Shown: in pieces, positions 1 through 61,755 of the stretch
Numbering within the stretch: the stretch's first letter is position 1
Layout of the letters: each line of letters opens with the position of its first letter
DNA from: Candidatus Kuenenia stuttgartensis
Lineage (GTDB): Bacteria; Planctomycetota; Planctomycetia; Pirellulales; UBA1268
Assembly (NCBI GenBank): GCA_945897435.1
Contig: CAMDFJ010000006.1
Span: 1 to 61,755 of the forward strand
Direction: 5' to 3'
DNA: 61,755 nucleotides
Position numbers and translations under genes: made by a program
Notes under the pieces: generated by a model
The model's input: only the letters and a program-made list of their open reading frames with translations
Told to the model about the DNA's origin: nothing
The model's database searches: none

Positions 1-1185
1 GCGGCGATCGAGGGGAAGCCGATCCCTGCGGAGGTGATCGGCGGTCAGCGATATGCGTTCATCCGGCCCGACGCGGCCGTGCTCGGACCGCAGTATCGCT
101 TTGCGCGGCACGGCGGAAGCGGGGCCGAGCTTTCGGAGGCCCTCCCGCAGCTTGCGAAGGTGGTCGATGAGATCGCAATCGTGAGGAGCTGTCGCACCGA
201 CCAGTTCAACCACGCCCCGGCCCAGATCTTCATGAACTGCGGCTTCGCCCAGCCGGGCCGACCGAGCATCGGATCATGGGTGACCTACGGCCTCGGCAGC
301 GAGACCACCGACCTGCCGGCCTTCATCGTGATGAGCACGGGGGCCGGGATCAGTGGCGGCAGCGCGAACTGGTCGAGCGGCTTCATGCCCAGCCTCTACA
401 CCGGCACCCGGTTCCGCAACGCCGGCACGCCGATCCTCAACGTCGACTCGCCGGCCGGTGCCGACATGCGACTGGCAGACGAAACCCTGAACCTCGTCAA
501 CTCGATCAATCGGCGGCGGCTGGCTGCCGACGGAGATCCCGAGATCGCGACGCGGATCGCCAGCTACGAGATGGCCCATCGGCTGCAGACATCGGCGCCG
601 GAACTGATGAACCTCGCCGACGAGTCGCCCGAGACCCTCGCCCTCTATGGCTGCAAGCCGGAGGAGTCGAGTTTCTCCCGGGCCTGCCTGATCGCCCGGC
701 GGCTGGTGGAGCGCGGGGTGCGGTTCATCACGATCTACCACGAGGGCTGGGACGGGCACACCGACGTTGCGGGCAACGTGAAGAAGAACTCCGCGGCGAC
801 CGATCAGGGGTCCGCGGCCCTGATCGCCGATCTGAAGCGCCGGGGGATGCTCGACAGCACGCTCGTCGTCTGGGGGGGCGAGTTCGGCAGAACGCCGATG
901 GTCGAGGCGAGCGCCGTGCTCGGCCGCTCGAAGGGCCGGGACCATCACCCCAACGCGTTCACGATGTGGCTCGCCGGCGGTGGGATCAGGGGCGGCGTCA
1001 ACTACGGCGAGACCGACGAACTCGGATTCCACATCGCCCGCGACGAGGTCCACGTGCACGATCTACAGGCCACGATCCTCCACTGCCTCGGCCTCGACCA
1101 CGAGCGGCTGACGTTCCGTCACGCAGGCCGCGACTTCCGGCTCACCGACGTCCACGGACATGTGGTTCAGGGCCTGCTCTCCTGA
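1..1185 (+). CDS. DUF1501 family protein (sulfatase-associated, Planctomycete-typical), 5'-truncated by window edge
   Basis: Frame open from base 1; motifs FNHAPAQ, GRPSIGSWVTYGLG, LIARRLVERGVRF, WDGH, VWGGEFGRTP, GRDHHP, DFRLTDVHG. Confidence 0.9.
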   Translation, partial: AAIEGKPIPAEVIGGQRYAFIRPDAAVLGPQYRFARHGGSGAELSEALPQLAKVVDEIAIVRSCRTDQFNHAPAQIFMNCGFAQPGRPSIGSWVTYGLGSETTDLPAFIVMSTGAGISGGSANWSSGFMPSLYTGTRFRNAGTPILNVDSPAGADMRLADETLNLVNSINRRRLAADGDPEIATRIASYEMAHRLQTSAPELMNLADESPETLALYGCKPEESSFSRACLIARRLVERGVRFITIYHEGWDGHTDVAGNVKKNSAATDQGSAALIADLKRRGMLDSTLVVWGGEFGRTPMVEASAVLGRSKGRDHHPNAFTMWLAGGGIRGGVNYGETDELGFHIARDEVHVHDLQATILHCLGLDHERLTFRHAGRDFRLTDVHGHVVQGLLS

Positions 1186-1217
1186 TCGGCATCGGCCCGA
1201 CGTCGGCGTCGGAATGC

Positions 1218-2330
1218 TTACCCTGCCGACCAATCCGGACGGGGTCGATCGTGGCTCCGGGAGTCTGCGGCGGTTGCCATAATCCGCTCCCGCACGCTGG
1301 CGACGGCCGGCCCCGTCAGGTGTTCGAGTTCCAGGGCGAAGGAGACACCCGCCCGGGGTGGCAGCGAAACCACCCTTCCCTGCGCCGCCTCGAACGACCT
1401 CGGATTCGGATAGTTCGTACCCGGTTCGAGCCCCGTGACATACCCGTCGGCGAGGCCGCCCTGATTCTTCCAGAGTGAAAAGCAGGGAAGCGTGTCGGAA
1501 CGCCAGGAGAGACAGACGGCATCACCGCCGCCAGGAGCGACGAGCATCGCCGACGCCCTGCCCGCCTCGTCCGACCGCAGCGCCATGAAGTGAACCTGCT
1601 CCGGCCGGCCCGGGCGTGACTCATCGTAGCGGTTCCAGGTCGGCACATCGGCTGCCGCTCCATGATCCCTCGGAGCCAGTTCCTCGACGGCGGCCACGAG
1701 TTCTGATCCGGCGCCGAGAAACGGCGGCCCGATGTTGACGTGATAGAGCATCTGCATCGTCGTCGGCCGATCCGAAAGGTTTTCGACCGTATCGACCCAG
1801 GAGACCCGCGGCCGATCGGCCTGCAGGGAGATCGAGGTCGTCATCCGCAGCGACTGGAACAGGAACCGCGTCTCGTCGACGGCGCCATGCAGCGTCACCC
1901 TGCCGGCCGCCTCGTCGAGCGTCACCTCGACCCCGTGGGCGGGGAGGTTGGCGATCCTCCCGTGCAGTGGGTGGAGAAGTCGTCCCTGCGGATCGAATTC
2001 CGGAGCCCCGTTGCTGACCAGACCGCAGCGGGCCACCAGTTCATCGAATCCCTCGAGCCAGCCGAGCCCGGAAGGATCGGTGATCGGCACGAACCGGGGA
2101 TGCACCGGCCCACGGACGGGCGACGACCAGCCGATGTCGGTGCCACCCGAGTTCATCCTCCAGATGCCGAGTCCTCGGTCGGGAAGCACCTGGGCCGTCG
2201 TCCCGCCGGCCGCAATCTCGACCAGCAGCAGGCCGTCCTGCAGGCCTCCCTGCAGCCGTCTGGTTCGGACGGCCAGCGGACCGATCGCCTCGTCCATTCC
2301 ATCCACAACAGTCAACCGCTTGAGGGCCAT
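1218..2330 (-). CDS. Aldose 1-epimerase-like / DUF4432 family protein
   Basis: C-terminal part of track ORF 1218..3113 from MALKRL; motifs LPDRGLGIW, GWLEGFDE, LHGRIAN, LYHVNIG, GYVTGLEPGTNYPN. Confidence 0.8.
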   Translation of the reverse strand: MALKRLTVVDGMDEAIGPLAVRTRRLQGGLQDGLLLVEIAAGGTTAQVLPDRGLGIWRMNSGGTDIGWSSPVRGPVHPRFVPITDPSGLGWLEGFDELVARCGLVSNGAPEFDPQGRLLHPLHGRIANLPAHGVEVTLDEAAGRVTLHGAVDETRFLFQSLRMTTSISLQADRPRVSWVDTVENLSDRPTTMQMLYHVNIGPPFLGAGSELVAAVEELAPRDHGAAADVPTWNRYDESRPGRPEQVHFMALRSDEAGRASAMLVAPGGGDAVCLSWRSDTLPCFSLWKNQGGLADGYVTGLEPGTNYPNPRSFEAAQGRVVSLPPRAGVSFALELEHLTGPAVASVRERIMATAADSRSHDRPRPDWSAG

Positions 2331-2348
2331 CTGCGAGCATCCGCAACA

Positions 2349-2386
2349 AGGTTCGGGGAACGCGGCGAGGTTCGGGAAACGCGGCG
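2349..2386. repeat. 19-bp tandem duplication AGGTTCGGG(G/A)AACGCGGCG x2
   Basis: 2349-2367 and 2368-2386 differ at one base. Confidence 0.8.
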
Positions 2387-2497
2387 GGAGTCTACCCTTC
2401 CGCTCGCTGTCCAGGGAACAACTCACTCCCGGAACTCCTCGATGGATATCAGCGAGGGGCTGCCCAAGCCCCGAGCGGGTTGTGAGTGTCGAGGCAT

Positions 2498-2519
2498 GAC
2501 AGGCTGAAGCCTGTCCCAC
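2498..2519 (-). repeat. REP-like palindrome GTGG-GACAGGCT-TC-AGCCTGTC, copy 1
   Basis: 8-bp perfect stem with 5' GTGG on minus strand; identical 22-mer at 10032-10053 and 40321-40342; identity with the 10 kb copy extends over 2495-2524. Confidence 0.85.
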
Positions 2520-2591
2520 ATCGGGACTGAAAAACCGCAAAAGCCGAAGATCGATAGACTGGCGTCGGACGAGAACGAAAGGAGACCGACC

Positions 2592-3377
2592 ATGAGCCCC
2601 ACAGCCACGCCGATCGCCATTGTGCTCGCTGCCGGTCGCGGCACCCGGATGGGAAGCGATCTGCCCAAGGTGCTCTCCGAAGCCGCCGGAAAACCACTCG
2701 TCCGCTGGGTGCTCGACGCGCTTGCAGCGGCAGGTGTCGAGGACCGGATCGTCGTCGTCGGGTATCGGGCCGAACTCATCGAGACGGCACTCGAAGGCCT
2801 GCCCGGTGTCTCGTTCGCGATCCAGCATGAACAACGAGGCACCGGCGACGCCGTCGCCGCGGCCCGGCCGCTCATCGAGCGGCGGATTGCCGGGCAGGGG
2901 GAGCGGCGGCCGGTCGTGGTCGTCTGCGGCGATTCCCCGATGCTTCGCCCGGAGAGTGTGACCGGTCTGCTCGACAGGTTCAGGGCTGGAAACGCCGCCT
3001 GCCTGCTGGGAACCGCCCTCACGACCGAGCCTGCCGGGCTCGGCCGGATCGTTCGCAATGCTGCCGGCCGGTTCGAGAGGATCGTCGAGGAAAAGGATGC
3101 CACGCCCGACCAACGGGCGATCCGCGAGGTCAACATGAGCACCTACGTGTTTGACGCCGCCGACCTTCTGCTGGCCCTCTCCAGGCTCGGCACCTCGAAC
3201 GCCGCGGGGGAGTATTACCTGACCGACTGTCCCGGTCTGCTCCAGACCGAAGGCCGGGTCGTCGACGCGATTCCCTGCCTCGATCCGAGCGAAACCCTGT
3301 CGGTCAACACTCCCGAGCAGTTGGCTGCGGTCGCGGCGGCACTCGCCCGGGTCCGGCCTGACCCGCGGGAGGCTTGA
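2592..3377 (+). CDS. GlmU-like nucleotidyltransferase (uridyltransferase domain only)
   Basis: LAAGRGTRMGSDLPKVL, QRGTGDAV, GLGRIVR, RIVEEKDAT, GEYYLTD; 261 aa with no left-handed beta-helix; SD GGAG upstream. Confidence 0.85.
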   Translation: MSPTATPIAIVLAAGRGTRMGSDLPKVLSEAAGKPLVRWVLDALAAAGVEDRIVVVGYRAELIETALEGLPGVSFAIQHEQRGTGDAVAAARPLIERRIAGQGERRPVVVVCGDSPMLRPESVTGLLDRFRAGNAACLLGTALTTEPAGLGRIVRNAAGRFERIVEEKDATPDQRAIREVNMSTYVFDAADLLLALSRLGTSNAAGEYYLTDCPGLLQTEGRVVDAIPCLDPSETLSVNTPEQLAAVAAALARVRPDPREA

Positions 3378-3450
3378 AGACCCGCCCGATACCGGTCACA
3401 GTGCCTCTGCGGCACGGACGGCCACTCTCCCGAGCACCCCTCGAAGCGAC

Positions 3451-4395
3451 ATGAACGACCTCAAGATCTTCGGCGGCCCGGCCAATGGCCCTCTGACCCA
3501 GGACATCTGCCGGTATCTCAACCTGCCGATGGGCAAGATCACGCTCGGACGTTTTCCCGACGGCGAGATCTCCTGCAAGATCGACGAGGACGTCCGCGGC
3601 CGCGACGTGTTCATCGTCCAGCCCACCTGCCCGCCGGTGAACGAGCACATCATGGAACTGCTCGTGATGATCGACTCGTTCAAGCGGGCGAGTTCGTTCC
3701 GTCTGACGGCGGTCATCCCCTACTTCGGCTACGCGAGGCAGGACCGCAAGGACGCCGGTCGGGTGCCGATCACCGCCAAACTCGTCGCCAACCTGATCAC
3801 CCGGGCCGGCGCCGACCGAGTGCTGGCGATGGACCTGCACGCCGCGCAGATCCAGGGGTTCTTCGACGTGCCGGTGGACCATCTCTATGCGGCACCTGTG
3901 CTCAACAACCACTTCCAGTCGATGGATCTGCCGCACGACGACCTCGTCGTGGTGGCGGCCGACGCGGGCAGCATCAAGCGGGCCGTCGGCCACGCCAACC
4001 GGCTCGGCGTGCCGCTGGCGATCGTCGACAAGCGGCGGCTCAGCGCCGACACCACCAAGAGCACGAACGTCATCGGCGCCAGCGTCGATGGAAAGGTGGC
4101 GCTGATGTTCGACGACATGATCAGCACGGCGGGCTCGATCTGTTCGGCCGCGGCGGTCATCCACGATCACGGTGCCAGGGCGATCTACGCCGCGGCCACC
4201 CACGGCCTGCTCGTCGGCCCCGCGATCGAGCGGCTCCAGGCGGCGCCGTTTGCCGGGATCATCATCACCGATTCGATCCCGCTGACCCCGGAAAAGGCCC
4301 TTCCGAACATCACGGTGCTCTCGGTCGCCAGCCTGCTCGGGCAGGCCATCAAGCGGATTCACCGCAACGAATCGGTCAGCATGATGTTTCAGTAG
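3451..4395 (+). CDS. prs: Ribose-phosphate pyrophosphokinase
   Basis: FPDGE, PYFGYARQDRK, DLHAAQIQGFF, DDMISTAGS. Confidence 0.97.
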   Translation: MNDLKIFGGPANGPLTQDICRYLNLPMGKITLGRFPDGEISCKIDEDVRGRDVFIVQPTCPPVNEHIMELLVMIDSFKRASSFRLTAVIPYFGYARQDRKDAGRVPITAKLVANLITRAGADRVLAMDLHAAQIQGFFDVPVDHLYAAPVLNNHFQSMDLPHDDLVVVAADAGSIKRAVGHANRLGVPLAIVDKRRLSADTTKSTNVIGASVDGKVALMFDDMISTAGSICSAAAVIHDHGARAIYAAATHGLLVGPAIERLQAAPFAGIIITDSIPLTPEKALPNITVLSVASLLGQAIKRIHRNESVSMMFQ

Positions 4396-4489
4396 CCCCG
4401 CAGGGCCGCAGATTTGCGAGAAACCGCGGCCCGACTTGCGGAAGCCGGCGGCCGTGGCAGACTATGGGGCCCGAGAAAAAGGAGTTTTC

Positions 4490-5125
4490 ATGAGCGATTC
4501 ACTCGACGTCGTATCCCGCAAGGCAACCGGTTCCCGGGAAAGCCGTCGGCTCCGCCGTGAAGGCATGGTGCCGGCCGTTCTCTATGGCCACGGTGAGAAA
4601 TCTATCGATCTGGCTGCCAAGCGCGAGGCGATCGAGGCCGTCGTCCGTCACGGCAGCCGGGTCGTCGAACTCAAGGGTGCCGTCAAGACGAGCGCCCTGG
4701 TCCGCGAACTCCAGTGGGACACCTTCGGCGTCCAGCCGATCCACGTCGATTTCCTCCGGGTCGACAAGTCGGAACGGATCAAGGTCAAGGTTCCCGTCGA
4801 TCTCCGCGGCGAGGCCCCTGGGCACAGGGCTGGCGGTGTGGTCACGCTCATCCTCCACGAACTCGAGATCGAGTGCACTCCCGACGCGATTCCGGAAAAG
4901 ATCCACGCCCACGTCGGAAAGCTCGAACTGGGCGGTCACCTCAAGGTCCACGACCTCGAATTGCCTGCCGGTGCCAAGGCTCTGGCGGATGGCGAGGAGA
5001 CCGTGGTCAGCTGCTCGCTGCCACAGAAGGCCGACGAGACCGCGGCCGTCGCTGGAGCCGCCGAACCCGAAGTGATCGGCCGCAAGGCCGCTGAGGAAGG
5101 AGAAGGAGAGGCAGCGGAGGGCTGA
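4490..5125 (+). CDS. rplY: 50S ribosomal protein L25 (Ctc form)
   Basis: SRRLRREGMVPAVLYGHG, HVDFLRV, EPEVIGRK; SD AAGGAG before ATG 4490; prs-rplY-pth synteny. Confidence 0.95.
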   Translation: MSDSLDVVSRKATGSRESRRLRREGMVPAVLYGHGEKSIDLAAKREAIEAVVRHGSRVVELKGAVKTSALVRELQWDTFGVQPIHVDFLRVDKSERIKVKVPVDLRGEAPGHRAGGVVTLILHELEIECTPDAIPEKIHAHVGKLELGGHLKVHDLELPAGAKALADGEETVVSCSLPQKADETAAVAGAAEPEVIGRKAAEEGEGEAAEG

Positions 5126-5166
5126 TCCTGTCGGGCTCGATCCGTCGAGACCGGGGCTGATGCATC

Positions 5167-5724
5167 GTGAAACTCGTCGCAGGGCTGGGAAATCCGGGAC
5201 GCAACTACGAGGGCACCCGGCACAACGTCGGATTCGACGTTGTGGAAATCCTGGCGAAGCGGTCTGGCTCGCCCGTTCGACGAGCCCGGTTTCAGGGCGA
5301 CACGGCGCAGGTCACGATCCGCGGTTGCCCGGTGCTGTTGCTCTGGCCGCTCACCTGGATGAACCTCAGCGGTGCGAGCGTCCTGGCGGCCCGCGACTTC
5401 TACAAGATCGAGCATGACGACATCCTTATTGTGTGCGATGACTTCCAGCTTTCGACCGATACGATCCGCATCCGGGCAAGCGGCTCCGGCGGCGGTCAAA
5501 ACGGGCTCAGCGACGTGCTTGCTCGGCTTGGCACAAACGCCGTGCCGAGGCTCCGGCTCGGCATCGGCCCGGTTGCAGAGGGCTGGAAGACCGCAGATTT
5601 CGTCCTCGGTCGGTTCTCCAAATCGGAACGGGAGGCCGTGACGCCGTTGCTGGAGCGGGCGGCCGACGCCGTCGAGGAATGGGCTGCGGTGGGAATCGAA
5701 TCTGCGATGAACCGGTACAACTGA
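5167..5724 (+). CDS. pth: Peptidyl-tRNA hydrolase
   Basis: GLGNPG, TRHNVGF, TWMNLSG, GGQNGL, RLRLGIG. Confidence 0.96.
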   Translation: MKLVAGLGNPGRNYEGTRHNVGFDVVEILAKRSGSPVRRARFQGDTAQVTIRGCPVLLLWPLTWMNLSGASVLAARDFYKIEHDDILIVCDDFQLSTDTIRIRASGSGGGQNGLSDVLARLGTNAVPRLRLGIGPVAEGWKTADFVLGRFSKSEREAVTPLLERAADAVEEWAAVGIESAMNRYN

Positions 5725-5804
5725 AGAACCACATTTCGACAATTCACCGATCCGCGACATGACATCCGGATCACAACAAGCGTACGACACGACAGAAAGG
5801 GAGC

Positions 5805-6200
5805 ATGCAGACCATGGTGGTATACGAAGGGATGTTCATTCTCGACGCCTCGAAGTTCGCCCGGGATCCGGCCGGGTCCGCCCAGCAGATCGTCGGCCTG
5901 ATCGAGCAGTTCGGCGGCACGGTGCTGGCGTCCCGGCTCTGGGACGAGCGGAAACTCGCCTATCCGATCAAAGGCCACAAAAAGGGCGTCTACTGGCTGA
6001 CCTACTTCAACATGCCGTCGGCCAATCTGGTGCCGCTTGAACGGCAGTGCGAGATCACCGACGACATCCTGCGAAAACTGGTCCTGAAGATCGAACCGCG
6101 AATCGCGGACGCACTCGTCCAGCATGCCCTGGCTGGTGAAACGTCGCAGCGAAAGGCGGCACCTGTCGCGGCCGCAGCGGCCCCCACCGCCGGAGAGTAG
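5805..6200 (+). CDS. rpsF: 30S ribosomal protein S6
   Basis: [27 protein letters not shown]. Confidence 0.95.
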
Positions 6201-6295
6201 CCACAACCGTTCCCTTGCAGTGCCGGTCGCCCCCCGGTATTCTGGGATTCAGTTGTACATGTGTTCAGCATTTGAAGACTGAGGAGGCAGGTGCC

Positions 6296-6802
6296 ATGGC
6301 AAGTTTCAATCGGGTGATTCTTCTCGGCAACGTGACCCGCGATCCGGAGTTGCGTTACATCGCCAACGGAACGGCCGTGACCGATATCGGCCTCGCCGTC
6401 AACGATCGTCGCAAGACGGCGACGGGCGAATGGGTCGAGGAGACGACATTCGTCGATGTGACGCTCTGGGGCCGTACCGCCGAGGTCGCCGGGGAATATG
6501 TCACCAAGGGGGCCCCGCTGATGATCGAGGGCCGGCTGAAACTCGACACCTGGGAGAAGGACGGCAAGAAAAACTCCAAGCTCCGGGTGGTCGGCGAGCG
6601 GATGCAACTCCTCGGGTCTCGTGGTGGCGAAGGCGGCCGCAGCGGTGGCGAGGGTCGGCCCAAGGCCAGGGCCGGGAGCGGCCGTCCCGCCCCTTCCGTG
6701 AACGACGATTACGATCAGTCGGCCGACGTGTATGATGGTCCCTCCCGCGGTGGCAGCGAGCCGGGCGGACATATCGGCGGCGACGACGACATTCCTTTCT
6801 GA
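6296..6802 (+). CDS. ssb: Single-stranded DNA-binding protein
   Basis: [18 protein letters not shown] and C-terminal DDDIPF; SD GAGGAGG before ATG 6296. Confidence 0.97.
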
Positions 6803-6876
6803 TCCCCCTTCAGACTGCCTTCCCAAACTTTTTTTCAGACACTCAAGCTTCTTCGTTTTGCGCCAGGAGAGCCCCC

Positions 6877-7410
6877 ATGCCCCCCAGAACCATGCCCTCG
6901 ATCACATCCCGACAGTCCCGGCTTCCCAAGGGGGATCGAGGCGGGATCCAGCTTCTTCTCGTCCACAATGTCGAGCATCTCGGCAAGCAGGGAGAGGTCG
7001 TCGAGGTCAAGCGTGGCTATGCCTACAACTTTCTGCTTCCCCAGGGTCTGGCGACCGTCGCCACCGACCACCACAAGCGAATGGTGGAAAAGCATCGGGC
7101 GAAGCTCGAGGAGATCGCCCGCGAACGGCTGGCCGGCCTTCGCAGTCTGCTGGAGGAGCTGTCGAGGACGAGCGTCACGATCGAGGCCAACGCCAACGAC
7201 GAGGGGCATCTCTACGGGTCCGTCGGGCCGGCGGAGATTTCCCGTTCGCTCAAACAGCAGGACCTCATGGTCGGGACCGATCAGATCGTTCTCCAGGGTC
7301 CCCTCAAGGAGGTCGGCCTGTACACCGTGAAGGTGAAGCTCGCAGCCGAAGTGGAAGGCGATCTTAAGGTCTGGGTGGTTCCATCCAGCGGTGACGGCGG
7401 CTCGAAGTAG
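6877..7410 (+). CDS. rplI: 50S ribosomal protein L9
   Basis: LGKQGEVVEVKRGYAYNFLLPQGLA, GHLYGSV. Confidence 0.95.
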   Translation: MPPRTMPSITSRQSRLPKGDRGGIQLLLVHNVEHLGKQGEVVEVKRGYAYNFLLPQGLATVATDHHKRMVEKHRAKLEEIARERLAGLRSLLEELSRTSVTIEANANDEGHLYGSVGPAEISRSLKQQDLMVGTDQIVLQGPLKEVGLYTVKVKLAAEVEGDLKVWVVPSSGDGGSK

Positions 7411-7446
7411 CACCCTCTCCGCGGCGATGCAGGGAGGCTCGTACCG

Positions 7447-8910
7447 ATGGCTTCATCGAGGGAGGCTGATGCGCGCGATTCCGGCCACCGGGGCGTGCGG
7501 CGTCCGAGGCGGGCCGATCCGGACCCGGCTGGCAGATCGCCCCTGGGTCCTGCGGTCGAGCGACCGGCAAACGTCGACGCCGAGCGGGCGGTCCTCGGCA
7601 GCATTCTGCTGAAACCGGACGTCTGCGACGACGTGGCGCTCGTCGTTCGTGCGGAGGACTTCCACGACGAGTCCCACGAGATCCTCTATCGGCATCTGCT
7701 CGAACTGCACGACGGCGGCAAGCGGATCGATGTCACGATCGTCCACGAGCGGCTTCGGTCGAAGGGTGATTTTGAGAGGATTGGCGGCGCATCAGCCCTG
7801 GCTGAGATCCTCCAGTCGGTGCCGCACGCCGCCCACGCGACCCACTACGCCCAGATCGTCCGCGACAAATCGATGCTGCGGTCGTTGATCGACGCCAGCA
7901 CCGACATCCTTCGGGATGCCTATGACTCGGTGGATGAGCCGCGGGAACTTCTCGCCCGGGCAGAGGCCAAGATCTTCGAGATTCTCGAACATCGCAGCTC
8001 CGCGGAGGCAAAGCCGATCGACGAGGTGCTCGAGGAGGTGATGGTCAGAATGGACGCGAGGATGAAGCACGAACACGCCCTCGGCGGCGTGGAGACCGGC
8101 TTCACAGACCTCGACACCCTCTGTGGAGGCCTTCACAACTCCGAACTCATCATCCTGGCAGCGCGGCCCAGCATGGGGAAAACCGCGTTCGCGATGAATA
8201 TCGCCGAGCACGTTGCGATCGCCATCAAGCAGCCGGTGCTTTTCGTAAGCCTGGAAATGGCCTGTCTCGAACTGGCCGACCGACTCCTCTGTTCGGCCGC
8301 CCAGGTCAACGGGCACCGTCTTCGCAACGGAACGATCTCCCAGGAAGATCGCCGCCGACTGGTGCAGAAGTCGTCCGAGATCAGCTCATCGCCGCTCTAC
8401 ATCGACGACACTCCAGGCCGCACCCTGACCGAAATCGCAGCGGTCGCCCGCCGGCTCAAACGACGAAACGGCCTCTCACTCGTGGTGATCGACTATCTCC
8501 AGCTGATAGAGCCCGACAATCCCCGTGACCCCCGGCAGGAGCAGGTCGCGAGGATCGCCCGCCGGCTGAAGATGATGTCCCGCGAACTCGACATTCCGGT
8601 GCTCTGTCTCGCCCAGCTGAACCGGCAGGCGGAGGTTTCCCGTGACAATCGACCGCGGCTCAATCATCTGCGCGAGTCGGGGGCCATCGAGCAGGATGCA
8701 GACGTGGTGATGTTCGTCCACCGCGAGGAGTATTACCAGACGACGGACGAAGATCGGGAACGGGTCAAGGGACAGGCCGAAATCATCATCGCCAAGCAGC
8801 GCAACGGTCCGATCGGCGACATCAAGCTGCTCTGGCAGCACGACTACACCCGGTTCGTCAACCTCGAGCATCGTCCATACGACGAGTTCGAGCAGTTTTC
8901 CAGCTTCTGA
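7447..8910 (+). CDS. dnaB: Replicative DNA helicase
   Basis: AARPSMGKT, VIDYLQL, AQLNR, LRESGAIEQDAD, IIAKQRNGP. Confidence 0.97.
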   Translation: MASSREADARDSGHRGVRRPRRADPDPAGRSPLGPAVERPANVDAERAVLGSILLKPDVCDDVALVVRAEDFHDESHEILYRHLLELHDGGKRIDVTIVHERLRSKGDFERIGGASALAEILQSVPHAAHATHYAQIVRDKSMLRSLIDASTDILRDAYDSVDEPRELLARAEAKIFEILEHRSSAEAKPIDEVLEEVMVRMDARMKHEHALGGVETGFTDLDTLCGGLHNSELIILAARPSMGKTAFAMNIAEHVAIAIKQPVLFVSLEMACLELADRLLCSAAQVNGHRLRNGTISQEDRRRLVQKSSEISSSPLYIDDTPGRTLTEIAAVARRLKRRNGLSLVVIDYLQLIEPDNPRDPRQEQVARIARRLKMMSRELDIPVLCLAQLNRQAEVSRDNRPRLNHLRESGAIEQDADVVMFVHREEYYQTTDEDRERVKGQAEIIIAKQRNGPIGDIKLLWQHDYTRFVNLEHRPYDEFEQFSSF

Positions 8911-8941
8911 CAGCCTGCCACCGCTCCCCGGGAGACGGCGA

Positions 8942-9991
8942 TCAGGCCTCTCGCCCAGCCCGGCGGCCACCGCTGCGATCTGTACCGGGGGTGACGTCGA
9001 GTTCGAGATCGTCCTGTTCACCCCGTTCAAGACGCTCCCAGGCGATGGCTCCCATGGCGGCATTGTCGGTGCAGAGTTCCCGAGGCGGCACGAATACCGA
9101 CAGGCCTCGATTCCGACCCAGCCGTTCGAGCGACTCCCGCAGCAGCGTATTTGCCGTCACCCCGCCTCCGACCAGCAGCGAACGACAGCCTGTCCGCTCC
9201 AGTGCCAGCCCGACCTTTGCGAGGATTGCATCGACCGCGGCCTGCTGGAACGATGCCGCGAGGTCGGCCAGCCGCTGACCGGTCGGTGGCGGTGTGTCGG
9301 CAGCGGCTCCGGGCGGTCGCACGAGATATCGCAGGGCGGTCTTCAGGCCGCTGAAACTGAGATCGATCCGCGCCTGGTCGCTGGCCAGCGGCCGCGGTAA
9401 TCGATGGGCCTTCGGATTGCCACCAGTCGCCGCCCGTTCAATCTGCGGTCCGCCCGGATAACCGAGGCCGAGAAGGCTGGCCGCCTTGTCGAAGGCCTCG
9501 CCCACGGCGTCGTCGATCGTGCCTCCGAGTCGTTCGAGATCGAGCGGCCCCCGGACGCGGAAGAGCGACGTATGGCCTCCGCTGGCGACGAGTCCGACAG
9601 CGGGATAGAGGTCGGCGAGAGGGTATGCCAGCCGGCAGGCGTAGAGATGGGCTGCGATGTGGTCGTATCCGACGACCGGAATGCCGAGCGTGGCGGCGAT
9701 CCCCTTGGCGGCCGAAAGACCCACGAGCAGCGAACCGACGAGACCGGGCCTGACCGCCACGGCCACGGCCTCGAGTTGCTGCCGACCGATGCCCGACCGA
9801 GTCATCGCCTCGTCGATCACCGGAATGATCCGTTCGACATGTGCCCGGCTGGCCAGTTCCGGCACGACACCCCGCCAACGGGCATGGAGGGCGTCCTGAC
9901 TGGCGACCACGCTCGAGAGCACGAGGCGGTTTCGGGAGACGATCGCAGCGGCCGTCTCATCGCAAGTCGTTTCAATACAAAGCAGCGGCAT
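8942..9991 (-). CDS. tsaD: tRNA N6-threonylcarbamoyladenosine synthesis protein TsaD
   Basis: IETTCDET, GVVPELASRAH, HIAAH, SGGHT, DDAVGEAFDK, FSGLKT, CTDNAAM. Confidence 0.95.
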   Translation of the reverse strand: MPLLCIETTCDETAAAIVSRNRLVLSSVVASQDALHARWRGVVPELASRAHVERIIPVIDEAMTRSGIGRQQLEAVAVAVRPGLVGSLLVGLSAAKGIAATLGIPVVGYDHIAAHLYACRLAYPLADLYPAVGLVASGGHTSLFRVRGPLDLERLGGTIDDAVGEAFDKAASLLGLGYPGGPQIERAATGGNPKAHRLPRPLASDQARIDLSFSGLKTALRYLVRPPGAAADTPPPTGQRLADLAASFQQAAVDAILAKVGLALERTGCRSLLVGGGVTANTLLRESLERLGRNRGLSVFVPPRELCTDNAAMGAIAWERLERGEQDDLELDVTPGTDRSGGRRAGREA

Positions 9992-9999
9992 CGCGGAAA

Positions 10000-10005
10000 A
10001 GTCTA
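10000..10005 (-). promoter_or_regulatory. Putative -10 box TAGACT, 8 nt upstream of the tsaD ATG (leaderless-type spacing)
   Basis: Plus-strand AGTCTA at 10000-10005; ATG at 9991; no SD in between. Confidence 0.55.
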
Positions 10006-10031
10006 CCCGCCCGATGCGATGAGCGGCTCAT

Positions 10032-10232
10032 GACAGGCTGAAGCCTGTCCCACATCGGACAGAGGCCAGGGCCGGAGGCCCGGGTAAACACCAGCGACCG
10101 GAGGTCGCCAAGGAAAACTCGGCACGATGCCGAGATTTTCCGTGCAGCAGAGGCCAGGGCCGGAGGCCCGGGTAAACACCAGCGACCGGAGGTCGCCAAG
10201 GAAAACTCGGCGGGATGCCGAGATTTTCCGTG
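10032..10232 (-). repeat. Mosaic palindromic element: REP-like copy 2 (10032-10053) plus two tandem 85-bp units (10060-10144, 10148-10232; period 88), each with two hairpins
   Basis: Units differ at 2 nt at the loop of the long hairpin; hairpins GCGACC-GGA-GGTCGC and GGAAAA-CTCGGCA-CGA-TGCCGAG-A-TTTTCC. Confidence 0.9.
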
Positions 10233-10235
10233 AAT

Positions 10236-11399
10236 TCAGTAGTCGTACCAGACGCCGAAGCCGTAGCGGTTCTGGTTGTAGAACACGAACTCGTACTGCG
10301 GATCGGAGCCGTAGAGATATTCGAACCCGAGCCGGAACAGCTTCTCGCTGGCCCGTCCCCGCCAGGCCCAGCCCGTCTGCACGCAGATGTTGCCGCCCCA
10401 GTCGAGTTCCTGCCGGGTCATGCCGTTGACTGCCAGGAACGGCGTGCCCAATGCCCCGGTCGGCCGCGCCTGAATCAGTTCCGTGCCAAACTGAAATTCC
10501 CAGGGCTCCGAACCGCCGGCGTTGAAGAACGCCCAGCCGACCTCCCCGTAGAGTCGCATCCAGTCTCGCGGGTAATACGAGTTGCCCCAGACGATGCAGT
10601 CGCGGACGTAGTTGACCCTTGGAAAAGAGTGATACTTGAGCATTGCCTCGTCGCCGAGGTGGGCGCTGTTGTGATAGTAGGCGAGTTTTGTCTGCCAGCG
10701 GCCGACTCCATAGACGAGAGGAACACCAAACCGATAGTCACCCGACCGCAGATCGCGGTCATCCTCGGGGTCGAGTCGCACGAAGGCGGCACCCTCGACC
10801 TGCACCTCGAAGCCCTGCGGATGAACGACGGGATCGGATCCATACCGCAGGATCGAGACCCGACCGCCGAGCGTCGTGTCCCAAAGGGTGCCCTCTCGAC
10901 TGGAGGGCTGAAAGACTCCCGGGTCGGTGTCGAAATACATCACCGTACCGATCCGCGGCTCCTTGGGACCGGCGAGGTAACTCGTGTAGATCAGGTTGTT
11001 GGGCATGATCTGCCAGGACCAGGGTTCCGGCGCCCAGAGATCACCGATCCGATCGGACGGCAATTCATCGGGGGACAGCGGCCGCGATCGTTCCTCGGCG
11101 AACGGTTCGTAGACCACATCCGGAATCGCGCCGGGAAACATCGGATCCATCGAAGGCTGCGACTCCAGCCTCGCGGATGGCGGCGACGGGAGGGGGCTCG
11201 AAAGGCTCTCGGCCGGCGATTCCAGGGGTGTCGGGATATCGGCCGCCCTCCAGCCATCCTGGCCGTGGACTTCCAGATCAGAACCAGAGAACAGGCCGAG
11301 CATCAGCGTCACCGCCATTCCCACGATTCGCGCGCAGACGATCCGGGCCGCTGAACGGCGTTCGGACGACGAGACCGAGAGAGGTTGGGGCGTGGGCAT
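10236..11399 (-). CDS. DUF1207-like outer-membrane beta-barrel protein
   Basis: Signal-like N-terminus, YTSYLAGPKEPR, DYRFGVP, HNSAHLGDE, aromatic C-terminus YGFGVWYDY. Confidence 0.7.
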   Translation of the reverse strand: MPTPQPLSVSSSERRSAARIVCARIVGMAVTLMLGLFSGSDLEVHGQDGWRAADIPTPLESPAESLSSPLPSPPSARLESQPSMDPMFPGAIPDVVYEPFAEERSRPLSPDELPSDRIGDLWAPEPWSWQIMPNNLIYTSYLAGPKEPRIGTVMYFDTDPGVFQPSSREGTLWDTTLGGRVSILRYGSDPVVHPQGFEVQVEGAAFVRLDPEDDRDLRSGDYRFGVPLVYGVGRWQTKLAYYHNSAHLGDEAMLKYHSFPRVNYVRDCIVWGNSYYPRDWMRLYGEVGWAFFNAGGSEPWEFQFGTELIQARPTGALGTPFLAVNGMTRQELDWGGNICVQTGWAWRGRASEKLFRLGFEYLYGSDPQYEFVFYNQNRYGFGVWYDY

Positions 11400-11602
11400 G
11401 GAGGGTGGGCAGACCGCGGCTGGATATCCGCAGCGGCGAGGGAGCCAAAAACGCCGACAGACTGAGACTCAAATCGGCATCCGCAGGCAACTTCCATAGG
11501 AACATCCTGGTCGCCAGGACACGATGATGCTGCGGTGGAAAACAGGGTAAGATTGGTGCTTCGCAGTTCAACCAAGCCTCCCTGTCTTGCCGCGCCACGC
11601 AG

Positions 11603-12139
11603 ATGCCGCATTCACAATCGTCCCCTGATCCGACCGTGTCCAAGTCGAACGATGCCCAAGGCGTTCCCGTTCTGGAAGGAGTCGCCGCGGCCCTCGGAAG
11701 GATTCCCAGCGGCCTGTTTCTGGTCACATGGCGGGACCGCGGACATGACCGCCGCATGCTGGCGAGTTGGGTGATGCAGTCCGGCTTCTCGCCGCCCACA
11801 GTCACGATTGCCATCGGCACGACCCGGGATCTGCTCTCCGCTGTCACAAGCGGCACGCCGTTCGTCATCAACATGCTGGCGGAGTCACAGCGGTCGCTGC
11901 TCGGTCGATTGGGCAGGCCACAGGCCGAGGGTGAGGATGCCTTCCCGGGGGTTGAAATCCGGCGCACCCCCTCTGGCAACGCCATCATCGATTCGGTCGC
12001 CGGCTGGCTCGAGTGCCGGGCGATCTCCAGCCTCCCGGCCCACGATCACACAGTTGTCGTGGCCGAACTGCCGGCGGGGGATGCCGACGTCGAAACCACG
12101 CCTCTGGTGCACGTCCGCCGCAATGGTTTACGGTATTGA
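11603..12139 (+). CDS. Flavin reductase-like protein
   Basis: ALGRIPSGLFLVT, MLASWVMQ, WLECR, HDHTVV, HVRRNG. Confidence 0.88.
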   Translation: MPHSQSSPDPTVSKSNDAQGVPVLEGVAAALGRIPSGLFLVTWRDRGHDRRMLASWVMQSGFSPPTVTIAIGTTRDLLSAVTSGTPFVINMLAESQRSLLGRLGRPQAEGEDAFPGVEIRRTPSGNAIIDSVAGWLECRAISSLPAHDHTVVVAELPAGDADVETTPLVHVRRNGLRY

Positions 12140-12157
12140 GCAGAGGAGGAACACCTG

Positions 12158-13303
12158 ATGCACGGATCCCGTTTCTGGAGAGCGATTGGAGCCTGTCTGG
12201 TCATGGCCCTCGTCGGTTGCTCGCAGCAAGTGGCCCGCCAGGAGGCACCGCAGGCGGCAGAGGATGCCCCACCTGCCGCAGGTCTGAAGGCCCAGGCAGC
12301 CAAACGTTTCATCTTCATCACCAATGGCGACGACCCCTTCTGGGACGCTCTGCTGAGCGGACTCAAAGAGGGTGAAAAAAGGTTCGGCTGCGCCGCCGCC
12401 GGAATCAGCGTCTCCCGTGACGTCAACAACGCCTCTGCTGAGGGTCAGATCGAACGGCTTCGTCAGTACGCCACCCAGGACGACATTGCCGGCATCGCGA
12501 TCAGCGTCATTCAGGCCGACAACAAGGCGATCGCCGACGAGATGAAGAAACTCCAGGCGAAGGGCGTGAAGCTGATCACGGTCGACGGCGACGTGAATCG
12601 CGGCACATTCCGCGACGCCCGTCCCTACTACATCGGCACCGACAACATGGTCGGCGGACGCACGCTCGGCACCGCGGCCAGAGCCGTCCTCGAGGCCAAG
12701 GGACTGAAGGGTGGAGGCTACGCCCAGTTCGCCGGTTTCACCGACAATGACAATGCGAGGAGCCGGATGGACGGCGTCAGGGAGGCGCTCGGTGCCGCCT
12801 TCACCGAGCGGGACCGGATGGCGGACGAAATGGATCTTCCCCGGGCCCGGGACAACGTTCGCAACGCAATCCAAAACCACGGTGATCTTGCGGCCCTCGT
12901 CGGCATCTGGGCCTACAACGCCCCCGCCATCGCAGACGTGCTCAGTGAGAGCGGCAGCCGCAACCGCTACGTGGTCGCCACCTTCGATGCGGCCGACCTC
13001 GCCATCGGCCAGATGGAGAAGGGCAACATCGATGTGATGGTGGTCCAAAACCCGTTCGAGATGGGCGTGCGGACGGTACGACTGCTCAAGGCGATGGTGG
13101 AGAACGACGAGGCGACCGTCGCCGAAATGTTTCCGCGGGCCGGTGAGCCCGACGGCGACATCCACACCACCGGACTGCGGGTGGTCGTTCCGGCAGCCAC
13201 CTCACCCGTGAAGGCTGAGCTGTTCGACCCAGAAGTCGTCGAGTTCATGACCCTTTCCGAGTTCAGGGCCTGGCTGGCGAAGTACAACCTCACTAGTTCC
13301 TGA
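12158..13303 (+). CDS. Sugar ABC transporter substrate-binding lipoprotein (RbsB-like)
   Basis: Lipobox LVGC, ITNGDDPFW, ITVDGD, YIGTDN, VVQNPFEMG. Confidence 0.9.
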   Translation: MHGSRFWRAIGACLVMALVGCSQQVARQEAPQAAEDAPPAAGLKAQAAKRFIFITNGDDPFWDALLSGLKEGEKRFGCAAAGISVSRDVNNASAEGQIERLRQYATQDDIAGIAISVIQADNKAIADEMKKLQAKGVKLITVDGDVNRGTFRDARPYYIGTDNMVGGRTLGTAARAVLEAKGLKGGGYAQFAGFTDNDNARSRMDGVREALGAAFTERDRMADEMDLPRARDNVRNAIQNHGDLAALVGIWAYNAPAIADVLSESGSRNRYVVATFDAADLAIGQMEKGNIDVMVVQNPFEMGVRTVRLLKAMVENDEATVAEMFPRAGEPDGDIHTTGLRVVVPAATSPVKAELFDPEVVEFMTLSEFRAWLAKYNLTSS

Positions 13304-13305
13304 GC

Positions 13306-14541
13306 ATGAACCCTCCACGTCCTGCCGATCGCGGCTGGCGGCTGCCCCGTCACGAACTGGCCCTCCTGGCCGCGGTGGTGCTCGTCTTCGTGGGCACAGG
13401 CTGGCTCGACCCCAACCACACCTACTTCGCCAAGTGGGTGGAGAGCCGCGACATCATTCTGCGAAACACCTCCCTGCTCGGGATCCTCGCGTTGGGCGCA
13501 GCCGTGGTGATCATCGCGGGCGGAATCGACCTCTCGGCCGGATCGATGGTGGCATTCAGCGCCACGACCTGCGGCCTGCTGCTGACAGTCTTTGCGGATG
13601 CGGGCGACAAGCGGCTTGAAACCGTCGGCACGGCCGGTGTCGCCATGGCGATCGGCGGGGCCATGCTCTCGGGTCTGCTCGTGGGCACGCTCCACACCTG
13701 GCTGATCACCGCGATCCGGCTGCCACCATTCGTCGCCACGCTCGCCACGCTCGTCGGCCTACGGAGCTTCGCCCGGGCGATGTGCCTGTTCGTGACGAAG
13801 GAGCGCTGGGGCAGCGAGAACCAGCAGATCAATATCGGCACGCCGTTTTTCGTCTGGCTCAAGGAAAACAACGTCTGGATCTCGACGGCCACCTTCCTGG
13901 TGCTGGCGATCCTGACATGGCTGATCCTCTCCCGGACGGTGCTCGGCCGCCACATCTACGCCCTCGGTGGCAACGAGCAGGCGGCCCGACTCAGCGGCAT
14001 CCGCACCGAGAACGTGAAGTGGTTCGCCTACTGTTTCGGCAGCCTGACCGCTGCCCTCGCCGGAATCTTTCTGATGGCCGACAGCAGCGTGGCACAGCCG
14101 GGAACCATGGCCCGCGGCTACGAACTCAACGCGATTGCCGCGGCCGTCGTGGGGGGCTGCAGTCTGCAGGGTGGCGTGGGCACGGTGACCGGCACGGTGC
14201 TCGGATCCCTCTTCCTGCGGGTCGTGATCGATTCGGTTTCCAAGCTCATCAAGGCGAGTGCCGACGTCTACGAAGGGATGATCGTCGGAATCATCGTCGC
14301 TCTGGCCGTCACCCTGACCCAGTTCGGCGGGCTGGCGAAGACGGGACATGCGCTCTTTGCCGGCGCCCGCGGCCTGGCCGCCATTCCCACGATCGCCATC
14401 TTCGCCGGCCTGCTCGCGATGATGGCCGCTGCCAACATCGATGCCTTCCGGGGACGCACCGGTCTGCTCGGGGCGGCGGTCGGCCTGGGCTCGCTCCTGC
14501 TGCTCGCCGCCGTCCGCAGGCTGCAGGACCGCCGCCCGTGA
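13306..14541 (+). CDS. Sugar ABC transporter permease (RbsC-like) with C-terminal hydrophobic extension
   Basis: GGIDLSAG, PPFVATL, GRHIYALGGNEQAARLSGI, YELNAIAAAVVGG. Confidence 0.92.
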   Translation: MNPPRPADRGWRLPRHELALLAAVVLVFVGTGWLDPNHTYFAKWVESRDIILRNTSLLGILALGAAVVIIAGGIDLSAGSMVAFSATTCGLLLTVFADAGDKRLETVGTAGVAMAIGGAMLSGLLVGTLHTWLITAIRLPPFVATLATLVGLRSFARAMCLFVTKERWGSENQQINIGTPFFVWLKENNVWISTATFLVLAILTWLILSRTVLGRHIYALGGNEQAARLSGIRTENVKWFAYCFGSLTAALAGIFLMADSSVAQPGTMARGYELNAIAAAVVGGCSLQGGVGTVTGTVLGSLFLRVVIDSVSKLIKASADVYEGMIVGIIVALAVTLTQFGGLAKTGHALFAGARGLAAIPTIAIFAGLLAMMAAANIDAFRGRTGLLGAAVGLGSLLLLAAVRRLQDRRP

Positions 14542-16049
14542 CCACGCCCATCGTCGCCTTTCGCGGTGTCGGCAAGCGGTTCCAGGGGGTCGTCGCGCTC
14601 TCCGACGTGACGTTTGAACTCCAGCCGGGCGAGTGCCATGCCATCTGCGGCGAGAACGGCGCCGGCAAAAGCACCCTCATGAAGATCCTCTCCGGAGTGA
14701 TCACGGAACACGAAGGTGAGATCCTCGTCCGTGGCCAGCCGGTCAGTTTTCGGGGCACTCGTGACGCCGAATCGGCCGGTATCGCGATCATCCATCAGGA
14801 ACTCAATCTCGTCGAACAACTCCCCGCGGCGGCGAACATCTTCCTCGGACGCGAACGGCGAACGCGGCTTGGACTGCTCGACGATGCCGCCATGGAGCTG
14901 GAGGCGGGATCGCTCCTCGCCGGCCTCGACTGCCAGATCGACCCGCGTGTGCCGGCGGGCTCGCTTCGGGTCGGCGACCAGCAGCTGCTCGAAATCGCCA
15001 AGGCTCTTTCCCTTCAGAGCGACGTGCTCATCATGGACGAGCCAACCAGCGCCCTGACGGAGGCAGAGGTCGCGAGACTCTACCGGGTGATCGCCCAACT
15101 TCGGGAGCGGGGAGTCACGATTCTCTACATCTCCCACAAGATGGATGAGGTCTTCCGGCTGGCCGACCGGATCACGGTGCTCCGCGACGGCCGTCAGGTT
15201 CGAACGGTCCCGCGGTCGGCCACGACTCCGAAGGAGATCACAGGCTGGATGGTGGGCAGAGAGATCGCCGGCCAGCAGTTCCACCAGGCCCGTCCTCGCG
15301 GCCGTCGGCTGCTCGAGGTGCGCGGACTCACCCTCCCCTGGCCGGGCCATCCCCGCGGCTACCGGCTCAAGGATATCGACCTCGAACTGCATGCGGGAGA
15401 GGTGCTCGGCGTGGCGGGGCTGATGGGAGCGGGCCGCACGGAACTGCTCGAGGTCATCTTCGGGGCCGCCGGCCTCGACTGGACCGGCGAGATCCGACTC
15501 GAGGACGAACCGGTCCGGTTTGCCCACCCGGGCGAGGCCTGCGCGGCCCGGGTCGCGATGGTGACGGAAGACCGCAAGCGACTGGGACTGTTTCCCGAAC
15601 TCGATGTCGCCGGCAACGTGAGCATTGCCAGTCTTGGGAGGGCCTCCGCCGGCGGACTCGTCTGGCGGGCCCGCGAGGAGGCACTCGTCGCCCCCATGAT
15701 CCGCGAGACGGGCGTCAAGGCGGCCGGGCCCCAGGCTTCGATCATGGGACTCTCCGGAGGCAATCAGCAGAAGTGCATCCTCGGCCGCTGGCTTCTCACC
15801 GAGCCACGGCTGCTGCTGCTTGACGATCCCACCCGGGGCATCGATGTCGGGGCCAAGGCCGAACTCTACACCCTGATCGACGGTCTCTGCCGCAGGGGCA
15901 TGGGGGTGATCCTGACGTCGAGCGAATTGCCGGAACTGCTGACGCTCGCCGACCGGATCATCGTGCTCGCCGAGGGAAGGCTGACCGCTGAGTTTGCCCG
16001 CGATGAGGCGACCGAGGCGGCGATCATGGAGGCAGCGATGGCGTGTTAG
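14538..16049 (+). CDS. Sugar ABC transporter ATP-binding protein (RbsA-like, two NBDs)
   Basis: GTG start overlapping permease stop (GTGA); GENGAGKSTL, MDEPT, YISHK, LSGGNQQK, DDPTRGIDVGAK. Confidence 0.93.
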   Translation: MTTPIVAFRGVGKRFQGVVALSDVTFELQPGECHAICGENGAGKSTLMKILSGVITEHEGEILVRGQPVSFRGTRDAESAGIAIIHQELNLVEQLPAAANIFLGRERRTRLGLLDDAAMELEAGSLLAGLDCQIDPRVPAGSLRVGDQQLLEIAKALSLQSDVLIMDEPTSALTEAEVARLYRVIAQLRERGVTILYISHKMDEVFRLADRITVLRDGRQVRTVPRSATTPKEITGWMVGREIAGQQFHQARPRGRRLLEVRGLTLPWPGHPRGYRLKDIDLELHAGEVLGVAGLMGAGRTELLEVIFGAAGLDWTGEIRLEDEPVRFAHPGEACAARVAMVTEDRKRLGLFPELDVAGNVSIASLGRASAGGLVWRAREEALVAPMIRETGVKAAGPQASIMGLSGGNQQKCILGRWLLTEPRLLLLDDPTRGIDVGAKAELYTLIDGLCRRGMGVILTSSELPELLTLADRIIVLAEGRLTAEFARDEATEAAIMEAAMAC

Positions 16050-16058
16050 GATTCCCGG

Positions 16059-17090
16059 ATGGATCCTTTCGACGCCGAACGCTACTCGAGACAGGTGCGA
16101 TTTCCGCCACTCGGTCCGGAGGGGCAGGCGAAACTCTCCGCCGGACGGGTCGCGGTGGTGGGCTGCGGTGCCCTCGGCAGTGTCGTGACGCTGGCCCTGG
16201 CCCGGGCCGGCATCGGCTACCTGCGGCTGATCGATCGAGACGTTCCCGAGATCAGCAACCTTCCCCGCCAGGTGCTGTTCGACGACGCCGACGTCAGGGC
16301 AGGCCTGCCGAAGTCGGTGGCGGCAGCCCGCCAGCTGGAGCGGGTGCATTCTGGCACCGTGCTCGAGCCGCTCGTCGCCGATCTGACGGCTGCCACGAGC
16401 GACCGCCTGCTCTCGGGCGTCGATCTGGTCGTCGATGGCAGCGACAGTTTCGAGACGCGGTTCATCATCAATGAGTTTTCCTGCAGCCGGGGCATTCCCT
16501 GGGTGCACGGAGGCGCGATCGGGGCCGAGGGCCGCGTGCTGACCATCCTTCCCGGCCGGACGGCATGCCTGCGTTGCCTGATCCCGGATCCGCCCGCCTT
16601 CGGCGCACTTCCCACCTGCGAGACCGCCGGCGTGCTCGGCACGGCGGCGCTCGTGGTCGGCGCGGTCGAGGCCAACGAGGCGATCCGGCTGCTCGCCGGC
16701 GACCGCGTTGGCCTCGGTAATCGGCTCTTCGTCTGCGATCTCTGGGCCGGCCAATGGAGGACGATCGACCTTGGACCACTGGCTGTCGAGGGCTGCCCGA
16801 CCTGCCGGGGCGGCGACTTCCCCTGGCTCGAAGGCCGAACTGGCTGCCAGGTGGCGCGGATCTGCGGCCGCGATGCCGTACAGATTGCTTCGGCGGGCGC
16901 CGGCGTCGATCTCGACCGTCTCGGTCGCCGACTCGCCGAGGTGGCCACCGTCACCACCAACGCCTGGATGCTCAGGGCCGAGGTCGAGCCGGGCATCGTC
17001 CTCTCGGTATTCGCGGACGGCCGGTCGCTCGTCGCCGGCACCCGTGATGAGACGCGGGCCCGGGCGATCGTCGCCCGTTACGTCGGCTGA
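16059..17090 (+). CDS. ThiF/MoeB family adenylyltransferase
   Basis: RYSRQ, GCGALG, DRD..EISNLPRQ, CLRC and CPTC zinc motifs, CGRDAVQI tail. Confidence 0.9.
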   Translation: MDPFDAERYSRQVRFPPLGPEGQAKLSAGRVAVVGCGALGSVVTLALARAGIGYLRLIDRDVPEISNLPRQVLFDDADVRAGLPKSVAAARQLERVHSGTVLEPLVADLTAATSDRLLSGVDLVVDGSDSFETRFIINEFSCSRGIPWVHGGAIGAEGRVLTILPGRTACLRCLIPDPPAFGALPTCETAGVLGTAALVVGAVEANEAIRLLAGDRVGLGNRLFVCDLWAGQWRTIDLGPLAVEGCPTCRGGDFPWLEGRTGCQVARICGRDAVQIASAGAGVDLDRLGRRLAEVATVTTNAWMLRAEVEPGIVLSVFADGRSLVAGTRDETRARAIVARYVG

Positions 17091-18082
17091 CCCCGGCCTT
17101 GGATGATCGGGCCTTCGACGATCAGATACCCGGCCCAGTCCCAGGTCGGAGGCGACTGACGGCCGTCGCAGTTCCAGGCCGCGAGATCGGCCTGCAGTCG
17201 ATCGCAGTCTTTTCTGGCCTGAACCGGCAGAGCGCCGGGGCCTGAAGCCGACTCCCGCAGTGCGACGAGCGGGAGTCCGGGATCGGAATCCCGCCAGGAC
17301 ACGTCGGGAACCGCATCCGGCGGTAGCCGAACCGCGATGAAGTCCAGCCCCGGCCTGTCTTCGGCAGCCTGTTTTCGGCGCAGGGTCGAGCCATTCGCCT
17401 CGATGCCGACGAGCATCGTTCCCTTGGAGTTCCGCACTGCCGCTGCCAGATCCTCGCGGCCGGCAGGCAGGATGGCCAGCACCACGGACGGATGCCGCGA
17501 CCACGCCTCCAGCCCGGCGACCGCGGTCTCGTACGGGCTCTGCAAACCGACCCGCGCCGCGATCGCCAGGCCAGACAGGTCCGCCGCAGTGCAGATCGGG
17601 TCGGACGGTTCTTCGATCACCGCGACGGCCCCCGTCCCCAGGATGGCATCCAGTTCGGCGACAGCGTCCGGGCAGGGAATGCCACGCGGCACCCAGCGTC
17701 GCCCGTCGAGCCAGAACGACCGCCCGCGGACGCCCGAGCGGCGGAGCCCCACGAGCCCGCGATACGAGACCTCATTCGCCGCCACTTCGAGCCGGGCGTC
17801 AATCCGGTAAAGACTGGGCGATTCGGGCGTCCAATACGACGGCTCCGTCAGGATCGCCCGGGCCGCCGGCCGCGGCCCCGGACCGAGATCGACGAATCTG
17901 GTGGTCACCGGCAGCGTCGTGCCACGAATGCACTCGGGTCCGGAGATCGTTCCGCTGAGCGAGATCGGCCCGACAACGGCCTCGATCGCGGCGCCGTCGA
18001 ATGACAGATACACCTCCGCCCGCAGGTCGTCGGCCCGGCCGAGCCGGCAGTCACATCGAGGTGGACGGCCACCGACGGCCAT
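17078..18082 (-). CDS. Hypothetical protein resembling a degenerate GH2 Ig/TIM-barrel fragment
   Basis: EPSYWTPESPSLY, GLRR..VRGRSFWLDGRRWVPRG, SRHPSV; TGATG coupling to upstream gene. Confidence 0.55.
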   Translation of the reverse strand: MAVGGRPPRCDCRLGRADDLRAEVYLSFDGAAIEAVVGPISLSGTISGPECIRGTTLPVTTRFVDLGPGPRPAARAILTEPSYWTPESPSLYRIDARLEVAANEVSYRGLVGLRRSGVRGRSFWLDGRRWVPRGIPCPDAVAELDAILGTGAVAVIEEPSDPICTAADLSGLAIAARVGLQSPYETAVAGLEAWSRHPSVVLAILPAGREDLAAAVRNSKGTMLVGIEANGSTLRRKQAAEDRPGLDFIAVRLPPDAVPDVSWRDSDPGLPLVALRESASGPGALPVQARKDCDRLQADLAAWNCDGRQSPPTWDWAGYLIVEGPIIQGRGQPT

Positions 18083-19698
18083 CAGGCCTGATCTCCCGAA
18101 GCAAACCTCTCCTGGGCCAACAGAGCCAGTCGTCGCAGGTCGAGTTTGCCCGTACCGAGCACCGGCATCTCCTCGATCTCGGCGAAACTGTCGGGCGATG
18201 GAATCCAGAGATTGGGCAGCCCCCTCTCGGCCAGACCGCGACAGACATCCTGGGCCTGACGGGGCGTGGGCAGATGGAACACCACCAGCCTCTCCCCCTT
18301 CCTCGCATCCGCCACGGCGGTGATGACCGCCAGCATTTCGCCATCGGCGGCACCCAATTCCTGATTGATCGCCTCCTCGATCGCGATGTGTGGCACCATC
18401 TCTCCACCGATCTTGGAAAACCTGCTCTCGCGTCCGGTGATCGTGATGAATCCATCGGCGTCGATCTTGGCGATGTCTCCGGTGCAGTACCAGCCGTCCT
18501 GCACCACCTTCGCCGTCAGGTCGGGCCGGTCGAGGTAGCCCTGCATGACGTTCGGGCCGCTGATCCAGAGCAGTCCCTCCTCGCCGACTGGCACTTCGCC
18601 GGTCCCCTCCCGACCGCTGATCCGGGCTCGGCAGCCGAGTATCGGCTTGCCTACGGTCCCCTCTCGGGAATCGACCGGACGGCCAGGGACCTGCCGGGAG
18701 GGGGGCACGTTGGCGGCCACCAGCGGGGCCAATTCGGTGGCCCCGTAGGCCTCCCAGGGCCGCACGCCGAATCGCTTCTCGAAGGCGTCGGCCACGTCGC
18801 GGGTGAGTTTCTCGGCGGCCCCGAACACGACCTCGAGCGTCGAGAAATCCTCGGCCGGTGTCCGGCGAATGTAGATCCGCAGGAAGGTCGGCGTTGCCAT
18901 CAGGATCGTGGCATGGTGCTCGCGGGCCAGCCTCCCGACCGTCTGGGCATCCCGTGGATCGGCGTGGAAGACGACGGACGGATCCAATGTCAGCGGCGTC
19001 CAGAGCGTCGTCGTGTAGCCGTAGGAGTGGAAGAAGGGGAGCACGCCGAGGGCGACGTCGGAGGTCGACAGATGGAGCATGTTGTCGATCGCCCGCACCT
19101 GGGAGCCGACATTCTCCACGGTCAGCACGACCCCCTTCGGATCGCCCGTCGATCCAGATGTGAAGATCACCGTCAGCACGTCCTCGGGCCGGATCGCCTC
19201 GAGGCCGAGCATCCGGTCAAGCCAGGGCAGCGGTGTCAGCGTGGCATGAACGAAGGCCGCGATCTTGTCGAAGGCGGTGAGTTGGGTCCGCAGGCCGCCT
19301 GCATCGAGCAGTCGTTCGCCGACGTCGAGTTTGACCCGGGTCAGGAATGCGGGACTGGAGATCACGTGCCGAAGGCCGGCCTTGGCGATGCAGGTGTCGA
19401 GGATCGACTGGCTCGTCGTGTAGTTCAGGTTTACGGCCACGCGGCCGGAGAGCGCGAGTGCGGCGTTGACCACCATGCCGCCTGCGGTCGGCGGCAGGAG
19501 CACGCCGACCATCGTCTCGTCGCGGTCGAGCACCCGCTCCAGAACGCTGCGGGCGGCGAGGATCCGCGTCAGCAGTTCCCTGCCGGTGAGCCTGGTGCCG
19601 AGAGAGTCGGCGACCTTCATCCTGCCTGAGGCACTGCGACAGGCGCGGAGCAGTCGCCGCTGCAGGACCATCGGCGATTCGACTCTGGAATCGGGCAT
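18082..19698 (-). CDS. AMP-binding acyl-ACP synthetase (Aas C-terminal-like)
   Basis: IFTSGSTGDPKGV, LPFFHSYG, EAYGATE, GWYCTGD, GRESRFSKIGGEMVPH; start uncertain (19698 chosen). Confidence 0.85.
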   Translation of the reverse strand: MPDSRVESPMVLQRRLLRACRSASGRMKVADSLGTRLTGRELLTRILAARSVLERVLDRDETMVGVLLPPTAGGMVVNAALALSGRVAVNLNYTTSQSILDTCIAKAGLRHVISSPAFLTRVKLDVGERLLDAGGLRTQLTAFDKIAAFVHATLTPLPWLDRMLGLEAIRPEDVLTVIFTSGSTGDPKGVVLTVENVGSQVRAIDNMLHLSTSDVALGVLPFFHSYGYTTTLWTPLTLDPSVVFHADPRDAQTVGRLAREHHATILMATPTFLRIYIRRTPAEDFSTLEVVFGAAEKLTRDVADAFEKRFGVRPWEAYGATELAPLVAANVPPSRQVPGRPVDSREGTVGKPILGCRARISGREGTGEVPVGEEGLLWISGPNVMQGYLDRPDLTAKVVQDGWYCTGDIAKIDADGFITITGRESRFSKIGGEMVPHIAIEEAINQELGAADGEMLAVITAVADARKGERLVVFHLPTPRQAQDVCRGLAERGLPNLWIPSPDSFAEIEEMPVLGTGKLDLRRLALLAQERFASGDQA

Positions 19699-19862
19699 GA
19701 AAGCTCCGCAGTGGCCGGGTTCGGCGGGTCTCGTTGCCCGAATTCCGCCGATCACTAAAATCAACTCTTTCCAGATTAGACCCTGCGCCGTCCGAGGTGA
19801 CCAGTTCGCCGCCGAACGGGACCGACTTCAACCGCGGCCCAATGCCGCCGCTGACGCGACAG

Positions 19863-22682
19863 ATGCCACGTTACCAGCCGTCGCGGATCGAGCCAAAATG
19901 GCAGGAGTGGTGGGAGTCGCAGCGGACATTTGCCACGCAGCGTCTGCCCACACCGGGCTCCACGGCCGCTGACCCGGGTCGCAAGGCCTACATTCTCGAC
20001 ATGTTTCCCTACCCCAGTGGGGACGGCCTCCATGTCGGCCATCCCGAGGGATACACGGCCACCGACATCGTGGCCCGGTTCGAGCGGATGCGGGGCACGA
20101 GCGTCATGCATCCGATGGGGTTCGATGCCTTCGGGCTTCCCGCCGAGGAATACGCGATCCGCACCGGCACGCCGCCTCGCGAGAGCACCGACCGGAACAT
20201 CGCCACATTCACCCGCCAACTCAAAATGCTCGGCTTCAGCTACGACTGGGACCGGGTGCTCTCGACGACCGATCCCGGCTACGTCCGCTGGACGCAGTGG
20301 ATCTTCCTCGTCCTCTTCGACACCTGGTTCGACCCGACGCTCCAGAAGGGGCGACCGATCGCCGATCTCCCGATCCCTGCCGAGGTCGCCAGCGATGGCG
20401 AGGGGGCGATCGCTGCCTATCGTGACTCCCACCGTCTGGCATATCAGTCGGAGGCCCCTGTCAACTGGTGTCCCGCCCTGGGCACGGTGCTGGCCAACGA
20501 GGAGGTGATCGGCGGGGTGAGCGAGCGGGGTGGACATCCGGTGGTCCGGATCCCGCTGCGCCAGTGGATGCTGCGGATCACAGCCTATGCCGACCGCCTG
20601 GAGCGGGAACTCGAGGGCCTCGACTGGCCGGCCAGCATCAAGAAGCTCCAGTCCGATTGGATCGGCAGAAGCACCGGCGCCGAGGTCGACTTCCTGATCG
20701 CCGCTCCTGACGCCGGTGCGGAGGCGTTTTCGCAGTGGAAAATATCGCGGGCGGCGGGCGGATTTCCGGCCAGACCCGGGACCGACGTGCTGCGGATCTA
20801 CACCACCCGGCCCGACACGCTCTATGGCGTGACCTTCATGGTCGTCGCTCCGGAACATCCACTGATCGATTCGTTGACCGCCCCGGGCCAGCGGCAGGCG
20901 ATCGCAGCCTATCGGGATGCGGCCGCCCGCAAGAGCGACCTCGATCGCACCGATCTTGCCCGTGAGAAAACGGGGGTCTTCACCGGTTCGCACGTGATCC
21001 ACCCGCTGACCGGCAGACCGGTGCCCGTCTGGGTGGCCGACTACGTGCTGGCGACCTACGGCACGGGCGCGATCATGGCCGTGCCGGCCCACGACGAACG
21101 CGACCTCGAATTCGCGAATGCCTTCGGGATCGAGGTGATCACGGTCGTCGAACCTGCCGACGGATCCGCTCCGGCCGAGGGCAGACTGTTCGCCGGCGAC
21201 GGCCGTGCGGTCGCCTCCGGACCCTACACGGGCCTCGGGACCCGGGACTTCATCGGCAGGGTCGCGGCCGACCTTGCGGCAGCAGGACTCGGCCGACCTT
21301 CGGTGAACTACAAACTCCGCGACTGGCTCTTCAGCCGGCAGCGGTTCTGGGGAGAGCCGTTTCCGATCCTCCACGAACTCGACGCCGACGGCTCACCCAC
21401 CGGCCAGATCCGCGCGGTCGACCAGCAGGAACTGCCTGTGGCGCTTCCGGAACTGACCGACTACCGCCCCGGAGACACCCCCGACCCGCCGCTGTCCCGA
21501 TCGGCGCCGGAGTGGCTCTTCCTGGAGCGTGATGGCAAACGCTACCGCCGCGAGACCAACACCATGCCCCAGTGGGCAGGTTCGTGCTGGTACTACCTGC
21601 GGTTTCTCGACCCGAAGAACGACCTTCGCTTCCTCGACCCCGAGATCGAAAAGGCTTGGATGCCGGTCGATCTCTATATCGGCGGTGCGGAGCACGCCGT
21701 GCTCCATCTGCTCTACAGCCGCTTCTGGCACAAGGTGCTCTACGACCGCGGCCACGTCTCGCAGCCCGAGCCGTTCGGCAGACTGGTGAATCAGGGGATG
21801 ATCCTCGGGGAGATGGAGTTCACCGGCTACCGCAGCGGCAAGGGGGGCTGGGTCTCGGCGGAGAAACGTGGCGAGGACGATGTCGCCGCCAAAGTTCCGG
21901 CCGACCAGGTGGAGAAGCAGGGGGAGCACTTCGTGCTCCGCGACGCCCCGAAGATCCGGGTCGAAAGCCGGGCCTACAAGATGTCGAAGAGCCGCGGCAA
22001 CGTCGTCAATCCGGATCAGGTGGTCAGGGATTTCGGGGCCGATTCGCTGCGGCTCTACGAGATGTTCATGGGACCGCTGGAGGCGACCAAACCCTGGAGC
22101 ACCACCGGCGTCAGCGGAGTCCGCGGCTTCCTCGACCGCTGCTGGCGGCTCGTCGTCGACGAGCGGGCCGAGGAACTCGCTCTGGCTTCCCAGGTCTGCG
22201 ACGACCCCCCTTCGGAGGATCAGTTCCGCGAATTGCACCGCACGATCGACAAGGTGACGAAGGACATCCAGTCGCTCTCATTCAACACGGCGATCGCCCG
22301 GATGATGGAGTTCGTCAACTTCTTCACGCCGCTGGAGCGCCGACCGCGGGCGGTCCTCGAACCGTTCGTGACCCTGCTTGCCCCCTTCGCCCCGCATCTG
22401 GCAGAGGAACTCTGGCAGATTCTCGGCCGGCCGGCCCCCGTGTCGCTGGCCGCATGGCCGGCTGTCGAGAACCGCTGGCTCCGCGACGAAACGATCGAGA
22501 TTCCGGTCCAGATCCAGGGCAAACTCCGGGGCCGGGTGGCCGTTCCGGCCGACGCCGACATTGAAACAATCCAGGCGACAGCCGCGGCTGACCCGAAAAT
22601 TGCAGAACTCCTTGCCGGCAGGGAGATCCTCAAGGTCGTCGTCGTCCCCGGCAGGCTGGTCAACTTCGTGGTCAAAGGCTGA
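19863..22682 (+). CDS. leuS: Leucine--tRNA ligase
   Basis: [50 protein letters not shown]; start 19863 or 19842. Confidence 0.97.
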
Positions 22683-22799
22683 CTTTCGGGGATCTCCGAC
22701 GCCTGGGCGGAGGAGCCGAATCGGCTTTCGTGCCGGCCGCAGGTTCCGTAGCATGGGGACGTCCTTTTCCCAGCCAACGGCCCACGTGAGGAGCGATCC

Positions 22800-24113
22800 A
22801 TGCCTGTGAAGCGTGTTCTGGCCCTGGTTCTTGGAGGAGGCCGCGGCACGCGGCTCTACCCGCTGACCCGCGACCGCTCGAAGCCCGCCGTGCCCCTCGC
22901 CGGCAAGTACAGGATCATCGACGTCCCCCTCTCGAACTGCATCAACAGCGGTGTCCAGCGGATCTACGTGCTCACACAGTTCAACTCGGTCAGCCTCCAC
23001 CGCCACATCCGCCGCACCTATACCTTCGACCCATTCAGCGGCGGATTCGTCGAGATCCTCGCCGCCCAGCAGACGCTCGACAATTCCGGCTGGTACCAGG
23101 GCACGGCCGACGCGGTGCGGCAGAACATCCGCTACCTGCAGCAACCCGACATCCGCCACGTGCTGATCCTCTCGGGCGATCAACTTTACCGGATGAACTA
23201 CGCCGACATGCTGGCGACCCACATGTCCTGCGGGGCGGATGTCACCATCGCCAGCATCCCGGTGCACGAGGAGGCCGCATCGGCGCTTGGCATCATGCGG
23301 GTCGACGGCAGCGGTCGGGTCGAGGGCTTCCTGGAAAAGCCCCAGACGAAGGCCGAACTCGACATGGTCCGCACCGATCCGGCATGGATCGATCGCCAAG
23401 GGATCGCCTCCCAGGGCAGAAACCTGATGGCGAGCATGGGAATCTACCTGTTCGAGAGGGACTGCCTGCTGGATCTGCTCACCAAGACCGACTATCAGGA
23501 CTTCGGACGGGAGGTCTTTCCGGCGGCGATCCGCTCCAAGCGGGTGCAGCTCCATCCCTTCGACGGCTACTGGGAGGACATCGGCACGATCCGCTCCTAC
23601 TTCCAGTGCAACCTCGATCTGGCGGGCGCGGCGCCGCCGTTCCAGCTCTCGAGTGCAGAGGCGCCGATCTATTCCCGCGGCCGATTCCTGCCACCGTCAC
23701 GGATCGACGGTGCGAGCATCCGGGCCAGCCTGCTCTCCGACGGCTGCATCGTCGGCCACGGTGCCGTCATCGAAAACAGCGTGATCGGCCTCCGCTGCCA
23801 CATCGGCCGCAACGTGGTCATCCGCAACTCCGTCGTCCTCGGCAGCGACTTCTACGAAGCCGACGACGACATCGCCGCCAATACCGCCCGCGGCATCCCG
23901 CCGATGGGCATCGGCGAGGGCACGGTCATCGAAGGCGCCATCGTCGACAAGAATGTCCGCATCGGACGCAGGGTTCGCATCTGTAACGACCACGGATGGG
24001 AGCAGACCGGCGACAGCCCCATGTTCACCGTCCGCGACCGTATCGCGGTCGTTCCGAAAGACGCGGTTGTCCCCGACGGCTGGCTCCCCGAGCCCGGTAT
24101 CGCTCTCGGCTAG
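22800..24113 (+). CDS. glgC: Glucose-1-phosphate adenylyltransferase (paralog 1)
   Basis: GGGRGTRLYPLT, RSKPAVP, LTQFNS, AAQQT, WYQGTADAVRQ, SMGIY, YWEDIGT. Confidence 0.95.
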   Translation: MPVKRVLALVLGGGRGTRLYPLTRDRSKPAVPLAGKYRIIDVPLSNCINSGVQRIYVLTQFNSVSLHRHIRRTYTFDPFSGGFVEILAAQQTLDNSGWYQGTADAVRQNIRYLQQPDIRHVLILSGDQLYRMNYADMLATHMSCGADVTIASIPVHEEAASALGIMRVDGSGRVEGFLEKPQTKAELDMVRTDPAWIDRQGIASQGRNLMASMGIYLFERDCLLDLLTKTDYQDFGREVFPAAIRSKRVQLHPFDGYWEDIGTIRSYFQCNLDLAGAAPPFQLSSAEAPIYSRGRFLPPSRIDGASIRASLLSDGCIVGHGAVIENSVIGLRCHIGRNVVIRNSVVLGSDFYEADDDIAANTARGIPPMGIGEGTVIEGAIVDKNVRIGRRVRICNDHGWEQTGDSPMFTVRDRIAVVPKDAVVPDGWLPEPGIALG

Positions 24114-24344
24114 CGTCGGGCCGGCCGGGTTTGCCTGCACGAGCGGCGGCCATGGCCTGGCCGTGGCATGCCGCGGCAGGATGCCGTTGCTGCGGGCCCA
24201 GAAGTCGTTTTGCGGTGCCGAACCGTTCGGCACGGGCCCCGAATAGTCGAAGGGGTCGGGGCACATGGTGCAGCCCGCCGCGGCCAGGAACATGGTCGCG
24301 GCGGCGATCGGGGCGATGACGGCCCTGCGCGAGAAACCCACCAT
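23697..24344 (-). CDS. Putative small lipoprotein; ORF runs antisense into glgC
   Basis: Hydrophobic signal plus lipobox AAGC followed by TMCPDPFDYSGP; fills the otherwise empty gap after udg; true 3' end uncertain. Confidence 0.5.
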   Translation of the reverse strand: MVGFSRRAVIAPIAAATMFLAAAGCTMCPDPFDYSGPVPNGSAPQNDFWARSNGILPRHATARPWPPLVQANPAGPTLAESDTGLGEPAVGDNRVFRNDRDTVADGEHGAVAGLLPSVVVTDANPASDADILVDDGAFDDRALADAHRRDAAGGIGGDVVVGFVEVAAEDDGVADDHVAADVAAEADHAVFDDGTVADDAAVGEQAGPDARTVDP

Positions 24345-24472
24345 CGGCGAACCTCCGGGGCCGGACGGTCGCCTCGACCGGTCCGACCATGGCGAACAGC
24401 AGCGGCTGCTCCACCCCCCAATGACCCCGTTAATTCATCGGATCGTTGCGACCGGCACCTTGAGCAAATCGG

Positions 24473-25258
24473 CTACAACTCGACGCCCATCCGGGCCATG
24501 AGGATCTTCATGTCGTCCCAGACGTGCCGCTTTGCGGCCGGATTCCGCAACAGATACGAGGGGTGGTAGGTGCAGATCACCTGGGAATCGCCATGCTCGA
24601 ACCAGCGTCCCCGCAGTCGACCGATCGGCTCCTCGGAGCGGAGCAGCGCCTGGGCCGCGGTCGTTCCAAGGCAGCAGATGAACTCCGGCCCGATGATTTC
24701 CAGCTGTCGCTCAAAGAACCCCCTGCAGTTGGCAACCTCGTCGGCGGTCGGGGGCCGGTTGCCGGGAGGCCGGCACTTGAGCACGTTGAGGATGTAGACG
24801 TCTTCGCGACGAAGCCTGCAGGCCTCGATGATCTTCGTCAACAACTGGCCGGCACGGCCGACGAAGGGAATGCCCGAGGCGTCCTCGTCGGCGCCTGGAG
24901 CCTCGCCGAGGAAGCAGATTCTCGCCCCCGGCGATCCCGTGCCAAACACCGTCTGGGTCCGGGCACAGGCCAACTCTTCGCAGCGGCGACAGCCGGCAAC
25001 CTCTGCCCGGAGCGGTTCGAGCAGCCGAAGCTTCTCCGCCGGGTCGACGGCCGGCAACGGACCGGCCGGCCGTTGATTGGCTGGAACCATCCCAACTGAC
25101 TTCTCAGGCCTCGTGGTCTGGGCCGCAACGACGCTCGCAACACCCGACCGCCGGGGCAGATCGAGCACACCGGCATCCACGAGGCTTTCGAGTTTTTGCC
25201 GGACCGCCCGACGCGATGGAGTCGGCTGGCCGCGATTTTTGCCCTTCGTGTCGTCCAT
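24473..25258 (-). CDS. Uracil-DNA glycosylase family 4 (4Fe-4S)
   Basis: CRRC, GEAPGADED, PFVGRAG, NVLKCRPP, TYHPSYLLR. Confidence 0.93.
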   Translation of the reverse strand: MDDTKGKNRGQPTPSRRAVRQKLESLVDAGVLDLPRRSGVASVVAAQTTRPEKSVGMVPANQRPAGPLPAVDPAEKLRLLEPLRAEVAGCRRCEELACARTQTVFGTGSPGARICFLGEAPGADEDASGIPFVGRAGQLLTKIIEACRLRREDVYILNVLKCRPPGNRPPTADEVANCRGFFERQLEIIGPEFICCLGTTAAQALLRSEEPIGRLRGRWFEHGDSQVICTYHPSYLLRNPAAKRHVWDDMKILMARMGVEL

Positions 25259-25336
25259 GCCGGTCAGGGTCCTCCGATCCTGCGTCTCTCAGCCACGGGC
25301 CGTCCCCGCGATCTGCCCACTCGCCGGCAGGCTTGT

Positions 25337-26776
25337 TTAGAGCGCCCGGCGAAACCGCTTCGGGGCCCGGCCCTTGCCCAGAAGCGCCGCAGCCGGTGGT
25401 TTCTTCGGCTGTTCTTCGGGGGCGGCATCGGCAGTCTGGCCGGCGTTGTCGGCAGGTCCCGTTCCCTCACGAATGGGCAGGGGCCCCGGCTTCGGGCGCC
25501 GATCAAAGGCCTCGAAGCCCGCGATCTCGTCCCGCTTGAGCAGTTTTTCGATCCGCATCTCGATCCGGGTCAACTGCGGCCCCTCGTCGGGGGCGACAAA
25601 CGTGTAGGCCACTCCCTCCCGCCCCATCCGGCCGGTGCGACCGACCCGGTGGACGTAGTCGTCGCAAAACTCGGGAATGTCGTAGTTGATGATGTGCGAG
25701 AGGCTGGAGACGTCGATGCCGCGGCCGACGACGTCGGTCGCCACCAGCACTTTGACGGTTCCCTCGCGGAACTGCTTCATCACCCGGTCGCGGATGCCCT
25801 GCGAGAGATCGCCGTGGATGCAGGCCACCTCGGCGGCATGGCCACGCCGCCGCGACAGCCGCTCGAAAATCTTGTCGGTCCCCCGCTTGGTCCTGCAGAA
25901 GACGATCACCTGACGCGGGTTCTCCCGCTCCAGGAGCCGCTCGAGGAGGTCGAACTTCCTGGTCGGATCGACGGTGAAATAGAACTGATCGATCGTCTCG
26001 ACGGAGATTTCGTTGGTGGAGAAGTCAAGGATCTCTGGGTCCCGCATGTACCGCGTCGCCAGTTTGGCGACGGGCGGCGGGACCGTGGCCGAGAGCAGCA
26101 GGGTCTGACGGCTCTCAGGGCAGCGTCGCAGAATCTTCTCGATGTCGGGCCGAAAACCGATGTCGAGCATCCGATCCGCCTCATCGAGCGTGACGATCTC
26201 AAGGCCGGAGAGCGTGATCGTGCCACGACTGAGATGGTCGAGCACCCGCCCGGGCGTGCCGACCACGACGGCCGGATGCTTGGCGAGTTTGTCGATCTGC
26301 CCCTTGATCGGCTTGCCACCGTAGACGGCGACACAATGGATCCGGGAGCCATGGGCCAATTTCTCGAATTCGTCTCGAACCTGGACAGCAAGTTCGCGTG
26401 TCGGCACGAGCACGAGGGCCCTCGGCCCGCCGCCGCGGCCGGGCTGCGACACCCGCTCCAGGATCGGAAGCACGAACGAGGCCGTCTTGCCGGTGCCCGT
26501 GCGGGCCTGTCCGAGCAGATCGGCGCCAGTCAAGGCCCGCGGGATGAGCCCGGCCTGTACCGGTGTGGGCACCGTGTATCCAGCCCGTTCGACGGCGGCG
26601 AGCGTCGCGGGCGAAAGGCCGAGTTCGCGAAAACTCCCCGCCACGACATCGGCAGCGTGGGCAGGCGTGCCCCGCGATCCCGCTGAGGCATCAGCATCCG
26701 CCCCGACGGCCGTGCCCGGCTCCGCCGGTCGACCGTCCCATGATTCAGAAACCACTCGCTGTCCCCGTGAGAACAC
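25337..26776 (-). CDS. DEAD-box RNA helicase
   Basis: PTPVQ, ARTGTGKT, PTREL, TPGR, DEAD, SAT, HRVGRTGR; start uncertain. Confidence 0.95.
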   Translation of the reverse strand: MFSRGQRVVSESWDGRPAEPGTAVGADADASAGSRGTPAHAADVVAGSFRELGLSPATLAAVERAGYTVPTPVQAGLIPRALTGADLLGQARTGTGKTASFVLPILERVSQPGRGGGPRALVLVPTRELAVQVRDEFEKLAHGSRIHCVAVYGGKPIKGQIDKLAKHPAVVVGTPGRVLDHLSRGTITLSGLEIVTLDEADRMLDIGFRPDIEKILRRCPESRQTLLLSATVPPPVAKLATRYMRDPEILDFSTNEISVETIDQFYFTVDPTRKFDLLERLLERENPRQVIVFCRTKRGTDKIFERLSRRRGHAAEVACIHGDLSQGIRDRVMKQFREGTVKVLVATDVVGRGIDVSSLSHIINYDIPEFCDDYVHRVGRTGRMGREGVAYTFVAPDEGPQLTRIEMRIEKLLKRDEIAGFEAFDRRPKPGPLPIREGTGPADNAGQTADAAPEEQPKKPPAAALLGKGRAPKRFRRAL

Positions 26777-26807
26777 TGTCCGTCACGCCGCGTGAACGTT
26801 TATTCAT
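26745..26807 (-). CDS. Candidate leaderless 20-aa uORF MNKRSRGVTDSVLTGTASGF
   Basis: ATG 6 nt downstream of TGG-TAGTCT (26814-26819); out of frame with the helicase. Confidence 0.3.
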   Translation of the reverse strand: MNKRSRGVTDSVLTGTASGF

Positions 26808-26877
26808 GAGGCAAGACTACCACGGCTGCCCGTTTCCGGCAAACCGACAGGGGGATCGGCTGCGTTCTCGATGCAGA

Positions 26878-27774
26878 TCAGCGGTCGAACAGCTTCTTGA
26901 TGGCCCAAACCGTGGCGGCCCGGCCCGCGCGGGCGATCGAGCGGGTCAGCGGGATGTGCTTCGGGCAGACGGCGACACAGTTCTGCGCATTGCCGCACAT
27001 CTGAATGCCACCTTCACCGGTCAATGCCGCCAGCCGTTCGTCGGCGATCATCCTGCCTGTCGGATGGGCGTTGAAGAGCATCGCCTGACTGATGGCGTGG
27101 GCGCCGACAAATCCCCTGTCGAATGCGGCCTTCCGCCTGGCATCGAAGGCCTCCGCCGATTCCCCTTCACGCTGCACGACCTCGATCTTCGTGTACTGCG
27201 GACAGGCCTCGAGGCAGCAGCCGCAGCTCATGCATGTCGAGAGCGGATAGGCATCCTCCTGGTCCTCCGGAGAAATCCGCGGGCCGGGGCCATGGTCGTA
27301 GGAGCCGTCGACCGGAACCCAGGCCTCAACACGCTCCAGACCCCGGAAGACCCTGCGCCTGTCGACGACGAGGTCCCTGACGACCGGAAACTTCGACATC
27401 GGTCGCAGTTCAATCTCCTCGGAGTTGTCCTCGAGCAGCCTGTCGACGAGCGCAGTGCAGGCCATTCTGGTCCGGCCGTTGACAAGCATCGTGCAGGAGC
27501 CGCAGACCTCCTCGAGACAGTTGCAGTCCCAGGCGACGGGCGCCACGCTGCGGCCGTCTTCGGCCCGGGCCGTGGCGGCGATCCGCTGCAGGATGCTGAT
27601 CACGTTCATGTTCGGTTCATACGGGATCGCATGTCGCTCCCAATAACTCTCCTGCCCCGGTGCATCCTGCCTCAGCACACGGACATGAATCGTGCGAGAC
27701 GTCGCCCCCGCACCGTGGCCGGCGGCCGTGGCGACATCGCCGGCGTCATGGTTCGTCTCAACAGCCTGGATCAT
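26878..27774 (-). CDS. sdhB: Succinate dehydrogenase iron-sulfur subunit
   Basis: CLEEVCGSC, CMSCGCCLEACP, CGNAQNCVAVCPK; SD AGGAG before ATG 27774. Confidence 0.95.
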   Translation of the reverse strand: MIQAVETNHDAGDVATAAGHGAGATSRTIHVRVLRQDAPGQESYWERHAIPYEPNMNVISILQRIAATARAEDGRSVAPVAWDCNCLEEVCGSCTMLVNGRTRMACTALVDRLLEDNSEEIELRPMSKFPVVRDLVVDRRRVFRGLERVEAWVPVDGSYDHGPGPRISPEDQEDAYPLSTCMSCGCCLEACPQYTKIEVVQREGESAEAFDARRKAAFDRGFVGAHAISQAMLFNAHPTGRMIADERLAALTGEGGIQMCGNAQNCVAVCPKHIPLTRSIARAGRAATVWAIKKLFDR

Positions 27775-27843
27775 CGGATGCTCCTGCCTTTGCTGACTCT
27801 CTGGTCGCGGCACGACCGGCCGCGGCTTCGTCCTTCCCGGTCC

Positions 27844-29838
27844 TCATGCACCTGCCGCAACAGGCTGCGGTGAAGTCTCTCCCGCCTGCCCTGCAGCCCG
27901 CTGCCGCTCCCTCCAGACCTCCTCGATCACGTCGCCGCCGACGAGTCCGTAGAGTCTCGGCCGCGGTGGAATGAGCGACGTGTCGATGTCCTCGTAGGAG
28001 ATCTGCGGGTGTCCGTCCGCACCGTGCTTGGCGATCGTGCTCTTGAGCCATTTCCTGGTGTTGGCCTCGAAACGATCGCACCATTCCTCGGCCTCGCGGC
28101 GCTGCTCGACGGGATCGGTGGCCGCGATCCCTGGCATCGCAGTCGACGGCTTGTAGTGGGCGCCGCGGCACTCGTCCCGCAGGAGCGCACCCTTGAGAAT
28201 CAATTTGGCGATCGGAAACATGTCGCCGAGCGACTTCGTGAAGACGACATTTTGATTCGTCCAGTTGCCGGTATCGGAGAGCGAGCATCGCTGCCAACGC
28301 TCCTCGAGGCCACAGACCTCGTCGTAGGCGGCGGCAAGTTGCTCGTTGCGGCGCACGACAGTCGCCACACGGGTCATCAGTCCGCCCAACTGCTGGTGGA
28401 GATCGTAGGGATTCTCATTGCCTCCGCGCCGGGCGAGCAGCGACTCATGACGGGCCTCCTGCCGCCGCAGCGAGGCGTCGAACAGCCGAGACGACTCCTC
28501 CGCCGACGTCTTCCGCACGGCAGCCCCGGAGGCGATCACGCTCGGTGCGCAGAACAGTCCGCTGAAGATGCAGGAGAGCAGCGAATTGGCCCCCAGCCGG
28601 TTGGCACCGTGATACTGGTAATCGCATTCGCCGATCGCATACAGACCCGGGATGCTCGTCTGCTGATTCTTCGGGTCACCCTCTTCGAGGCCGCCGGAAC
28701 TGCTCTTCTGATAGTCGACCCAGAGCCCTCCCATCGAGTAATGCACCGCCGGGAAGATCTTCATCGGCACGACACGCGGGTCGACGCCCTGGAACTTTTC
28801 GTAGATCTCGAGGATGCCGCCGAGTTTGCGGTCGAGCATCTCCCGGGAGAGGTGTGTCAGATCGAGGTAAACGCAGAGCCGATCCTTCTCGACCGACAGC
28901 CCGTCGGTCGTGCAGATGTCGAAGATCTCCCGCGTGGCGATGTCACGCGGCACGAGATTGCCATATTTCGGATACCGCTCCTCGAGAAAATAGCACCGCT
29001 CGGCCTCTGGGATTTCCCGCGGGTCGCGGGGGTCCTGCGGCTTTCGCGGCACCCAGACCCGGCCTCCCTCGCCGCGGGCGCTCTCGCTCATCAGCCGGAG
29101 TTTGTCGGCGCCTGGGATCGCTGTCGGGTGGACCTGGATGAACTCGCCGTTTCCATACCAGGCCCCGGCCTGATAAGCCCGGCTCACCGCACTCCCGGTG
29201 CAGACCATCGACATCGTCGAACGTCCATAAACCAGTCCGCACCCGCCCGTGGCGAGAACGACGGCGTCGGCCGGAAACGCCCGGAACTGCATCGTGACCA
29301 GATCCTGGCAGACGGCCCCTCGACAGCGGCCAGAGGCGTCGAGCACCGGTTCGAGGAAATCCCAGAACTCCCACTTCTTCACCCTGCCGGAAACCTCGTA
29401 TCGCCGAACCTGCTCGTCGAGGGCGTAGAGGAGTTGCTGGCCGGTCGTGGCGCCGGCAAAGGCTGTCCGCTTGTAAAGCGTGCCGCCGAAACGTCGCTGA
29501 TCGCGAAACCCCTCCGGCGTGCGATTGAAGGGCACGCCGAGACGATCCATCAGATCGATGATCCGCGGCCCCCAATCGGCCATTTCCTTGACCGGGGGCT
29601 GATGCTGGAGGAAATCGCCGCCGTAGACCGTGTCGTCGAAGTGCTTCCACTCGTTGTCGCCCTGCTGCCGCGTCAGGGCGTTGACGCTGTTGATGCCTCC
29701 CTGGGCGCAGGCGCTGTGGGATCGCTTGACGGGCACCAGACTCACGAGATCGACGTCGGTACCAGATTCGGCGAGTCGCATGGTCGCCGCGAGGCCAGCC
29801 AGACCGCCTCCGATCACGAGAACGCGAGGTTGAGCCAT
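27844..29838 (-). CDS. sdhA: Succinate dehydrogenase flavoprotein subunit
   Basis: GGGLAG, RSHSACAQGG, QVHPT, SESARGEG, HYSMGG, HGANRLGANSL. Confidence 0.96.
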   Translation of the reverse strand: MAQPRVLVIGGGLAGLAATMRLAESGTDVDLVSLVPVKRSHSACAQGGINSVNALTRQQGDNEWKHFDDTVYGGDFLQHQPPVKEMADWGPRIIDLMDRLGVPFNRTPEGFRDQRRFGGTLYKRTAFAGATTGQQLLYALDEQVRRYEVSGRVKKWEFWDFLEPVLDASGRCRGAVCQDLVTMQFRAFPADAVVLATGGCGLVYGRSTMSMVCTGSAVSRAYQAGAWYGNGEFIQVHPTAIPGADKLRLMSESARGEGGRVWVPRKPQDPRDPREIPEAERCYFLEERYPKYGNLVPRDIATREIFDICTTDGLSVEKDRLCVYLDLTHLSREMLDRKLGGILEIYEKFQGVDPRVVPMKIFPAVHYSMGGLWVDYQKSSSGGLEEGDPKNQQTSIPGLYAIGECDYQYHGANRLGANSLLSCIFSGLFCAPSVIASGAAVRKTSAEESSRLFDASLRRQEARHESLLARRGGNENPYDLHQQLGGLMTRVATVVRRNEQLAAAYDEVCGLEERWQRCSLSDTGNWTNQNVVFTKSLGDMFPIAKLILKGALLRDECRGAHYKPSTAMPGIAATDPVEQRREAEEWCDRFEANTRKWLKSTIAKHGADGHPQISYEDIDTSLIPPRPRLYGLVGGDVIEEVWRERQRAAGQAGETSPQPVAAGA

Positions 29839-29842
29839 GGGA

Positions 29843-30667
29843 TCAGGTTCCTTCGGATGAAACTGGACCGGCATTCGGCAAGGAGGAATTGGACGTCCCT
29901 CGAACGGCCGGAGATCGCCCCTCCTCGATCGGCATCTCCCCCTTCAGCATCCGCTTGACCTCGTCCATGCGGTCCTCGACGCCCCGGGCCTTGGCCACGT
30001 CGACCGTCCGCAGTCCGCCAATGGCGCCGAGGCCCGCGGCGGCGAGCACGACTCCGACGGCGATGCTGACCCAGTTGGCCCGTCGCATCGCGGCCGGACT
30101 GGTCCACAGCCCCCAGGTGATGCCCAGGGTCCAGAGGCCGTTGGAGAAGTGAAACACTGTCGAGAGCACGCCGATGGCGTAGAGAATCGAGACCAGCAGC
30201 GGCCGAATCGCGATCGCCGCCGTGCTCGTCGCATGATGCGGATCAAATCCTCCCTCGCTGCCACGGAGCGGTGCACCCAGCCAGTGCAGTTGGATCAGGT
30301 GGCCGATGATGAACGCGAAGGCGATCATGCCAGTTGCCCGCTGAAGCGTGTAACGGACGTTCCCGACGTAGGGATAGGAGCCCACGTTCGGCAATCCGCC
30401 GGCGATGATCGCGAAACCCACCGCGGCGTGAAACAGCATCGGCAGAAAAATGAAGGCGATCTCGATGGGCACGAGCAGCGGCCCGAGCGAATGGATCATG
30501 TCGACCCGAGACTGAAACGACTCCGGCCCGCCCAGCACCGAGGCGTTGGTGAGCAGGTGCACGACGAGAAACGCCCCCACCGGAATCAGTCCGGAGAGAG
30601 AGAACAGTCGGTAGATCAGAAACTGATGCCGGGAAAGGAAGGATCTCGATGGCTCGGGCTGGTTCAC
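29843..30667 (-). CDS. sdhC: Succinate dehydrogenase cytochrome b558 (single-anchor, Bacillus-type)
   Basis: SLSGLIPVG.FL..HL, QRATG, FHFSNGLW....TWG; directly upstream of sdhA; start approximate. Confidence 0.9.
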   Translation of the reverse strand: MNQPEPSRSFLSRHQFLIYRLFSLSGLIPVGAFLVVHLLTNASVLGGPESFQSRVDMIHSLGPLLVPIEIAFIFLPMLFHAAVGFAIIAGGLPNVGSYPYVGNVRYTLQRATGMIAFAFIIGHLIQLHWLGAPLRGSEGGFDPHHATSTAAIAIRPLLVSILYAIGVLSTVFHFSNGLWTLGITWGLWTSPAAMRRANWVSIAVGVVLAAAGLGAIGGLRTVDVAKARGVEDRMDEVKRMLKGEMPIEEGRSPAVRGTSNSSLPNAGPVSSEGT

Positions 30668-30738
30668 TGACGGCCTCGTGGCACGTGAGACTGGCTGGAT
30701 GGCGGCGGAGCACTGGCGGGACTGCTGCCCGCAAAGGG

Positions 30739-30809
30739 AGTATAGGTTGGCGTCCAGCACCGGCAACGCCGATCAGACATTTGGCGTCCCAGGCAACCGG
30801 ATTTATACT
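30739..30809. promoter_or_regulatory. Back-to-back TATACT -10 boxes (minus 30739-30744 for sdhC; plus 30804-30809 for the regulator)
   Basis: Both hexamers read directly in the divergent intergenic region. Confidence 0.5.
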
Positions 30810-30842
30810 CTGGCCTTCAGCACGCCGCATGGAGGGTCGCTG

Positions 30843-32474
30843 GTGTCCGAGACGACCACATCGTCCGAGCGAAGCCCCGACGGGGCCGCCGGGAGCGGTA
30901 TCCCTCGAGCCACGCCGGACCTGATCTGCAACGTCGTTCTGGATCATTTCCCGGACGGAGTCGCCCTCGTCGACGTGCCGTCTCCGGATCGCGATCCAGA
31001 ATCCGTCGACGCAACGGTCGTCTGGGCGAACGATCGCTTCTGTGAATGGTGCTCCCAGGGCAGTGTCTTCGGCTGTGGCTTCTTTCAGGCCCTCGGCCTG
31101 CCGGAAATTCTCGGCCCCGAGCCCTCCCCTCTCAGGGCTGCCGCCAGGCTGCGAAAGACCGTCGGCACAACACTGCGAACGGCAACCCACCGCTATCTGA
31201 GCGTGCTTGCGAGCCCGGCCGCAGACGGTCCCGAAAATCTTCCAACGTCCGGCTGCCGGGTCATCGTCGCGGTCCGAGATGTCACCGACACGATCCTCGA
31301 GCAGCAGAAGCGTGCCGCCATCCACCAGGCCGGCCAGAAGCTGGCCGACCTCTCCCCGGCCGAACTGGCCGACATGACCGTCCAGGAGCGGATCGAACTG
31401 CTGAAGAGCAACATCATCCACTATTCGAAGGACCTGCTCCAGTTCGATGTCGTCGAGATCCGGCTCCTCGATCAGCAGACCGGACGACTCGAACCCTTGC
31501 TGGCGGAGGGCATGCAGCCCGAGGCCGAGGCCCGCGTCCTCTACGCGCGGCCCGAAAACAATGGCGTCACAGGCTACGTCGCCGCCACGGGACGGAGCTA
31601 TCGCTGCGACGACACCACCAAAGACCCGCTCTATCTGGAGGGCTGCAAAGGGGCCAAGAGTTCGCTCACCGTGCCGCTCATGCTCCACGATCAGGTGATC
31701 GGAACCTTCAACGTCGAGAGCCCGGAGCCAGGCGGATTTTCCGAGACTGACCTGCAGTTTCTCGGGATTTTTTCCCGCGATGTGGCCGCCGCCCTCAACA
31801 CCCTCGAACTGCTCGTGGCCGAGAAGGCCTCGACGGCCGCCGAGAGCATCGAGGCGATCCATGGCGCGGTCGCCCTGCCCGTCGACGACATCCTCAATGA
31901 TGCCGTCAACGTGATGGAGCGTTACATCGGACACGATGCAGAGGTCGTCGAACGGCTGCAACGGATTCTGCGAAACGCCCGCGACATCAAGCTCGTGATC
32001 CAAAAGGTGGGCGAGAAGATGGCCCCCTGCTCGGCTCATTCCCAGCTCCGTCAGGGGGAGCGTCGGCCGGGACTCGTCGGCCGGAGCATTCTGGTGGTCG
32101 ATGCCGACGAGCAGGTGCGTGCTGCGGCCCACGCCCTGCTCGAACGGTACGGCTGCACCGTGGAAACCGCCCGCGACGGTGCTGAAGCGACCTCGATGGT
32201 GCGGGCAGTCGGCAACGATGCCTACGACGTGATCATCGCCGACATCCGGCTTCCCGACATGAGTGGCTACCAGCTGCTGCTGAAGCTTCAGGAAATCCTC
32301 GACCCCGTGCCGCTGGTGCTCATGACCGGGTTCGGCTACGACCCAGGCCACTCGATCGTGAAGGCCAGGCAGGCGGGCATCGAACTCGTGCTCTTCAAGC
32401 CGTTCCGGGTCGACCAGCTTCTCGACACCGTCGAACGGGCCGTGTTCGGCCGGCCAAATCCGACCCGCTGCTGA
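30843..32474 (+). CDS. PAS-like/GAF/receiver-domain signalling protein
   Basis: GAF (GVTGYVAATG, SSLTVPL, IGTFNVES) plus C-terminal REC (LVVD, ADIRLPDMSG, MTG, KPF); SD GGAGG before GTG 30843. Confidence 0.85.
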   Translation: MSETTTSSERSPDGAAGSGIPRATPDLICNVVLDHFPDGVALVDVPSPDRDPESVDATVVWANDRFCEWCSQGSVFGCGFFQALGLPEILGPEPSPLRAAARLRKTVGTTLRTATHRYLSVLASPAADGPENLPTSGCRVIVAVRDVTDTILEQQKRAAIHQAGQKLADLSPAELADMTVQERIELLKSNIIHYSKDLLQFDVVEIRLLDQQTGRLEPLLAEGMQPEAEARVLYARPENNGVTGYVAATGRSYRCDDTTKDPLYLEGCKGAKSSLTVPLMLHDQVIGTFNVESPEPGGFSETDLQFLGIFSRDVAAALNTLELLVAEKASTAAESIEAIHGAVALPVDDILNDAVNVMERYIGHDAEVVERLQRILRNARDIKLVIQKVGEKMAPCSAHSQLRQGERRPGLVGRSILVVDADEQVRAAAHALLERYGCTVETARDGAEATSMVRAVGNDAYDVIIADIRLPDMSGYQLLLKLQEILDPVPLVLMTGFGYDPGHSIVKARQAGIELVLFKPFRVDQLLDTVERAVFGRPNPTRC

Positions 32475-32479
32475 ATCTT

Positions 32480-32540
32480 CCGGAAAAGTTTCCTGGATAG
32501 GCAGTTACTGCCCAATTTTCCAGGGCCCGGTTTTTCCCGG
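32480..32540. other. Long interrupted inverted repeat between regulator and secretin gene
   Basis: CCGGAAAA..CCTGGA..GGCAGT-T-ACTGCC..TCCAGG..TTTTCCCGG nested arms. Confidence 0.45.
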
Positions 32541-32623
32541 ATCTGACATGGCCTTGACCTGCAGGTGGCGGCGCACGTACCTCTCCCGCCTGACCGTTCT
32601 CCTGCACCGAGGAATTTCAGGCC

Positions 32624-35449
32624 ATGGCCCGCATCCCTGCCCTCCGACTGACGCTCGCGTTGGCCCTCATCTGCCCCACGCTCGCCCACGCCGAGGACCT
32701 GCCGGCCCCGGATCGCTCTCCGGAAAACGCCGCGGAAAACCTCTCTGGGCCGCCGTCGGAGATCGCCTCCGAACAGGCCGCGGCCGCCCGCCGGGCACTC
32801 GAGGAGGCGGCGACCCGATCTGCAGCCCGTCGGAACGATGCCGCCCCGCCAGCCGCCCCGAGGGCAGCTGCCGCCGAAGCCAAGGCATCGCCTGATTCCG
32901 TGCCGCAGGATCTCGTCATTGCCAAGTTGTCGGCCGAGGTGGCGGCGCGGCAGCTGGAGGCCAAGCGTGTCGCCCAACGTTCGCCGGCCGAGGCAATGGC
33001 GATCCTCGACGCCGTCGCCGCCGAGGTGGCCCGCCGGGAGATCCCGACCGAGGCCCGCAGCCAGCTCGAACGCCGCATCGAACGGACCCGCGCCGACATC
33101 GAGGAATCGACCGGCAAGCGTCGGGCCGAGATCGTCCTCGACCAGCGGAACGCGGCCATCGAGTCCCAGATCGACCGGGAGCGTGCCAAGCGGGTCGAGG
33201 TCGACGAGCGGCTGGCGATGCTCGTCGAGGAATACAACGTCCTGATCGACGAGCGCCGCTTCGCCGAGGCGGAGGCGATCGCCAAGAAGGCCGCACAGCT
33301 CTCGCCCGACAACGCCGTCGTCCGCCAGCTCCTCTCCCAGAGCCGGATCATCCGCCGGCTCGACACCCAGAAGTCGATCGATGGCGACAAGCAGACCGGC
33401 TTCCTCGACGTCGCCGAGGACTCGGAGAAGTCGAGCCGGCCGTTCGTCGGCCCGATCGAGTTCCCCGAGACGAAGGACTGGGAGGATCTGACCAAGAACC
33501 GCTCCCGGCTCGAGGCGGAGAGCCGTTCCCGGGGCACGGCCGCCGAGATCGCGATCAAGCAGAAGCTCGCGACACAGGTCAGCGCCGCCTTTCGTAACGA
33601 GCCCCTCGCCGCAGTCCTCGACGCCCTCGCCAAGCAGGCCGACGTGCCGATCCACCTCGACATGGTCGGCCTCGAGAGCGAGGCGATTCGCACAGACACC
33701 CCCGTCACGATCTCGCTCGACCAGCCGATCTCGCTGAAGAGCGCCCTCAAACTGCTTCTCGAGCCGCTCCACCTCGACTACACGATCAAGGACGAGGTCC
33801 TGAAGATCACGAGCCCGAAACTCGCCAAGGGGGAGGTCTACAGCGTCTCCTACCAGGTCGCGGACCTCGTCGTTCCGATCCCCAACTTCTCCTCCGACGG
33901 CCTCGGCATCACCGGGGCGTTGCGGGACGGCTATGCCCGCCTCTCACCGCGAAACACACTCTCCGTCGAGACGGGCCCGCCACCGGCCGGGATCAAGGCC
34001 GCCGCCGCGGCGCCGGCCGCGGTCGACGCCGCCTCGCTGGCCCAGTTTCAAACCGGAGGGAACGGCCCCCCGGCGACCGGCTCGAATCCCTCGATCCCCT
34101 TCGGTCCACCCACGGTCGGCGGCAGTCAGGCCGACTTCCAGTCGCTCATCGACCTGATCCAAAACACCGTCGCCCCGCAGACCTGGAACACGGTCGGCGG
34201 CCCGGGTGCGATCCAGCCCTTCATGACGAACCTCAGTCTCGTGGTCAGCCAGACGCAGGAGGTGCATGAACAGATCGCCGACCTGCTCGAACAGCTGCGC
34301 CGGCTGCAGGATCTGCAGGTCACGATCGAGGTTCGCTTCATCTCGCTCAACGATACCTTCTTCGAACGGATCGGCGTCGACTTCGACTTCAACATCCAGT
34401 CGAACGTCAACGAGCCGCTCAACATGACCGCCGTGCCGACCCAATCCAACGGCTCGACCTATCCCGCACTGCTCGGCATCAATGCCCAGCCAGGCGGTCC
34501 GTCGCAGACGATCGGCCTCGACAACTCTGGCAACCCTGGAGTTGCCCTCTCGCCATTCGCTAATCCATTTGCGAATCCCAACACCCCAGGCCTGGCTGCC
34601 CAGCGAAACAACTTCTCGATCCCGTTCCGGCAGAACAGCTTCGGCAGTGCGACCGTGCCCTCGCTCCCGGGCCTGCCCGATCCGACGACCTCGGCCGCCA
34701 ACTTCGGCTTTGCGATCCTCTCCGACATCGAGGCCTACTTCCTGATCCAGGCGGCCCAGGGCAACACCCGTTCGAACGTCATGCAGGCCCCGAAGGTGAC
34801 GCTGTTCAACGGCCAGAACGCCTTCGTGTCGGACACCCGGCAGCGGCCCTTCGTGACCAGCGTCGTGCCGGTCGTGGGCGACTTCGCGGCCGCCCAGCAG
34901 CCGGTGATCACGGTCCTTTCCGAGGGCACCGCGGTGAACGTCCAGGCGGTGGTCTCGAGCGACAGGCGGTTCGTCCGGCTCACGCTCGTGCCCTTCTTCT
35001 CGACGATCGGCAAGGTGGAGCAGTTCCAGTTCGAGGGCTCGCGGTCGACCAAGTCGAAGAGCAGCGACGAGAAGTCGGGGCTCGAGGGGGATGCCAACGG
35101 CCTGATCGACCTCAATGCCGGATTGGGCACGGGTGCCTCGAGTTCGCGTGAGGAGGAGGTCAGGTCGAGCGGCACCACGATCCAGCTGCCGGAGTTTCTC
35201 TTCACCACCGTGACGACCACCGTGAGCGTGCCCGACGGCGGCACGGTGCTGCTCGGCGGCATCAAGCGGCTCCGCGAGGGCCGCAATGAGTTCGGCGTCC
35301 CGATCCTCTCGAAGATTCCCTACATCAACCGCCTCTTCAAGAACGTCGGCCTCGGCCGCACGACCGACAGCCTGATGCTGATGGTCACCCCCCGGATCAT
35401 CATCCAGGAGGAGGAAGAGGACAAACTGCTGGGACAGAACCAGCCCTGA
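32624..35449 (+). CDS. Large secretin (GspD/PilQ-like)
   Basis: Signal peptide, STN-like LKSALKLLLEPL, LVVSQTQEVH, QVTIEVRF, APKVTLFNGQ, VPDGGTVLLGG, VPILSKIPYINRLF, MVTPRII. Confidence 0.9.
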   Translation: MARIPALRLTLALALICPTLAHAEDLPAPDRSPENAAENLSGPPSEIASEQAAAARRALEEAATRSAARRNDAAPPAAPRAAAAEAKASPDSVPQDLVIAKLSAEVAARQLEAKRVAQRSPAEAMAILDAVAAEVARREIPTEARSQLERRIERTRADIEESTGKRRAEIVLDQRNAAIESQIDRERAKRVEVDERLAMLVEEYNVLIDERRFAEAEAIAKKAAQLSPDNAVVRQLLSQSRIIRRLDTQKSIDGDKQTGFLDVAEDSEKSSRPFVGPIEFPETKDWEDLTKNRSRLEAESRSRGTAAEIAIKQKLATQVSAAFRNEPLAAVLDALAKQADVPIHLDMVGLESEAIRTDTPVTISLDQPISLKSALKLLLEPLHLDYTIKDEVLKITSPKLAKGEVYSVSYQVADLVVPIPNFSSDGLGITGALRDGYARLSPRNTLSVETGPPPAGIKAAAAAPAAVDAASLAQFQTGGNGPPATGSNPSIPFGPPTVGGSQADFQSLIDLIQNTVAPQTWNTVGGPGAIQPFMTNLSLVVSQTQEVHEQIADLLEQLRRLQDLQVTIEVRFISLNDTFFERIGVDFDFNIQSNVNEPLNMTAVPTQSNGSTYPALLGINAQPGGPSQTIGLDNSGNPGVALSPFANPFANPNTPGLAAQRNNFSIPFRQNSFGSATVPSLPGLPDPTTSAANFGFAILSDIEAYFLIQAAQGNTRSNVMQAPKVTLFNGQNAFVSDTRQRPFVTSVVPVVGDFAAAQQPVITVLSEGTAVNVQAVVSSDRRFVRLTLVPFFSTIGKVEQFQFEGSRSTKSKSSDEKSGLEGDANGLIDLNAGLGTGASSSREEEVRSSGTTIQLPEFLFTTVTTTVSVPDGGTVLLGGIKRLREGRNEFGVPILSKIPYINRLFKNVGLGRTTDSLMLMVTPRIIIQEEEEDKLLGQNQP

Positions 35450-35480
35450 CCGTCGAGCCGCTGATCGGACAGGCCACACG

Positions 35481-35864
35481 ATGCAACTCTGGCTCATCTG
35501 CGGTGCAGTGCTCGGCTGGATCGGCGTCGCCGCCGGCTCGTTCGGAGCCCACGGACTGAAAGGCCTCCTCGAGGCCAATGGCCAGGCCGCCAACTGGGAA
35601 ACGGCCGTCCGCTATTGCCTGTTCCACGCCATCGCGCTGCTCATCGTCGGCCTTTTGGCCGCCCTGCCTCAGGCACAGCCAGCACGTGCCCTGCTTGGCA
35701 TCGCCGGCTGGACCTTCCTGTTTGGAACGCTGATCTTCAGCGGCTTCCTCGCGGCCCTGGCCCTCTCAGGGGTCAAGATACTCGGCGCGATCGTGCCGAT
35801 CGGAGGCGTTCTGCTCCTCGTCGGCTGGACCTGCCTGGCGGTCGCTGGCTGGAAGTGCCGCTAA
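35481..35864 (+). CDS. DUF423 (YgdD/TMEM256) membrane protein
   Basis: GSFGAHGL, WETAVRY..FH, GTLIFSG, GAIVPIGG. Confidence 0.88.
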   Translation: MQLWLICGAVLGWIGVAAGSFGAHGLKGLLEANGQAANWETAVRYCLFHAIALLIVGLLAALPQAQPARALLGIAGWTFLFGTLIFSGFLAALALSGVKILGAIVPIGGVLLLVGWTCLAVAGWKCR

Positions 35865-36544
35865 AACGTGTCGTCTGCAGCCGGGGCAGGCTTCTCGGCG
35901 GTGGGCGGGTCGGCGAATGGATCATCCGACTCGGCGGGTGGACTGGCAGGACGCGAGGCGGGTTCGGCCGGTTCCTCTTCCATCAGCTCCTCGCCGGCGG
36001 CCCGAGGCTTGGGTGCCGGCGGTTGCAGCGATTCGGCGGCCGGTGTCTGGATAGCCGGTGCCGGACGACGGCGGCGAAGCACCTCTTCCTCACGATCTTC
36101 GAGACCAGAGTAGCGTTGCCGATTCGCTTCGCGGCTCTGCTGCACGGCGGCGACGCGGGCCCGCGACCGATACCGTTCCAGCTTGAGCCGATCGGCGCCC
36201 TGCACCCGCTCCAACGCCCGAGAAACCGTATGGGCACCGCCACGTTCGGCCTCGAGATTGGCCCCCTGCTCGAAATCGGCCTGGGCCTCGTCTTCGCGGC
36301 CGAGTTTGAGGGCGGCGAGTCCACGGAAGTAATAGGCGCGGGGATCGCGGGTGCCGGCCTCGATGGCACTGCCCAGTTCTTCGAGGCTGCGTTGGTAGTC
36401 TCCGCCGTTGAAGGCGTGGACTCCATTGCCGTAGGCGGTGGTCAGCGGCGCGGGGTCGGCCCCAATCGCCATGGACGGGATGATCAGGCCGGTCACAAGG
36501 GCCGAAAGCAGCAGTCCGCATCTCGTTGAGGCAGGCATGGTCAT
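35861..36544 (-). CDS. Exported TPR-containing protein
   Basis: Signal peptide; YGNGVHAF, DPRAYYFRGLA, ALERVQG..RLKLE; Pro/acidic tail. Confidence 0.75.
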   Translation of the reverse strand: MTMPASTRCGLLLSALVTGLIIPSMAIGADPAPLTTAYGNGVHAFNGGDYQRSLEELGSAIEAGTRDPRAYYFRGLAALKLGREDEAQADFEQGANLEAERGGAHTVSRALERVQGADRLKLERYRSRARVAAVQQSREANRQRYSGLEDREEEVLRRRRPAPAIQTPAAESLQPPAPKPRAAGEELMEEEPAEPASRPASPPAESDDPFADPPTAEKPAPAADDTF

Positions 36545-36679
36545 CCTCTCAGCCCGTGACGGGCACCCGACGACGGTCGGGTCGCCCTGATGGCTCGATT
36601 CTCGAATGGAATTCGGCTTTTTTCCAATTGCGGCCACGGATTTTCGGTGCAGGCCGAACAGATCGCCCGGTCGCCCCTG

Positions 36680-37213
36680 TCAGCCGGGCCGCAGCGTCTT
36701 CCCATCCCCCGCTGCCCCACGGGCCGCGGCGTGCTGACGAAACGTCTGCTCGTCGAGCAGCACGGCTGCCCGGACAAGCTGCATCATCATCGGTTCATGG
36801 GGCCACCCGACGGCGGCAAGCAGCCGGTCAAATTCCTCCGGGGGACAGCTACCCTTCAGATCGACCAACAGCACCCGTCCATCCCGCTCGAAGGCGTTGC
36901 CGTCCACCTGCCAGGTGGAGTCGGAACGGGGACTGACCCAGACAAACGATCCGTCCGGCTCGACGAACATCCGCTCGAGCGCCGCGAGGCGAGACATGGC
37001 GTCGTCAAACTGGACGGCCATCGGCACGACAAGCTGATCCCGTGGCACATCGAGCGTGGGCCAGCGGCCTCGATCGTCGCCATACACGGGTCCAGGCGTG
37101 CCGTCTCCCCGCCGCAGGAGCGTGATGTCGAAGGCGTAGATCGGTGCCGCGGGCTGTTCGTCGTTCGAGGCTGAGGCTGGCCGGGGATTCATCTGCCACC
37201 TTGGATCGGCCAT
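36680..37213 (-). CDS. Hypothetical protein
   Basis: Protein-like ORF co-oriented with neighbours (MFVEPDGSFVW, WQVDG, DLKGSCP); no function recognised. Confidence 0.65.
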   Translation of the reverse strand: MADPRWQMNPRPASASNDEQPAAPIYAFDITLLRRGDGTPGPVYGDDRGRWPTLDVPRDQLVVPMAVQFDDAMSRLAALERMFVEPDGSFVWVSPRSDSTWQVDGNAFERDGRVLLVDLKGSCPPEEFDRLLAAVGWPHEPMMMQLVRAAVLLDEQTFRQHAAARGAAGDGKTLRPG

Positions 37214-37219
37214 CGGGTG

Positions 37220-38521
37220 TCAGGCGGCGTCGACGGTCGGCACGCCTGCCGGTGGCGCAGCGGGAGGTTCGTCCTCATCAGACCAGCAGGACAGGATCTG
37301 CAGTCCGCCGTATTCGTCGTCGTTGAACAGACATGCATGCCGGATCCAGATCTCAGGGTCAGCGAGCGGTGCCACCTCGATCGCCCGCGGCCGGTCTCGA
37401 CCGGCTGTGATCGAGGATCTTCGCAGCGGGTCGATTCCGAGGCAAACGATCCGCTGCGGTCCATCCGCGGATCGAGGGGGCGCCGAGGGATGACCGTAGA
37501 CCAGTCTCGCTTCTCCGGCCCCCGGCTCGAGCATCGGATCGCGCGGTTCACAGATCTCCACGGCGTCGGGGCGTGAATCCCTGCCGACATCGGCCATCAG
37601 GTTCGCCACCCGGTCCACCAGATCGAATTCCGATTCCAGCAGCGGCGGGTCGCGTCGGGCCAGACGGTGCCACCCCTCCACTGCCCGCTGCCAGATCTCC
37701 AGCGTCCTGCGTTCCAGCCATCCCTTCGATGATCCTGCCTGGCCTCTGCCCGCAAGCCAGGCTGCGAGCAGGGCGGGCAGGGCAAGAGGACGCACTGCGG
37801 CGAGTGTTCGAACCAGCCGCGGCGCCGTTTCACGGGTGGCGGCATGATCGCCCAGCAGCCCAGCGAACGGGACGAGGAGATCGACCGACAGGCTCTCGGC
37901 CAGGGTCGGGGGACGATCTGCTCCGATCCCGATCCGGGGAGAATTGTCTCCGGGATCGGTGCCGGAAGCGTCGCATGCCGGATCCCATCCGCTGCCATGC
38001 TGGACGACGACGCCGCCGCCGGCCCAGACCTGGCCGATGGCGAGGCCGAACCGGCCTGCCAGACGGCGGCAGAAATCTTCCTCGAGCCAGGGATCGCGAT
38101 CCCCTGTCAGCAGCGTGACATGGACGGGGATTCGCATCGCATTGCCCATCGCCGGACGCCCGCGGGAATCGGCTGAAGGCACCTCGACTCCGCGACGAAT
38201 GAGTCTGGCCAGCCGGCTGAGCAGTGGCCGGCCGGAGAGGATGGTCCGTTCCGTCACCTCGACCCTGGAAAGGGCGCTGGCTGCCGACCGCCGCCAGGGC
38301 CGCTGGGTTCCGAGCCAGGCCGAACTCAGGAGCCAGTCGAACGTGTCGCCGGCGAGCACGATGTCGAATCGCGAGATCGGTCGATAGCGGCCATCACGCC
38401 GAAACCCTGCCCGCACCGCAGCCCCGCATGCGGCCGAAAGGAAGCCGTCGATCGGGCGTCGCCGCGGACGTTCGGCAAGCGTGCCATCGCTGAAGCCCCA
38501 ATTCGAAACGACGACGAGCAC
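37220..38521 (-). CDS. Calcineurin-like metallophosphoesterase-fold protein with degenerate metal ligands
   Basis: Motif order VSNWG / AGDTFD / TGDRD / QHG / YGHPS. Confidence 0.55.
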   Translation of the reverse strand: MLVVVSNWGFSDGTLAERPRRRPIDGFLSAACGAAVRAGFRRDGRYRPISRFDIVLAGDTFDWLLSSAWLGTQRPWRRSAASALSRVEVTERTILSGRPLLSRLARLIRRGVEVPSADSRGRPAMGNAMRIPVHVTLLTGDRDPWLEEDFCRRLAGRFGLAIGQVWAGGGVVVQHGSGWDPACDASGTDPGDNSPRIGIGADRPPTLAESLSVDLLVPFAGLLGDHAATRETAPRLVRTLAAVRPLALPALLAAWLAGRGQAGSSKGWLERRTLEIWQRAVEGWHRLARRDPPLLESEFDLVDRVANLMADVGRDSRPDAVEICEPRDPMLEPGAGEARLVYGHPSAPPRSADGPQRIVCLGIDPLRRSSITAGRDRPRAIEVAPLADPEIWIRHACLFNDDEYGGLQILSCWSDEDEPPAAPPAGVPTVDAA

Positions 38522-38684
38522 GCCCGCGGCCCCCCTGGCAAGCCGTTCTCCTCCAGTCCGCCCCCTGCGGTTGATCGACCGGCACCCGCCGTCTCCTCGA
38601 CTCGACGGCCTGGAACCGCCCCCCGATCACCGGGGCCGCGGAACCTGTGCCGGTCGGGCCGGGTATCGGGCCCTTCCGGGGGCC

Positions 38685-40160
38685 TCAGGGATCGCCGAAC
38701 GAGGTCGTGCAGACGGAGTCGAGCGAGCCGTCGAGTTCGGCACCGGTGAGGATGGCCGTGGCCTTGGCCGCCCCCGGGACTGACATCCGATAGGCCAGCT
38801 CAAAGGTTGCCTGCCCACCCGGCGGCAGGCTCGAGATCGAGTCGAAGGCGATGGTCGACCCGTCGATTCGCACCCTCGAAGGCGTCGGGTCGCCCACGAG
38901 CCGTGACTGATCGGGCAGCACGACGACGAGATCGAGCCGTCCCGAGGGAGACGAGCCGTTGTTGGAAACGATGCAGACGAGGTTGGTGGCGCCTCCGACC
39001 TGCACCGGATCATCGAGGTCGGCGAGGGCGACCCGCAGCCCGGCCTCCCGAGGCGTCCGCGGCCGCGTCGCGGTCGAACGAACCATCACGCAGGATTCGT
39101 CAGCCACCATCACCCCGCCAACAAGGCCGCTCAGAACGCTCCGCACGCAGGACCGCGAGGCGGGCGAGTCGCGGAAACTCGTCATCGGAGCCTGGGCGCG
39201 GAGGTTGATCTGACGCCGCAACTGGCCGCCCGGTTCGATCGCTGGCAGATCCCAGGAAACGCTCGATGAACCGAGCTTGTATCCGTCCGACGCCTCCAGC
39301 GGTGCGAAGGCCCCGTCCCAGGAAAATTCAAGCTTTGTCGGTGGCGCCGGGGCCGTCCCGGTGTTTCGGACGGTGGCCGAATATTCTGCCACGGCGCCCG
39401 ACATCAGTTCGCCGGGACCGTTGAGATCGAGTTCGAGCGACGGGGCAGCGACCGGCGAGGTCGAAGCCGATGCCAACGGCTGAAGCACCGGTGGCGTCGC
39501 CGGGACCGGCTGCGTCTGCACGACGGGAGCGGGTGGCTGCACTGGCGCCGGGGGAACGACGGGTGAAGGAATCACAGGTGCAGGCATCACCGGCGCAGGC
39601 ATGACAGGTGCCGGCATCACAGGTGGCGGTATGTACTGCGGCGTGCTGACAACTGGCGGCGGTGACGCAACGACCGGCGGCGCTGCAACCACTGCCGGCG
39701 GCGAGAACGAGGGCTGGGCGAGGGTTGCTGCCGAGACCTGCACGCACTCGGTCGCCCCGCCCATGAAGGTGTGCGCCTGATCGAGGATTTCGACACGATG
39801 GCACTGCCTGCCGGGCTCGTCGAGCGAGAAGTCGAGCGTCAGCCGACGGGATGTGCCGGCAGCCAGATCGATGGTGCCCCGCTGCTCGATCGGGCTGGCG
39901 GAGGCGGGGTGATGGAAGCCCTTGTCGAAGTAATCAACGACCCTGAGGCCGGTGAGCGGACGGCCGGAACGATTGACCAACTCCACCTCAAACGCCACCT
40001 TGTCGCCGACCCGTGCCGCGAGCGGGCCGGTAATGTTGACGAGCACCGGATCCTCGGCAAACACGGGAACCGCCCCGAGGGCGAACAGGCACGCAAGCCA
40101 GGCCAAGGCGTCTGGCCGGAGTGACGCTCTGTGCAGTCGCGATCGTGTCTTCGAGCCCAT
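38685..40160 (-). CDS. Exported DUF11/CARDB-like Ig-repeat protein with Pro-rich linker
   Basis: Signal peptide; three Ig-like modules (VGDKVAFEVELVN, YSATVRNTG, DLDDPVQVG..VSNNG); SD GGAGG. Confidence 0.7.
   Translation of the reverse strand: MGSKTRSRLHRASLRPDALAWLACLFALGAVPVFAEDPVLVNITGPLAARVGDKVAFEVELVNRSGRPLTGLRVVDYFDKGFHHPASASPIEQRGTIDLAAGTSRRLTLDFSLDEPGRQCHRVEILDQAHTFMGGATECVQVSAATLAQPSFSPPAVVAAPPVVASPPPVVSTPQYIPPPVMPAPVMPAPVMPAPVIPSPVVPPAPVQPPAPVVQTQPVPATPPVLQPLASASTSPVAAPSLELDLNGPGELMSGAVAEYSATVRNTGTAPAPPTKLEFSWDGAFAPLEASDGYKLGSSSVSWDLPAIEPGGQLRRQINLRAQAPMTSFRDSPASRSCVRSVLSGLVGGVMVADESCVMVRSTATRPRTPREAGLRVALADLDDPVQVGGATNLVCIVSNNGSSPSGRLDLVVVLPDQSRLVGDPTPSRVRIDGSTIAFDSISSLPPGGQATFELAYRMSVPGAAKATAILTGAELDGSLDSVCTTSFGDP
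39568..39627 (-). repeat. Degenerate 15-bp coding repeat x4 (xPV[MI]P pentapeptides)
   Basis: PPVMP APVMP APVMP APVIP in translation. Confidence 0.75.
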
Positions 40161-40277
40161 GCGGATTCCTCCCTGGAGCGGCCTCAATCGGCGGGAAGCC
40201 TACCACGCGACCGACCGCCGCTGCCACGTCCCACGGCCGCAGGGGTTGGGAGCGAGCCAGCCGGCGGAGCCAGCCTA

Positions 40278-40437
40278 GGAAAACCGGACACGATGTCCGG
40301 GCTTTTCGTGAAGCACCCACGACAGGCTGAAGCCTGTCCCACTTCCGACAAGGGTTAGGCCAGGATGGCCGGGTCAGCACCAGCAACCGGAAGTTGCCAA
40401 GGAAAACCGGACACGATGTCCGGGTTTTCCGTGAAGC
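40278..40437 (-). repeat. Mosaic palindromic element: long hairpin (40278-40313), REP-like copy 3 (40321-40342), linker, short hairpin, long hairpin (40401-40437)
   Basis: GGAAAA-CCGGACA-CGA-TGTCCGG twice; GCAAC-CGGAA-GTTGC; homologous to 10032-10232. Confidence 0.88.
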
Positions 40438-40441
40438 CAGC

Positions 40442-41101
40442 TCACTCGCTGGCCCGATGGCGGACGATGTCCCCCTCCACCATGTAGATCACGTCCTCGG
40501 CCACGTTCGTCGCCATATCGGCAATCCGCTCGATGTGCTTCGAGACCGAGTTCACCCGCAGCAGGTTCTCGACGTTCTCAGGGTTTTGCTGGATGCCGCG
40601 AAGCACCTTGCGACGGATCTGCTGGCGACACTCGTCGACCGCGTCATCCTCCTCCCGCACCTGACGGGCAAGGGCGGGATCGGCGTTGACGACGGCATCG
40701 AGGCACTGCTTCACCATCTCCTGGGCCTGCATCGCCATCGAGCGGATCTCCGGCGGCATGTCACGGGGATCCTGATTGGCGAGTTGGCCCACCCGCTTGG
40801 CGATGTTCTTGGCGAGGTCTCCCATCCGCTCGAGATCGTTGTTGATCTTCAGCACGGCCACCACGAACCGCAGATCGGCCGCCACGGGCTGGTAGAGGGC
40901 GAGGATCTTGAGGCATTCCTCCTCCACCTCGACCTCCATCCTGTCGATCTCCTCGTCGTTCGCGGTGACCCGCTGGGCGAGGTGGACGTCGCGATTGATG
41001 AGCGCTGTGATCGACTTTGAAATCGCCTCCTCGACGAGCGTGCCGACGCGGAGGATCTTCTCCTTGAGCTGGTCGACCTGTCGTTCAATGTGGCGGGGCA
41101 T
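40442..41101 (-). CDS. phoU: Phosphate signalling complex protein PhoU
   Basis: LALYQPVAADLR, DLERMGD, IERIADMATNVAE. Confidence 0.95.
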   Translation of the reverse strand: MPRHIERQVDQLKEKILRVGTLVEEAISKSITALINRDVHLAQRVTANDEEIDRMEVEVEEECLKILALYQPVAADLRFVVAVLKINNDLERMGDLAKNIAKRVGQLANQDPRDMPPEIRSMAMQAQEMVKQCLDAVVNADPALARQVREEDDAVDECRQQIRRKVLRGIQQNPENVENLLRVNSVSKHIERIADMATNVAEDVIYMVEGDIVRHRASE

Positions 41102-41145
41102 GCGTGATCGGTTTTCGGTAAAGCCTCGGCAGCGGTCGTTCGGAA

Positions 41146-42078
41146 CTAGCCGAACCGGCCGGTGACGTAGGCCTCGGTTTCCCGGAGAATGGGCTTGGTG
41201 AAGATCTCTGTCGTCGGCCCGTACTCGATCAGCCGGCCGAGGTACATGAAGGCGGTGAAATCGCTCGTCCTGCTCGCCTGCTGCATGTTGTGGGTCACGA
41301 TCAGCACGGAGTAGCGGCCCCGCAGTTCCTGGATCAGATCCTCGACCTTCCCTGTGGCAATCGGATCGAGCGCCGAGCAGGGTTCGTCGAGCAGCAGCAC
41401 CTCGGGCTCCGCCGCAATGGCCCGGGCGATGCAGAGCCGCTGCTGCTGACCGCCCGAGAGGCCAAGGGCGCTGTCGTGGAGACGGTCCTTGACCTCGTCC
41501 CAGAGTGCCGCCCCCCGCAGGCTCAGTTCGCAGACCTCGTCGAGCACGCCGCGGCTGTGCTCCCCGTCGATCCGCAGGGAATAGACGACGTTCTCGTAGA
41601 TACTCATCGGAAATGGGTTCGGCTTCTGAAAAACCATGCCCATCCGCTTCCGCAGTTCGATCACATCCATTCGCGGGTCGTAGATCGAGTCGCCATTGAG
41701 ACGCATGTCGCCGGTGACGCGAACGCTCTGCACGAGGTCATTGAGTCGATTCACGCTTCGCAGAAGCGTCGACTTGCCGCATCCGCTCGGCCCGACCAGG
41801 GCCGTGACCTTGTTGAGAGGAATCGCCATCGTCACCGAGTGAATCGCCTGCTTTCCGCCGTACCAGAGATTGAACCGGTCGATCTCGAGCACGGGGTTTT
41901 CGAGCAGCACCTGCTCGTGGACCTCCGAGGGCACGTCCCGCCCGGCGGCCACGGAGGCAAGACGGTCGGTGATCGGGGATTCGGCGCCGCTGCCGGTTTG
42001 ACCCGCTGCCTGCGTTCGCTGGAGATCCATCGGAGACTGCATGGTGGGAGTGATGAAGATCTGGGGTTGGACGGTCAT
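41146..42078 (-). CDS. pstB: Phosphate ABC transporter ATP-binding protein
   Basis: [47 protein letters not shown]; start approximate. Confidence 0.95.
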
Positions 42079-42104
42079 GATACCGGGTCTTTCACCGGCG
42101 CGAC

Positions 42105-43784
42105 TCAAAACTGCTGCGAGAGGTGGCGGCGTTTCAGCCGTGATCGGATCCAGATCGCGGTCAGGTTCAGCAGCGCGATGATCGTGACCAGGAGGAAGGT
42201 GATCGTAAACACGACTGGCTTTGCAGCCTGGCTGTTGGGGCTTTGGAAGCCGACGTCGTAGATCAGATAGGCGAGGTGCATGAACTCGCGTTCCGGATGG
42301 ATGAACGGAAACGTGCCATCGATCGGCAGATCGAGGGCCAGTTTCTTTACCCCGACGAGCATCAGCGGCGCCACCTCCCCTGCCCCGCGGGCCATGGCGA
42401 GGATCAGCCCGGTCATGATGCCCGGAAGCGCCCGCGGCAGCACGATCCGCCGAATCGTCTGCCACTTCCCCGCCCCGCAGGCGTAGGAACCCTCCCGCAT
42501 CGAGTTTGGCACCGCCGAGAGCGCCTCCTCGGTGGCCACGATCACGACCGGCAGCGTCAGCAGCGCCAGCGTCAGCGAGGCCCAAAGCAGACCGCCGGTG
42601 CCGAACGTCGGCTGATTGTCGGCGACCAGACTCGGCTGGAAGAAGATGTCGTCGATGCCGCTGCCGAGCACGTAGCAGAAGAAGCCCAGCCCAAATGCCC
42701 CGTAGACGATGCTCGGTACGCCGGCGAGATTGTTGATCGCGATCCGAATCGCGGTGGTCACGGGGCCCGGCGTCGCATACTCCCGCAGATAGAGCGCCGC
42801 GAGCATTCCGAACGGCGCCACCAGCAGCGCCATGATCAGGGTCATCGCCACGGTGCCCCAGATCGCCGGAAACACTCCGCCGGCGCTGTTGGCCTCCCTG
42901 GGATCGTCGCTGAGAAACTCCCACCAACGGGAGAAGTACACCCCCGCCTTGCCCAAGAATGACAGCCGGTTCGGCTGCCATGCCCGCACGATGCCATCGA
43001 GCCTGACCGGGATCTTCGTGCCGTCGGCGGCGAGAAACTCGACCGCCCAGCCCTCGTTCTGGCCCCGCAGACTGGCAGTCTCCTTGTCGAGCCGGGCCGA
43101 CTGTTCGCCGGTCCGCTGGGCAACCCTCTTTTCAGCCTCCAGCGCCCGGGCGTAACCGGCGCTCTGCCGGCCGCCGTCGAGATCCGCCTGGACAACAGCC
43201 AGACGGGCCGCCCGCAGATCCCTTTGCAACACGCCGCGGTCATGGCGATCGATCCTCAGCGCCCGACGCCATCGGGCCATCGCGGGCGGATGCAGCCGCT
43301 CGAACTCCCGCCAGGTCTTCTCCGGCCCCTCCGCGATCACCTCGTCACCGTGCAGGAGCCGGGAGGGTGTTCCGTGCAGCCTGCCCGATTCCATCCGCTC
43401 CACGGCGGTGGCCCAACGCGGAAGACTGACCGCGGCGATGCTCCGGTCCTCGAACCACTCGTAGTGGTTTCCGCTGATCTCGAAGTTCTCCGTCCGCACC
43501 AGGCGGCGACGAGCGGTCGCCGCCCCGCCCGCAGACACCGGCATCTCCTCGTTGGCGGTCACCTCGCCGAGCACCCGCCGCCCATCGGAGAGTTCCAGAA
43601 GTTCGAGTGGCGCCGGCCAAAACGTGCTCGCACCGCGGATCGCGATAAACGCCAGCAGGCCTGTGATCATCGCGATCGCCAGCGCGAGTCCTCCGCCAGT
43701 CAGCCAGATCCACGGCTCGCCGTGTGCGGCGAGGCTCGTGTGTGCCGAGCCCAGACGTCGCGGACGGCGGGTTTCAGAGCTCAT
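42105..43784 (-). CDS. pstA: Phosphate ABC transporter permease PstA (long form)
   Basis: [40 protein letters not shown]; start overlaps pstC end. Confidence 0.93.
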
Positions 43785-46416
43785 AGGACCTTCTCCGGAA
43801 CCGCTGTCGCACGATCTCCGCTGCCGTGTTGACCACGAAGGTGATTGCAAAAAGGACGAGCGCGGCCAGGAACAAAACCCTGTAATGGGCGGTACCGCGG
43901 GCCGCTTCGGGCAGTTCGGTGGCGATGGCGGCCGACAGCGTCTGGAATCCATTGAACAGGTTCCAGCCAATCAGCGGCGTGTTGCCGGCGGCCATCAGCA
44001 CGATCATCGTCTCGCCGACCGCCCTGCCGAGACCGATCATCACGGCCGAGAACAGGCCGCTCGTGGCCGCGGGAATGATTACCCGAGTCGCCGTCTGCCA
44101 GGGTGTGGCTCCCGCACCCAGCGAGGCGCTCCGCAGATGTTCCGGCACGCTCGAGAGCGCGTCGTCGGCGATCGTGAAGATCAGCGGAATGATCGCGAAA
44201 CTCATGCCGATCGCGACGATCATCGCATTTCGCTGGACGTAGGTGTCGAAGATGCCACCGCGGGTGTCGAACCGCAGGGCGTCGAGAAAGACGGCTGCCG
44301 CGACGGCGAACACGACGGTCAGTCCGAGCCCGGCTGCGAACGTTGCCAGCGATGTGAGCCCGGCCCGGCGCCGGCTCCAGCCGACGCTTGCCTGCCGCAG
44401 CCAGGGATTGACGAGCCTGCCGCAGAGCACGGCCGCGGCGATCGCCGAAAGGGGGAGCATGGCCAGCATCCAGCCGCCCAGTCCGCTGCCCTCGCGGCCG
44501 TCGAGCCAGCCGCGAAAGTCTCCCTGAAAAAGCAGCCGCTCCATCAGCGGCCCGACGCTCCTCGCAAGCATCGCGCCGAGCGGCAGGGCAACCAGAGAGA
44601 TCACGAAAAACCGTGCCGCTGCCAGCGCGTTTCGCCACTCGGTCGGCAGCAACTGCCAGAGGTGGGCACCCGTCAGCAGCGTGAGCGGCACTGTGAAGCA
44701 ACCGGCGATCACGGTCATCACCCTGGATTCGACAAATGGCGCGAGGATCAGTCCGGCGATGAATCCGAGCACAACGCTCGGCAGGCTGGCCATCATCTCG
44801 ATCGTCGGCTTCACCCGGGCCCGCCAGCGCGGATGCATGAACTGGCTCGAATAGATCGCCGCCAGAAGGGCGATCGGGGTGGCGAAGAGCATCGAAAAGC
44901 AGGTCGCCTTGAGCGTGCCAAAGACCAGCGGTACGAGCCCAAATTTGGATTCGAACGACTCATGGCCGGTCGTCTCCCAGGCATGCACCGGCCGTGGGTA
45001 GTTCTCGTACCAGAGCCTGCCGAAAAGCGAATCGAGCGAGACCTCCGGGTAGCCGGCATCGAACGGCCAGGCAGCCACCCGCCGGGGGTCGGCGGCGAGA
45101 ATACGGTTCTCACGGGGCGTGATCAGGATCATGTCGGCCGACGGCCCGGACGCCCCGGCGGCGTTCGAGAGTTCGAGAACTGTCGTCCCGCCGGTCGCCT
45201 GGAGGAGCCGGATGCCACCCCCGGCATCGGCCACGGCGAACAGTCTCGACCGCGGCGAGGCTGCGATCGCGGTGACTGCGCCGGCGTCACCAGGACGCTT
45301 CGGAGGAAACGTCTTCGCGGCGACCATTCGCAGCCCGTCGGACGCCGTGGCATCGGCGGCCCGGGTCGCGAAGAAGACGCGAACGGTGCCCTTCGTGTCG
45401 GCGACGGCCAGCGACTTGCCGCCAAACAGCCGCGTGACGGCCGCGACATCTGGCTCGCCGGGGGCCACATCGAACTCCTCCATCAGCACCGGGTTCTCGA
45501 TCGTCCGAATCTCGTAGCGACGGGAAAGGCCGTCGGCGTCGATCACGAACACCTGGTCGCCGAGATCGGAGACCCGGACGAATCGCGGCCGCCGGCTGCC
45601 GCCGGCATCCGTGGCCTGTCCCGCTCCAGCCCGCCGGGATTCGGGCTCGATCGTCGCGCCTGAAGACGTGGAGACGACCTCGTCGGTGAGGAGGTTGCGG
45701 CGGGAACTGATAGCCTCGACGCGAACCCTGCCACGCTGGTCGAGGGCTGCTGCCAGTGGGCCGTCGGAGAGCTGAGTCACATCGACGTCGAGCACCGGGG
45801 AATCGAGCACCCGCTCGGGTTCGGCCGCAAGATCGGCGACGAATCGAAGTCTGGCATGGCGGTCGTTCGCCCCGCGGACGACCACTGCATCGCCATCCAT
45901 CGCGGCCTCGCCAGGACCGAGCTTTCGAAGAACGGCGTCAAGGTCGGCAGCCGCCACGAACTCCGAATCGATCCCGATCCGCCCGCTTCGAAACGAGCCG
46001 TTCTCGAACCCGACAACGGCCTGCATCGTGCCCGGCTGAACCCTGATCGCCGAGGCCCCGGCCAGACCGGTCTCTGAGGCCGTCTTCCCGGCGAGTCGGC
46101 CGCCGTCGGCCGTCTTGAACAGGGTCACGCCGGAACCGTCGAGCAGCCAGCCGACCGCCCCCGATTCATCGCTGCCGATCGCGGCGAGCCGGGCCGGATC
46201 GTGGGGAACGTCTGCCCAATGGCCCGATCCCACCCGGGCCGACCCGAAGAGCGGCATCGCCACGGCCACGAGAAACACGCCGACCATCAGAACGGCCGCG
46301 ATCGTGCCGATGCCGCCCATCGTGATCAGGAATCGGGCGAACGCGTCGCTGGCCTTGACCCAGGGGTGGGCCTTGCGACGCCGTGGTCGGCCGGTGAATG
46401 TCGGCTTGGGTTGCAT
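43774..46416 (-). CDS. pstC: Phosphate ABC transporter permease PstC with large extracytoplasmic (beta-propeller-like) domain
   Basis: PLVFGTLKAT, KPTIEMMASLPSVVLGF, GRAVGETMIVLM, ELPEA. Confidence 0.92.
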   Translation of the reverse strand: MQPKPTFTGRPRRRKAHPWVKASDAFARFLITMGGIGTIAAVLMVGVFLVAVAMPLFGSARVGSGHWADVPHDPARLAAIGSDESGAVGWLLDGSGVTLFKTADGGRLAGKTASETGLAGASAIRVQPGTMQAVVGFENGSFRSGRIGIDSEFVAAADLDAVLRKLGPGEAAMDGDAVVVRGANDRHARLRFVADLAAEPERVLDSPVLDVDVTQLSDGPLAAALDQRGRVRVEAISSRRNLLTDEVVSTSSGATIEPESRRAGAGQATDAGGSRRPRFVRVSDLGDQVFVIDADGLSRRYEIRTIENPVLMEEFDVAPGEPDVAAVTRLFGGKSLAVADTKGTVRVFFATRAADATASDGLRMVAAKTFPPKRPGDAGAVTAIAASPRSRLFAVADAGGGIRLLQATGGTTVLELSNAAGASGPSADMILITPRENRILAADPRRVAAWPFDAGYPEVSLDSLFGRLWYENYPRPVHAWETTGHESFESKFGLVPLVFGTLKATCFSMLFATPIALLAAIYSSQFMHPRWRARVKPTIEMMASLPSVVLGFIAGLILAPFVESRVMTVIAGCFTVPLTLLTGAHLWQLLPTEWRNALAAARFFVISLVALPLGAMLARSVGPLMERLLFQGDFRGWLDGREGSGLGGWMLAMLPLSAIAAAVLCGRLVNPWLRQASVGWSRRRAGLTSLATFAAGLGLTVVFAVAAAVFLDALRFDTRGGIFDTYVQRNAMIVAIGMSFAIIPLIFTIADDALSSVPEHLRSASLGAGATPWQTATRVIIPAATSGLFSAVMIGLGRAVGETMIVLMAAGNTPLIGWNLFNGFQTLSAAIATELPEAARGTAHYRVLFLAALVLFAITFVVNTAAEIVRQRFRRRSYEL

Positions 46417-46449
46417 GCCCGTGGGCAAACCTCGGCTCCGAGCCGCCTC

Positions 46450-47460
46450 TCAGGGAGTGACGGCGCCCACGCTCTCGAGCGCCCGCCTGGCAATCGGCGG
46501 CGTGACCGGCAGGTAGCCGTCCTTCTTCACGTCCGCCTGTCCATTGGCACTCAGAATATAGCGAATGAATTCCCGACGCAGTGGATCGAGTTCCGTGCCC
46601 GGTTTGTAGTTGACGCTCATGTAGAGAAACCGGGAGAGCGGATACTCGCCGCTGTAGGCGAACTTCGCGTCGGGGGGAATCGCGGCGGCGCCGGCCTTGG
46701 GCGCGAGGGGCACGGCGCGAACGTCGGCGGTCTTGTAGCCGATGCCGCTGTACCCGATCGCGTAACGATCGCTGGCCACGGCCTGCACGACGGTGGCACT
46801 GCCAGGCTGCTCCTTCACGGTCGGCTTGAAGTCGCCCTTGAAGAGCGCGTGCTCCTTGAAATAGCCATAGGTTCCGCTCGTCGCGTTACGGCCGTAGAGG
46901 CTGATCGGCTTGTCCTTCCATTCCCCATCGAGGCCGAGATCGCCCCAGGTACGGATCTCGTTCTTGGCCCCACCGGTGCGGTTTTTCGAGAAGATCGCAT
47001 CGATTTCCTGCAGCGAGAAGGCGTTGATCGGGTTGTCCTTGTGGACATAGACGGCCAGCATGTCGATCGCAGCCGGGATCACGGTCGGGGCGTAGCCGTG
47101 CTTCTCCTTGAAGAGATCGACTTCCGCCGGCTTCCAGTCGCGGCTCATCGGGCCGAACGTGCTCGTGCCCTCGGTCAACGCCGGCGGCCCCGAAGCCGAG
47201 CCCTTGCCCTCGATCCCCTCCTGCACGCTGGGATAGAACTTCTTGAATCCCTCAGCCCAGTGGGCGACGAGATTGTTCATCGTGTCGGAGCCGACGCACT
47301 TGAGGGTGCCTGAGACCTCTCCAGCAACTTTTTCGTAGGGGCCGATCTCCGCGGCCGGTTTGGCTGCCGGCGTGGCGACCGCCTGGGCATCGGCCTGCGA
47401 CATCGCGGCCAGCGAGAGCACGAGGGCCAGGGTGACAGTCTGAAAGATGCCGTCCCGCAT
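46450..47460 (-). CDS. pstS: Phosphate ABC transporter substrate-binding protein
   Basis: GSDTM, GKGSASG, GPMSR, GRNATSGT, YPLSRFLY; signal peptide. Confidence 0.94.
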   Translation of the reverse strand: MRDGIFQTVTLALVLSLAAMSQADAQAVATPAAKPAAEIGPYEKVAGEVSGTLKCVGSDTMNNLVAHWAEGFKKFYPSVQEGIEGKGSASGPPALTEGTSTFGPMSRDWKPAEVDLFKEKHGYAPTVIPAAIDMLAVYVHKDNPINAFSLQEIDAIFSKNRTGGAKNEIRTWGDLGLDGEWKDKPISLYGRNATSGTYGYFKEHALFKGDFKPTVKEQPGSATVVQAVASDRYAIGYSGIGYKTADVRAVPLAPKAGAAAIPPDAKFAYSGEYPLSRFLYMSVNYKPGTELDPLRREFIRYILSANGQADVKKDGYLPVTPPIARRALESVGAVTP

Positions 47461-47472
47461 TGATCAATCTCC

Positions 47473-47508
47473 TTGAGTCGATGAAAAGGATTGAGTCATT
47501 GAAAATGA
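47473..47508. repeat. AT-rich 18-bp tandem repeat just upstream of the pstS SD
   Basis: TTGAGTCGATGAAAAGGA / TTGAGTCATTGAAAATGA, 15/18 identical. Confidence 0.6.
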
Positions 47509-47629
47509 TTGTCTGAACAGTGAGCGAAGGCTGGTCGGAGTCTGTTCTGTCGGCATGCCATGATTTGGCCAGCATGCTGCCAGAGCACCATTGAAGCGCA
47601 GCGACAGCGGCCATTCAACGCGGGAGTCT

Positions 47630-47658
47630 GGCGAACGAGTATGAGGCTTTCGTGAGCG
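47630..47658 (-). promoter_or_regulatory. Candidate Pho box (11-bp periodic heptamers)
   Basis: Minus strand CGCTCAC-gaaa-GCCTCAT-actc-GTTCGCC upstream of pstS. Confidence 0.35.
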
Positions 47659-47706
47659 GAGGCAGATGGTCCTGAAAATTCCGCCTTGGGGGCTCGAAAC
47701 AGTTCC

Positions 47707-50775
<3,069 letters not shown>

Positions 50776-50812
50776 GAGACAACCTCCAGAAAAAAGTCCG
50801 CACGAATCCGCA

Positions 50813-50899
50813 AGTCTATCGTCTGAAGCAAGTTAGGTGGCACTCTCAGAGCCAATCCGGCGGCTATTCACCACCCTCCGAGCGGCCGTCTGGTAGACT
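50813..50899. promoter_or_regulatory. Divergent TAGACT -10 boxes (minus 50813-50818 for putA; plus 50894-50899, with TG extension, for rpe)
   Basis: Hexamers read directly in the divergent intergenic region. Confidence 0.5.
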
Positions 50900-50958
50900 C
50901 GTTGCTTCGTCGCGTGAGGCAGCGTAGCCCGCCGACGCTTTCCGTCTCGGACGTGCAC

Positions 50959-51678
50959 GTGAATCGGCCGGCAGGACACGCGATCGATCAATTGGCCGTC
51001 TGCCTGGACACCCATGGGCCGGTGATCCTGCCCGCACTGCTGCTCTGCGACTTCGGCCATCTCGCTCGCGAGGTCTCGCGACTCGAGGAGGCTGGTGCCA
51101 GGGCCCTGCATCTCGACGTGATGGACGGCAGGTTCGTTCCCCAACTGACCTACGGACTTGTGGTCGTCGAGGCCGTTCGTCGGGCCGCGAAGGTGCCGCT
51201 CGAGGTCCATCTGATGGTCGACGAGCCTGAGCGGACGCTGGCCGACTACGCCAAGGCGGGTGCCGACATCCTCACCGTTCATATCGAGGCCCTCGCAGAC
51301 CCGCGTCGCACGCTCGACACCATTCGGTCTCTTGGGCCCAGGGCACATCTGGCAATCAGTCCGGGCACGCCGCTGGAGAGGGTCGAACCGCACCTCGAGC
51401 ACAGCGATGGAGTGCTCGTGATGAGCGTCGAGCCGGGCTTCGGCGGGCAACGCTTCAATCCCGTCGCCCTCGACAAACTGCGGGCACTCGACGCCATCAG
51501 GAGCCGGACCGGCGGATCGTTCCGACTCGGCGTGGACGGCGGCATCGCCATCGAAACCGTCGGCGCTGTGGCCTCGGCGGGCGCGGAATTGATCGTGGCG
51601 GGCAGCGCCGTCATCCGTGCCCCCGACTATTCCCGTGCGATCACCGAACTCGAACAGCTCGCGCGGAACGCCGCGTGA
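50959..51678 (+). CDS. rpe: Ribulose-phosphate 3-epimerase
   Basis: HLDVMDGRFVP, EVHLMV, VMSVEPGFGGQ, VDGGI, VAGSA; start approximate. Confidence 0.95.
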   Translation: MNRPAGHAIDQLAVCLDTHGPVILPALLLCDFGHLAREVSRLEEAGARALHLDVMDGRFVPQLTYGLVVVEAVRRAAKVPLEVHLMVDEPERTLADYAKAGADILTVHIEALADPRRTLDTIRSLGPRAHLAISPGTPLERVEPHLEHSDGVLVMSVEPGFGGQRFNPVALDKLRALDAIRSRTGGSFRLGVDGGIAIETVGAVASAGAELIVAGSAVIRAPDYSRAITELEQLARNAA

Positions 51679-51709
51679 CATTTTTTTCACCCCGGAGTCC
51701 AACACCCTG

Positions 51710-52327
51710 ATGGTCGATTCGCTCGTCGTGATCCAGTCTGGTGCCACGGCCTATGATCTGCAGGGCCGGATCCGGGGCACGCTCGACATGCCGCTCTGCA
51801 CCGAGGGAGTGGCGGCCGCTGAACGGGCTGCCGAAGGCCTTCGACAGGCCGCGACCGACCGCGGGCCGATGACGGCTCTCTACTCGGCCACCACGCTCTG
51901 TGCGATTGAAACATCCCGGATCATCGGCGGGGCACTCGGCCTCAAGCCCCGTCGGATTGCCGGTCTCGACAACCTCGACCAGGGTCTCTGGCAGGGCATG
52001 CGAGTGGATGAGATCCGGCAGAGACAGCCGAAGCTCTCCCGCCAGTGGCAGGAAAACCCGTGGTCGGTTTCGCCGCCGGATGGCGAACTCGTCGCGGAGG
52101 CCTCTGAACGGGTCGAGGCAGCGCTCGAGCGGTTGCTCAAGCGGCATGCCGGTGGCCGCGTCGGCCTGGTCGTGCCGAGGCCGCTCGACCAGGTCGTTCG
52201 CTGGCTGACCGGCGGCGAGTCTATCGGCGACCTCTGGACCCTGGATGCTGCCACGGCCTCCATCTCGGAGATCTCGATGGCGGAACAATGGGCTTCGGGC
52301 GGATCGCTGGAAAAGATTCGCAGCTGA
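51710..52327 (+). CDS. Histidine phosphatase-fold protein lacking catalytic histidines
   Basis: IQSGATAYDLQGRIRGTLDMPL..EG, DQGLWQG, PPDGE. Confidence 0.7.
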   Translation: MVDSLVVIQSGATAYDLQGRIRGTLDMPLCTEGVAAAERAAEGLRQAATDRGPMTALYSATTLCAIETSRIIGGALGLKPRRIAGLDNLDQGLWQGMRVDEIRQRQPKLSRQWQENPWSVSPPDGELVAEASERVEAALERLLKRHAGGRVGLVVPRPLDQVVRWLTGGESIGDLWTLDAATASISEISMAEQWASGGSLEKIRS

Positions 52328-52417
52328 CCGGCGGCCTGGTTCGGCGCAGCGGTTCCGATCGGCCCCGGCTAAACTGTTTCCGGCCCGCAACCCCTCAAGA
52401 CGGACAGACCTGACGCG

Positions 52418-53296
52418 ATGGAACGCCCAGTGGCCGCTCACCCCACACCAGGCCCTCCCACTACCGAAACCAGCCCGCCCGCTGGTTCCTCCCGTGCCAA
52501 ACGGGGTGTCCCCGAGGGGCTCTGGCTCAAGTGCGATGGCTGTCTGGCCACGATCTACCGCAAGGAGGCCGAGGATCTCCTCAACGTCTGCCCGCAGTGC
52601 GGCTACCACTGGTATGTCTCGGCCGCCCAGCGGATCAGCCAACTGCTCGATGACGGCACCTTTGAGGAATGGGATGCCACACTCAGGCCCACCGATCCGC
52701 TCGGGTTCCGCGACAAGAAGCCCTACGCCGAGAGACTCGTGGCCGAGCAGAAGCGAACCGGCCTCTCCGATGCAGCCCTCACCGGCAGCGGCATGATCCG
52801 GGCCCGACGCGTCGCCGTCGGCGTGACCGATTCGTCGTTCATCATGGGCAGTATGGGCAGTGTCGTGGGCGAGCGGCTCACACGGCTCACCGAGCGGGCC
52901 ACGGCCGAGAAACTACCGCTGATCATCATCAGCGCCTCCGGTGGCGGGGCCCGGATGCACGAGGGCATCCTCTCGCTGATGCAGATGGCGAAAGTCTCTG
53001 CGGCGCTCGCCCGCCATTCAGCGGCCGGCGGGCTCTTCATCTCGGTCCTCACCAACCCCACGATGGGCGGCGTGGCGGCGAGTTTCGCCTCGCTCGGCGA
53101 TCTCTGTTTCGCCGAGCCGCGGGCCCTGATCGGCTTCGCCGGTCCGCGGACGATCAAGGCCACGATCCGCGTCGAACTGCCGAAGGGTTTCCAGACCAGC
53201 GAGTTCCTCCTCCAGCACGGGTTCATCGACCGGATCGTGGCCCGCAAGGATCTCAAGAGCGAGATCGCCCGGGCGATCGACTACTGCGGCGGCTGA
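52418..53296 (+). CDS. accD: Acetyl-CoA carboxylase carboxyltransferase beta subunit
   Basis: GLWLKC..C zinc finger, [32 protein letters not shown]. Confidence 0.96.
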
Positions 53297-53406
53297 AGCG
53301 ACGCCCACCAGCTCCTCGCCGAGAATCTCGATCAGGCCGAGGGGATGTGGGGAACTTTCAAAGGTTTCGCACCACCATTCCAACATCAGCCGGGAGACAA
53401 CCCGCC

Positions 53407-54381
53407 ATGCATCGGACCGCAACGCCCACCCTTGTCGCACTCTTCTGCTTTCTTGTCTGCGTGTCGGGGGGAGGCATCCTCGCCGCTGAAGCCCCGGCCG
53501 CGCCGATCCGCGTCGTCGTCTGGGACGAACGGCAGCCGGAGCAGAAGCAGGCCTACGAAAACTTCCTCGGCAACGCGATCGCAGAGTCGCTCTCACGTCG
53601 CGACGGTCTCGAGGTGCGGTCGGTCGGCCTCGATGACGCCGCCCAGGGCCTCGCCCCGGAGATCATCGACTGGGCCGAAGTGCTCATCTGGTGGAGCCAC
53701 CGCCGCAACGGCGACGTGAAGCCAGAGCCCGTCAAGGCGATCGTCGAGAAGGTGAAGTCGGGGCGGCTGCTCTTCATCGGACTCCACTCGGCCCACTGGG
53801 CGCCGCCGTTCACGGCGCTCATGGACGAGCGGGCCAGGGAGGACGTCCGGCGTCAGTTCGCCGACCTGCCGCCCGAAAAACTCCTGATCACCGAAGTTCC
53901 CGGCTCGAGGAAGGTGCCCGCCCGCGATGCCCGGTTCACGCCCGCCAGCGACGTCGAACGCAAGCCCGACGGCTCGGTCGCCGTCACGCTCCACCTGCCC
54001 GGCTGCATCTTTCCGGCGTTTCGCAACGACGGCAAGCCGAGCACGGTGAAACTGCTCGACCGGCAGCACCCGCTCGCCGCGGGCCTGCCCGAAGTATTCA
54101 CACTCGATCGCACGGAGATGTACGACGAACCCTATCACGTGCCCGAGCCGGACACGGTCGTCTGCGAGGAGACCTGGGCGGGGGGCGAGCGGTTCCGCAG
54201 CGTGATGGCATGGACCGTCGGCGAGGGCCGCGTCGTCTACATTCGCCCCGGCCACGAGACCTATCCGATCTGGAATGACGAACGGATGCTCCGCATCCTT
54301 GAGAACGCCGTTCGCTGGCAGCGAACCCCCGGCGTGAACCCCGGCTCGATCACCAAGCCTGCGGCCGGATCCGGAGGCTAG
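53407..54381 (+). CDS. Exported ThuA-like (trehalose utilisation) protein
   Basis: Signal peptide; VVVWDE, LIWWSH, LHSAHW, EMYDEP, GERFRS, RPGHETYP. Confidence 0.85.
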   Translation: MHRTATPTLVALFCFLVCVSGGGILAAEAPAAPIRVVVWDERQPEQKQAYENFLGNAIAESLSRRDGLEVRSVGLDDAAQGLAPEIIDWAEVLIWWSHRRNGDVKPEPVKAIVEKVKSGRLLFIGLHSAHWAPPFTALMDERAREDVRRQFADLPPEKLLITEVPGSRKVPARDARFTPASDVERKPDGSVAVTLHLPGCIFPAFRNDGKPSTVKLLDRQHPLAAGLPEVFTLDRTEMYDEPYHVPEPDTVVCEETWAGGERFRSVMAWTVGEGRVVYIRPGHETYPIWNDERMLRILENAVRWQRTPGVNPGSITKPAAGSGG

Positions 54382-54743
54382 CCGGTCAGGTTTTGGGAGA
54401 TCTGGTCGATCTTGGCCGCGAGGATGAAGTCGCTCTCTGAGAGGCCGCCGATCGCGTGGGTGTGGATTTCAACCCATGCCCGCCGATAGCCCTCGAGGTG
54501 CAGGTCGGGATGGTGCTGCTCCCGCTCGGCGATCGCCCCGACGTTGTTGAGAAACCTGATCGCCTCGCGAAAGTTCTTGAAGGTCCAGTCGCGGCGGATG
54601 CGGGTGGCATCGTGGGTCAGACTCCAGCCCGAGAGGCAGGCCAACTGGGCTTCGGCCTGTGCCTGAGTCAGCTTCGGAACGCCGCCCTCACATGGCAGGC
54701 ATGCCTTCGCCCGTAGCTCTTCTGCTGTTGAACACTGTTCCAT
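54378..54743 (-). CDS. phhB: Pterin-4-alpha-carbinolamine dehydratase
   Basis: CLPCEGG, AEREQHHPDL, THAIGGLSESDFILAAKID; TAAGAT 6 nt before ATG. Confidence 0.9.
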   Translation of the reverse strand: MEQCSTAEELRAKACLPCEGGVPKLTQAQAEAQLACLSGWSLTHDATRIRRDWTFKNFREAIRFLNNVGAIAEREQHHPDLHLEGYRRAWVEIHTHAIGGLSESDFILAAKIDQISQNLTG

Positions 54744-54892
54744 GACCGCATCTTACAGGAGGAGCTTCTCCATCCCAAAGCGGAACTGATCTCGACCTCC
54801 TCCCCTCCCAGGCACCCGGCAGTGCCGGGTTCTTGCCAGCGGGCGGAACTGGCCAGGCCGTGCCGGCCGTGACGCCCTGATTTTGCCGGAAT

Positions 54893-56155
54893 CTAATACC
54901 GAGCCTCGAAGCCGGCGAATCCGCCGTGGATGATCGTGCTCGAGCCGGCAGTGATGCCCGAGAGGTCGGCGGCGGTCGTGACGTCGCCCGGCCACTGCCC
55001 ATCAGCCTGGGCGATGTTGCCGACTCCGACCACGCGATATCCGACCGACAGGCTCCAGTGATCGGTCACGTCCCAGGCCAGTCCCGTGTCGGCCGATCCC
55101 AGCCAGGAGAAGACGCCGAGCGTCGAGTGGACGTTGACGGGAGCACCGGAGGCAAACACCGCCGGCGTCCCCGTCGACGTGGCCAGTGATGAGGTGTTGG
55201 TGATCGTGTTGCCTGCAAGCAGGAACTTCGAAACCGTCGAGAACCGCACCCGGGGGAGGAGTCGCCAGTCAAACTTGGCCCCCAGCTGTCCGCCGTAGAG
55301 GTTGTTGTTGGTGGCCACGGCGAAGTCGAGCGGAGTCGCCGCCAGCGCCGGGTCTCCTGAGGTGGTGGCGAGCGTCAGCACGTCCTCCAACTGGAAGAAG
55401 CGGAAACCGGCCAGCCAGATCAGGCTCATCGGCCGACTGCCGTCGGCGGGATCCCGGGAAAGAAACTCCGGCCGGTCGCCGGGCGCGTACAGCCAGTTCA
55501 CCTCGATATCGTTGACCAGATCGGACCGGCTGATCTGCTGGGCCGTGGCGCCGCTCAGGTAGTCGGCCGCCGGCAGGCCGCCGACTGTCGCGTTGCTCGC
55601 CTGAGGTATCGCGTTGATGCCGCTGCCGGATACCGCAGCGCTCGAGTCCATTCCGTAGACACCCCAGTAGATGAATTCGACGGCGTTCCGCTGCTGGGGG
55701 CCGAACCAGCGGCCGATGTGGAGGTCGACGCCGCCCGGCCAGGACACCGCAGCGGAGGAGGTCCGGAGCTGCGTCACCCCGGCGAGCGGTTGCATCGTCG
55801 GCGTCCCGGCGGGAAGCGTGCGGGTCATCACGAGCCCGGTTGCACCGGCGAACCAGCGTGGCCACTGCGGTGGGGCGGCGGGCAGCACCGCGGCCGGCAG
55901 TCCTGCGAAGGCATCGGTATCGAGTGGGTCGGGCACGTAGAGCGGCACGGGAGTCGGAACAGGCTCGACGGCTGCAGGAGGAGCGTCGATCGCGGCGGCG
56001 ATGCTGGGCAGCGGTTCGGCCTCCGCTGAAACGGAAACCTGCGCCCATGCCAGCAGAACAGCCATCGCCGCACAGACCACCGCTGCGGCGGCCGGGCCGC
56101 GGCAGACCGGCGATGATCGGGCGTGATCGAAGGCTGTCGACATCTGGAAGGCCAT
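54893..56155 (-). CDS. BBP7-like outer-membrane beta-barrel protein
   Basis: Signal peptide; LAGFRFFQLED, NNLYGGQLG, VGYRVVGV, C-terminal HGGFAGFEARY. Confidence 0.7.
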   Translation of the reverse strand: MAFQMSTAFDHARSSPVCRGPAAAAVVCAAMAVLLAWAQVSVSAEAEPLPSIAAAIDAPPAAVEPVPTPVPLYVPDPLDTDAFAGLPAAVLPAAPPQWPRWFAGATGLVMTRTLPAGTPTMQPLAGVTQLRTSSAAVSWPGGVDLHIGRWFGPQQRNAVEFIYWGVYGMDSSAAVSGSGINAIPQASNATVGGLPAADYLSGATAQQISRSDLVNDIEVNWLYAPGDRPEFLSRDPADGSRPMSLIWLAGFRFFQLEDVLTLATTSGDPALAATPLDFAVATNNNLYGGQLGAKFDWRLLPRVRFSTVSKFLLAGNTITNTSSLATSTGTPAVFASGAPVNVHSTLGVFSWLGSADTGLAWDVTDHWSLSVGYRVVGVGNIAQADGQWPGDVTTAADLSGITAGSSTIIHGGFAGFEARY

Positions 56156-56274
56156 GCTGAACGGAGGAGCCTGCCGGCCGCCGGGAGGGGAATGAGGCGG
56201 GAGGGTCAGCGATCCCCGGGAAGGGGTCAAGGCCGCTTTCTTCGCGGACGGTCGGACCGGGATACACTTTGGCA

Positions 56275-57681
56275 ATGCGCGAACGTCCAGGCAGCCTGCG
56301 GAAGATGGCGACTCCACGTCGGCTCCAGACTGACCTGACCCGGGCCGAGACGCTCGCCTGGCTCGACCGACGGATCAATTACGAACGTGGCATGCCGGCC
56401 GGTCGCGGCCCGGTCCTCGGCCTGGAGCGGATGCGACGCCTGCTTCGGGCCATCGGCTCGCCGCAGAAGGCCTTTCCCGTCGTCCATGTGGCCGGCACCA
56501 AGGGCAAGGGTTCGACCGTGGCGATGATCTCCGCGATCCTCGATGCAGCTGGCTACCGGGTCGGCCGCTACATGTCGCCGCACGTACACAGGCTCGAGGA
56601 GCGGATCGCCATCAACGGCGAACCGATCGACGAGGCCGCACTCGTGGCAGCCTTCGCTGAGGTGATCCCACGGGTCGAGGCCCTCGACGCCACTGCCGCA
56701 AAACGTGCCGGTAGCGGTCCGACATGGTTCGAGGTCGTCACGGCCGTTGCACTCCTCCACTTCGCCCGTTCCGGGGTCGAGATCGCCGTGCTCGAAACGG
56801 GCCTCGGCGGCAGGCTCGATGCAACCAACGTCACCCGGCCACTGCTGTCGGTGATCACCAGCATCAGCCTCGATCACATGCGGGTGCTGGGCCCGACGCT
56901 GGGCCGGATCGCGACCGAGAAGGCTGGCATCATCAAACGCGGCTGTATGGTGATCAGCGGGGCAACGGCGCCGGCGGCCCGCCGGGTCATCGTCGCGACG
57001 GCTGCCCGGCGCCGCGCGCCGCTGCTGCAGCTCGACCGGGATTTCAGCGCATCCCACGTTCCGCATCGGGATTCCGGGCCGCTGGCCGCCGGCTCGAGCC
57101 TGATCGTCGAACTGCCGGCTCGTTACGCCACCACGACCGGACAGGAACGGTATCCGCTCGCGATGGCCGGCAGCCATCAGGCCGCCAATGCGTCGCTGGC
57201 TGTCGTGGCCGCCCACGCCCTCCGGGCCCGCGGACTGAAGATATCCGCCGAGGCGATCGCATCTGGATTGGCACGAGCCAGTCTGCCGGCCCGGATCGAG
57301 GTCGTCTCCAAAAAACCCTTGCTGATCGTCGACGCCGCCCACAATGTGGCCTCGATGCGTGCCCTGCTCGACACGCTCCGCGAGCCGCTCGACAGGCTCC
57401 GGCCGCGGGTTCTCGTCTTCGCCGCCAGCGAAGACAAACAGATCGAACGCATGCTCTCATTGGCAGTCGATCGATTCGATCACGTCGTCATTACCCGCTA
57501 CGCGACCAACCCCCGCGCAGCCGGCCTCGACCGGCTGATCGAGGCCTGCCATTCGGCCGGGCTGCCCGAACCAAGACTGGCCGCGACTCCACACGCTGCC
57601 GTTCGCATGGCCAAAGAGCTCGCCGGCAGACAGGGGCTTGTCTGCGTGGCCGGCAGTTTTTTTCTGGCCGCCGAGATATGA
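56275..57681 (+). CDS. folC: Folylpolyglutamate synthase / dihydrofolate synthase
   Basis: HVAGTKGKGST, SPH...EERI, ETGLGGRLDATN, DAAHN, AGSFFL; ATG 56275 lies 6 nt after TACACT (alternative start 56305). Confidence 0.95.
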   Translation: MRERPGSLRKMATPRRLQTDLTRAETLAWLDRRINYERGMPAGRGPVLGLERMRRLLRAIGSPQKAFPVVHVAGTKGKGSTVAMISAILDAAGYRVGRYMSPHVHRLEERIAINGEPIDEAALVAAFAEVIPRVEALDATAAKRAGSGPTWFEVVTAVALLHFARSGVEIAVLETGLGGRLDATNVTRPLLSVITSISLDHMRVLGPTLGRIATEKAGIIKRGCMVISGATAPAARRVIVATAARRRAPLLQLDRDFSASHVPHRDSGPLAAGSSLIVELPARYATTTGQERYPLAMAGSHQAANASLAVVAAHALRARGLKISAEAIASGLARASLPARIEVVSKKPLLIVDAAHNVASMRALLDTLREPLDRLRPRVLVFAASEDKQIERMLSLAVDRFDHVVITRYATNPRAAGLDRLIEACHSAGLPEPRLAATPHAAVRMAKELAGRQGLVCVAGSFFLAAEI

Positions 57682-57711
57682 ACTGCGGCCAACGATGCCG
57701 ACGGTCAACGC

Positions 57712-59058
57712 TCAGTGGACAGCAGCAATGCCGCGGGCTGATTCCAGGGCGTCGAAGGCCCGATCGAGCACCGGGTCGACATGCCGCGGGAGTGTGGCGG
57801 CCGAGTCGGATTTCGGTGGGGCTCTGCCCGGCGGGTAGGCCGCATCGCGCGCTTCCCGCCAGAGCCTGACGTCCTCGAGCGTTTGTTTGGAAGAATTGAC
57901 CTCCTGGCCCGGATCGGGTGAAACGAACCAGGCTGCAGCCGAGAGGCCGGCGGCCGTGTCCCGCGGCCGGATGTATTCGGTCGTGGTCAGTTTGAGCAGA
58001 CCGCCGCCGTCGGAAAGTGGAACGATCGATTGCACCGTACACTTGCCGAACGATCGGGTGCCGACAACCGTTGCCCGGCGATTGTCCTGCAGGCAGGCGG
58101 CCACGATCTCGGCGGCACTCGCGGTCAGTTCATCGACCAGCACTGCCATCGGCAGGCCCGGAAAAAGGCTGCCGGCAGTCGCATGGCTGACATCGATCTG
58201 CCCCAGCCCGCCGAGGCCACGCCGCCGGGTCGAGACGATCCTGCCGGCATCGAGGAATCGATCGCAGACTTCCACCGCCACCGGTATCAGGCCGCCGGGA
58301 TTGCCCCGCAGATCAAGGATCAGGCCATTTGGCTTCCGACCTGCGGAGATGGCGGCAGAAGCGGCCTCGAGTTCCCCGATCGTCTGCTCTCCGAAACTGG
58401 TGACTCGCACCAGGGCCACCGGCTCCTCTCCTTCGACGAGCCACTCCCAGGAGCCATCGGGCTGGCGGCGATCGCCGCGGACGCTCTCGGTGCGGAGACC
58501 GGCCCGAATCAGCGAGACGCCACGGCGCAGACCGTCGGGCGACACGACATCGACGGCCACCGGCGATCCCTCGCGGCCTCGGAGCGATGTCACGGCATCC
58601 CGCAGTCGCATGCCCTGTGTCGGCACTCCGTCGATGGTGATGATCCGATCTCCCGGTCCGATCCCAGCCTGCCATGCCGGGCCGCCGGGGAGCGGCGACT
58701 GCACGACCAGTTCGCCCTGAACGGCATCGATCATCAGTTCGATCCCGACCCCGCCGAATCGCTGGGCGAACTGGCCGAACGTGTCATGTTCGGCAACCTG
58801 ATTCAGGTTCAGACCCGGATTGAGTCGCTCCGGCCGACCGGCTGGCAGAAACACAGAATGGGCGTCGAGTTGTGAGACCAGACCGCGAACGCCGGCAGCG
58901 AACAGTGATTCCTGATCCACCTGATCGAGATAGTTGTGATCGATGGCGGCCAGTACCTCTCCGAACCGTCGACCCTGAAGCCCGTGATCGCGGGCGACCC
59001 AGGAGAGCAGGCCGACCACGGCCATCAGACAGACGATGAGGAGATTTCGCTTTGGCAT
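57712..59058 (-). CDS. S41 carboxyl-terminal processing protease (PDZ)
   Basis: FGGVGI PDZ, LDLRGNPGG, TASAAE, RSFGK.TVQ. Confidence 0.9.
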   Translation of the reverse strand: MPKRNLLIVCLMAVVGLLSWVARDHGLQGRRFGEVLAAIDHNYLDQVDQESLFAAGVRGLVSQLDAHSVFLPAGRPERLNPGLNLNQVAEHDTFGQFAQRFGGVGIELMIDAVQGELVVQSPLPGGPAWQAGIGPGDRIITIDGVPTQGMRLRDAVTSLRGREGSPVAVDVVSPDGLRRGVSLIRAGLRTESVRGDRRQPDGSWEWLVEGEEPVALVRVTSFGEQTIGELEAASAAISAGRKPNGLILDLRGNPGGLIPVAVEVCDRFLDAGRIVSTRRRGLGGLGQIDVSHATAGSLFPGLPMAVLVDELTASAAEIVAACLQDNRRATVVGTRSFGKCTVQSIVPLSDGGGLLKLTTTEYIRPRDTAAGLSAAAWFVSPDPGQEVNSSKQTLEDVRLWREARDAAYPPGRAPPKSDSAATLPRHVDPVLDRAFDALESARGIAAVH

Positions 59059-59109
59059 GCTGCCGGGTTCGTCGTCGGATCAGATCATTGTGACGGTCGC
59101 CGCGACAGT

Positions 59110-60378
59110 TCAGGCCGTCGCGGAAATCTGGCCGTTTCGGGTCGTCGGGACCGGCTGAAACTGATGGCCCTTCGGTACCACGGTCACGCCTTGCGGCGAA
59201 ATCGTCAACCCCAACCCTGCATCCTGCGCCGGATCAAACCCGATGGTCAGGCCGGCCGGCACCCGCACCCCCTTGTCGATGATCGCCTTGCGGACCTGGG
59301 CGTGGCGGCCGATATCGACCCCCTCGAAAAGAATGCTTTCTTCGATTTTGGCAAAACTGTTGATCCGCACGCCCGGGCCGATGATCGACCGGGTCGCCCG
59401 GCCGCCGGAGAGGATGGCACCGGGGCAGACGAGGCTGTCGGTAGCCTCACCGCGGCGGGCCTCCGGTCCGTCGCCGGCAAACACGAACTTCGGCGGCGGA
59501 TAGGCCGGATGGTGGGTCCGAATCGGCCAGTGCTCGTCGTACATATTGAGCTGCGGATCGACCTCGATCAGGTCCATGTTGGCATCGAAGTAGGCGTCGA
59601 TCGTGCCGACATCCCTCCAGTAGGCATCCCGCTTTCGATTCTCGTCCCGAAATGCGAACGCCTGCACGGAGTGCGTCTGCACCACCGACGGCAGAAGATC
59701 GTGGCCGAAATCATGACGACTGGCGGGGGCATCCGCGTCGCGTTGCAAAAGTTCGAGGAGAAACGGCCAGGAGAAGCAGTAGATGCCCATCGAGGCCAGG
59801 CACATGCCGGGATGACCGGGCATTTCAGTCGGGTCTGCGACCTTTTCGCGAAACCCGCGAACCCGACCGCTGGCATCGACCTCCATCGTCCCAAACTCCA
59901 CCGCCGTCTCCCGCGGAACCGGCAGGGCCCCGATCGTGACATCGGCACCGGACTCTTCGTGGGCGTCGATCAGCGACTGGTAGTTCATCTTGTAGATGTG
60001 GTCGCCCGCGAGCACGAGCACCAGCCGCGGCGCGGCCATCTCCAGCGAGTAGATGTTTTGATAGACCGCATCGGCCGTGCCGAGGTACCAGTTGTCGTGT
60101 ACCCGCTGCTGTGGTGGCAGAACGTCGAGGCACTCGCCGAGATCGCGGCAGAAGAACCTGTGCCAGCCGAGATTCAGGTGGCGATCGAGGCTGCTCGCCT
60201 TGTATTGGGTGAGGAGCAGGACCCGTCGGAGCCCACTGTTGAGGCAGTTCGAGAGGGCGAAATCGACGATTCTGTAGCTGCCGCCGAAGGGCACCGCCGG
60301 CTTGGCCCGATCCCGGGTCAGTGGGTCGAGCCGAGCCCCCTTGCCACCAGCCAGAACCACCGCGGCGACGTCCCGCAT
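59110..60378 (-). CDS. glgC: Glucose-1-phosphate adenylyltransferase (paralog 2)
   Basis: LAGGKGARLDPLT.DRAKPAVPFGG, PPQQR, WYLGTADAVYQN, DFGHD, YWRDVGT; start 60378 or GTG 60408. Confidence 0.95.
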   Translation of the reverse strand: MRDVAAVVLAGGKGARLDPLTRDRAKPAVPFGGSYRIVDFALSNCLNSGLRRVLLLTQYKASSLDRHLNLGWHRFFCRDLGECLDVLPPQQRVHDNWYLGTADAVYQNIYSLEMAAPRLVLVLAGDHIYKMNYQSLIDAHEESGADVTIGALPVPRETAVEFGTMEVDASGRVRGFREKVADPTEMPGHPGMCLASMGIYCFSWPFLLELLQRDADAPASRHDFGHDLLPSVVQTHSVQAFAFRDENRKRDAYWRDVGTIDAYFDANMDLIEVDPQLNMYDEHWPIRTHHPAYPPPKFVFAGDGPEARRGEATDSLVCPGAILSGGRATRSIIGPGVRINSFAKIEESILFEGVDIGRHAQVRKAIIDKGVRVPAGLTIGFDPAQDAGLGLTISPQGVTVVPKGHQFQPVPTTRNGQISATA

Positions 60379-60634
60379 CCGCGTCTTGTCAACATCTCTC
60401 GAATGCACGTCTCCCTCGCCTCCACGCCCTTGGCTCCGCGGGCATCGCGGCTCTGGAATCACTCCCGGCACCGGCCACCGGGAACGTGGCGAATATACGC
60501 TGCCCCTCGGTTTGGGAGCGATGGCATGCCATCCGGGCCGATTTTTGAGGCCATAAACCGATCTGGCAACCCGGGGGACGCTTCCCTAGGATCGCCACGT
60601 TTCCGGCATTTTACAGCCCTCTCGTGACATCCCC

Positions 60635-61755
60635 ATGGCCAGCCGTTCGAAGTCGTCCCACCGCCGCGACCGCGATTCCGATGCCGCGGATGCGATCAAA
60701 CCGCTGATCGTGCTCGGGCTGCTGGGAACCATCCTTTACGGCGCCTATTCCGTCGTCCAGAAAGGGCCGGCGACTCAGCCACCGGAGTGGCAGACCCCGG
60801 CTGCGAGTCAGGCCATGGCCGAGGGCGGCCTCGACAACGCACCACCCTTCGGTGCAGGACCCGCAGGCCCGCCAATCGTTGCCCCTCCCGCCGTCGAAGT
60901 TTCCGCCCCGCCCGCCGCCGGGCCGGTGGCGTTCACGCCGAATCCCGTCAGCGGACAGCCGGCCGGCCCCCAAGCCGTCGGTTCTGCCGGAATGACGGCT
61001 GCGGCCCGTCAACCACCAGCTGCCGCGATCCCGCAGCCCGACCTGCCGCTACAGCCCCCCACGATCCTGAATGCGCAATCGGCTCCACCTCCGGTCGCCG
61101 ATCCACCGGCGGCACTCGGAGCGACCGCAGCTCCACTGGCCGAACCCGTCGCAGCTCGAGGTTTTTTGGAGCATGGACTTGCTCATGGTCTGGCAGCCGC
61201 CCCCTCCGCCTCTCCCGCCGGGCTCTCCGCGGCGCCGGTCGGGCCGCCCGCGGCGACCGCCTCTGCCGAGGGTGCTCCGGCCACCGCCGCGTTTGCGACG
61301 AGCTGGGCCGAGGCTCACGACAAATTGGCCGCCGGCCGGTTCGCCGAGGCGCTCGCCACGCTCTCGACCTGGCAGGACGATCCCTCACTCGGACTCGAGG
61401 AGAGCCAGCGTCTCGACGACCTGCTCAGCCAGCTCGCAGGCTCGGTGATCTATTCGCAGCAGGATCTCCTGCTTCCACCCCATATCGTGGCCCCCGGCGA
61501 CACGCTCCAGTCGATCGCCGCCCAGCTGGGCGTGCCCTGGCAGCTGCTCGCCAAGATCAATGGCGTCGACGATCCTGAGCGACTGATCCCTGGCGAGCAC
61601 CTCAAGGTGCTCCGCGGACCGTTCGACGCGGTTGTCAGCGTTTCCCGGCGGCGACTCAGCCTGCAGGTCGGCGGCAACTATGCGGGCAGTTTTCCGGTGG
61701 TGATCGGCCGACAGATTCAGGAACGCGTCGGATCCTCCCTGGCGGTCGTCGACGT
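60635..61755 (+). CDS. Membrane-anchored LysM / L,D-transpeptidase (YkuD)-like protein, 3'-truncated; absent from the ORF track
   Basis: Own translation of the ends: MASRSK..KPLIVLGLLGTILYGAYSVV TM, Pro/Ala linker, in-frame LysM HIVAPGDTLQSIAAQLGVPWQLLAKINGV at 61481, then FDAVVSVSRRRLSL..YAGSFPVVIG. Confidence 0.85.
   Translation, partial: MASRSKSSHRRDRDSDAADAIKPLIVLGLLGTILYGAYSVVQKGPATQPPEWQTPAASQAMAEGGLDNAPPFGAGPAGPPIVAPPAVEVSAPPAAGPVAFTPNPVSGQPAGPQAVGSAGMTAAARQPPAAAIPQPDLPLQPPTILNAQSAPPPVADPPAALGATAAPLAEPVAARGFLEHGLAHGLAAAPSASPAGLSAAPVGPPAATASAEGAPATAAFATSWAEAHDKLAAGRFAEALATLSTWQDDPSLGLEESQRLDDLLSQLAGSVIYSQQDLLLPPHIVAPGDTLQSIAAQLGVPWQLLAKINGVDDPERLIPGEHLKVLRGPFDAVVSVSRRRLSLQVGGNYAGSFPVVIGRQIQERVGSSLAVVD

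Follow-up and report, generated by a model that had tools for sequence, protein, structure and literature searches.

What is the hairpin-rich DNA that separates tsaD from a DUF1207 gene in this genome, and how is it related to a similar arrangement next to phoU in the same window, that is, the whole stretch of 61,755 nucleotides that was analyzed? Small structured repeats break assemblies, separate cotranscribed genes, and alter mRNA 3' ends, and for most families of this sort we know of neither the mobilizing enzyme nor a benefit to the host. The sequence-only reading of the window had offered two answers: a structure-selected, BIME-like nonautonomous element or a 3'-UTR RNA motif. Our analysis favors the former. 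With a probability of about 70%, both loci are copies of a dispersed noncoding mosaic repeat of the REP/BIME type that contains a new module, rather than a locus-specific RNA.

At the first locus, the array begins with a REP module on the plus strand (10032 to 10053), predicted to fold into a 7-bp stem, GACAGGC/GCCTGTC, with a TGAA loop (hairpin proper, 10032 to 10049), followed by CCAC. As CCAC is the reverse complement of a GTGG tag, the canonical orientation of this REP, with the tag 5' of the hairpin, is the minus strand. It is accompanied by two plus-strand copies of a unit of three hairpins (H1, H2, and H3), hereafter U, which are 88 bases long each, 97.6% identical, and arranged in tandem. 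Copy a (10063 to 10150; 97.5 bits with the covariance model) contains H1 at 10069 to 10081, H2 at 10094 to 10108, and H3 at 10112 to 10141, followed by GTG and the junction CAGCAG. Its duplicate, copy b (10151 to 10235, or to 10238 by the 88-base repeat period; 102.7 bits), contains H1 at 10157 to 10169, H2 at 10182 to 10196, and H3 at 10200 to 10229, followed by GTG and AAT. A single module of a REP-like hairpin, a linker, a short hairpin, and a long hairpin had been described here; the duplication had been missed. The final GTG lies 3 nt from the minus-strand stop codon of the DUF1207 gene (TCA, 10236 to 10238). This stop codon, TGA, and the C preceding it occupy 10236 to 10239 of the minus strand, where the plus strand reads TCAG, at a fixed offset from the U end. 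Approximately 40 nt (9992 to 10031) separate the REP from the tsaD start codon (9991); where the site is empty in sister species, this stretch is missing as well, and it is single-copy, a search of the genome having returned no further copy. The summed DNA contig depth over the locus 1 repeat was very high.

The second locus holds a partial and a full U on either side of a REP, all on the plus strand. In the partial copy (about 40244 to 40310; profile positions 13 to 78; 56.5 bits with the covariance model for 40226 to 40321), the H1 region is degenerate, H2 (40260 to 40274) has one mismatch, and H3 (40278 to 40307) is followed by GTG. The REP module (40321 to 40342; hairpin 40321 to 40338) reads GACAGGC, TGAA, GCCTGTC, and CCAC. 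The full copy (about 40354 to 40440; 97.5 bits) is composed of H1 at 40358 to 40370, H2 at 40383 to 40397 with a C·A mismatch at its top, and H3 at 40401 to 40430, followed by GTG and the tail AAGCCAG. Its final GTG is 8 nt from the phoU stop codon (TCA, 40442 to 40444), so the proposed position next to minus-strand stop codons was correct for both loci. The neighboring genes had also been named correctly, as they matched DUF1207 (49 bits) and PhoU (161 bits) in Pfam. A solo REP of the identical type was found by profile search and cluster listing at 2496 to 2524 on the plus strand.

U spans approximately 88 bases and folds into three different hairpins, the loops of which read GGA or CGA on one strand with little variation and which are connected by the conserved single-stranded joints CCAG, CGGGT..ACCAGC, CCAAG, and CGTGAA. 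GGA is nearly constant in the loops of H1 and H2, and the H3 loops of 58 parsed units read GGA in 35, CGA in 19, and CTA in 4. The stems differ between the loci yet keep pairing, as had been noticed from the letters alone. The short stem is GCGACC/GGTCGC at locus 1 and GCAACC/(A)GTTGC at locus 2, and the long stem is CTCGGCA/TGCCGAG and CCGGACA/TGTCCGG, respectively, on a common base of GGAAAA/TTTTCC and with a CGA loop. What had been taken for a linker, AGGCCAGG..CCGGGT, is indeed present but is the first hairpin, H1, rather than a plain linker, and it shows compensatory changes as well (GGGCC-GGA-GGCCC at locus 1 versus GGCCA-GGA-TGGCC at locus 2). Predicted folds were more stable than those of shuffled sequences on either strand, with z values of -2.5 to -4.3 for the U-bearing stretches and of -2.1 to -2.5 for the short REP stretch. 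At gathering thresholds, Rfam gave no match on the window, and a search of 11 kb around five repeat loci at a permissive E value returned only two chance-level matches (E values of 0.37 and 0.43), far below gathering. U is thus, as had been suspected, a previously undescribed module, and it stands beside an ordinary REP.

Covariation was strong in every set of further copies, as the sequence-only reading had led us to expect. In 21 hand-picked copies, 91.9% of the cells were paired and 12 of the 24 pairs had changed on both sides. Pairing reached 97.3% in 44 copies from 21 genomes and 96.5% in 93 distinct copies from public metagenome-assembled genomes (MAGs), with 17 of the 24 pairs changed on both sides in each case. 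None of 500 shuffles attained the observed score in any of the three sets, and slid controls were paired at only 25 to 51% and 25 to 47% in the 44- and 93-copy sets, respectively. The kind of pairing bears on whether U was selected as DNA or as RNA. Watson-Crick pairs numbered 991 in the 44-copy set, with 6 G:U and 6 A:C, and 1,572 in the genome itself, with 15 of each. G:U pairs as rare as A:C mismatches, unlike in typical structured RNAs, point to hairpins of DNA rather than of RNA. In the public MAG set, G:U exceeded A:C (30 versus 11, with 12 of the G:U counts coming from one pair), and a weak strand preference may therefore exist.

Neither module is confined to the window. The covariance model matched U 106 times in the 3.0-Mb genome and nhmmer matched it 107 times, while the REP was present as 116 exact cores and 163 nhmmer profile matches, of which 9 fell inside gene calls; although these calls are crude, the REP is mostly intergenic. 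Repeat clusters totaled 149, and 76 of them contained U, 57 of these together with a REP within 60 nt (hand count from the cluster listing). Within the genus, U was detected in all 15 sister species at 14 to 102 matches per genome. Beyond the genus, it turned up in 5 of 9 genera of the same family; among other families of the order, 0 of 16 had it. When public genomes were scanned with a pattern, mainly MAGs labeled Pirellulales or Planctomycetia were retrieved, and 78 of the 80 loci kept had a covariance model match. Some genera carry U with no, or almost no, REP core, for example, 89 U matches alongside 3 REP cores, so U does not depend on this REP. The element is a scattered repeat of freshwater planctomycetes and a known kind of selfish or half-tamed DNA. 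The proposal of a structure-selected, BIME-like nonautonomous element was thereby supported on each count on which it might have failed: approximately 106 copies of U exist instead of two, additional copies covary, and Rfam gave no match.

The REP module resembles the GT[AG]G-tagged REPs associated with RAYT (TnpA-REP) enzymes in REPtrons, as described by Di Nocera et al. (2013, PMC3733652) and Quentin et al. (2018, PMC6006769), in its tag, stem, loop, high copy number, and extragenic position. The search definition given in the latter source requires a hairpin whose stem of 7 to 20 nt is paired throughout and whose loop measures 2 to 5 nt, preceded on its 5' side, at a distance of 0 to 2 nt, by GTAG or GTGG; the module here has such a tag, a 7-bp stem, a 4-nt loop, and numerous intergenic copies. 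Of the 102 tagged copies in the genome, 99 carried GTGG, 3 carried GTAG, and 87 had the loop TTCA. The module is of the substrate type of RAYT enzymes, which are HUH/Y1 nucleases. In one sister genome, a gene for a 175-amino-acid Y1/HUH protein (Y1_Tnp, 33.6 bits at a cutoff of 23) with the motifs HVHLV, WQ, and YVEFNP lies between arrays of the same REP. This arrangement is like that of the REPtrons, in which REPs flank a Y1/HUH gene with WQ and Y..NP motifs (PMC3733652 and PMC6006769). PF01797 (RAYT) had no match in the present genome, the assembly of which is 96% complete and consists of 205 contigs. The predicted link to a RAYT consequently held for the REP module, through the gene of the sister species, and not for an enzyme encoded in this assembly.

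The same evidence does not extend to U, which differs from REPs in its length of about 88 nt, its three different hairpins, its lack of a GT[AG]G tag, and a distribution wider than that of the neighboring REP. When 16 Y1 transposase loci of relatives were searched with the covariance model, none was flanked by U; one U did lie downstream of a Y1 gene, approximately 130 nt away, and a single case of this kind is no more than chance would produce. Two of the 16 Y1 genes were flanked instead by long terminal inverted repeats.

Like the BIMEs of Escherichia coli and the REPINs of Pseudomonas, as portrayed by Quentin et al. (PMC6006769), the arrays are strain-variable mosaics of alternating REPs and other conserved motifs, located between gene ends. 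The defining unit of a BIME or REPIN is two REPs in inverted orientation (PMC6006769). By comparison with that description, the arrays of this genome are mostly direct, and REPs are separated by a large structured module instead of a short linker. Among the REP-only doublets, 8 clusters showed the direct and 3 the inverted arrangement, the REPs of mixed clusters were direct in 42 of 57 and inverted in 15 of 57 (hand count from the listing), and most arrays were direct REP-U-REP repeats. The label BIME-like is accordingly apt for the variable mosaic of REP and other motifs and not for an inverted REP doublet.

Outside the REP world, the BOX elements of Streptococcus pneumoniae, ERIC, and Correia elements are modular, with ordered subelements that vary in number, multihairpin, and intergenic, and they are often cotranscribed with their neighbors. 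They are not known to have a transposase of their own. The element described here is likewise modular, multihairpin, and intergenic, with no sequence kinship to them, and it differs in its tie to a REP partner, its single-nucleotide docking on stop codons, and its constant loop triplet.

This docking was evident throughout the genome. Of 54 copies of U that could be placed, 44 pointed their H3 end at the 3' end of an opposite-strand gene (P = 1.7e-6) and only 2 lay between divergent genes; these counts are approximate because genes were predicted by a crude codon-bias caller. The complement of a stop codon occupied exactly positions +5 to +7 from the outer H3 end in 22 of 51 cases, against a background of 1.5%, although the 51 ends include two pairs with identical flanks, each of which is probably one locus assembled twice. 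In public MAGs, a stop complement was found at a fixed offset in 19 of 78 copies. CTAG is very rare in the genome (372 sites), and stops reading C-TAG were occupied by U approximately 10 times more often than those reading C-TGA (11 of 105 versus 9 of 767). A preference for a target tetranucleotide is insufficient on its own to explain the docking, since C-TGA is present thousands of times outside stop codons, yet nearly all ends of the TCAG type sit on real gene ends.

A position directly downstream of stop codons, a marked preference for one orientation, and a near absence between divergent genes would also be expected if U were primarily a 3'-UTR RNA element (a terminator, an mRNA-stabilizing cassette, or a gene insulator) that is selected as RNA and copied incidentally, an explanation to which we assign a minority chance. 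H3 fits the intrinsic terminator pattern on both strands in all four copies of the window, four such patterns occurred per 700 nt compared to 0.3 to 0.6 in shuffled sequences, folds are stable on both strands, and some sites are occupied in several species. However, 36 of the 72 units in this genome have a T4 run behind H3 on both strands, compared to just 2 of 36 and 4 of 89 copies from other genomes. The run is thus peculiar to the variants of this genome, and the family as a whole does not share the uridine run of a terminator. The insertion of two terminator-like hairpins between DUF1207 and tsaD, which lie 2 nt apart in eight sister species, is furthermore hard to square with efficient termination. 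The scarcity of G:U pairs noted above and orthologous sites that are mostly empty or hold other repeats argue in the same direction, and of the two answers originally offered, the 3'-UTR motif is the weaker.

The near-constant GGA of the H1 and H2 loops, frequent in H3 too, suggests binding sites or decoys for CsrA, with three GGA loops about 27 nt apart as in sponges of the CsrB/RsmZ type, and the genome encodes three CsrA homologues (62 to 92 bits). We consider this function very improbable. Only RNA of the plus orientation would display GGA, whereas in 44 of 54 cases transcription from the adjoining gene would yield the opposite strand, with UCC loops. A third of the H3 loops read CGA or CTA, copies are not conserved at orthologous sites, and almost none occur in 5' leaders.

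Comparison of orthologous intergenic regions, which had been recommended as a search for empty sites, revealed extensive turnover. The locus 1 site was empty in 8 of 14 sister species, where 2 nt separate the stop codon from the next start, and the remaining 6 carried unrelated hairpin-rich inserts. In a related strain, the locus 1 array is one unit shorter (77 letters versus 157 here, from contigs of two public runs). The phoU site is hypervariable among relatives, and in four sister genomes the genes on either side of it matched separate contigs. At 13 colinear sites with U in a relative, this genome had U at 3 (2 distinct sites), REP only at 2, and neither at 8. At two sites (on contigs C30 and C167 here), several species have the element; some copies of U are thus passed on vertically, and a function may be the reason for their retention. 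No transposition event was directly observed, and deletions could account for part of the presence and absence pattern. The two main H3 variants made up 31 and 16 of the 58 parsed units and were absent from 122 copies of other genomes, and all four combinations of H2 and H3 variants were present (17, 12, 10, and 6 units). These patterns reflect lineage-specific bursts and recombination among the copies of U.

For the preferred reading, a dispersed REP/BIME-type mosaic, we infer a mobilizing enzyme, a route through single-stranded DNA, and an effect on mRNA. The hairpins of U and REP would form in single-stranded DNA, a RAYT such as that known in the sister species would cut and rejoin segments bounded by REPs, and U would be carried along in the REP arrays. 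Arrays might lengthen or shorten through local tandem duplication, and stems might be swapped between copies by recombination or gene conversion. If spread were limited to variants with perfect Watson-Crick hairpins, the compensatory pattern would result. Copies are retained almost exclusively at gene 3' ends, where the H3 end docks directly on the stop codon of the opposite-strand gene. A transcribed copy of U may form stable 3'-UTR hairpins that protect or end the mRNA, as a secondary effect and not as the cause of conservation.

Nonautonomous elements derived from IS200/IS605 have subterminal hairpins and a one-sided target sequence. The composite of U and REP is similar in that a hairpin lies near each end (H3 at one, REP at the other) and Y1 transposases occur in the genus. 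It is also similar in having a conserved flank, of the element or of the target, on one side only, which on the sense strand of the gene reads C-T-R, about two bases, TTCAC, and the H3 stem. It differs in that no Y1 gene was found between ends of the H3/REP type. There is a small chance that U is a self-standing element of single-stranded DNA that docks on stop codons, guided by a C-T-R tag as REPs are by GTAG, and that has a partner of its own, an HUH-type or other hairpin-specific enzyme; it would then represent a separate class of such elements in Planctomycetes. Alternatively, it might provide genome-wide sites for one of the three CsrA paralogues. This idea arises because U is older and more widespread than the REP, its GGA tips and joints are near constant while the stems vary, and it docks with single-nucleotide precision.

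The U family offers an unusually clean natural data set: it reaches from dozens to a hundred copies in a genome and extends across a whole family of freshwater planctomycetes that are uncultured. It combines many independent compensatory stem variants with constant loops and joints, empty and filled orthologous sites, and a candidate RAYT in a sister species. It accounts for part of the fragmentation of these MAGs, and a covariance model would give annotators a means to mask it.

U is multicopy, noncoding, and variably present, properties shared with conventional MITEs moved by a DDE transposase encoded elsewhere, and MITE-like elements do exist in this genome. Inverted termini are lacking, however, as the ends of U, CCAGG... 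and ...CGTGAA, are unrelated, and on this ground the identity of U as a MITE was rejected, with a very slight residual probability. No consistent target site duplications were seen around U, and where direct repeats surround it in other genera, they represent tandem duplications of segments comprising gene ends together with the U start. The MITE-like element of this genome is a separate module of approximately 190 nt with long terminal inverted arms, which adjoins REPs at about 15 loci.

The window is one entire contig (C6) of a 3.02-Mb genome in 205 contigs, with 66% G+C and an estimated completeness of 96%. For the public runs that contain this DNA, the recorded source is a lake-water, aquatic, freshwater, groundwater or unspecified metagenome, and depositors labeled related public MAGs as Pirellulales, Planctomycetia or Planctomycetaceae bacteria. 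Locus 1, upstream of tsaD, starts with a REP hairpin at 10032-10049 (7-bp stem GACAGGC/GCCTGTC, loop TGAA, then CCAC), followed by two tandem units of 88 bases each at 10063-10150 and 10151-10238 that are 97.6% identical. Locus 2 comprises a partial unit (~40244-40310), a REP identical in kind (40321-40338) and a full unit (~40354-40440). Constant joints (CCAG, CGGGT..ACCAGC, CCAAG and CGTGAA) separate the three hairpins of the unit, H1, H2 and H3. The distance from its final GTG to the nearby stop codon is 3 nt for the minus-strand gene DUF1207 and 8 nt for phoU; the identities of both genes were confirmed by Pfam. The sequence-only reading had described an ordered module with a short and a long stem, H2 and H3, that change in a compensatory manner between the two loci. 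Both stems and the order hold. What it took for a linker is hairpin H1, the stem of which is likewise compensatory between the loci.

Iterated nhmmer searches of the genome returned 107 unit and 163 REP matches. R1, a covariance model trained on 21 hand-picked units (3 from the window and 18 of roughly 100 others), returned 106. Within the window, it also gave a weak match at 54803-54900 (26.7 bits, E ~1e-3), which may be a decayed copy or chance. A solo REP of the same kind at 2496-2524 falls inside a long minus-strand ORF (1218..3113) of a crude gene call; either the gene was called too long or the REP lies within a gene.

The three-hairpin structure, with 24 pairs, was scored for covariation in three sets of copies, and in each set 0 of 500 shuffles reached the observed score, which extends to further copies the compensatory change proposed from the two loci. 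The 21 hand-picked copies had 91.9% of cells paired and 12 of 24 pairs changed on both sides, with a score of 0.365 against a shuffle mean of 0.121. In alignments fitted to R1's own structure, 44 copies from 21 genomes had 97.3% of cells paired, and 93 distinct public-MAG copies (among the matches listed), selected with a pattern in which the H3 tip is fixed, had 96.5%; 17 of 24 pairs had changed on both sides in either set. Doubly changed cells in the 93-copy set numbered 355 versus 105 in shuffles. Copies share ancestry, so individual cells do not count as separate events. When the 3' partners were slid by 1 to 3 columns, pairing fell to 25 to 51% in every set. More than 20 distinct H3 stems were found, and every one pairs.

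The kinds of pairs bear on which molecule is constrained. Watson-Crick, G:U, A:C and other combinations numbered 991, 6, 6 and 22 in the 44 copies from 21 genomes; 1572, 15, 15 and 30 in 68 parsed units of this genome; and 2040, 30, 11 and 64 in the public MAGs (among the matches listed), where one H1 pair supplies 12 of the 30 G:U pairs. Wobble pairs are therefore rare (~1%), and their mirror-image mismatches are roughly as infrequent. This symmetry is expected of perfect DNA complementarity or of equal constraint on both strands and differs from what a typical one-strand RNA structure would show. Either strand folds as well as the other (-38 to -42 kcal/mol, z = -2.5 to -4.3).

The genome matches formed 149 clusters, of which 73 were REP-only (62 being a single REP) and 76 bore units. 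By our count from the cluster listing, a REP lies within 60 nt of a unit in 57 of the 76. The usual layouts, in direct orientation, are REP-unit, REP-unit-REP and (REP-unit)n-REP, with an inverted REP in 15 clusters; truncated units covering profile positions 13-78 or 1-71 recur. These arrays work like BIMEs, but REP-only doublets were direct in eight clusters and inverted in three, so that the inverted-doublet architecture which defines BIMEs and REPINs is not the rule here.

Directly 5' of the REP stem, in canonical orientation, stands GTGG (99 copies) or GTAG (3 copies). A passage of PMC6006769 defines REPs for searching by GTAG or GTGG 0 to 2 nt 5' of a 7- to 20-nt stem with a 2- to 5-nt loop. 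The REP module fits this definition and is a member of the GT[AG]G REP superfamily, of the RAYT type. The proposed connection to RAYTs (TnpA-REP, Y1/HUH enzymes acting on REPs; Pfam PF01797) is borne out for the REP module in a sister genome, but this genome (205 contigs, 96% complete) yielded no PF01797 match. Within the genus, five of the six genomes sampled have such genes, with G002 scoring no higher than the cut-off; 27 of 60 relatives from the whole family have them. In the sister G009, a 175-aa ORF with HVHLV, WQ and YVEFNP has arrays of the REP described here, tagged GTAG, on both sides, a locus that we annotate as a REPtron. Other Y1 genes of relatives are bordered by long inverted repeats or by a different long hairpin repeat, and units flank none of the 16 Y1 loci examined in relatives.

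IS200/IS605 elements have a one-sided target and subterminal hairpins. At loci L218 and L219 (G023), L221 (G010) and L098 (G004, 1650-2620), IS200-like Y1 genes of relatives come with 24- to 38-nt inverted repeats ~740 nt apart, and one 192-aa Y1 gene with HVHVV and a Y....Q motif sits amid copies of a different long hairpin repeat (AAGCCCGAGGCGT.AGCCGA...). A three-hairpin unit lies 130 nt downstream of the 192-aa gene.

The unit and the REP differ in range. R1 matched the unit in all 15 other genomes of the genus (14 to 102 matches each). Beyond the genus, it was found in five of nine genera from the same family (5 to 89 matches) and in none of 16 further families searched within the order. 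The exact REP core was present in 15 of 15 genus genomes (33 to 557 copies) and had 0 to 3 copies in other genera, including the genome with 89 unit matches; it is thus restricted to the genus. Counts within the genus are uncoupled (102 units and 33 REPs in one genome versus 17 and 425 in another). Given this and its wider range, the unit is a family in its own right, older than the REP variant found here. A pattern of the conserved joints, scanned over one genome per prokaryote species, hit at least 110 stretches, and 80 loci were retained. Among the matches listed, 78 of the 80 had an R1 match and labels were mostly Planctomycetota, including several 'Kuenenia' and 'Planctomicrobium'. Among the same matches, three labels were non-planctomycete: two loci lacked an R1 match, and the third, a full match labeled Chitinophagaceae, may be a mis-binned contig.

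Gene positions from a crude codon-bias caller, which give approximate orientation counts, placed 54 of 76 full units between two genes (of the other 22, 20 were at contig edges and 2 inside gene calls). The H3 end points towards the 3' end of an opposite-strand gene in 44 of the 54 (p = 1.7e-6). Convergent genes enclose 20 of the 54, compared with a background share of 18%, and divergent genes 2. CTA, TCA or TTA stood exactly at +5 to +7 after ...CCGT in 22 of 51 outer H3 ends (background 1.5%, p = 1e-26); flanks are shared within two pairs of the 51, and each pair may be a single locus present twice in the assembly. In 19 of these 22 docked ends, the frame stays open over 80 codons or more, and contig ends cut two of the remaining three. 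Among the public-MAG matches listed, 19 of 78 were docked, 18 of them with a frame open to the edge of the available flank. In three comparisons with relatives (locus 1, L030 and L024), the stop codon abutted by H3 is at the gene's native position; at L043, it is overlapped by the REP's own GTAG.

Stop usage in the gene calls was TGA 1388, TAG 413 and TAA 135. The tetranucleotide CTAG is very scarce, at 372 sites in 3.0 Mb, 105 of which are a C before a TAG stop. Occupancy was about tenfold higher at C-TAG stops (11 of 105) than at C-TGA stops (9 of 767). CTGA is also frequent away from stops, yet almost all ends of the TCAG type lie at gene ends; a sequence preference by itself therefore does not account for docking. 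Outer ends that are not docked carry AGCAGCC or AGCATCC, the same tail by which, within arrays, a unit is joined to the REP that follows it. According to a passage of Di Nocera et al. (PMC3733652), docking on stop codons is a known behavior of REPs. A literature search on REPs near termination codons returned translation-rescue reviews only.

To follow locus 1 across relatives, both flanking genes were located in 14 sister genomes. The DUF1207 stop and the tsaD start are 2 nt apart in eight, an empty site, and the remaining six hold 85 to 199 nt of unrelated hairpin-rich sequence; REP-unit-unit (a 244-nt insert) occurs only in this genome. Contigs from two public runs of different studies carry locus 1 with 77 letters versus 157, one unit shorter. 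The larger bridging contig (run X4) differs from the window at 28 of 450 and 8 of 494 flanking letters. Downstream of phoU, REPs, units, a 190-nt module and further repeats combine differently in every species; in four sister genomes, the genes flanking this locus matched separate contigs. Another repeat of ~100 nt (...GGCGAGCGGGTCGGCGGAAGCTCG...GACTTCTGCCGCC...) occurs at both hot spots in several sister species, in locus 1 orthologues (L053, L055 and L059; window 9992-10235) and downstream of phoU (L072-L074), indicating that the same intergenic sites are colonized by different repeat families from one species to another. Conversely, 13 unit sites of relatives were placed colinearly in this genome: 3 of them, representing 2 distinct sites, carry a unit here too, 2 hold a REP alone, and 8 lack both (7 of these 8 checked as alignments). 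One of the 13 lies in the window. At this stop-to-stop spacer between the convergent dnaB and tsaD (8911-8941), 31 nt and empty here, the sister G011 has a unit straight after the dnaB stop (TAG, then CTTCAC...) and then other repeats.

In more distant genera, the unit sits with its H1 side behind a co-oriented gene, and after it the final ~30 nt of that gene, stop included, recur together with the unit start. This was seen at L039 (G022), L040 (G020) and L041 (G018), at ~1160-1760, and is a tandem duplication spanning gene end and repeat; arrays thus grow by tandem duplication with arbitrary break points. Two H3 stems account for 31 and 16 of 58 parsed units in this genome and are absent from 122 copies of other genomes. 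Each of the two main H2 stems is found with each of the two main H3 stems (17, 12, 10 and 6 for the four combinations). In each lineage, then, the family has undergone amplification or homogenization, and its copies swap parts.

Several functional readings were weighed. H3 of all four window copies resembles a bidirectional intrinsic terminator. A T-run follows H3 in 36 of 72 units of this genome versus 2 of 36 and 4 of 89 copies elsewhere, and a conserved intrinsic terminator is improbable because the T-run is mostly missing in other genomes. CsrA prefers GGA in hairpin loops. GGA loops in units and three CsrA homologues in the 3-Mb genome (C78:8046-8201, C23:3148-3291 and C3:20061-20231, or L215-L217; 92, 74 and 62 bits) keep the idea of a CsrA sponge alive. 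The unit is probably not one, since the strand beside most genes would display UCC rather than GGA, the H3 loop is CGA or CTA in a third of cases, and copies are not conserved in place. Nor is a known RNA family likely: Rfam had no match for the window or the repeat loci searched, in agreement with the sequence-only reading, which had recognized no described family. Full-text searches on REPs or repeat elements in Planctomycetes or Pirellulales brought up only two general REP/HUH surveys and no paper on the unit. With a REP module of the known superfamily, BIME-like arrays and no paper found on it, we file the unit, as new, alongside REP/BIME, BOX and ERIC among the small dispersed repeats with structure; BOX, ERIC and Correia elements serve as comparators.

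A third repeat module of this genome, ~190 nt long and located on contigs other than the window, lies directly upstream of a REP at ~15 of 17 pattern-matched loci, for example in L099 (C93:1-900, ~200-411) and on C96, C109, C112, C61, C29, C136 and C160. Three copies had no match in Rfam. The module looks MITE-like, with long terminal inverted arms (GGGGTTGCCCGTG... / ...CACGGGCAACCCC) that vary in a compensatory manner between copies, and its internal hairpin resembles H1.
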